A stretch of DNA of 64,000 nt from Aplysia californica (GCF_000002075.1 NW_004797331.1:1504770-1568769), one strand, 5' to 3'. Shown: positions 1-64,000, numbered from the stretch's first letter. Made by a program: numbers and translations. Notes: generated from the sequence alone by a model not told the origin.

Positions 1-1968
1 TCTGGTGTGTGGAAAAATGAATTTCCGATTTAAAAAAATATAAAATGCAGTTCATTTTTTTTATCCACTTTTTGCAAGCAGTCTTTAGGGACGGGTTGTT
101 TCTTTTTTCTTTTAATCCAAGGATTGCTTTATCCCCGTGAAGGTTCTTGAGTAAAAGGCAACATTAACATTGCTTGCAGAGTGCTTATGTAATTAATCTT
201 CTGAAAAAAAACCCCAACTCCCCTTTAAACTGCGACGTCAAAAAAGAAAGGGGTGACAGAAGCCCAGTTCCACAACATCATATACAATGTACTTGGTGGC
301 CAGATACAAGTGCGAGTAGAAAGACATTTATACAAAAAACGCGTAGGCCTACAGCCCCACGAACTTAAACGCTAAACCCTAATGTAGATCGTTAGCCTTG
401 GCGATTAGGTCAAGCTGGCTCAAAAAGGCAAGTTATTTTATAACATAGGCTAATAGGCTATAACTCTTTTGGCCAGTCTATGATGTAGTTACCTCCCTTG
501 TGTGACACATCGTCCCAAGCCGACAACGAATACGAAATACAATACTTTGGTTTCTTTTGAAAACATGTAATCGAGTCTGTCAGTTTTGGCCTTGACCATG
601 AACCAATGGCCAAATGGATACTTTGTCGGTCTTTTCATTCGGATTTGTGCTTTGATAATTGAATATTGCTGTTTTAGGATTTGGTGCTTTTAGCTACTTA
701 ATGTACTTACCATCTTGGATTAATGAAATCCGTTAAAAATTACTTGGAATTATCTCAACCAAGGAAGTTATAACCTCTTTGGAATCAACGCATTTCTTTT
801 TGCTCCCGCTGGTTTGATTCAATGATAGTACATAACAAGATGGGCCACTTCTCTCTTTGAGCCAATTAAAAAAGTGTCCTCAAAATTTGGTGGCGCCCTC
901 TTCACAAAAGCGCACTCTTTGCGAACAGAGTTACCCTACTTGAGTTATAAAAAATCAAAGTGAAACTAGCAAGTTTTGGGATAAATTTCGGAAGAACGCT
1001 TTTTTAAAATGGTTACCCTGACAAAAAAGCTTTTCCGGAGGAAAGGGTGATGGTTTTTTTCGTTTAATTTGACTTTAGAATGAAAGGCGAGAGGTCATTA
1101 AAATATAAAAAAAACTAAAACTCCGCACTGAACGTACCCGAACTGCTGATGAACAGCAGTCGATCTGCGCACGCAAGGAGGTGCTATTCCTATTCTTCTT
1201 CTGGAAAAACGAAAGAGAGCTTCAAAACAGACTGCAGCGCCATCTGAAGCAAAGCGCATACTTCCTGCGGACACTTTTTTGGCTGAGTGGCCCATCTTGT
1301 TATTTACTATCATTGTTTGATTTTAGCCTCTGCGGACTCGATATATAGAGATCTAAGCGGCCGGTGGAATCGAACCCTGTTTAGTCATTGGCATTATTTT
1401 AGACTGCCTTGCGCCTACACATCTGCGGCCGAAACAACGTGATTTAAAAGTTAAAAGTAAGCATTGCTGTCTCTGTTCGTTGTTCACTTTTTTATGTGTA
1501 TAATTATGAAAACAAATAATTATGTTGTTGTTCATAAAAAAGGCAAATGGGCTGAACCCACGTGTCTTGGTCTTATCAAACTTCTGGTAGTTTTCGTCTT
1601 CTCCCAAACACGCTTTCCGACGCCGACGGTGCCATGAACTTTCATGAAGCCATGGCCATGTGTGTGCTGAATCTTTGTCCAAATTTGGGCTACACTCATG
1701 AGACATAATTATTACTTCTAGAGATCTAGATTCTAGGTCTAGAATCTAGATCTAGCAGATATTTGTCAAAGAACTATTTTTCCTTGCAGTCTATCTGACT
1801 AGACTCTAGATTTCTAGAGTTATCCTGTGGTGCGATCTACCATAAGCGATCTTCTGTGGTCTGGAAGCTACAGGTCGATCTTCATGATTTTTTCGCCAGA
1901 AGTTAGAAAGACTTCCTCTCTAGATCTATACGGTGTATCGCATTACTGTAACAGCAGTTTGAAATTCC

Positions 1969-2244
1969 GGCGCTTTTTCGGTAGTTCCCACCCCCCTTAT
2001 TTGATAGAGGCTGACCTACATCTAGATCTAGATCTATACTACGTTTGATTCGCGGCAAGCTAAGATGTCAAACCTAACAATTGCTAAACATTAAATTGTG
2101 GTAAAATTCAGGGGGGCAGCCCCTCTGAAACCCCCCACCTTGTTTTTATTAGGTCAGGGGGGCAAGCCCCCCTGAAACCCCCCTACTCTTGGGGCCAAAA
2201 CCGGTGAATGACAAATGCGGGGTGGGAACTACCGAAAAAGCGCC
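1969..2244. mobile_element. MITE, GG-terminated with 8-bp TSD (Merlin-like)
   Basis: TIR GGCGCTTTTTCGGTAGTTCCCACCCC; TSD GAAATTCC at 1961-1968 and 2245-2252. Confidence 0.8.
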
Positions 2245-3223
2245 GAAATTCCTATTCCTATATGTTGTGGTGGTGCTTGTTTGGTAACAAGTGTCTGGTT
2301 GATACGCAAGGTGTCTGTTTGGTGCAACGCAACATATATCGTCTGGTTGAGTGCGCAATAGTACTTACCATGTTTACAGCTGGCTCTAGATCTAGATTTA
2401 GATCTCGCTCTTTTCTGACATTTTTCATCTTTTTCTATCCTGGCCTTGTCTTCTTTTCCTTGCAAGAAGTTCCTGTACAGACCGTAACAGAAGGCCAAGG
2501 TCAATGAGGCGTGTTCTTTTTGGGAGCTGTGCGCCCCCTAACAGGAGATTTCCTTACACCGTGTGTATGTGTTTTGATAATGGATAAAAAGAACGAAAAA
2601 ACCGAAGTGACTATTTCTCCGAACGTTGGGAGAAATATTGCCGATCTTTATTTCTCCGAACGGCTTCCGGTCTCGTGATTTTTTGCCTATTCATTGCGAG
2701 AGTTCGGCGCTGCGCTTTTCCCTTTCGTCAGCCCGCAGCCACCTCCCGAATCGTCAGCCACCTCCCAACCTTTGACACGGGTCAAACTTCCATCTATTTA
2801 TAGGTAGTTACCGGAACATGTATAGGTGAAGTGATGTGCCGTGACAGTCGCGTTATTTATTGAGATTGTTTTGGTCTCTCTTTACTCATCACCACGAGAA
2901 TTTCTTGAGGTTTTTCCTTGGACTCAGCCTTTACTAAAATCTCGAATCTAGATCTAGATCTAGAGTTGTAATCTAGTGGCAGGTTGCAGATTTCTGTTAT
3001 CCAGTATATTCAAGAGATTAAATAAATTGGACTAGACTCTAGAAGTAGACTCTTCTACTTCTACTTCTAAACCTTCGAGATTACAAAGGCCAAGCCTAGG
3101 CTTGTAAGGATTCGTTTGGTTAAAAGTGTTGTTTAACACAAAGACATAGTCTAAGAAGTTAGCAAACCTAACACATTTTTTTCTAACGAAATGAAGTTTA
3201 AATTGACTTTTATGTTTTTATAT

Positions 3224-3337
3224 CGAAGTGTATACAGACCCGGTAACCGGGAACAAAGTCACGAAGTATACAGACCCGGTAGGGGAACTCTTTTGTGATT
3301 TCGGGAAGTTTCAGCCCCCAGACCCGGAAGAAATCTA

Positions 3338-3374
<37 letters not shown>

Positions 3375-3864
3375 GAGGGGGTGGGGTGCTAGCAAAATGT
3401 ATTTGACATGCCCCAGTTGGCAGGAGGAAGGAACGAGAGAAAGATAGAGTGGGAAATAGGTGGGGACAAAGAAAGACAGAGACAAACAAAGAAAAAGAGA
3501 AGGCGAGCGATACACAGAGGAGAGAGAAAGAGAGAGAGGGGGGGGGGGACTGCTCGATTGAAATTATGACATTGTAACTTGTTCTTTTCTTCAAATTGTG
3601 ATTCCTCCAACTCCCAAACGGAGGAAAAACGATCGTTCATCGAAAAGACATCCGCAATCTTCATTTAGATCTAGGCTAGCCGCGAAACTAGATCAAAGAT
3701 TTAAGTCTGTCTGCCTAGATCTACACCATAGACCTAGAAGAACCTAGGTAGTCTACCCTGAGCCAAGAGGGCGCTGAAACTCTCCGAAATCACAAAAGAG
3801 TTCCCTTACCGGGTCTGTATACTTTGTGACTTTGTTCCCGGTTACCGGGTCTGTATACACTCCC
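3224..3864. mobile_element. MULE-like MITE nested in the previous element
   Basis: ~95-bp TIRs (GTGTATACAGACCCGGTAACCGGGAACAAAGTCAC...); exact 9-bp TSD TTTTTATAT at 3215-3223 and 3865-3873. Confidence 0.85.
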
Positions 3865-4225
3865 TTTTTATATTGTCAATAAGAGATCAAGTTTAATCAC
3901 CTAGTCATTTAAGTAAGGAAGTGGCTATCCTCACCCGGGGTGAGAATAAAAACCCTACGATTGACCTCTCACCCCGGGTGAGACTTGCCAGCGTTGGCTA
4001 TTCTCACCCAGTGTAGTGTGAAAGAAGACTTGTTTTTCGTAATTTTGAAATACTTTCTATCGGTGTGGATGATCAAATTGACAAAAGCAAAGGAAAAAAT
4101 GACGTTATAGCACAAAAGTAAGCTAATTTGATCGTCTACAAAGATGCTATGGCTCTTTCACTTTTCGAATCGAGCCGAACTACGCGGGTCGCCATTTTGT
4201 TTTGCCTGGAAGATCTACTCCTCCC

Positions 4226-4228
<3 letters not shown>

Positions 4229-4275
<47 letters not shown>
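4229..4275. repeat. (CT)n microsatellite
   Basis: direct reading. Confidence 0.95.
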
Positions 4276-4279
<4 letters not shown>

Positions 4280-5106
4280 GCAATTTATTAAATCTGCAAC
4301 CTGCAACTAGATTACAACTAGATCTAGATTCGAGACTTTTTTGTAAAATCAGAGTCCAGGGAAAAACATCAATTAAATTCGTGTGGTGCAGATGAGTATA
4401 GAGAGACCAAAACAATATCTCTATTATGACTATCATTGCGCATCTCTTCGCCTAATACATGTTCCGGTAGCTTTAACTACCTATAAATAGATGGAAGTTT
4501 GACCCGTGTCAAAGGTTGGGAGGTGGCTGACGACTCGGGAGGTGGCTGCGGGTTGACGAAAGGGAAAAGCGCTTCGGCGCTAACTTTCATTCTGCCTCTG
4601 GTCTGGGAAGGAACGCCGCATGGCAAGCCCGTCTTCAGACAACTTTCAGTTACACCCACCACACACCCACCACCATCATGCACATATGTACACACACAAA
4701 CTTATACACACACTAACTAAACATGATCAGTGGGCAACTTTTGAATATATGACGAGCTGAGCTGTGGATGGAGAGACAGTGTGAGTGACAGAGCAGGTGA
4801 AAGGAAGAATGTACGAGTGTATCCACAGGCGACAGCAACTACAAGGCGACGACACCGACCCCCCAGGCCTGGTCCACAGCTCACGAACGAAAGGAATGTG
4901 GCTAAGGCAGTAGGCAATGTTTTGCTAATATTATTGTCCATGGTTCGCAGGGTGCTAGGGAATGAGTGAGATTTTCTTTGTGTGTGCCTGGAGGGAGGGG
5001 GTGGGGTGTGAAAGTCATGCGGACGGGGATGAGCCGCGGGAGAGAACAGAACACGGGAATTCAATGAATGAGTGAAACTGAAAGAGAGGAACGACTCATG
5101 AGCCCT

Positions 5107-5108
<2 letters not shown>

Positions 5109-5157
<49 letters not shown>
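5109..5157. repeat. (AT)n microsatellite
   Basis: direct reading. Confidence 0.95.
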
Positions 5158-5160
<3 letters not shown>

Positions 5161-5944
5161 GTTTAGAATCTAATGAAGGTAGGAACATCAAATTAAATGA
5201 CGTTACACTATACAACACTCCCCCTCCCCCTTTTTCCCCAACAAAAAAAAAATTGATAGAAAAACAACACATCAGAACAATAACAAGAAAGAAAAAAATA
5301 CACACTAACAAAATAAAACACCAAAAAGAGGGGAAAATAAAAGTAACTGTAACGTATTCAACAAATCAACGTGGTGACAACAAGTGAGAAAGAGAGGAAG
5401 TGAAGCTAGGTGAACTTTCTTTCAAAAGTAAAGAGGTTCGGTTTCTTTCTTCTTTTTTTTTTTTATTTGACTTTTATTCCCCGATTTGGGGACCAAAAAG
5501 TCGAGCCACGATTGATTGGTCGCAGCAGCGACAAACGCAGATGCTAGTTCTATGTGTCGTTATCAATAACCCTCCGTAGATCTAGATCTAGATCTAGACA
5601 GCACAAGAGTGAACACAACACATTAAGTTTAAGAGCAGCACCCTTCATAGGCAACACGTCATATATATATATATAGCGAAAAACTGTTTGAAACTGTAGT
5701 ATTTCTTTATATAAATATTTACTGCAGACATTTTTTGTACCGATTGAACCATATTGCATACGAACAATCTTTGGTAGGCATATACTATAATTATAGATCT
5801 ATATAATATCCGAAATTTGGGGAAAGGGTGTGATTTCAGAGTATTCGGAGAAATAATGCCCAGCTTTATTTTCCCGAACGTTCAGAGAAATAGTGCCTAG
5901 CTTTATTTTCCCGAACGTTCGGAGAAATAGTGCCGGCCAAAACA

Positions 5945-6197
5945 GAAAGGTGCTGTGGACACAAGAAGGTGAAAGAAGTAAACAAGAATTAGACTATACC
6001 TAGACTAGTATTTTTAAAGGAAAAAGGACAAAAAAGAAGAAGAAAAAGATGTGAAAAGAAGAAATTGAAAAAGAAAGGTGCTGAGGACACAAGGAGGTGA
6101 AAGAAGAAAACAAGAATTAGACTATACCTAGACTAGTATTCTTAAAGGAAAAGGACAAAAAAGAAGAAGAAAAAGACATGAAAAGAAGAAATTGAAC
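5945..6197. repeat. Tandem duplication, 2 x ~126 bp
   Basis: agaaaggtgctg.ggacacaag...agaagaaattgaa repeated. Confidence 0.85.
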
Positions 6198-6977
6198 ATT
6201 TTGGAGATTAAATTTCCATATTAATTAATTTTGACATCTTGAATACATTAACTGATCATCTTCCAATGGCAATATAATGCATCCAAACGGAAGGAAAACA
6301 GTCTGTTTCAGTGCACAGTGCAGGTCATAAAGAAATAACTTAATAAGTAAAACAGCCAAAGGGCCTAGAAGTAGAAGCCACACTATCAATGCCAAAAGGC
6401 AAAAAAGCTGATATTGCGCACTGAAACGGACGGCACAAATTTGGTCTGCTTCTCAGTGCGCAACCCTATCTGGCATGTTCCTGAGCATTAAGAAGCAGTC
6501 TGCGATAGTATTTATCGATTCTAGTATACATTCTACGATACATTAGAGCTAGATTAACTATATGTGCTAAATAATCGTCTACTCAAGCGCTTAGTAAATT
6601 CCAGATACCGGTTACGAAAACCATCAGTATAAAGGGGCAAAACTTTCCGACACCGTAGAATCATGTGTGTTGACAGGTACCTCCAAAACGAAAGTGAAAT
6701 AAGCTGCATTCAGCGCATGCTCACAGAAAGTGACCTCGTTTTCGCTGTTCTTATCCAAAACAAAGCAGGAGACCGGGGGTTGCGCACCCAAACAGCAACG
6801 CAGTGACGCTGTTAGACTCCTAGTTGAAGGTTTAATCCACGATAAACTTTAGGCTATAATGCCATAACTGCCATAACATAAACCCTTGCCTTTAATTTAG
6901 GCCTAAATGACAATAAAGTTGAAAATCATGAAACGCCACCAGACGGGCATGCCATGTTTTGATTGTTATAATGAATT

Positions 6978-7209
6978 GGCACTTTTTCGGTTGTTCCCAC
7001 CCCGCAATTGTCATTGGCCCGTTTTGGCCCCAAGAGTAGTAGTATGGGGATTTCAGGGGGACTGATAGAAATATATGTTGGGGGGGTTGATGTTTTGCAG
7101 TTGTTAGGTTTGTTATTTTAGCTCGCCGCGAATCAAACGTATAGATCTAGATTCTAGATGTAGATCTAGGCTCACATAAGGAGGGTGGGAACTACCGCGA
7201 AAAAGCGCC
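6978..7209. mobile_element. Second copy of the same MITE, inverted orientation
   Basis: Same TIR and internal ttggccccaagagtag; TSD (a/c)atgaatt. Confidence 0.75.
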
Positions 7210-7604
7210 CATGAATTATCCTCTGAATTTGATGTTTATGCCGTGAAATGAGGCCTCTAGATCTATGTTAACTGATTTACACAAACAATTTTGAGGAAGA
7301 TTGAAGTTGAAGAATACCGAACCACTCATATACATTATTGCGCGAGAATGTGGGGGGGGGGGGGGGGAGGGGGGCCTCCCCCTTGACAAAATCTAAATGA
7401 ATAGATCTACCGGTCCGAGATTCTCCATTGAGAGATAAAAATTGGGGAAAATCATGAATTCCTAAGGTTGAGACATAAGCAAAGTCAGTCAGCTGGTCCG
7501 GTATTCTTCGATCTTACCAATTTTGTATCAACATGATGTTGTATATATTTCATGATCTAATTTTTCCATAGAAAAGGCTAGCCGTACTTAAACTTAATGC
7601 TTTC

Positions 7605-8405
7605 GGAGTGTCTACGTACACGGTAACCGGAATGAAAATAAATCAATATATTTTGTCCTGTGCTGCCACTTGCTGAAAAAAAGAAGGTCTTACAAGCGTC
7701 TTGTCTGGCTCGCCATCGTGACCTTCCCATAGCTGGTACTAACCGTTGGTGTCGGCTCTTTCCCAGAGCCGGTACTGGAGGCCAGGTGTCGGTACTGACA
7801 CCTCCTTCGGTAGAACCGGGAGTTCCGGTACTGGGTGTCGGTACCTGCCCATCCCTAGTCTACGTACACGGTAACCAGGCACCTAGTCTCAGTATCAACG
7901 TACACGGTAACCGGAATGAAAATAAATCAATATTTGTCCTGTGCTGTCACTTGCTGAATTTTAAAAAAAAAGAAGGTCATACAATACAAGCATCTTGTCG
8001 GGCTCGCCATCATGACCGGTCAGTGAACCTGTGCCTGTGCATCACATATTGTGAGTACCGGTTGGGGTCACCAAAGTTCATTCAAAGTCTGTGTGCTGCG
8101 AAGTATAGGGCTCTGGAATGGGGGGAATTCTTCTTCTTTTTTTTTTTTTAGGTACCGTCAGGGGAGGGGTGGGGATGAAGGCAACACCGGATGACAAAAA
8201 CTAAACTTGGAGTTCTGAACTGCCCGGTTACAGTGTACGTCACACTGAGACTACATGCCCGGTTGCCGGTTACCGTGTACATAGATATTGAGGCTACATG
8301 CCCGGTTTCTGTGTACGTGACACTGAGACTACTTGCCCGATTGCCAGTTATTGTGTACGTATACACTGAGGCAAGGTGCCCGGTTACCGTGTACGTAGGC
8401 ACTCC
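7605..8405. mobile_element. Composite foldback/MULE-like MITE with tandem subterminal TACGTACACGGTAACCGG repeats
   Basis: Termini GGAGTGTCTACGTAC / GTACGTAGGCACTCC; inverted full copy at 36587-37056; internal fragments at ~9108-9290 and ~21865-22190. Confidence 0.75.
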
Positions 8406-9746
8406 AGTTACGGGGAAATGACCGTAGAGGGGCCAGGGCTGAGGTTACCGTGGCTGATGCTCCACAGGATCGTGTTCGTGTCTGACTGAATGGTCACAGT
8501 CAGGGGTGTCAGTTTGAAGCCAAGTCCCAGAAATTTGGCTCTTTTGGATTGCGCCTGGCCCGGAGAATTTCTGTTGGCTCTTTGGCTCTTTTTTTTTTGG
8601 CTCCAAACTCCAAATGTTAAAGAAGGAAACGAAGAAAAAAAGAAAAAGAAAAAATAGGCCTAAAAGAAAAAAATATGAAAATGAAAAAAAAGCTTGGATT
8701 GCTTAGTTATTTAACTAGTTAACATGATTTAACGCCTTCGCCCATTTGGTCTGAATATTTTACAACCCTTCTACCGTCGTGCAAGAGCATTAGAATCTAG
8801 TCTCGTGTCACGTTACGTTCGTACACGCTCTCTGTTCCTTGAACCATAATTTGTTGTGTGCAGGCAGAGAGGCCTGCCATCATTAAGTGTGTAAACTACG
8901 AATGGTCCGGCCGGTCTCACATCCCGCGCAGTAGCGTCGGTAGTGAGAGATATTTTTTACTGGAGGGGCGAAAAGTGTTTTTACATTATTCTGAATCGTA
9001 ATTCTCCATATCCCATATCCCGACTATTCTGTAAGAGACTTCCTTCATCTCATGGTATGGAACGCTTGAAGCAGGCCGAATTACATTTTAATTAACAAAA
9101 ATATGAATGAACTTTGGTGACCTCAACCGGTACTCACAATGTGATGCACAGGCACAGGTTCACTGACCGGTCACGATGCTTGTATTGTATGACTTTCTTT
9201 TTTTTCAGCAAGTGGCAGCACAGGACAAATATTGATTTACACGGTAACCAGGCAGTGTCATCCGATGTTGCCTTCATCCCCCACCCCTCGGGGGGGGGGG
9301 GGAGAGAGAGAGAGAGAGGGAGAGAGAGAGAGAGAGACCCCTCGGGGGGGGGGGGGGGGTGAGAATATATGTGGCCTTTTTTGGAAGCTATTCTAGATCT
9401 AGTCTTGCACTGATGTGGGCATTCCTCTTATCGAATTTAGACTTTTTAAAAATTGCTGGATTTGGGTAAAAAGGTAAGGTATTCTACCCTCAGATTTCCC
9501 TTACAGGCCTAAGCCTAATTAAATTGTTTTCTGTAACAATACAATTCGATTCTTTTGCACTGAACTGTCAATTTCTTCTTCTAAAGCGATCAAGGGCCCT
9601 ATAGCCTACTCAGAATTAAACACTATCAGGAAATATGGGGATGGAGACTATTACCCGAATTTACCAAGTCTGAATAAATAACGTTCCGGACTCGAACTCG
9701 AATTCATAGTTAGCCTAGATGTCATGAATTCTTTGTTCTTCACAGC

Positions 9747-29049
<19,303 letters not shown>

Positions 29050-29697
29050 ACAACAAGAGTGGAGACTTCTTACAGGTCATATGGCACCACTCTACACAGC
29101 TAAAATGCCACATTGCACCCAAGGCCAGGGTCGTCTGTTGGCGTCAACTTTCAATGTCCAGATGAGGATTAAAATTCGTTTATCTTCTTCTTATGGCCGT
29201 CTCACACAATGCAATGGCAAGCCCTTCTTCTCCACTGCCAGACCTGGGATGGTTTCTTGCTCAATTCTTCCAGCCTTGGCTTGTCTCCTCAAGTGTTCCA
29301 GCATTGACTCATCTCCTTTTCTGTTTCACTCGTCTGTCCCCATCTTTGTCACTGTGCCGGTTTATCTGAATGGTGGGGTTTTCCCCCTCAGCTCCTTGGA
29401 GAATTTTGGGAAGGCCTTTTAGATGTAAACTGGAGCTGTGTTCAGCTGCCAGGGCTTGTCGTGCCCTGAGAAATAAATGTTAGCAGTTTGATGACCTAGT
29501 AAGGCCACAGGTGTTTTTTTTTTTTTTTACATTCTTGATCATTTTTTAATTCTAATGTCAGTTTGTGTATCGGGTATTCTTTGTTTTTTTGTTTAAAACA
29601 GGAATTGTAAGTTCTGTTTCCAGTCCTGCCCTTTTGCTGCTGCCTCCTTCAACTGTTTATACTGTCTCTTAGTCTTTGTCCTTGTTTTTTTTTTTTG

Positions 29698-30121
29698 NNN
29701 NNNNNNNNNNNNNNNNNNNNNNNNNNNNNNNNNNNNNNNNNNNNNNNNNNNNNNNNNNNNNNNNNNNNNNNNNNNNNNNNNNNNNNNNNNNNNNNNNNNN
29801 NNNNNNNNNNNNNNNNNNNNNNNNNNNNNNNNNNNNNNNNNNNNNNNNNNNNNNNNNNNNNNNNNNNNNNNNNNNNNNNNNNNNNNNNNNNNNNNNNNNN
29901 NNNNNNNNNNNNNNNNNNNNNNNNNNNNNNNNNNNNNNNNNNNNNNNNNNNNNNNNNNNNNNNNNNNNNNNNNNNNNNNNNNNNNNNNNNNNNNNNNNNN
30001 NNNNNNNNNNNNNNNNNNNNNNNNNNNNNNNNNNNNNNNNNNNNNNNNNNNNNNNNNNNNNNNNNNNNNNNNNNNNNNNNNNNNNNNNNNNNNNNNNNNN
30101 NNNNNNNNNNNNNNNNNNNNN
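29698..30121. other. Assembly gap (424 N)
   Basis: run of n following a poly-T tract. Confidence 1.
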
Positions 30122-30899
30122 CCATTATTGTGCTCAATATGGTACTCATCTGTTTTCATGGTGACTGTCTTTGGTGCCTGCGACAGCTCCCATCCTGTAC
30201 TGGACACATTCTTTGCTGGCAGGGCAAGCCACTGTTTTCGTATTGTCACTTACTATACATGACACATTCTGTGCCAGCAGGGCAATCTCCTTTCTTTCTT
30301 TCTTTTTGTATATATATATTTAAAAAATCATTTCCTCAACTTATGACACATGTGTCAGCTGACCCTCAAAATGCTTGCATGGAGTTGTTTGCTCTGAACT
30401 GTGAGGGCGAATACTTGGACATTATCTGTCTTCTGTGTTGTGTTACTTGCTTACTGCACCATTCAGCTGTGCCACTTTTTATCACTTTTGTTGTTGTTGT
30501 CTTTGTCATATTTTTTATTTAAAGATATATGAATTGAAATGTCTAGCAACATTTTGTTTAGAGATATTATAGACTACTATATTTTTTTTGTATTTTAGTC
30601 TTTGCTGTGTAAACATTTTGCTGGTTGGCAAGCTGCAAGGTGTATTGTCCATTTTTTAATATTTTTTTTCTCCGAATGTTGTTTCTGTGCACTGTTTAGC
30701 ACAGGTTGTTTGGTGTTCCAGGTGTGAGTTTGTGACTATGTCTTTTCTGGGTTTTTTAAAATTTTATTTTTCTTGAACAAGTACTTGTTGTTCACACAAG
30801 TATTGGGATCAACTACGTTCCATGGCCATGTTTCCTGGTCTAGAATCATTTTTTTAAAAAAATTATTTTTGTCATCGGAGGCCCGTAAAGATACATTTT

Positions 30900-31121
30900 G
30901 CTACCCAAGAATTACAAAGTTCTATCTGCCAGTACTTAGTTTTGAGAAACTTGATGTAAAAAATTTTTGGTTCCACATGTCGAGCTTTTTCAAATGCAAT
31001 CCTTTGAATATTTTTATAACGACTCCGAATAATCATACGATTTTGATAGAGCAGTTCTCATGGTCTTAGTAACTCAAAGCAGCCAAATATGTCAGATAGA
31101 ACTTTGTAATTCTGAGGTAGC
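30900..31121. mobile_element. Short MITE downstream of IMPDH stop
   Basis: ~30-bp TIR GCTACC..AGAATTACAAAGTTCTATCTG / CAGATAGAACTTTGTAATTCT..GGTAGC. Confidence 0.72.
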
Positions 31122-33169
31122 GACTTGTACAGACAGTCCAGGACTAATGATGGTTCCACAAACCAGATGGTACACACTCAGTACAACAAAGTAGAGATGG
31201 GTTTTTTTCCTCGATATTTGTTGGGTTTGGAAGCTTTAATTCCCCCGTAACCCTTTTTAAAAACGCTTTGTGAACTTAATGTCGATATCGACCTGTCTGT
31301 TTGGCATTCCAGTAAGTTTCATAATTAATCTAGCATCTCTAGTGAAAGCTTTGCACTGGAATTTCACATTTCCATCTTTTCCTGGGCTGATATATACCAT
31401 TACAAAACACAATGGGCTTTTGGTGCTTTCTGAAGTGTTCCATGGATTGCACAAGGTATATTCAACATTTTCTGTGAAAAACTTTTTTGTATCATGTATC
31501 AATATTACTCAAATTGTAGTAGGGTAATGAGTTTTCTGAAAATGTTGGAAACAAGCTGTGATGTTTTGTAGATTTGATGTTGAAATGCGCCTCAGAATTA
31601 TATTTAAAATCTACTGTGGGTTATCTGTTCATAGCCCCATGGCAAGTTGAGGAACGTTTCGATGTATAATTTTGATGCTCTGAAATGAATTTTTTGTCGT
31701 AAGGGAAATTTGACTTTTTTATGCAGGGAAACTTCACATGTTTTGCTGTAATTTTTTCTGTGTTCATTCAATATTGGATATATGTATATGAAACATGTCT
31801 TTGTGAAATGAAATTATCCCTTGTCACTGACCCTTCGTTTTATTTTTGTTTGTTTTTGTCTTGTCTTTTAAATGTTACTTTAATGATGTTGAAGTAAGAG
31901 TTACAACAGAGAAGTAGAAATTAATTGGGAGGTTTTCGAAACAAAATTTATTTTTTTAGCACTTTTACAATTTGTTAGGCTGCCTTGTTTTGTGTTGTTG
32001 GACGATTTATTTTATGGGGTTAGAGTTCCTCTATAGAATGCTGAGCAGTCTGTTTATACTCCCTGTTGGATTTAGATTCCATCTTTTGCATCATTATGTA
32101 GCCATACTCTGAAACAAGAAGTGTCAAGTGTGAAAGCTCAAGACAGAGGCTGATGTGTATTTATAATTCTGGAGGCGCCGGCCTTTGCTTTACTTTTAGA
32201 AGTAACCATGAATTCTTCAGACCTTAAAATTTGAAATAAGTGGAGCATGATTTTCATGATATTGAACTTAAAAATGTAAAAATTGTTGACAGGGATTTCT
32301 CTTGGACGTTACACTATACCACAGAATTGAGCTATTGGTTTCTCATTCCACTTTTTCAAAATATGACTGTCGGTTGTTCAGTACAAGTTAAAAGCTCCAC
32401 AGATAAAAGCAAACATGAATCCCCAAAGTGTAGGCCTACTGATATATTGCTGATGCTACTTTTTTTTCAAGAATGCTCTATAACTGAGCCATTGGTTGCA
32501 AACGATGAGACAGGCCCATTTCTGTAAGGTGCCAAAAGAAATGATTTGTGTTGAAAACACTTAAGCAAACTACAGGCTTTATCTGATGACAGGGATTAAC
32601 TCCTGAGGTTCCCTGCGGAAGCAGCTTGTTGAAGATGTTCACAAAAGGGAACTGACGCTGTAAATTTTGAGAAATCCGATGAGTTTCTTTCTTGCACTTG
32701 TGTTGTCCCTCATTCGTTCAGAAGAAATGCTCTGTATTTTTTAATTAATTCTTTTTTTAAGTCTTAGTACAGTTCATATCTTTGCATGTAAATGCAACGG
32801 CCACACGTTTAAAGCTTAGAGTCAGAATTTCATGATCAAGTCTCTCCCATAGGAATTTCAACTCGACTCATATAACCAGTACCCTTTTGTCCGATACCTG
32901 AACTGATTGTTTTGCAAAATTTGTCCGATGGTAATGTCCAATCTGGACAAATTTTTTATCACACCTGATTGGTGTACATTAGAAACAGCCCACATGAGTA
33001 AATTTTGCAAGAAAGTGCTTGGGATGGCTTGTGTGCTTGTTGAGTTGTTGCCAACCTGTTTACAGGAGTCCTTCAGCACCTGAATTAATATTCGGTTCAA
33101 GTGAGAACTGGTGGAAAATCGCCCAAGCTGAGATCATATCTCCACAAAATTGCGCCAGCAGACAACCCA

Positions 33170-33385
33170 GATCCGTCCTGTCGAGCCTGCAAGAGGACGA
33201 AACTATGGACCATGTGTTCCTGAGATGTCCCGCCAGCTATCGTACCAGAACCCGTATGCTGGGACATTTCAGTAACCCATTTTCAGCACTTTTTAAGGAC
33301 CCCCGGGCGAGTGTTGAGTTCCTGTGTGCTGTCGGCATCGCTGACCGTTTATGAAGCCACAGCGCCAGAAGAGAGAGAGAGAGAA
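33170..33385 (+). mobile_element. 3' fragment of a non-LTR retrotransposon (C-terminal CCHC zinc knuckle)
   Basis: EDETMDHVFLRCP...VEFLCAVGIADRL*, short 3'UTR and (GA)n tail. Confidence 0.65.
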
Positions 33386-34504
33386 GTGAAGTATTGCACA
33401 AATTTTGTAGCTTTGAGCCCAGGCCTCCTGAGTTTACATGGTCCTTTCAGTACACCTATTACACCCAAGGACCTGAAGGTAAATTTATTTACCCGACCTT
33501 GTGGTGAGGCATACGCTCGATGTGTGAAAGGGTAAATGGCACACACTCAGGTCTGTAATCCAGCCCACTTTTTGACATATGACAATATTATTATTTTATA
33601 ATGATGATGGAGAAGGTGACACAAGATTGATAACATGGGCCCAATCAAGGCATTTTTTTTTTCTTTTAGTGGAGGACTATTCTTGCAGACTTTATTCTTT
33701 TCCAGACCATATTTTTGTTCTCAACTCAGAGCAGTCTGGTTCTTTGGTAATCTGCAGAATCCCCTGCCATTCATTCACCTCTTTTTGGACTGTCACTTTC
33801 ATCATAACCGTCCAATGCACAATTTTCTTGTCAAGCCAAAACAGTAGTCTCCACCTTAACGCACGGTACTCGGGAGGGAAGTGTGCTTGTACACAGAGGG
33901 TGCATTAATGAATGGTTGCAACCATCTCATTTCCTTAACACTTTAGTGACCTCCCTCCCTTAGGGGGTGGGCAGTCGCTTTTGCCGGTAATGTGACTGTT
34001 TTTTAAAGTCGGCAAAGGATTCCCCTATCATGGTTATGGCGACAACAGAGGCATTAAATGAGTGGCAGAAAAAGAAGAAGATCAACTCATTGTACTGATG
34101 TGCACTAACATGTTGGGAACCTAAGCAAACTGTTAGTGACAGTCATAGGGAACAACGCTCAGCTACTCGGCTTTCCAAATAATCACTCCTGTTGACTCAT
34201 CTATTGCTACTTGGTAAATATGCATGAATGACATCAGACATGAGACTGAGGAACTTTTCTCTTGTGGTTCTTTGAACTGAACAAGTATGTTATTAGCTCT
34301 TCGAGCACAGCTGATCACCTGACTAATTTTTTAATCCTATAGGCCTATCAAAAGATTAGTTCTACAACATTCATGTGTGTTGTGTGCATCATATTCATAG
34401 GCCTAACTAAATATTAGTCACCCAAACATCAGTGAGAAACTTTCTCTCTAAAGACATTTCAGTGGGCGCCCCCAACGTATCACCCAGTCCTAGACCTATG
34501 TATT

Positions 34505-34661
34505 AATTTAATGGACTGACCATCATCAATGATTTATTTATAGAGGCACCAGCCATCCATGTCCAGGTGCTGTTTTAGCCTGTAGACCATCATCAATGAT
34601 TTATTTATAGAGGCACCAGCCATCCATGTCCAGGTGCTGTTTTAGCCAATTTAATGGACTG
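34505..34661. repeat. Tandem 2 x ~63-bp insert bounded by a 14-bp direct repeat
   Basis: AATTTAATGGACTG at 34505-34518 and 34648-34661. Confidence 0.85.
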
Positions 34662-36586
34662 TTCGGTTTGAAAATGCTGTCCATCACTCTTTGATCTGCG
34701 TGAGGGGCAGTTTCGCCAAATATCCAGTTGTCTAGACTTATCTAATATGTGTAGGTCTTAACAAAATTTTCCCTTTGTCAAACTTACATGTTGGTGTGTT
34801 TCACCGTTCGAAGTGTGCGTTTAGAGGAAGTGACCATGCGTTTTTGCAACTAAGTTATATAACAAAAAAACCCTGCCATATGACGAACGCGTGCGTTTTG
34901 AGTGTGAACGGAGTGTACGTTTAGGCGGAGACTACTGTATCGATTCTATTGTTTAATTGGAAAGATACTTTTAATATTCATTTGGTCAGTTCAAAGAACA
35001 TTATGTGCACAGAACAAAGAGAGTATACGTACTCACTACTTTTCTTGGAGCTGTATTTTGTGTTCTGTGACAGAAGATCAAGAGGTGCCTATTTTAATTT
35101 TTTGTGTATCTTGTGTTGTTTTGGTACTTCGTACCTTCTGGCGTTGTTAGATACTTATAACGCACTGCACATCGTCAAATTTACACTGTTGTTCAGAGTC
35201 AGAATAAAATGAATGCGTTCATTTGTGAAACCTGCTTTTACTGCTTTTTTCTTTGTTCCTTGGCTGGAGATTTTTTAAGTTGTTCTCAGTACACACCTGT
35301 ATCTTTTGTCACCCTGACCATGTTCGCCCTTTGGTATCTCACTCCTTGCCACAACAGACATTCCCATCTTCTCTGGTTTCGCAATATACAGTGCACTTGT
35401 TATAGTTATAGTTTGTACTATGGTAGTAGTAATAGTAGGGACCGATATATTATAACTGTACTGGCAGTGGCAGCGTTTCCTAATTCTGCTTCCAGCATAT
35501 TGAATGCAGTTTTTATCATGTATAGCAGCTACATGTACTTACTTCAGTCAAATCTGGACTGATTACCTTGCAAGTAAAATTAAAACACGAGTTCTGTTCT
35601 CAAGTGCAGTTGGTTTGCTGGGGCTCTAGTGTGGTTTGCTCCTTCTTTCCTATCAAACGTGTATCATCCTTCTTTCCTCCTTTTTTCTGTTTCTCTCTTT
35701 TAACACCACTAATCTTCAGCACTTATGGCGTACTGGTAGGTATACTACATGATGTCCTTATTGTGTTGCAAGTGCCGTAAAACTCGTACTAAAACTAAAA
35801 CAAAATATATTCTCAAGTAGGAAAGATGTGAAAAATTAAAGAAAGTCTCCCTCTTTCTGCCAAGATCAAGATGTATCCCACCCAGCCAAAGTTGGCCTAT
35901 GTAGGCTAGATTTACTGGCCCCGCGGAAAATTGCATTTTTGAAATAGAAAAATTGCAAGTTAAACTGCCTAAAAATTGCAACCTTCCCGTCCCAGGCGCA
36001 TTAATACAGGATTACAGTTTTAGTTTAAAAAACATGACAATTTGAGTACCGGTAGCATAAAAAAAGCAGAACAGCCTTTAAAATAATCATGACCCACCGT
36101 ACAAATTTTATTAACAACATTTACTAGATTAGAAACAACACATGAGTACGTTAACAATAAAGGTATCGACCAAATATAATATAATACAGCCTGACCCAAA
36201 ATAACGGAACCCTCGGTTTTTAAATTTAACCAAATTTAGTAACCGGGTACTTGGTTCATGCAAAGATCTAGAAGTGTAGTATGAGGTTTAGTTTATTAAA
36301 AAAAATTTTTTAATGAGAGATTCGAACAAGCAAAATTAGCTTATGCCCCAATCAATTCAGATCCTATTCTATTTTTCTCTTGATACTTTCGATACACCGG
36401 TAATCTGTATAAAGATATAGTTCAGATATTTTCTTTTTTAAAACCAGTATGGTATTGTTTTGACTCCATGTCAAATCGTAAAATACAGCAATTTTTTTTT
36501 CTCCAATAGTAATAATAATGTAGATCATTTCTATAACGACCACTCCCGTGTGAACGCAGCTTCTATTAAGGCGTTTTACATTTATT

Positions 36587-37056
36587 GAGTGTCTACGTAC
36601 ACAGTAACCGGGCACCTAGCCTCAGTGTCTACGTACACGGTAACCGGCAACCGAGCACGAAGTCTCAGTGTCGTCACGTACACGGTAACCGGGCAGTTCA
36701 GAACTCCAAGTTCAGTTTTTGTCATCCGGTGTTGCTTTCAACTCCAGCCATCTCCCGACTGTACCATTTTTAAAAAATCAATAACCCCCCCCCCCCCCCC
36801 CCCCGACTCCGGAGTCCTATACTTCGCAGCGCGCAAACTTTGGTGACCCCAACCGGTACTCACAATGTGGAGAGAAAGCACAGGTTCACTGACCGGTCAC
36901 GATGGCGAGCCCGACAAGACGCTTGTACATACAATGTATGGCTTTCTTTTTTTTTTTCAACAAGTGACAGCACAGGACAAATATTGATTAATTTTCATTC
37001 CGGTTACCGTGTACGTATACTGAGACTAGGTGCCCGGCTTCCGTGTATGTAGACAC
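36587..37056. mobile_element. Copy of the TACGTACACGGTAACCGG MITE family (inverted relative to 7856-8405)
   Basis: Near-colinear reverse complement of 7856-8405; TIR gtgtctac...gtagacac. Confidence 0.78.
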
Positions 37057-38256
37057 ATGCATCATGTACGAACAATATTCACTCGCGCGCGCTCACGCAC
37101 ACACACACACACACACGTATACCTAACACACGCACACACATGCACACCACACACACACCTACTTACTTTCTTATCACACGCGCACGCTTAATCTTACACA
37201 CATTAGATCTTTGTGTCTCAGTCTGTGTTGTACATAATGTATTCCGGCCTAAATCCTAAATTTCCGGTTACAGCTTTCAGAGTACGCCCAGTAGATTAGA
37301 GCTGGGCCGAAACCATGATTTACGTAGGCCTATCGGCTCTGTACTCGCACCATTTCGAATTAAAAATTCTGATAAAATTAAAGCGTCGATGTTATTTTGC
37401 CTAATATTGCGTGTTTATTGCGGAACTCGACGAAGAACGCGGCAGCAAGACCTTGATTTCGTGGGGGGGGGGGGGGGGGGCGCAGATTTAAGCAGCCTGC
37501 CTCTTAAAAATTAAAAGATCTAAGTTATATTGATCAGGATTCAGAATAACAGTCAATCTGATGACCTGGTCCAGATAGGTTAAGTAAGTAACCGTTCTTG
37601 CTTCTTCCATCTGGTTTACCATTGCAATAACCTGTGACATGGTAAAATCGGGCACTGAGATTAATGAAATCAGAGAAACACCTTCCACTCATTGGGCAAT
37701 CTTCATCGAATTTTTTTTTTTTTAGCCCAACACCCTTTATGTCCACTTTCTAAACACAGTTCTGTGTGTTTTACTGGGGGAAAAAAGTTGATCAGAGTGG
37801 GGGGTTGGCACCAGCGAAGTCAACTGTATCAAGATCTGTTGTCCTTATTTTTCCTTTTTTGTGTTTGTTACTCTCTTGTAACACCTCTAATCTTTGGCAC
37901 TTATAAGACCTTAAATATAATGTGTTGCAAGTGCCGTAAAACTAAAACATTTACTTAAACAAGATGACCTAATTGTATTGCAAGCGCCGTAGAACTTACT
38001 AAAACTAAAATAAAATGTTTTAATGATCGTTCACCAAGAAAGTAAATTTGCAGTTCCCAATGTACATTCTTTCAAGATTTGAAAATCACAAAACTTAAGC
38101 ATCCGTTTCATTACTAATTTTACCTCTGAAATCAGGCGACCCCCACCTTCTTCAAACTCAAACATAAATAATTAATTTAACTTTTTATTCAAGATAGGTG
38201 AGGGTATTTTTTTCCTCAAAAGCAAGATGAATGAACAAGTTTTAAGATACTGTATA

Positions 38257-39039
38257 CAGTCGAACCTGTGTAAAACGGCCAGGCGTTGTCGAGGAGAAAA
38301 GTGTCCATATAAGACAGGTGGCTGTCATACGCAGGACTGATCAAAAGGAAGAAAACAAACCATTTACTTCTGAGGTCCAAACTGGCGGTGGTCGCAGGCT
38401 CAGGACTGCCGTAAGACTCATGAAAATGTTTTTGTTGTTGGATGACGTTTTTTTGTGGGAATTTTTGTTTTTTCATTATTTTTAAAAAAACGATGTTTCC
38501 TTGAAAGGTCAAAACAAAACGAAATGTGTCAGGCGAGGAAGGCCAAGTGCCATAGTAAGACGAATGGGTCGCCACCACTCGGCGAATGAGCGACACATCA
38601 GTCCCGAGTTTGTGCCGACTTCTATTGTTATGGACTGGGTTTACAGACTGAGTTGTGGGCCGAGCGTATAGGTTATGTATAATGAATCACACGCTTCCCT
38701 TACCAGCAGCTGAAAATTTATTGTTACCCATTGGTCTACTTGGGTAAACATTGTGAGCGACCTAAGCAACATGCTCCATTGGAGGGACTGACAATAACGA
38801 CAGGTGAATGAATTACGATGGCTTGTCCGGGGGCATGCATCATTTTTGACAAAGCCTGGTTGTCTTTGACGGATACATTTGACAGTGGGTCGATAAAATA
38901 GGGTGGCCGCAGCCGTGTTGGAAAAGTGCCCGTATTACACAGTTAAATTATATAGAAAAACCTCAAGTGGGTGGATGGAAAGTGGCCGTTTGTATAGGTG
39001 GTCATATAAAATAGATGGCCGTCATGGCAGGTTTGACTG
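38257..39039. mobile_element. Tc1/pogo-like MITE
   Basis: TA|CAGTCGAACCTG ... CAGGTTTGACTG ends. Confidence 0.65.
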
Positions 39040-39243
39040 TTTTCCAATAACTAATAACTACACATGCCCAAAAGTTGATTTTGATGAGCACCCGATTCCT
39101 AAATTGTTGTGACGTGCCATATATTGATGCACTGTCTGTAACTTTGTGGGCAAATGTTTTACGGCATACGTTATAAAGCATTTTCAGTTTGGTAAAAATT
39201 AATTTTGAAATTTGGCAGTGTGGCAGCCTAAATCTACTCTTCA

Positions 39244-39570
39244 CCAAGGGATCTTTACTATTTTAACATGCGCAACTTTCATACAGGACTTCCGAGATTT
39301 TTTTACCCTTATCCGAGAAGGTTAGGTGTTATATCTTATCTATCCTAAGATCAGGGGTGTGGCTGAAAGACAGCTGTAGTGTAAGGAGCCAATGAGTAGC
39401 AGTAGAAAGGTTGCAGAAAGAGTCAAGAGCCCAGAGGAGGGGGAAGAAAATGGAGATGACAGAACACGGTTAGAGAGCAGGAAAGGAGGTGAAATGAGCA
39501 AATTTAAGAGAAGAAAATTTTCCATCACTATCAGGTTTTAAACCCGGGACCTATCGAATGAGAGGTCTTT
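39244..39570 (-). mobile_element. tRNA-derived SINE with Nin/Deu-like core
   Basis: Minus-strand tRNA-like head (ctctcatt..ggtcccgggtttaaaacc); body shared with 53148-53500; distal part resembles Deu/Nin domain (cttctcggataag...gcgcatgttaaa..gatccc). Confidence 0.55.
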
Positions 39571-39975
39571 CCCATACCTCAAACAACAACATTTTTATTT
39601 AGCCTACTGTTAAAATGGTCCAAGATGGTAACCCACTGTCCTGGAAAAATGAGGCTGTCTTAGAGATAGGTGGACATCTTGGATACTCCTGAATAGTTTT
39701 ATTAATACAGAAAAAATGAAAGGGGGAAAGTCGAACGTTATCGTTTGTACAGGTGATTGTCTTTGGCGGGTGGATGTTAGAGTAAGTTCGACTATTTAAA
39801 AAATGCAATTTTCTAAACAGTTTGAACACGATACTGCAAATAAAAATGATGACCAATGAAAATTAAATTTAAATTTATGGTTTGCCTGCAACAACATGAA
39901 TAAGTTAAAAATATAAGAAAAAAACAACTACAGTTTGACAAATCAGTAGAAAACCCCTTTTTATTTAGACAATGA

Positions 39976-39981
39976 TTTATT
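39976..39981 (-). terminator. Candidate polyadenylation signal (AATAAA) ending a ~3.5-kb NRF1 3'UTR
   Basis: tttatt on + at the edge of a long minus-strand U-rich tract. Confidence 0.4.
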
Positions 39982-41897
39982 CACTTTTCAAGAAGTTCCA
40001 TTATAAACATCAAATTTATGCAGTACAGAGATCTTCTTGTCACGCCCTAAGCACAGGATAATCAATAGATTTATGCAAAAGTACAAAGATCAGGCATTAA
40101 TAAAGAAGATGGAAACATGTCCCAAGCAAAGCAGCTCACAAAGACTCAAACTAAGACGATTGCCTCATATATTAATACAGCCATAACACAGTTAAAACTT
40201 GTTCATGTCTGTCCATTGAACTAGGAGATTCCCTGCGGAAGGAATGTTAAAAGTTTAGTGGATACAGTACAGTTGCAGCAAGATTGAGACACAATTGACA
40301 CAATCATGCTACGGTCCCCTCTCCCTCCACTCCCATGTCACTTGTCAGATAACCCTAATCAATCAACACATTCAGTGCTATTACCTTGATAATCAAAGCT
40401 TCAAAACATGCATGTAAATTGTAAAGGATCTATCACTTGGCACAAGTTAGTTCAATAATGTGTCGTAAATGCACCTCTGTTAGTGGCAATGGCAAGAAGG
40501 ATGAAGAAAAGCTTATACTACACATGGAGAGGTTCAAACAAACATAAACTGTCACACCAGCTATATTTAGCCGTTGATGGAGACTATGGCTATGGAATCA
40601 ACATGTAGAGGTATACAGAGTACCATTTTCTTCTTCAAAGAAAGTACTGTACAGTGATGTTTTTTTTCACGTTCGTGTTTCTTTGCATTTTGCCCGAAAG
40701 CCTTGAATTGGTGATTTGAGTAACCTAGTGTCACAAGTGTCCCAATGTAGTAATACCCTTTTTAACATTTTGCATATAACTTCTTTGAAAATTACAAAAT
40801 TTGCAGGTGTAAAAAGCAGGATTACTCAAGGCAGTGCTGTACTATTTTTATGGACATCCATGCTCTGAAATTTTCGCTACTTTTGAAAGGTCTCAACGAA
40901 TTTGCTCTTGCAAACAAAATGAGCTCTGTATTTTTTGTGATAATACAACGACATTGGAAGAATCAAGGTCTCAAGCCAAATTCCTGTTATTTCATAAGCA
41001 CCACAACATCTCCTTCCAACAAAGACTTGCTTTTTTTTTTTTTTAAACAGAATTCAGTATTACAAGTTTCATAGCTTTTCCATAAATTCCAAAGACATTA
41101 AAAATAGAAATCATTTTAAAATCATAACATCTGAATCTTAATCATAATGGACGACAGGTCCATCCATTCTTATTAAAATATGCAAGTCCTGATTTCACAA
41201 GTAAGTGTACAAAAACCTCAACTTCTCAACTTTTAACCACAAAGGCTGACTAACTAATGTTACACAAACAAACCAGTGACATTACAACAAGGTCAAGTGC
41301 AAAGACAGACAACTTAGGTCATTACAAAAGAACACAGGTGAAAATGTATGGGCAAAAGGAAATATTTCAACATACTTTCCCTGTTGTCAAAATACGGATT
41401 TCACTATGCAGTTGCACCCCTCAGACAACATATTGAAAGCATACCTTCACAGCAAGACCATTGAATTCAATAAAAATGATTTACAAATCATACCTATAAA
41501 TAAATCAGTACAAATATGTAAGTGTCAATTAAGATGTCGCTCAAATAACACTTCTCTCAAGGAAACATGGCATGGAAGTGTGCAATTCCTCACACCATGG
41601 GGACAGCATCTGACAGATAATAATCTCTTATTCCTCTCAACACATTCGCTTTCCGATGTGTTCCTTCAAGGCAACTTGTGTTAAAGCCTAAAATCTCAAG
41701 ACTGCTCTGTTTGACTCCGATACTGAAAATTTCTAAAAGAAGGTCAATGTTTTACAATGTCAGGCTGAATTTTTCCACTTTGTAAAAGTTGAAACATATG
41801 CACACTGAGAGAATGGAAACCATCAGTACAGAATTTTGGGAATACTCTGGAAGTCTACAAGCAGTAACTCATTACAATCAGTGGGAAGGCTCATTAA

Positions 41898-43150
41898 CCC
41901 CTCATCACTGACAAGTCGCTCCCAGCAATTTGCGATCGGAACCGATGTGCCGGGGATCCACTAGCAGCGGCTCAGTCACATTCCTTTACGATTATTTTGC
42001 ATTTATTTGCTGAAAGGTGGGAGTTTTTTCATTAGATGAAGAACTGTCAAAATAGGTTAATTCCTTTTTAATTAATGACCAAATATAGTAGGTACCAGAA
42101 ACTAAATTTTCAAAATAGCCAAATTTATCTGTTCCATTTGAAAGGCCTATATCCACTGAGCATTTTGGTACCATTCTTTAACCTCTCAGTCAATTTTTAA
42201 GAAAATGGTAGTTGTTTAAAATTTGATCAAATTTGTTAAAGTCAGTCACTGGCTGCAACCCCATGTTTGACAGACAATAAAAGAGTACCAAGAGCACTAA
42301 ACATCTCCACATTAATTGAGTACAATCACTATAACAAATATATGGAGCCTAATTTTTTTCAAGACTGTAAGATCATTACAAATCAGTATTTTATCGCCTC
42401 AAACACGATGATCTGTCGTTATTTCGACAAAAACACAGAGCGTTGACCCGGCCGGCGCCGCACCGGCCCCCGCGGCGAGCGAGTCGGCTCTATACTGCAG
42501 TGTACCCCGCGTGCGGGGTCACATGCTTTCCGAGTCTCACGGAAGGATTGACGAAAAATAATTTCAAGCTGATTACTTTATTTTAATAGGAAATAAACTG
42601 ATCTTGTAATTAAAATATTTTTTAAGCCGCTATTTTACATATTTTGTGTAAAAAGTGATCTTTAAATATTTTGACAGTATTTTTTAAAGCTTTCTACTTA
42701 AACGCCAAAGGCGAAATATATTCCACGGGAAAGCCCGTTTAAAGCTCTACAGTTCTCCGCCAATGAAAAGACGGTATTTAATCATCTCTCGTTCCGCGAA
42801 GCATTTGAATACACGTGTGTCAATTTTTCAACCGGCCGACCATGCATTCCGACCGCGAGGGGCTTCGCTTTCGTCGGCGATTCTCTAGCTCCTAATAATC
42901 GGACATAAGAACAACTTACACAAGGTAGTAGTAGTAGTGTACGGCATTTGGTGTTTTATAGCGAAAGAGCAAAGAAACAGAGATCGAAATTACCCCGATT
43001 TCACCGATACCACGCGGTCGGAAGGCTGCGAGTGCCCGCGAGGCCGTGTTTACATTACCTAAATATAGTGATGTGTATGTCACTTTCAGGTTTCGTACCA
43101 AAGTACCAAAAGAGGGCTTCGGAATAGTGGGAAACCCCCGTCTGGAAATA
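41898..43150. mobile_element. CpG-rich, probably piggyBac-like insertion in NRF1 3'UTR, right end unclear
   Basis: Starts TTAA|CCCCTC; abrupt CpG-rich composition within the AT-rich UTR; matching right TIR not found. Confidence 0.4.
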
Positions 43151-43468
43151 AAAAAGCTAAAAGAACACCGCAGATATCTATTTTGAAAGATTGGAAGTGG
43201 TAAGTTTTCAAAATTACAAAAACATTATATACAACACCTACCCCATCCAAAAGTGGGGTTTAATATCACGGATCACACACACATACAGGTACAACAAGCC
43301 TGCATTTTTACATCATCTCTCAAAGCAGAGAATTTTCACAAGGCCCACATTCAGTCTGCAAGGAAAATCGAATCACAGTACACTCTTGCTCACACAGTCA
43401 AGCATATCATTCCACACAATCATGCAGCACAAGCACCCTCTTTCCGTGGATCACGTTCCCAGTCGCTG

Positions 43469-43573
43469 TCACGAAACCTGCTGCTGGCCTACCACCTCCC
43501 CACTGGTCACCTCTACACCCTGAAGAACTTCTGCCATCTCTGTCTTCATATTGGGGACTGGTGCCATAGCCAC
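43469..43573 (-). CDS. NRF1: NRF1 terminal coding exon
   Basis: tttcag|VAMAPVPNMKTEMAEVLQGVEVTSGEVVGQQQVS*. Confidence 0.85.
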   Translation of the reverse strand: MAMAPVPNMKTEMAEVLQGVEVTSGEVVGQQQVS

Positions 43574-46500
43574 CTGAAACAAGCACAAATTAAAGTAATT
43601 AAACGCACTGATAAATGCTCAAATCTGAAGAGACGTAAAAACCACTTCCCCAGTGTTCCAGTGGTCCCAGCTTGTTTGGCAACATATAGTAGGCCGAGCA
43701 ATGAAAATTCAAAAGCACATACAGTGGAACTCAGATTCAACCAGGATGCCGGGCCTGACCAAAAATCTTGTTGAATCCGAGTGTTCGTTATAGCAAACAC
43801 AAGGTTTTGTGTAGATAATTACAAGCACTGAGCAAGTAAAATAAGTCACAAGTAGTGCCTGAAATGCCTACATATTATGAGTTGTGTAAAAAAAAGACTG
43901 ATTAGTTCAAATGCACACGCCTGTGTCATCTTGATTGTTTACTAAAAAGTTGTGTTGCTGTGTAGAGCCTAGCATACGGCTACTTTTGATTCCATAGACC
44001 AGCGTACAATTCATTACCTAGATCTACGTCAAGACTAGCTTATCATTGTAATACTGATCAGTTGCCGGGGGGGAAAAAAAGACTGTGATGCATTTGTATC
44101 TTCGACATTCAACGCCCGGATCGCTAGTGCCCCCCCCCCCCCCGACACAGCCACACATGTGCAGCCCCCCCCCCCCCGACCTCGACACATGCCAGAGGAA
44201 ACATGTGCGCATGCCAGCAACGCATGTGTTGGTATGTAAAAAGGCCGCTGATTGGTCGCATGCAATAGGCTCAGCGAATAATGGTTCACGGTGCAGGTTC
44301 AATGGATGGTTTCTGGGAAGAGATAAAGTTCGTTGTGGGAGAAAAATGAGCGAAGCTGTGTCTGCAGGGGTGTTCACCCTGGAAGCAACCTCATTGAATC
44401 CGAGCTCGCTGACTTAAGCGCTGATTGAATCCGGGTTATTTTTAAATTGATTTTAAAGAAGAAAAAGAAACGGGGACTCAATCTCATCTTGTTGAATCAG
44501 AGTTCCACTGTATTTTCCATTGTGCTTCCATCGTAAACTCAGACAGAATACTTGTAAATTGGAAGGCTGGAGGAATGAAACAGTTCATCTTAACTTTTGG
44601 AAATGGTGAAACAAAACATATTTGGCACAGCTATACTGCCCTATAAAAAAACATTCGCATTAGCTATTAAACACATCCATATTCACATGAAGACTTGAAA
44701 GAACATATTGTCCCAGGCATGCAACAAAGTTCCAGTTATCATATACAATATTCTTCACTCTGTCCTGAGAGCTAGCACCACCACACTGAATTGAAACTGA
44801 GCTGATCCTTTTGGCATAAATGAAACAAAACTATAAACACTTTTACATATATCCTCATGGATAAATATTACATCAAGCCACCGCTAAAAATGGCTGCCTA
44901 AAAAGCCAGGAAGTCTTGAAAGATGGGCTAGACCAAACCAGGTAATTTGTATAACTAGTCACCCCATCCTACCAATTTTCTTCGTCCCCTCACCTGTTGT
45001 ATTGTCGCTTGAGCAGAGTCAGGCAGCGCCAGGCCTGTCATCTGTTGGTACATGGAGGCTGGAATGGTGACGATACCTGCATAGATAAAAAACATACATT
45101 GTGGAGGCATTTGTTGGGAGTTGTTGTACGGTTGTACCTGTAAGAATCTCACTCACCTATTCCCGTCTTTCATCTCATCTAGAGGCTCCTACCCTAATTG
45201 TGCCCAGTCCCCTTTTTATTTCTCTGTGAAATTGAAATTTCTGTTGGTCAGGTACATTACTTCTTCCCTCTACATCTTTATCGATCTCTCATCATATTCT
45301 AACCGAATCCATCATATTGAATATCACTTCAAGACTACAGGCGCTGAGTTCTTTAATTAAAGAAAAAAAAATATCAAACTCCAGCACCCTACTAGACTCA
45401 CACTCACACCAAGCAATCTTGAAGGAAAAGTCCTATGTCCCAAATCCAAGGGGAAATATTTCAGGAAAAACAAGAAAATTTCAGGATATGAAGTTTGCAC
45501 TTCTGCTCATTAGTTATGCACATTCAATTGGACTCCAACTGTTAGTTGTCTGCCAGATACCCATTGTATTTTATCCTTTTTATTTGTTCTCACCTCCAAG
45601 AGAGCCATCGCCAGATAAGATGATTTGTCCGTTCTGGCTTAACGTGGCTGCTGTGAACGCTGTCATGGCTGTTTGGCTATCAGCCATCTCCACGGTGACC
45701 GGGTTGACCTGTGACACCGGGGTCACTTCCTGTTGATTGGCTGCTACCTCAGCTAGTGTCTGCACAGCTTGAGTTGCTTCCTGAGGAAAAATTATTGAGA
45801 ACATGGTCAATAGAAGAAGATACACATTTAGGACTAAGCAGACAGTCAACTAAAAATTACATTATTCTAAATCAGTTCGGCCTTGGTCTGTGCAGAAACA
45901 ATTAGACAACAGGATATCAATCTTTGTCCACATGTTTATCACCTATACATTACCCCCCCCCCTCCCCACGAGAGTAGTGCCACTGACTGAAGTTGTCTTT
46001 AGGCCATCCCCAAAGGGGGGAGATTAACATGTTCTTATGCACAGTAGATTTGTAAATGGGCTGATTTATCAATGTCATGCTCATGTGCTGGTACAACATA
46101 GGGGGAACTGCTGCTTTTTCTTTCCTCATCCGTACTATCATCATTTTTCCTCTACTTCTTTGTATGTTTATCACTCTCTTGTGAACAGCTATTTCCAGGG
46201 TGCCTTGATAGTTGAAGCAGACTTTGTGCTGTTGAGGCTAGAGAGGTGAGCAGAGTAAGCCAGATTCCTCGTTTGGACTTCTCTGTTGACATCCACCCCT
46301 TGGCGTTGATAGTGATATGACCTTATGCAGTTGCGAGTGCCGTAAAACCTTACTATAAAAAAATCGCTATACATTAAGGGCGGGAAATTTAATTTTACGA
46401 AACGGTCCATGGAGCCTGGATCAATATTCACACAAGTACACTTATAGTCCAGACAAAAAGAGTTAAATGAAAATTACGGAGGTAAATTAAAAGCAGTGTA

Positions 46501-49500
46501 TAGTTGAACCAAAATCTGTGTGCGTTGATCATTTAAAGAGTAAAGAGTGAGAGATCCAGAAACTGGGGCTGACCAAGAAAAGGTGTAAAAGCCAAGAACA
46601 GAGTGATACGAGGTATCTTTCTGCAGCCAGCAAATGGTTCATTCAAAGTCATAAGGACAAAGACAAATGAGACATTCCAGAAGTCGAGGTCTTATACACA
46701 CTACAGACAGTTTTGTCAAATCCCTATTTGATATAGGGTTTTTTTGTTCGTGTTTTACAGTGCTCGCAACTGCATAACGTCATATGAGCGTATGAGAGGC
46801 ACTAAACATGATATGGTTTGATGCATTTGAGGGCAGCCAGACTTTTTTAGGGAGGAACAATTTTATCAAATCCTCTAAAATCCAGAAGGCTTTTACATGT
46901 CACACAACATTGCTTGTTAGATCTTTTCTTAAGAGTACAAAATGTGACAGGCACATCAATCTTATCAGCCATAACTAAATTGGTGCTGTCATTCAGAATT
47001 CGTAAAGCTTATGCATCACTGACAATTTTGGAACTAGATCTCTCGTCCACCATGCCACCAAAATAACCATTGGCAACATTGGGGAAGCAGATAGTGAGAC
47101 TAAATGAAAAAAAAATCAGGTACTTTGTAGAGGAACTTGATTAATAATCTGGATTTGAAAAGTGACTTGGATTTTAGGTAAAAAAATTGTCGGTGATACA
47201 ACACACAGCCACTTGAAAAATATGCCTTCAAGCTTCGAATTCTTGCGAAGAAAGGAAGTATGATTGTCTTTATTTGAACTTGACCAATATTATAAACATG
47301 GATTTGGAAGACTGAGCAGAAACATGTATCTATTACACTCTATGTCGTTCTGGTGGAAGAGGCTTTAAGGAAATGACAAGAAGTGACTCCTTCTGACCGA
47401 AAGGAGTTCATGGACTTGTGGGTCAAATTTGATTCAGCAGAGGCCTATTTGATATAACATGCATGTAAGCCAGCACCACAACCCGAGCTCATCCGATCAT
47501 GCAGATTGGGTCTGTTTAACCAAAGGTCATCTCTTCTTACCGTCATGTTGACCTGGTGTGGTCCAGCACTGACAGCATGTACTACTGTGGCCTGGGTACC
47601 GTCGGGGAGAGTGACCACAGAGTTGCCTGATGGACCCGTGTCAATGTGTATGATGGACACAGTGCCATCTGGATTGTTGATAGTCTGCAGCATGGTGCCT
47701 GCAAACTGTGCACCACTGGGCACAGCAGCCGTGCTACTCTCTTCGCTAAACACATGGAGCAGATCCTCCCGGCCGTGGTGTTTGTAGCAGTCCTTGACGA
47801 TGGTGCGCAAAGCCTCAGTCCATGACACCTGACACCAAAAAAAATTAAAATAAAACAAAGTTCATATTAAATCATTCATATTTAAGTCAATGACCTGCAC
47901 AAGAAATGTCAAATCCTCTAAACTGACAAGCTCATTCAATTCCCCATCATTACAAGAAATAAATCTTGGAAATGACAAATCATTTTTTAAAACTAGTCAC
48001 AAAAATAAGTTTAAAGTTGGCAGACTGCACCACACCTGACAGCAATAACTGTAACCACAATAACTCCCATCTGAAAAGTGAAAAATAGGAATCCTAACTA
48101 ATTTTTTTGTTCTGTGTGTCCAGGGCTACTGTAATGGTTATTTATTTATACTTTAGTTAAGATATGAAACGTTCTGAAAAGTCCTTATTAGATGTTTTTA
48201 GAAAATGTCTATGTTTCTCACACAGCTCATACTATTCCCTCATTCATATCAGAGAAAGACTTAAAACTCACAGACCTTGCCTTACATAGATGTAAATAAT
48301 CAACCCAGCACTGTGTACTTACCCTTTTCTTCTCATCCTCGGAGCGTGCATCGCTTCGCACGTTGGCCCACGGCAGATCGGCGGGCCACCAAATGGGTCG
48401 ACATTCAGGCTTACCCCAGCCTGGCTTACTGCGGCATGTTGAGTACTTGAGCATCTCGGGGATGAAGTTACGCAACTGGGCCTGACAGAGAGAAAAGATT
48501 AATTCGATATAACTTCAGTGACTTAATATTAATAGTATTAGACACAACATTGATTATTTCTAATCTAGAGCAATAAGCCTTAAATGTCACAGTTATAGAA
48601 CAAAAGGAGGAAGAGAAAGAAGTGCGAAACGAAGTCAAAGTAATATATGACATATAACAGCCCAAGTTTTATGACTATGTTCACAATTTTTGTTTTGTCA
48701 TTGGAGGGTGCACCTGCTGATAAACAGTAAATTTAACTTTTTATCCCTATCACAGTGATAGGAAAGGGAAAAAGAGAGAAAGCTGGGAAAGAGACTCATC
48801 ACCTTTGGAGAATAACCTTCAACATGCCCTGTTGCCAGAAGTCTTAAGGCCCAATCAACACAACAGTTTTGCTCAACGTTTTGCAGAATCGCCAGTTCCC
48901 ATTACATCCAACTGTCACTATCTTTTTTTCTGAATTAGAAGACCGTCTTGTACCTGTTAGAAAGAATTCCACTTTAAAACATGTTTATCATCTTCCAGGT
49001 TAAAGGTAGATATCTAAATGCAAGCAATAAAGCCAGACAAGACGTTCAAGAGATTCATTAAGCACCAACCCCTTAACAACAAGAACATCATCCCTCATGA
49101 AGACTTGAGGATTGACACAGATCCAAAGAACCAACAAAGGGCATGTGAAAACTGACCTGAGTCATTTTATCAATCGGTGTTGGAATCCCATCGATGACCA
49201 AGGGAGGTAACTCATGTAAGTGTGTATTGTCTCCCTGATTTTGTGCTGCTTGCTCTTGCAAAGCATTCTCCAGCTCCTGGGTAACTACATTGCGGCAGGT
49301 TCGAATCTGAAAGTAACCATTCAAAACAGAAAAGGGTTACAGGCTAAGTAATATAGCTACTGTAGAACCTTATTCTTAGAAGAAAAAGTGTGTTGTATGC
49401 ACATAAAAATGAAAAAACATGAAAAAAATAATCATAATTTCTTAAGCATCAGTACGTAACATATCCAGACATATTAAAGCTTTTTACAACACCACACAGG

Positions 49501-51943
49501 TATTTTCCACCCTGTCAGAACAAGGATCAGACTTCTGAGCATTATGTTAATACCAGTGTATTCTACTGCCCAAGACAACTAAAATGTCAAGTTCAAAAGC
49601 AGCTCATAGAAAAGATTTAAAAAATCAAATCAATTTTTTCTTTTTTAAACATGCTTTTTTACTTGTGTAATTCCTAAAGGAACGTTATATTATTATTTTC
49701 ATAGAGCATAAAATCCACAGGTGATCAATGATCAAGAGCTATACTGACAGTGACTACACATTCGAAACGTTATAAGGCTTATATTCTGTACCTTACCACT
49801 TTTTTTTTTTAAACGAAGAAAAATGAAGAAAGAAAGAATAATTAAACTAGCTTTCCTCCAACAATGGGCAGAAATAAAACTTCCACTAATGGTTTTACTC
49901 CAGAACTCATTTTATCTATCTCAAAAGAGTCTCTCAGATTAGAGACAAAACTTCCGCATGAATTCAAGGATCAAAGCGCTGGTGAAACAAAACGCACATA
50001 TTTGTTATACCAAACATTGTGCACACACAGAGCCAGCAACCTACCACATTCTCCAGAGGTTGAGAACCAAACACTTTGTACAAGGAACTAGCTGTGCCAG
50101 GTGACCTGCCAGGCGTGCAGCACAAGACCACTGCCTGCTGGCCCACTCGGATGGTATACTCCTCTATGGTGTTTTTCAGCTTTCTATATCAGACAAAGAA
50201 TCAAATGCAAAACATATTTATTAGTTATATTTATTTATTTTTTGGGTGAGGGGTGGGGGAGAAAAAGTTGCATCTCTGCACTTGCAATACGAGTAGGCTT
50301 ACTTCATGCCTCAAAAGCCTACTTCATTTGAAATGTTCAACCCTCTTGTCACACAATTATAAACACCATTTTGCATATAACTCCTAATTTTTGCTGATTT
50401 GATGTCTCATAGTGCAACATCTTGGTTCATGACTGCGCTAGAGACATGAATGGTTCAATATAAATAAGTAATTATAAACACAAGATGACTCAATTTTTCT
50501 TGAATCACTTTTTTTCTCTCACATCTTTCAGTTATAATTCATAGTTACAAACACGACAGTCCATACCTTTTCACCTGATTAATGCAGCCCTTTTTTATTT
50601 GCTTCTGTTTGTGGAAACACACTCACATTAAGTAAACCTATGAATACTCATGTACACATACATTTATCAAGACATAAATGGGAATTATTTACTACGCACA
50701 GGATCTTTCCATGTCGTGTGTCTAGGATAATATAGTGACACTCACAACAAATAGCATTATACTACATGTGAGTCATGTCACGATGTGTTTCCACTTCCAT
50801 ACTCAAAATAATAAACAAAAGCCACAGTTAATCAGTCTCACCTCAATAAACGTGTTTGTTGTCTTTTCCGACGTGATGGATTCGTCTCAAACTGATGAGG
50901 GTGACCTTTCTTTTTCCCTGTGGCAATAGCAGCAGCTGCAGCAATTCCTACAGGTCCTGTCAACAAGAAAGATGAAAGATTCAAAGATGTATGTGGGTAT
51001 CTAAATAAATGTGGTGATATTTTAAACTCTACCGATCTTATACAAATTGAGGAAGGAGTGTCCTAAAAAATTTACACCCACAAACCATGTTACAGATAGC
51101 ATTAACCTGTTGCTGTGAAAGCAAGGATTGACCTGCGAATTCAACACATACTGTCTGTACCTCATGTTAGGAGTAGATCCGTCAAAAACAGACGTTCATG
51201 GTTGAGAAATATTCAACAAATTCATCAATAAATTGACTGGGGCTGCTGTACAAGGGAGCACACCTACCAAATGATCCACAATCTATCTGAAGAACCCACT
51301 TTTCACATGCCAATCTCAAATTGGTCTAATCGACTAAACATATTTTTCATACCAGTTGCAGAGTGCCATAAGAAAAACAAAACAAAACATGTATCACACT
51401 TCCTTGTCCCACCCGGTTTGCTGCACCTTAATATTAATTATTATTAACTCAGTTTCCTTGCCAGTCACTATAAATAACTCAACATAAACTTTTTATGAAC
51501 TGTGCTCACTTAAGAAATGCATGATGTCTTGCCTCAATTAATAAGCTGTGTTATTAATTTAATATTTAATACTGCCCTTACACATGGAGTTAGCTATAGA
51601 CACTTTATTGCCAAGTCAAATATTTTTCTTACCCGACAACTTGATCAATGACAATGTACGGCATTGCTTTCATTTTAATAAATTTATAAACATAAACTTC
51701 AAAGGCTATCTCCGTCTTGCTGGCAACTAATCATCATTGCCTACCTGCAGCCGCTAGCTGTGCTGTCACCTCATCCGTCATTGAACCATGGATGAGATCA
51801 GCAGCATCAAATGCACTCTCTGGTGAGGAGGGGCCATCACTCATTTCATCCTCCATAATTCCTGTGTTGATATGAGAGCCACCAATGGTGATTCCTCCTG
51901 TCATGGTGCCATGGACACCATTGCCAATACCTGAGTTCATCAT
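43469..51943 (-). CDS. NRF1: Nuclear respiratory factor 1 / erect wing / P3A2-family transcription factor, 9 coding exons, ~474 aa
   Basis: Minus-strand exons 51943-51745, 50956-50842, 50183-50045, 49306-49157, 48481-48323, 47828-47541, 45780-45594, 45076-44994, 43573-43469 (1425 nt, in phase). Hallmarks: DEVTAQLAAAGPVGIAAAAAIATGKK, RKRQQTRLLRKL, RVGQQAVVL, LPPLVIDGIPTPIDKMTQAQLRNFIPEMLKYST, KPGWGK..PIWWP..PWANVRSD, VSWTEALRTIVK, NPDGTVSII. Confidence 0.96.
43722..44510. mobile_element. Tc1/mariner-pogo-like MITE in last NRF1 intron
   Basis: TA|CAGTGGAACTCAGATTCAAC ... GTTGAATCAGAGTTCCACTG|TA. Confidence 0.82.
44994..45076 (-). CDS. NRF1: NRF1 coding exon 8
   Basis: GIVTIPASMYQQMTGLALPDSAQATIQQ; |gtgagg. 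Confidence 0.9.
45594..45780 (-). CDS. NRF1: NRF1 coding exon 7
   Basis: EATQAVQTLAEVAANQQ...ATLSQNGQIILSGDG; g|gtgaga. Confidence 0.9.
45965..46350 (+). mobile_element. Copy of ~380-bp retroposon
   Basis: Colinear with 12695-13075. Confidence 0.75.
47541..47828 (-). CDS. NRF1: NRF1 coding exon 6
   Basis: VSWTEALRTIVKDCYKHHGREDLL...INNPDGTVSIIHIDTG...VVTLPDGTQATVV; strongest donor acg|gtaaga (in-frame alternatives at 47553 and 47574). Confidence 0.9.
48323..48481 (-). CDS. NRF1: NRF1 coding exon 5
   Basis: AQLRNFIPEMLKYSTCRSKPGWGKPECRPIWWPADLPWANVRSDARSEDEKKR; |gtaagt. Confidence 0.96.
49157..49306 (-). CDS. NRF1: NRF1 coding exon 4
   Basis: IRTCRNVVTQELENALQEQA...LPPLVIDGIPTPIDKMTQ; |gtcagt. 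Confidence 0.95.
50045..50183 (-). CDS. NRF1: NRF1 coding exon 3
   Basis: KLKNTIEEYTIRVGQQAVVLCCTPG...YKVFGSQPLENV; |gtaggt. Confidence 0.95.
50842..50956 (-). CDS. NRF1: NRF1 coding exon 2
   Basis: GPVGIAAAAAIATGKKKGHPHQFETNPSRRKRQQTRLL; |gtgaga. Confidence 0.95.
51745..51943 (-). CDS. NRF1: NRF1 first coding exon
   Basis: Acceptor at 51953; MMNSGIG...EDEMSDGPSSPESAFD...TDEVTAQLAAA; g|gtaggc. Confidence 0.9.
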
Positions 51944-52358
51944 CTTGACAGATCTGGCAAGATGGAAACAGAGTCTTAGTACTTTGACTTTGAACAAAAT
52001 AACTTTTATAACATTTGTTGTATTAATAACATACAGCTTTATCGGGAGACATCCCAAATTGAATTGGGCATTTTTGTGGAATGATTTTGATGATAAAAGC
52101 AATTAGAAAGAAAAAAATATCACACCATCACCATCAGTATCCCTGGTTAAAGCTCTTGAATTTTGGAGTATTTTCCCTTTATCTTAAAATGAACTGAGGC
52201 AGCACGGCACACTAACCTCTAGCCTACTTTACGATTGGTAAGATAAATTATGAAACTTCTCATTGGCAACCTTTCTAGCTGCTGACAATAACAAATAAAA
52301 AGTATGGCAGGAATTTCATTTTTATACAAACAACCACTATAAAGTGTCATTGTGGGGA

Positions 52359-52505
52359 GGAATTCCATAACAAGCGACCACTATGAAACAAAATAGAATA
52401 GAGAGTTAGGGTGAAGGTTTGAGGTAGGGTTATGGGTACGGGTAGGGGTACGGGAAGGGTTAGGTCTCTTCTGTTTGTTGTGGTGGTCGCTCGTTACGGA
52501 AGTCC
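52359..52505. mobile_element. Small MITE with telomere-like G-rich core
   Basis: TIR GGAATTCCATAACAAGCGACCAC / GTGGTCGCTCGTTACGGAAGTCC; core of ttaggg/gtaggg/tacggg variants. Confidence 0.65.
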
Positions 52506-53147
52506 TTTCAAAAATAGGTCCTACAACACTACAACAAATTTAAGTGACAGCTCGTCTACAAGTTTCATTTTTTGTCTCTTTCATTCTCCTTTCCTCAGAT
52601 ACACGCACAGAGACTTGTCTGAATTGAGCACTGTAGTTTACTGATAGGCCTACATCTCCTCCCCAGACAAGCATGATTCAAGTTATTAAGTTACTGTGGG
52701 CTGAAGGACAGAAGTGTTGTTTGCCTATTATTCCTTTAGCAGGCTAGGCAGAGGCTTTTAAATTTAGCAAGACTGAGTTTGTCATATGCTAAGAATATAT
52801 ATGAAAAATGTAACAAGAACAAAATAAAAAGCCTTAAAGCGGTTGAAAAAAATAATTGAATGGGCACCCCGGACCCTCCTCCCGTTTTTAAACGAATGAA
52901 GGCTACTTTTAACTTCAAGTAATACTTTGTTAGTCACCTTTTATTTCATGATAAAAATAGCTTATCTTTGGTTTTTGGTGTTTTACGGCACTCGCAACTG
53001 TATAAAAGGTCATTTGACTCTTGAGCCCTGGATACACCGAACATCTGAGATTCTCCATTGAGAGAATTAAAAACTGGGGAAAATCATGAATTCCTAAGGT
53101 TGAGACATCAAAGTCAGTCTGCTGGTCCGGTATTCTTCAATCTTACC

Positions 53148-53500
53148 AAGGCTAGGTGCAATCTATCTTACCTATCATAAAAGATAAGGGGTGTGGCAGA
53201 AAGACAGCTGAGTAGGAAGGAGCCAAGGAGAAGCAGTAGAAAGAGTCAGGGGCCCAGAGGAGGGGGCAAGGGAGGTGAGGGGGTGGGGGCAGAAAGTGAA
53301 GGCGAAAGCAGACAACAGAACCAATGTCAGGAGAGAGCAGGAAAGGAGGTGAATGGAGAAAATTATAGAGATGAATCTAGATCTAGGCCTAGATCTAGAT
53401 CTATCTCTAGAATCTATAAGAAAAAGTTCCACCCCTATCCGGATTAGAACCCGGGAGTGAGACGGGACCTGGAATGAGAGGCGAACACCTTAAAACCCCT
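53148..53500 (-). mobile_element. tRNA-derived SINE (same family as 39244-39570)
   Basis: B-box-like GGTTCTAATCC on minus strand; homologous purine-rich body. Confidence 0.6.
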
Positions 53501-54059
53501 AGCCCCCCTTAAACTTGAAATAGTTTGTTGAGATTGTGAATGTGACTGAGTGGGAATAAAAAAATAAATTCCAAAACTGAAGACTGAAGTAGCCTCAAGG
53601 CAAACTTTAGAACGTTAGACATCTCTAGATTCTAGATCTAGAATCTACATCAGAAACTTTTCTCGGGGGATCTACATCTAGAAATCTAGATCTAGATCTA
53701 GAGGCTCACTTTCGATAAGAAATGAGTTCAATTCTATTCGTAAGTGATGGTTAGTCTGACAAGGACATTGAACTGGGCTATGACTGTGGGAGAGGAAGGG
53801 CGACAGCGAGCGAGGTCGCTGGCCCCCTGGACTCTAGCAGCAGTCGACGTAAGCAGTGTAAGCCTAGGCTAGGCCTTCCTGGTTCGTGATTTGTGAAGAA
53901 GAGTGCCGGAACATTGAAAGTTGAAGGACGAAGCACGACCTCGATTTACGCAAACGACGGCCATTTTGATTCACAAGCAAAGAGATATTATTTGAATGAG
54001 TCTTCCATCCATAGTCATACAATATTTCATTCACCATTTTAATCATAGGATTACAACTC

Positions 54060-54930
54060 ATGGCTCACTCAGGACCGGTCGCGACCATCAACAAAAATAA
54101 CGAAAGTACACTCACTGCGCAAGCACAGAATTTGGGAAATGTGCAATCTGCGTCTGCGCTTCGGGCTTGCGCGCAAAGCATCCCAAGACAATATGAGTTT
54201 GGGGGGGACAGCTACTGATCTCTTCCAATATCAATTTATTTCTTGGAAATATTGCTATGCATCTAAATGAACCTCAATAGGGCATACGGCCCCACTGATA
54301 CGTAATGAATGAGTTATACATGTGCTAATTTCAAGACATAATCGAGTTGTACCACCGACTTGAATAGTCGAACTGAGGGAAGCCATGTAGGTCATTTCAC
54401 AGACCTACGATTGTCTGCGACTGCGCAGACTTTTACCTTGCTTTGCTTGGTTACCACTGAAGAACGAACTCACCTGTCCCGAATTAATATCCGTAAAGCT
54501 CTTAAAACAGACGTTTTGATTATGATCACATTGCCACTGAGACGAAAATTCAGTTGGTGACACAAGTGCCTAACCGCCTATTTCCCTTTGTTGAAGTTCT
54601 TCGACCAACTCGCTTAAAAGTATTCATACCCCAGAACACTGAACGACTTACTACTCAAAGCTCTTATTAATTCGATATTAAAGAGTGCGTGTTAATTTTC
54701 GTCGTAATTTGCAGAAATGAAGTGCTGGAAATGATTTCATGACTTATTTGCTATAGCATTTGAATATGTAAACTATTTTTCAGTAACTTTTATGTTATAA
54801 AATTGTCTCAATGCAACAGTCTTTTCTTGAGTTATTACGTCATTATGAGATCACAAGCACATGGGTGAAGAGGTAGCCCTGTGAATGTGACGTTTTTCGT
54901 GTTGCGTTCTGTGACGCAGTCCGTAAGATA
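54060..54930. promoter_or_regulatory. Putative bidirectional promoter between NRF1 (-) and GNB1L (+)
   Basis: CpG-retaining stretch between divergent genes; NRF1-like TGCG motifs at 54116-54127, 54149-54160, 54167-54176, 54416-54427; CRE-like TTACGTCA/TGACG near 54835-54915; candidate GNB1L 5'UTR donor cc|gtaaga at 54922. Confidence 0.55.
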
Positions 54931-55279
54931 ACTTGACTTTGACTGAAATGTTTATTGTTTGTTTTCACTGTACCTGAATTTTTTTTGTAAATTCTGCAAT
55001 TTTAAGAAAAAGGTCTTGGTTGTTGCTTTTATGTTGGGGGAGTGAGGGGGGGGGGGGGGGGGGGGGCGGTTGTTTGTTGAAAAATAATGATGAAAGGGGG
55101 TTATGATAGCTGCGAAAGGAAATTGTAACGTTGTCGCTTTCGAATTATTTCGAAATATTTAATTTCAGTGCATACAAATCAGCCGAACATTTATTATTTA
55201 CCGTACTTCGGTAATGACACTAGATCTAGATTTAGATCTATTTGGGTTTTTTTTAAAACACCATTTAGACTGAAGCTTA

Positions 55280-55620
55280 TTTTTAAGCACGTATAATATA
55301 GTTCATTGAATTGTCGAATGCAACGCCTTATTATTATATTAAATAAATGTGAGTACTTGGAAGTGACACTGACTGTGATGGGAGTGGTAGGTCTCTCCAA
55401 GTGGGTCCATTGCATGTTATGTACTCTATTTTGGTATTTCCCACAGAATGAAATGTAGATCTACCACTTTCAATTTTTAAGGATATAGTGAATAATGTGA
55501 TTCTTTTACTCAAACGAAACTTTAAAGCAAAATCGATTCTGACATGTTGTCTGTTACCAAAGATACTATCTTTGCTGTTACTGTTGGCTTGCAGCGAATT
55601 TGATGTAGTGAGAAGTGTGG
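55280..55620 (-). mobile_element. Old LINE (CR1/L2 group) ORF2 C-terminal remnant
   Basis: LKFRLS...LKIESGR...C motif in ORF 55334-55624; degenerate. Confidence 0.45.
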
Positions 55621-56109
55621 ACAAATACTAATAGTCATTAATTAAAGTTTTAGTATCATGTTATACAAATTTCAACTGTCTAGACTTTCAATGTATTTTT
55701 TTTTTAATAGTCTAGTACTAGCATAGGCCTGCTCACTTTGCTTCTCTGGAAATTTGTTACGGTTAATCTTTTCGAAAACAATCCACAATAATAATATTTT
55801 ATATAATAAATTTTATTTATAATCTGTGACATCTTTTCCTTGAAGATTTGTTCAAGGATGAAGTACCATGTCACTAGGCCTGCTACAATTTCTTGCTTTT
55901 TCATTATGATTATATCACATGTGTTTGATTTTTAATCTTTTTCTAAATTATTTTGAGAAAATTTAGGGGAGCTATGATTTTTTAAAATAGATCTAGATCT
56001 ATATATGCCATAAATGCTCACATTTGTCCTAACTAACAAGAGATTTTTCATTCCCATTTATGTATTGTTGTATCAATAAGCAACAGAAACCAGTTAAGAC
56101 GGTGCCGCC

Positions 56110-56259
56110 ATGACAGCTTCCTCTTCGACTCGGCTTCCCCCTCCTGATCCAGTGACTATCCTATGCGACGCCCGGCGACTGGGAGTTTATTCACTGATAT
56201 TTGGACCACAAGGCACAGTTCATGAGATGAGCCTTTTTTCCGGTCACGAAGAGGGCCTG
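56110..56259 (+). CDS. GNB1L: GNB1L coding exon 1
   Basis: MTASSSTRLPPPDPVTIL...SLFSGHEEGL; |gtactt. Confidence 0.85.
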
Positions 56260-59200
56260 GTACTTAATTCATTTTTGTCTTTTAAGCTAGCTATACTTTG
56301 ATAGCAGACAAAATCTACAGCAGTTCTACACAAGGAAGTTTTGAGTGTACTGACATGGGTAATGAAGTAGCACATAATTTAATCAAATCAATATAAAAGC
56401 ATGACAAGAAGTGTTTCTTTCCAATCCACTCCATGGTTCACATGGTTGGAAAGACTAAGGTGCCTCTCGTAAGTTAAACATCTCAACTCTCCATCTTTAA
56501 AATCTTTTGTTTCTTTTGGCCTATTTTACTTTTTTCCTCACACTGAGTGACTGGTATCTCTTCAATGTGTTTCTTTTTACTCTAGCTATGCTTTTTCTCA
56601 TTTTTTTTCTTTAAATAAAACAGCTAGTGTTGCTTTTAAAGGTGTTGACTGTTGACTGAATACTTCACGTTATCAGTATTGATGAATTATACAGCACAGT
56701 GACTATTCAATAATTCGTGACTTCCTACCCTTTTCTGGCTTCCCATCATCTCTTTCTTGTGAAGCACATTGCTCTTGACTTTGCATATTTCTTTATACAG
56801 TTGGGGTCAAGCTTAAATTGAAATAAATACGTAAACACTGTGCATGCAATAAAGATCATGCAATACAGGTCTATATATGGAGAAGAAAAAAAGCAGACCC
56901 TTTGAAGAAAAGAGTTGAAGAATCTTTACATGTTCGACATACATTGTTCCATTTTTAAGCCTTCCTATTTTTTGACAATAGAAAATAAGGATTCGTCTTA
57001 TTGTGGATCAATGATGGAGATCTTAAGAACTTTGGGTTTGCTTTTGTATTTTGAAAACCGGTTTGCTTTTCACAACTGCTTATGCTATCCAATGCAATCC
57101 CATTTTGTTGTGAAAATTGGGATGTGGCAGCATGCTAAGATTTTTGTTGTTGCAAAACTGTCTTTTGCGCTGAGAAAACAGAAAACTTCTTTCTATTAGG
57201 CCTATTATGATAATATTCCTGCTTGCAGATCATTGAATGGAGCTTGGTACGAAATCGCCCAGAGTGCTCATGGAATGCCCATGGTGGCACAGTGTTGTGG
57301 ATGGACATCAGGAGTATGGACGGGAACTGTTTCTTGTTTTCGCAAGGTAGAGATGGCACCATCAAGGTCTGGTCTTGCAGTTGCGGTTTATGGACTCCAC
57401 AAGGTATGGCACTAGAAATTTCCGCTGCGTCTCATTACACCGCAGCTTGAATGAAGTGTAACAGTTGGAACAATTTTTATCATTTCCCTGTTCCTGACTC
57501 ATTGTTAAGGGCAATAGCCTCAGATGCATGGAACAGAATGGAACTGGTTGATGTTGAGATATGATGCTTACATCATACAAAAATACAGTGCACGGCGCAC
57601 GAAATCAGCCGAAATCGCGCCTTTTAGTTGCACCGCAGCTCCCGCTGTCCGGAGGTAATTAATCTCCCGGCCCGGTACTTGTTGACCTTTTTTATTGGGG
57701 TCATTCGACCTCATCGCACCGTTATAAACTGGGATGCGTTCTCGATAAAATTGTCTCATTTACTACCTGAATTGTAGTTGTGCCGTTAGACCCACCAAGT
57801 AGTTTTAATTTATAGACTTTAGCAACACCATTTCTCCTCCTCTTAAAGAAAGTCCCAGTCTTCTAAGTTTTATACCAAGTGTTCCACACATGTCTGTTTG
57901 CTGCATGTGTAACACGCTTTTCTCATTTCAAACTGAGGATAAATAATCATTTATTGCAACAAAACGGTGCATTGAATTTTTTGGGATTAGTATGTGCGTG
58001 TTCAGTAACAAATCCTGTTTTAAGTGTGTAAATTTCAGTACTACCGCAGTTGTGATTGTTAAGCTACATCGGATTATTGCGTTGGGCCCGCGAATTTACT
58101 CACATTATTGCTGTATAAAACAATGACCTTAAAATGGAGCACACCCCTGAAAGTCATGTATCCGCTTTAGACAGTCTGTTTAGAGTGTACGGAAGACTGA
58201 ACATTACAGGGAGGCAGAGAAAATCCTTTAAAAAGCCGTATTTATGTTCGGAAATAGCCAGTGATCTCTTCCTTGTGTTTGGGTGGAATATCAAAGATGA
58301 CATTAGTGACAAACACTCCAAATTTATGTGTTTGAAATGTTATAAAACGATCTATGACGCTAAACTTCGAAATAGTGCAGTGTCCCTACAAACATTTGGT
58401 GTGCTTACATTGAAGACTGTGATGCGAAAACATACGCAGTCTGTGAACAGAAAAAAAAATTGCTCTCTCTTGGCTGTGCCACAGTAAAGCAACGTTACCC
58501 CCAGTCTTCCTACAGCAATCAAGAAACATACACATACCAAGCTAGTCCTAGCACCAGCATTTCTGAGACAGACACAACCACACAGAGTACATGTACCCGT
58601 GCTCTCAGCACACTCAACTCAAAAAAGACCCACACACAGTACAAGTCAGAATTGCCACACCAACCCTCAGTCTGTTTACCCAGTCAGTGACCAACACATA
58701 GATGTACAACATGCAGAGACAATGATTCAGGACATGTGTGTATACATAATAATAAAACCTATAGAGCCTTCTCAATAATTTGTGAGGAGTTAAATAAGGG
58801 AAATGTGTGGATATTTACGGCAAAGTGATGTATAGATCAACCATTTTCAGGTTACGGAAATTGCGGTAGCAGTGAAATTTGGTGAGTAGATAGCCTTAAG
58901 TATTACGTTTATGTCCCTCAAAGATGAACTTATCCTGATGCTCAGTTTTCTAATTATCGGCGCTCGTTACGTCATAACTGGAAACGCTAACGGGAATCAG
59001 ATATGACCATCTTGCACTTTCTGTTACAACTAAACCGACAAATACTGATTCACTTTGTTTTTGAAAAATCATGGAAAAGGCTTGGAACTTCTGATTCCCT
59101 CATGCAGTGATATCTTTCTGTCAATATTGTTGCGTTAATTAGCGCTCAATTCAGGATGAAAAATACGATTTTCTAAACCTCCCGCACGGTCATGCTGACC

Positions 59201-61549
59201 AAAGAATGCCCATCAAAGGTCAGCGCGGCACTAGCTACCTGAGTTCTCAACTAAAGTATCCTGTTTCTGTGCGCCGTGAGTGGAGTCCGCTTAAACTAAA
59301 CAACACTGCTAATCTGAAAAAACGGTAAATCTAAAGAAAATACAATCCCAGATTTAAAAAAAAAATTTCCTTGTAAGAAACCTATTGATAAACTGAAATG
59401 CTCACATCTCTAAACAGAAATTAATTTTGAGGGTTATAATGTTGTTTAATTCTTCACTAGCAACTCTCAAGTAATGCAAATCATCAAGTCTTATGTGTTT
59501 CAAAATAGAGAAACAGAAGAGAAGAAAAAAAGTCCTGAACACATGTGTATCAATTGCAGACAAGAGAGAAGCATTGCCAATGTTATAACAGATCAATGGG
59601 CATGTAACCCACTTCGTCTGTTGCGTGACCTTTGGTTGGCCATGGCTTATTGTCTATGCGAAACTAGTACACAGAAGCCTTTCACTACATAAGCATGTGA
59701 CGACGGATGGTGTATAATGACGTCCCTGTCATCAGGCTTTCTTTTTCACATCTCTATTTATTCTTGCATCTGTTTTGTGTGACTGTTTGGCAGATTAAGC
59801 AAGTTGACAATGTCGAAGAGAAAGGGCAATGCTTTCTGCCTACAGCTCAATTAACAGTTACTTAAATTCAAAGAGTTAGATGAAAAAAACAACTTTCAAA
59901 AAATGAAATTTGCTGCAAGCATGGCATTCCCAACTCTATGCTGTCAAGAATCATCACTGTATTAACCATTTAGCTCCTAAATGGGGGCTTTCTTGTACAG
60001 TGGGTGTTGCATTCAACGAGAAGTCGGCTCCAACGAGGCAATACTAAATCCCAGATTTTTCCTCTATGTCTCTTTGTTGTATGTTAGCTCCAACGAGGTT
60101 GTAAATAGACCGAAGTCACCACCAAAGCGATAACCAAATAAAAGGAATTAACGGCTCCAAAAGCGAAGAATTCTTCTCCTTTCTCTCCATCTCACACAAA
60201 GCACAAGGCCCATCTTCCATTCCTAATGCGTTGTATTGCTAGATCTAGTGTGCCTCCTAGTACTATATATGGGCCCCAAAGCCAAGAGGATGGGTGAAGG
60301 TTGGCCTACGGTAGGTATGGGAGGGGGTGGGTGGGAACGCGACGCGGGCTGTGTGAAACTGGATGAACTCTGGATGGGTAGGTCTAGATCTAGGTCGATA
60401 CCTTCATTTTTTTCAATTTTCTTTTCTTCCCCTGATCAGAAAATCCAAGGTCCCGCTTATGTAGATCGTATCTAGGCCTAGATGTGAGAGGGTGTTTCCA
60501 CAAGAGAAGTGTTTTTCGAAAAAAACCTATAAAAATACAGAAATGACGGTGAGAACACAGCTCAAACACGCGTACACTGATGCTGTTTGAGATTTTCACC
60601 CTCCAGGGGAACAGCTGTTTTTAATTAGTGGTATGGGTACATCGTGTAATATATAATAACTAGTCTCCCCTTTTTCTTTTCTTTAGCCTTAGTCATGTTC
60701 AACGAAAGGTCGGACCGAACGAGGACAACAAACTGGTCCCGGCAACCTCATTGAATGTGACTCCCACTGTACCATATTACTCAAACTTTCAAAGTATCGA
60801 CAACGTATTGTTTTTTATGTATTTCAGTGGAAGTCCCATCTGCTTCAATGCTGTTCTGTAACAGTTCCCTAGCAGTGACGATGGACAAGTTCACACTGGC
60901 TGCACCGAGTGAACAGCAGGCCACTGTTGACCTCCACCACATTTGTTCATCAGAAAAAAGTCGCCCCTTGTCCGTTTCTTACCACCATTTCCTTCGACCC
61001 GACAGCGAAACGGAGTATGGCATGTGCATGAAGATGCAGTTTTGTCCTGCTGAAGTTGAAGAAGGTGTTTCCAAGTGTCCCCTGCGGCTACTGGTGGGCT
61101 ATGAGAGCGGACAAATAGTTCTGTGGGATGCAGACCAGGCGGTACAACTGAGTCTGCTCCAAGTGTTTGAGGAGCCAGTAATGTGTCTGACTGTGTGGTG
61201 CGCCACTGTCAACAGCCGGCGTGTCGCCCGGGGATGTTGTGGCTCCACTTCCACTGAACTGAAATCGTTTTGTGTTGGGGTGGACACAATAACCACAGAC
61301 AAATCTGTATCAGTCACCAATGCAGGTTTTTCAGATGTCTGCTGTCGAGAGGATGCAAAGATTTTTGCCACTGGTGGGTGGGATAATGCAGGTCGTGTGT
61401 TCAGTGCAAAAACGCTTCGTCCCTTGGTGGTGTTGACCTACCACCAGAAAGGTATTGGTGCTGTGACCTTTTCTCAAAACAACAACCTAGCCTTGGGCTG
61501 CAGAGGAGGCTACATTACAATTTGGGATGTTTATAAAAACACTGGGTGA
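56110..61549 (+). CDS. GNB1L: GNB1L-like WD40-repeat protein (Asa1 family), 3 coding exons, ~348 aa
   Basis: Exons 56110-56259, 57229-57403, 60828-61549 (1047 nt, in phase). Perfect Kozak GCCGCCATG. Motifs PPPDPV, LFSG, LFSQGRDG, YGMCM, LLVGYESGQIVLWD, EEPVM, TNAGFSDV, DAKIFATGGWD, TLRPLVVLTYH, ITIWDVY match GNB1L architecture. Confidence 0.92.
57229..57403 (+). CDS. GNB1L: GNB1L coding exon 2
   Basis: IIEWSLVRNR...AHGGTVLWM...LFSQGRDGTIKVW; g|gtatgg. Confidence 0.9.
57591..59278 (+). mobile_element. Chapaev/N-RAG-TP-like (CMC group) internally deleted transposon with decayed RAG1-N-like zinc-finger ORF (58134-58487)
   Basis: CACGGCGCAC ... GTGCGCCGTG termini; 4-bp TSD AGTG; ORF H-x4-LxxL(F)RV(Y)G...C...FGWNIKDD..KHSKFMCLKCY. 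Confidence 0.8.
59998..60769. mobile_element. Tc1/mariner-pogo-like MITE in GNB1L intron 2
   Basis: TA|CAGTGGG..GCATTCAACGAG ... CTCATTGAATGTGACTCCCACTG|TA. Confidence 0.75.
60828..61549 (+). CDS. GNB1L: GNB1L coding exon 3
   Basis: 240-codon ORF after atttcag acceptor with multiple WD40 blades, stop TGA 61547-61549. Confidence 0.93.
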
Positions 61550-61876
61550 TGTTGATATTTCTGTTACTGAATGAATTACTACCTTTTGTCAGCTTTGAAT
61601 TAAAAAGTTAAAGTACTAAAAGTGCTGCTCACAGGATCAGGCACACTATTAGTAGTACTAGATTTATGCCTTCCTTGCAAAACCAGTGTCTTTCAGATGA
61701 AAATAAATGTACCTGGAGAGTCCCATTTGATTCATATCTTTGTTGTTACACATTTCTTTAGGAGTCACTTTCTGAACTTTCTCCTTGAATTATTCAACTT
61801 TAAGTGTGGTGTCACTAATTTACATTTCAACCATGTTACTCATCACTTCATGCTATGCATTTATTTACTTTATAGT

Positions 61877-62055
61877 GTGGGTGGTTCGCGAGTGCTCTGG
61901 TACCGTTTGCTCCTTCATTCATATTAAACATCTATCTTCCTTCTCTCCTCCTTTTTTGTGTATGTTACTCTCTTGCAACACCTCTAATCTTCAACACTAA
62001 TGACCTAATTGTGTTTCAAGTGCCGTGTAATTTGTAAAACTCCTACCAAAACTAT
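61877..62055 (+). mobile_element. Copy of ~175-bp SINE/LINE-tail repeat
   Basis: Colinear with 13925-14100. Confidence 0.75.
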
Positions 62056-63659
62056 TTTAAAGTAAAAACCACATGGCTCCACCTTGTAAATAAGCAAGTT
62101 TCCATATACTAAATGATTTAGTGTACAAACCTAGCTAAACTTTGATGGTGTCATGTTCCAGTCTTCTTAAAATGGAGCAAATAGGTCAACTCATTTTTTG
62201 TTCTAAAACCATTGCTGGGTTGAACTGTGTGGTCCTCTAAAAAATCAGGAGTCAGCACGCACTATAAAAGTACTGTTGTGTACTGTACATGTAATAACTG
62301 TTGCAGTGTCTACTCCTATCATTTAAATCAATGGGGGTTTTTTTTGCCAGCTGAACAATAACTTTTCAAGAAACCTGTTGCATATAGAGCTAAAATACAT
62401 CCATTTCTGTTTTCATGCTTAATATAGCATAAGGGGCCAAAGATGAATCATGTCTAAAGGAGCTAGATCAGGACTATGTGTGAAGGATGCTGCATTACCC
62501 TCCAGCGGTAGACTCAGTATTCAGTTAGATTAGTTGTGTGAGGAGTAGCTTTGCACTTTAGTACCCTTCGAGCCAACAATCCATGATACCCGAGATAATC
62601 TTAATTCCTAAGACAATTTCATGAATGATTTGTCCAAGAAGGTTACGAGTCATTGCAACCTTCCTAACTTCGCATTAAAATTTGAGGGAAGCACTTCACC
62701 AGGCTTGTTCTCCAGATTCATCTGCTTGCATTTAAACAAACTGCACTTGTGAAATATCCGAGACTAAAAGTCCAGATACTCCAATTAACCAAAACCAGCT
62801 CGATTTATGCCTGATGAAATTACAAGAAATCCAATGACCTTGCAATGCCAACAACACAAAAAATCAACTAAGAAAGTGGCCCAAGGCTTGAATTTCAGCA
62901 TTTTACTTTCTCCATCTGAGCATGGGCTACCCCAACTTTGGCCTGCTGAAATTCAAGTTGTGTTCTCTCTTCTGTAAAGCTTCATTTTGGTATGAGTAAA
63001 TGGTATACTTGTACCCTCTATGAGCAATACATTTTTTACTGTCTTTCTCATTTCGCCATTAGTGGCCAATCTCATTTTTGCTACTTTTGAGATAAATGGA
63101 AAAAAACTTCAAGAATATTTATGTTCTAATAATGTTAAAACTTGCCATGCCATGCATAAAATGGTATGTTTCTTTTGAGACTGCCAGCACGTTTTTGTTT
63201 CTGTTTGACCAAAACATAGATAGCCCTAGTACCACCAAACAAAGTAAAAGGCTAGTTGCATTTTGGCACAACTGAGTTATGTCATTTTTCGGGCTTGGAA
63301 TGTAGGATGAGCAAGGGGCTGTTCAAATATAATCTGGCACCTGGAGCGGGGGGTCTTTGGCTCCTGTAAGAAAAGTGTAAGAAAGGGGGGGGGGGGTCTT
63401 GAACCAATGTAATATTACACTTTTGTGAGGTGAAAAAATAAGGTAAAAAAGGGTGGCCTTGGTCAGGAAAGGCTGCATGGTGTGCTGAGGCCACAAGGAA
63501 TGTGGAAAATATCTGCTGAGAAGTCTTCCAAAAATAGGTCCTGTTCCGACTTCCTGCTCTGTCTCCTCTTCCTCCACCTCCATTTCTTCCTGTGCCTCTT
63601 CAATGCTGCAATACTAGGAAAATATATCCTTTTTTAAAAAAGTTTGGCCACATCCTGAT

Positions 63660-64000
63660 TGAAATTTGACCAGAAGACTTTCCGATCGGGGAGAATCACA
63701 AACTCAGAATTCCTTCCGTCTATGCCTGTTGTTTGCCAGGCAAAGACGGAAATATTGGGTATAGCGGGCCCACATACGTGGCTATTCGCAGCGCCAAGCA
63801 CAACAAAAGTTCTGCTGAAAGTCACATGGCTGACTTTCAGCAGATCTTGACAGAGGATTGTTTTAAAGAGCATTCCACCAATGGTGACGCAGTAAAGCAT
63901 CTGGTGTTTCTCTCTGTTGATGGTGGCCTTGATGAAGCCCCCAAAAACACCAGAACTCTCTTAATGTGGGCAGCTACCTTCAAACAACTTAACTTGGATG
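63660..64000 (+). mobile_element. Degenerate DDE transposase fragment, probably Zator superfamily; runs off window
   Basis: Frame from 63661: EI*PEDFPIGENHKLRIPSVYAC...GYSGPTYVAIRSAKH...VKHLVFLSVDGGLDEAPKN...QLNLD; recognised motifs HKLIPSVYA, YSGPTYIAIRS, VDGGPDENP; internal stop. Confidence 0.65.

Follow-up and report, generated by a model that had tools for sequence, protein, structure and literature searches.

Chapaev transposons of Aplysia californica carry a TTAGT box that lies farther from the left tip than from the right tip, and this offset of 9-11 bp is fixed across families whose spacers have diverged. One of these transposons is found inside a GNB1L intron, within a stretch of 64,000 nucleotides (NW_004797331.1:1504770-1568769; hereafter the window). 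Taken by itself it is an ordinary decayed intronic insertion, an internally deleted and non-autonomous copy of the family Chapaev-3_ACa. Its long and short ends exemplify a real feature of transposons already known as a group, one that apparently has not been described, and they bear on the origin of the 12/23 rule of V(D)J recombination signal sequences (RSS).

A deleted Chapaev-3_ACa copy in GNB1L

Direct reading of the sequence confirmed the element that the first-pass annotation had proposed, which spans 57591-59278 (1688 bp), opens with CACGGCGCAC at both tips and is flanked by an AGTG target-site duplication (TSD). The second block reported in that annotation, TTTAGTTG, was found where it had been placed, occupying positions 33-40 as counted from the left tip and 24-31 as counted from the right one (Table 1). 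The location inside GNB1L also held, as the closest protein to the host-gene exons is GNB1L [Aplysia californica], with 100% identity, and exons at ∼57229-57403 and from 60828 on lie on both sides of the element. The ORF at 58134-58487 contains the residues described for it, but it cannot be taken as transposase over its whole length because it is frameshifted past ∼codon 87 and only codons 1-87 are in frame. Two of the zinc-ligand cysteines of the encoded Chapa domain are substituted, and the proposal that FRVYG is an altered CRVCG was borne out by sister copies that carry CRVCG.

Table 1. Features of the Chapaev-3_ACa copy and its host intron (window coordinates)
Feature	Position	Strand	Basis and remarks
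GNB1L host intron holding the element	57404..60827	+	splice sites read by eye
Left target-site duplication, AGTG	57587..57590	.	direct read
Long (left, 5') end	57591..57630	+	terminal 10-mer, spacer, distal box 57623-57630; TTAGT from position 34
Coding region of the decayed Chapa (RAG1 NZD-like) zinc finger	58134..58394	+	ORF reading, Chapaev-3_ACa match
Frameshifted second zinc finger and S/T-rich linker remnant of transposase	58395..58734	+	comparison with longer copies
Internal deletion junction region	58735..58796	.	alignment to L058; ∼2.6 kb of the 4350-bp parent gone
Short (right, 3') end	59248..59278	-	terminal 10-mer, spacer, distal box 59248-59255; TTAGT from position 25
Right target-site duplication, AGTG	59279..59282	.	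direct read

The element belongs to an already named family, because its Chapa domain matches the transposase N-terminus of the Repbase family Chapaev-3_ACa given in supplementary file 5 of PMC4411706 (identity at 69 of 80 residues, compared by eye; 79/80 in the sister copy L024). According to the sequences printed in the same file, two further loci correspond to Chapaev-1_ACa (L051) and Chapaev-2_ACa (L149). A DNA search of the A. californica genome with the element returned 59 matching pieces, the pattern of the family ends gave 40 genomic matches against none in the control, and 14 of the 16 two-ended copies showed a perfect 4-bp TSD of variable sequence, all of which indicates that the family is real and not a product of chance. 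The longest copy, L058, measures 4350 bp and has the same ends, a 4-bp TSD and a complete transposase core with a frame break. As element positions 1-1144 align with its bases 1-1191 and positions 1207-1688 with its bases 3849-4350, only the first 1191 and last 502 bases of the parent are represented and ∼2.6 kb, including the catalytic core and the segment resembling the nonamer-binding domain (NBD) of RAG1, have been deleted. The window element is thus non-autonomous, as previously suggested. As for an autonomous copy, L058 is full-length but frame-broken, and an intact ORF of 937 amino acids exists in the sister family, at L051. The window copy shares with Chapaev-3_ACa the Chapa domain, the lack of a RING, the CAC...GTG tips and the 4-bp TSD, and differs from it in that deletion has cut it to 1.7 kb and its zinc finger is broken. 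The Cys-to-Phe change is common to several 1.7-kb copies, so that the subfamily likely spread in trans after the zinc finger had been lost. The N-RAG-TP of Panchin and Moroz (2008), found in the same host and also carrying RAG1-N-like coding sequence, is very probably the same element group, judging from the accessible parts of the papers that cite it; there it is described as containing solely RAG1-N-like sequence (PMC8355894, PMC8374863), whereas the elements studied here are deletion derivatives of full transposases with a DDE core of their own.

Spacing of the box within and among families

The first-pass annotation had left to be settled whether the 16/25 spacing is fixed, and in this family it is: the spacer is 25 nt in 21 of 24 left ends (24 nt in one, 15 nt in two) and 16 nt in 16/16 right ends. 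Both 15-nt left ends trace to a single insertion with a local duplication, since their flanks are identical. This site includes L004, with nearly equal spacers (15/16) and an intact TSD, whose left spacer lost 10 bp either before or after insertion. In favour of the asymmetry being a meaningless private indel of one copy or family, there are isolated decayed copies in which the box has moved or disappeared (L004; L097, with TTAGT at 41/24; L188, where the left box has been lost). We give this possibility practically no credit, as it is already refuted by the fixed spacing within the family and by the occurrence of the asymmetry in several families and hosts.

With the ORF as query we obtained 147 Chapa-like matches in the A. 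californica genome, and examined 100 of these loci, judging the ends solely by the identity of the tips and by the TSD, so that the box played no part in the choice. Two ends with a 4-bp TSD were accepted in 48 loci and no end pair in the other 52; one accepted pair, that of L136, proved to be a false pick. The box was present at both ends in 44 of the 48 two-ended elements, always long on the left and short on the right, with an offset of 9-11. In the 11 Chapaev families distinguished, TTAGT begins 33-36 bp inward of the left tip and 24-25 bp inward of the right one: the left/right starts are 34/24 in families B, C, E, G, H and I and in the single RING-bearing (Chapa+RING) family, which has CACACTT tips, 34/25 in family A, 33/24 in family D, and 36/25 in families F and J. 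In the Chapa+RING family both ends with 34/24 were found in four of seven loci, three of these four with a perfect 4-bp TSD. The cores of eight families are 38-61% identical to one another and that of the RING type 37-40%, while mean spacer identity has fallen to 34-38%. An unbiased scan of offsets in 10 families returned 9-11 as the sole best value in eight, as a tie in one, and a different offset in one. Conservation of the offset in spite of such diverged cores and spacers suggests that box spacing could be under selection.

Outside A. californica, a metagenome element from another host (L153) has TTAGT at 34/24. Among the 15 metagenome loci it is the only one with both ends; two have left ends only, with the box at 34 (L154) and 35 (L158), the most divergent (L157) shows no TTAGT at a doubtful candidate right end, and the other 11 are uninformative. 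A scan of viral contigs found no relatives.

A general end pattern gave 976 genomic matches against 194 in the control, and a looser one (347 against 302) served only for pairing ends. Across four pattern searches, all 63 convergent unique end pairs among the matches listed, which for these two patterns were the first 100 of each, were long plus short (63/63), with offsets of 9 in 14, 10 in 39 and 11 in 10 of them, which is no proof of a pairing rule because plain internal deletion also yields long plus short. One alternative is that the transposase does use the box, in either spacing at either end because both would put it on the same helical face, the asymmetry being a frozen 10-bp duplication and the pairing free of any rule. 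The left spacer of the Chapaev-3_ACa family is an imperfect 10-bp tandem repeat, L004 kept its TSD with 15/16 spacers, and BbeRAGL has been described as little dependent on its NBD-equivalent domain. However, none of the 11 families is symmetric or flipped in polarity, with cores down to 37-40% identity, and the short-left variant is confined to one site. For these reasons we regard this explanation as unlikely, if worth keeping in mind. The reading that we favour, and hold to be reasonably probable, is that the window copy carries two differently spaced sites that the full-length transposase would pair as long plus short.

The transposase and its place beside RAG1

The element has the CAC...GTG termini that form part of the definition of Chapaev (CMC) (PMC4079192) and a 4-bp TSD, within the 3-4 bp of this group (Chapaev3 instead makes a 3-bp TWA); its N-terminal Chapa domain is recognizable by the Chapaev-3_ACa match, decayed as it is in the window copy. 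Searched by itself, the window ORF had no relevant match in Pfam, nor did it retrieve longer homologs from the protein database. The family profile, on the other hand, matched PDB 21WB with E 5e-5, which together with the Chapaev-3_ACa match upholds the identification of the ORF as Chapa/RAG1-N-like. The DDE core, deleted from the window copy, is present in L058 and L051 with its C(2)C, LH and H motifs, and its key residues are kept among homologs (D480 and D551 in 56/57, C570 and H638 in 57/57, E885 in 46 of 47 non-gap rows). These data class the catalytic core, which had been in question, as that of Chapaev, and the choice of Chapaev over Transib/ProtoRAG made earlier from the TSD stands, as none of the 16 two-ended copies has the 5-bp TSD of Transib and RAGL. 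By sequence the core gave no match to the RAG1 core with phmmer, profile or Pfam searches, where RAGL proteins reach ∼30% or more, and in structural alignment it is 14-16% identical to RAG1. The RAG2-like partner that had been looked for was not found inside full elements, which at 3.8-4.4 kb with a single 2.8-kb ORF leave no room for a second gene; a PF03089 search of the A. californica genome came back empty and is uninformative as a test for RAG2. A RAG transposon is consequently ruled out by the 4-bp TSD, the absence of RAG2 and the 14-16% core identity.

From its N-terminus on, the 937-residue protein of L051 has a Chapa domain, then a disordered linker, then a helical segment and last the DDE core. 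Its predicted structure (pLDDT 85.7) has RAG1 as its best PDB match (Z 29.2, rmsd 3.8, 463 residues aligned, 14% identity), followed by HzTransib and BbRAG1L (Z 24.8), while P transposase scores Z 11.2. Several alignment rows begin at model residues 302-312 against RAG1 392-412, that is, in the NBD. Residue 392 of mouse RAG1, which we take to be the proline of GRPR, is aligned with model residue 304. The segment has a (K)PRK motif lacking GR (IIPRK in L051), and no true GRPR/K; R305 is kept in 43/46 homologs, K303 in 23/46, and G293 is invariant (45/45). Placed before the core, it may be the counterpart of the RAG1 NBD, an assignment that is suggestive since the segment alone compares with the RAG1 NBD at Z 3.7, within noise. 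A model of the N-terminal region had weak ZAD matches, with 21WB absent from the same match lists.

Long and short ends and the 12/23 rule

By calculation from the RSS consensus cited in PMC1131882, the A-tract of the nonamer occupies positions 22-26 from the tip in the 12RSS and 33-37 in the 23RSS. The A/T peaks of Chapaev ends lie at positions 23-26 on the right and 33-36 on the left in 8-11 of the 11 end sets, and so fall within these two A-tracts, a register that was seen post hoc. This would fit a minor-groove A/T reader with the same reach as the NBD. A tip followed by a distal block, with spacers differing by about one helical turn, is found in Chapaev as in RSSs; an A-rich nonamer is not, as the TTAGT box agrees with it only in A/T character and position. 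The early remark that the ends are reminiscent of the 12/23 arrangement is upheld for the one-turn offset and the nonamer distance, with the limit that the box sequence is not that of a nonamer. From the end sequences, we infer that Chapaev could follow a pairing rule of the 12/23 type.

According to the accessible text of PMC1131882 and bioRxiv 2023.08.20.553239, the asymmetric Transib families and PflRAGL-A resemble Chapaev in their CAC tip, distal A/T-rich block, ∼10-bp length difference and RAG1-like core fold, and differ from it by their 5-bp TSD, their nonamer-like block rich in A and their NBD with GRPR/K. The polarity is also reversed, as the short (12-like) end is 5' in the asymmetric Transib families of PMC1131882 and the long end is 5' in Chapaev. 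RAGL elements, as far as these sources describe them, carry RAG2L, whereas Chapaev is a single gene with a 4-bp TSD, a TTAGT box and (K)PRK. Chapaev and RAG1/RAG2 arrange their domains alike, with the zinc finger first, a RING next (in one Chapaev family), then the NBD-like segment and the core, and Chapaev ends agree with the 12/23 RSSs in a box that keeps the register of the nonamer A-tract and in a one-turn offset (11 in RSSs, 9-11 in Chapaev). The differences are a core of 14-16% identity, a Chapaev system lacking RAG2 and another box sequence. The left and right ends of the Drosophila P element also differ in the spacing of the distal transposase site, 9 versus 21 bp, an asymmetry that in the part of PMC7776569 accessible to us is called reminiscent of 12/23. 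It belongs to another superfamily and uses a THAP domain as reader, and its transposase matches our model at Z 11.2.

Convergence is real, then, because in P elements the 9/21 asymmetry goes with a binding domain that is unrelated, and the asymmetry of Chapaev might be required and yet have nothing to do with the RSS nonamer, its reader being the Chapa finger, the TGGQP hairpin or a host factor, like the THAP sites of P elements. Besides this precedent, the box sequence and polarity are unlike those of Transib and RSSs in the accessible descriptions, the NBD-like match is weak alone (Z 3.7), G293 is invariant in all 45 homologs and the TGGQP hairpin is conserved. Such an independent origin is harder to reconcile with a box that at either end lies as far from the tip as the nonamer does, and with a pre-core segment that is matched to the RAG1 NBD when whole proteins are compared; we consider it improbable, somewhat more so than a box that works in either spacing.

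If the two ends are paired as long plus short, the full transposase, with its predicted RAG1-core-like fold and a helical segment in front at the place of the RAG1 NBD, would act as a putative dimer cutting at the CAC tips, and meanwhile the NBD-like segment, in which (K)PRK is conserved, would grip the A/T-rich box. Tilting of the putative NBD-like dimer could absorb the one-turn difference, as in RAG, and the window copy would be mobilised in trans by an intact family member. We count as points against this explanation the 15/16 spacers of L004, the 41/24 of L097 and the candidate right end of L157 that lacks TTAGT, as well as a TTAGT box that is not A-rich, a polarity opposite to Transib, the lack of a true GRPR/K and the Z 3.7 of the NBD-like segment.

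The Chapaev-3_ACa family, the link between Chapa and RAG1, and the asymmetric ends of Transib and RAGL-A have already been published, as the accessible portions of the works cited here indicate. Our literature searches found no description of conserved long/short Chapaev ends; the Repbase entries and the N-RAG-TP paper lay outside their coverage and may mention them. Models of RAG evolution, in the parts of these sources that we could access, dispute whether the asymmetric RSS-like ends came from Transib or from RAGL-A, and Chapaev is a more distant group with the N-terminal finger and RING of RAG1. The pairing of a long with a short kind of end, the design on which the 12/23 rule rests, is likely at work in this remoter lineage as well. 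Tentatively, and with clear reservations, NBD-read long/short ends could have existed in the ancestor that Chapaev and Transib/RAG share; Chapaev would enforce a 12/23-like rule in the absence of RAG2, and the intact Chapaev-1_ACa transposase would be a living single-subunit model of how the rule began. A fixed one-turn asymmetry in the nonamer register would mean either that the design predates the Chapaev/Transib split or that it evolves repeatedly on this fold, and the intact 937-aa transposase in the A. californica genome makes either outcome testable.

Organization of the long end and short derivatives

In the left ends of the 11 end sets, A/T-rich tracts recur with a 10-bp period, occupying positions 12-15, 22-25, and 33-36 from the tip of this long end. 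This periodicity may have originated by duplication or, alternatively, tracts spaced in this way may aid bending of the longer end. In one decayed element (L097, contig C71 of the A. californica genome), the TTAGT box starts at 41 from the left and 24 from the right tip, an offset of 17; a search for further copies of this left end found none.

Among the matches listed for the general end pattern in this genome, which lie on many contigs, a derivative of family E of ∼1.6 kb is the most frequent, and its full-length parent is the element at locus L075.

Features located in the A. californica genome (G000) and in the window
Feature	Location	Description
Chapa+RING Chapaev family	L069 4971-6569 (G000:C198); L182-L188	tips CACACTT
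Chapaev-1_ACa copies	L051 2768-6872, L052 (G000:C880, C379)	intact ORFs, 937-938 aa
Miniature Chapaev-3_ACa element (window's family)	G000:C7:1588895-1589166	272 bp, both ends retained
Exon-like frame	window 51734-52102 (-)	strand opposite GNB1L

The exon-like frame is presumably similar to the N-terminal part of transcription factors of the NRF1/EWG type.

Transposases of related families

The domain order of the Chapa+RING family resembles that of RAG1. The linker of its L069 copy contains a tandem repeat of 10 residues.

Close homologs of the transposase are found in Plakobranchus ocellatus (P0016, P0026, P0028, P0047, and P0057), where their annotation as 'amine oxidase' is probably erroneous. 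The two Chapaev-1_ACa copies are 99% identical to one another. This is a young family, possibly still active, and its transposase is the natural choice of test enzyme.
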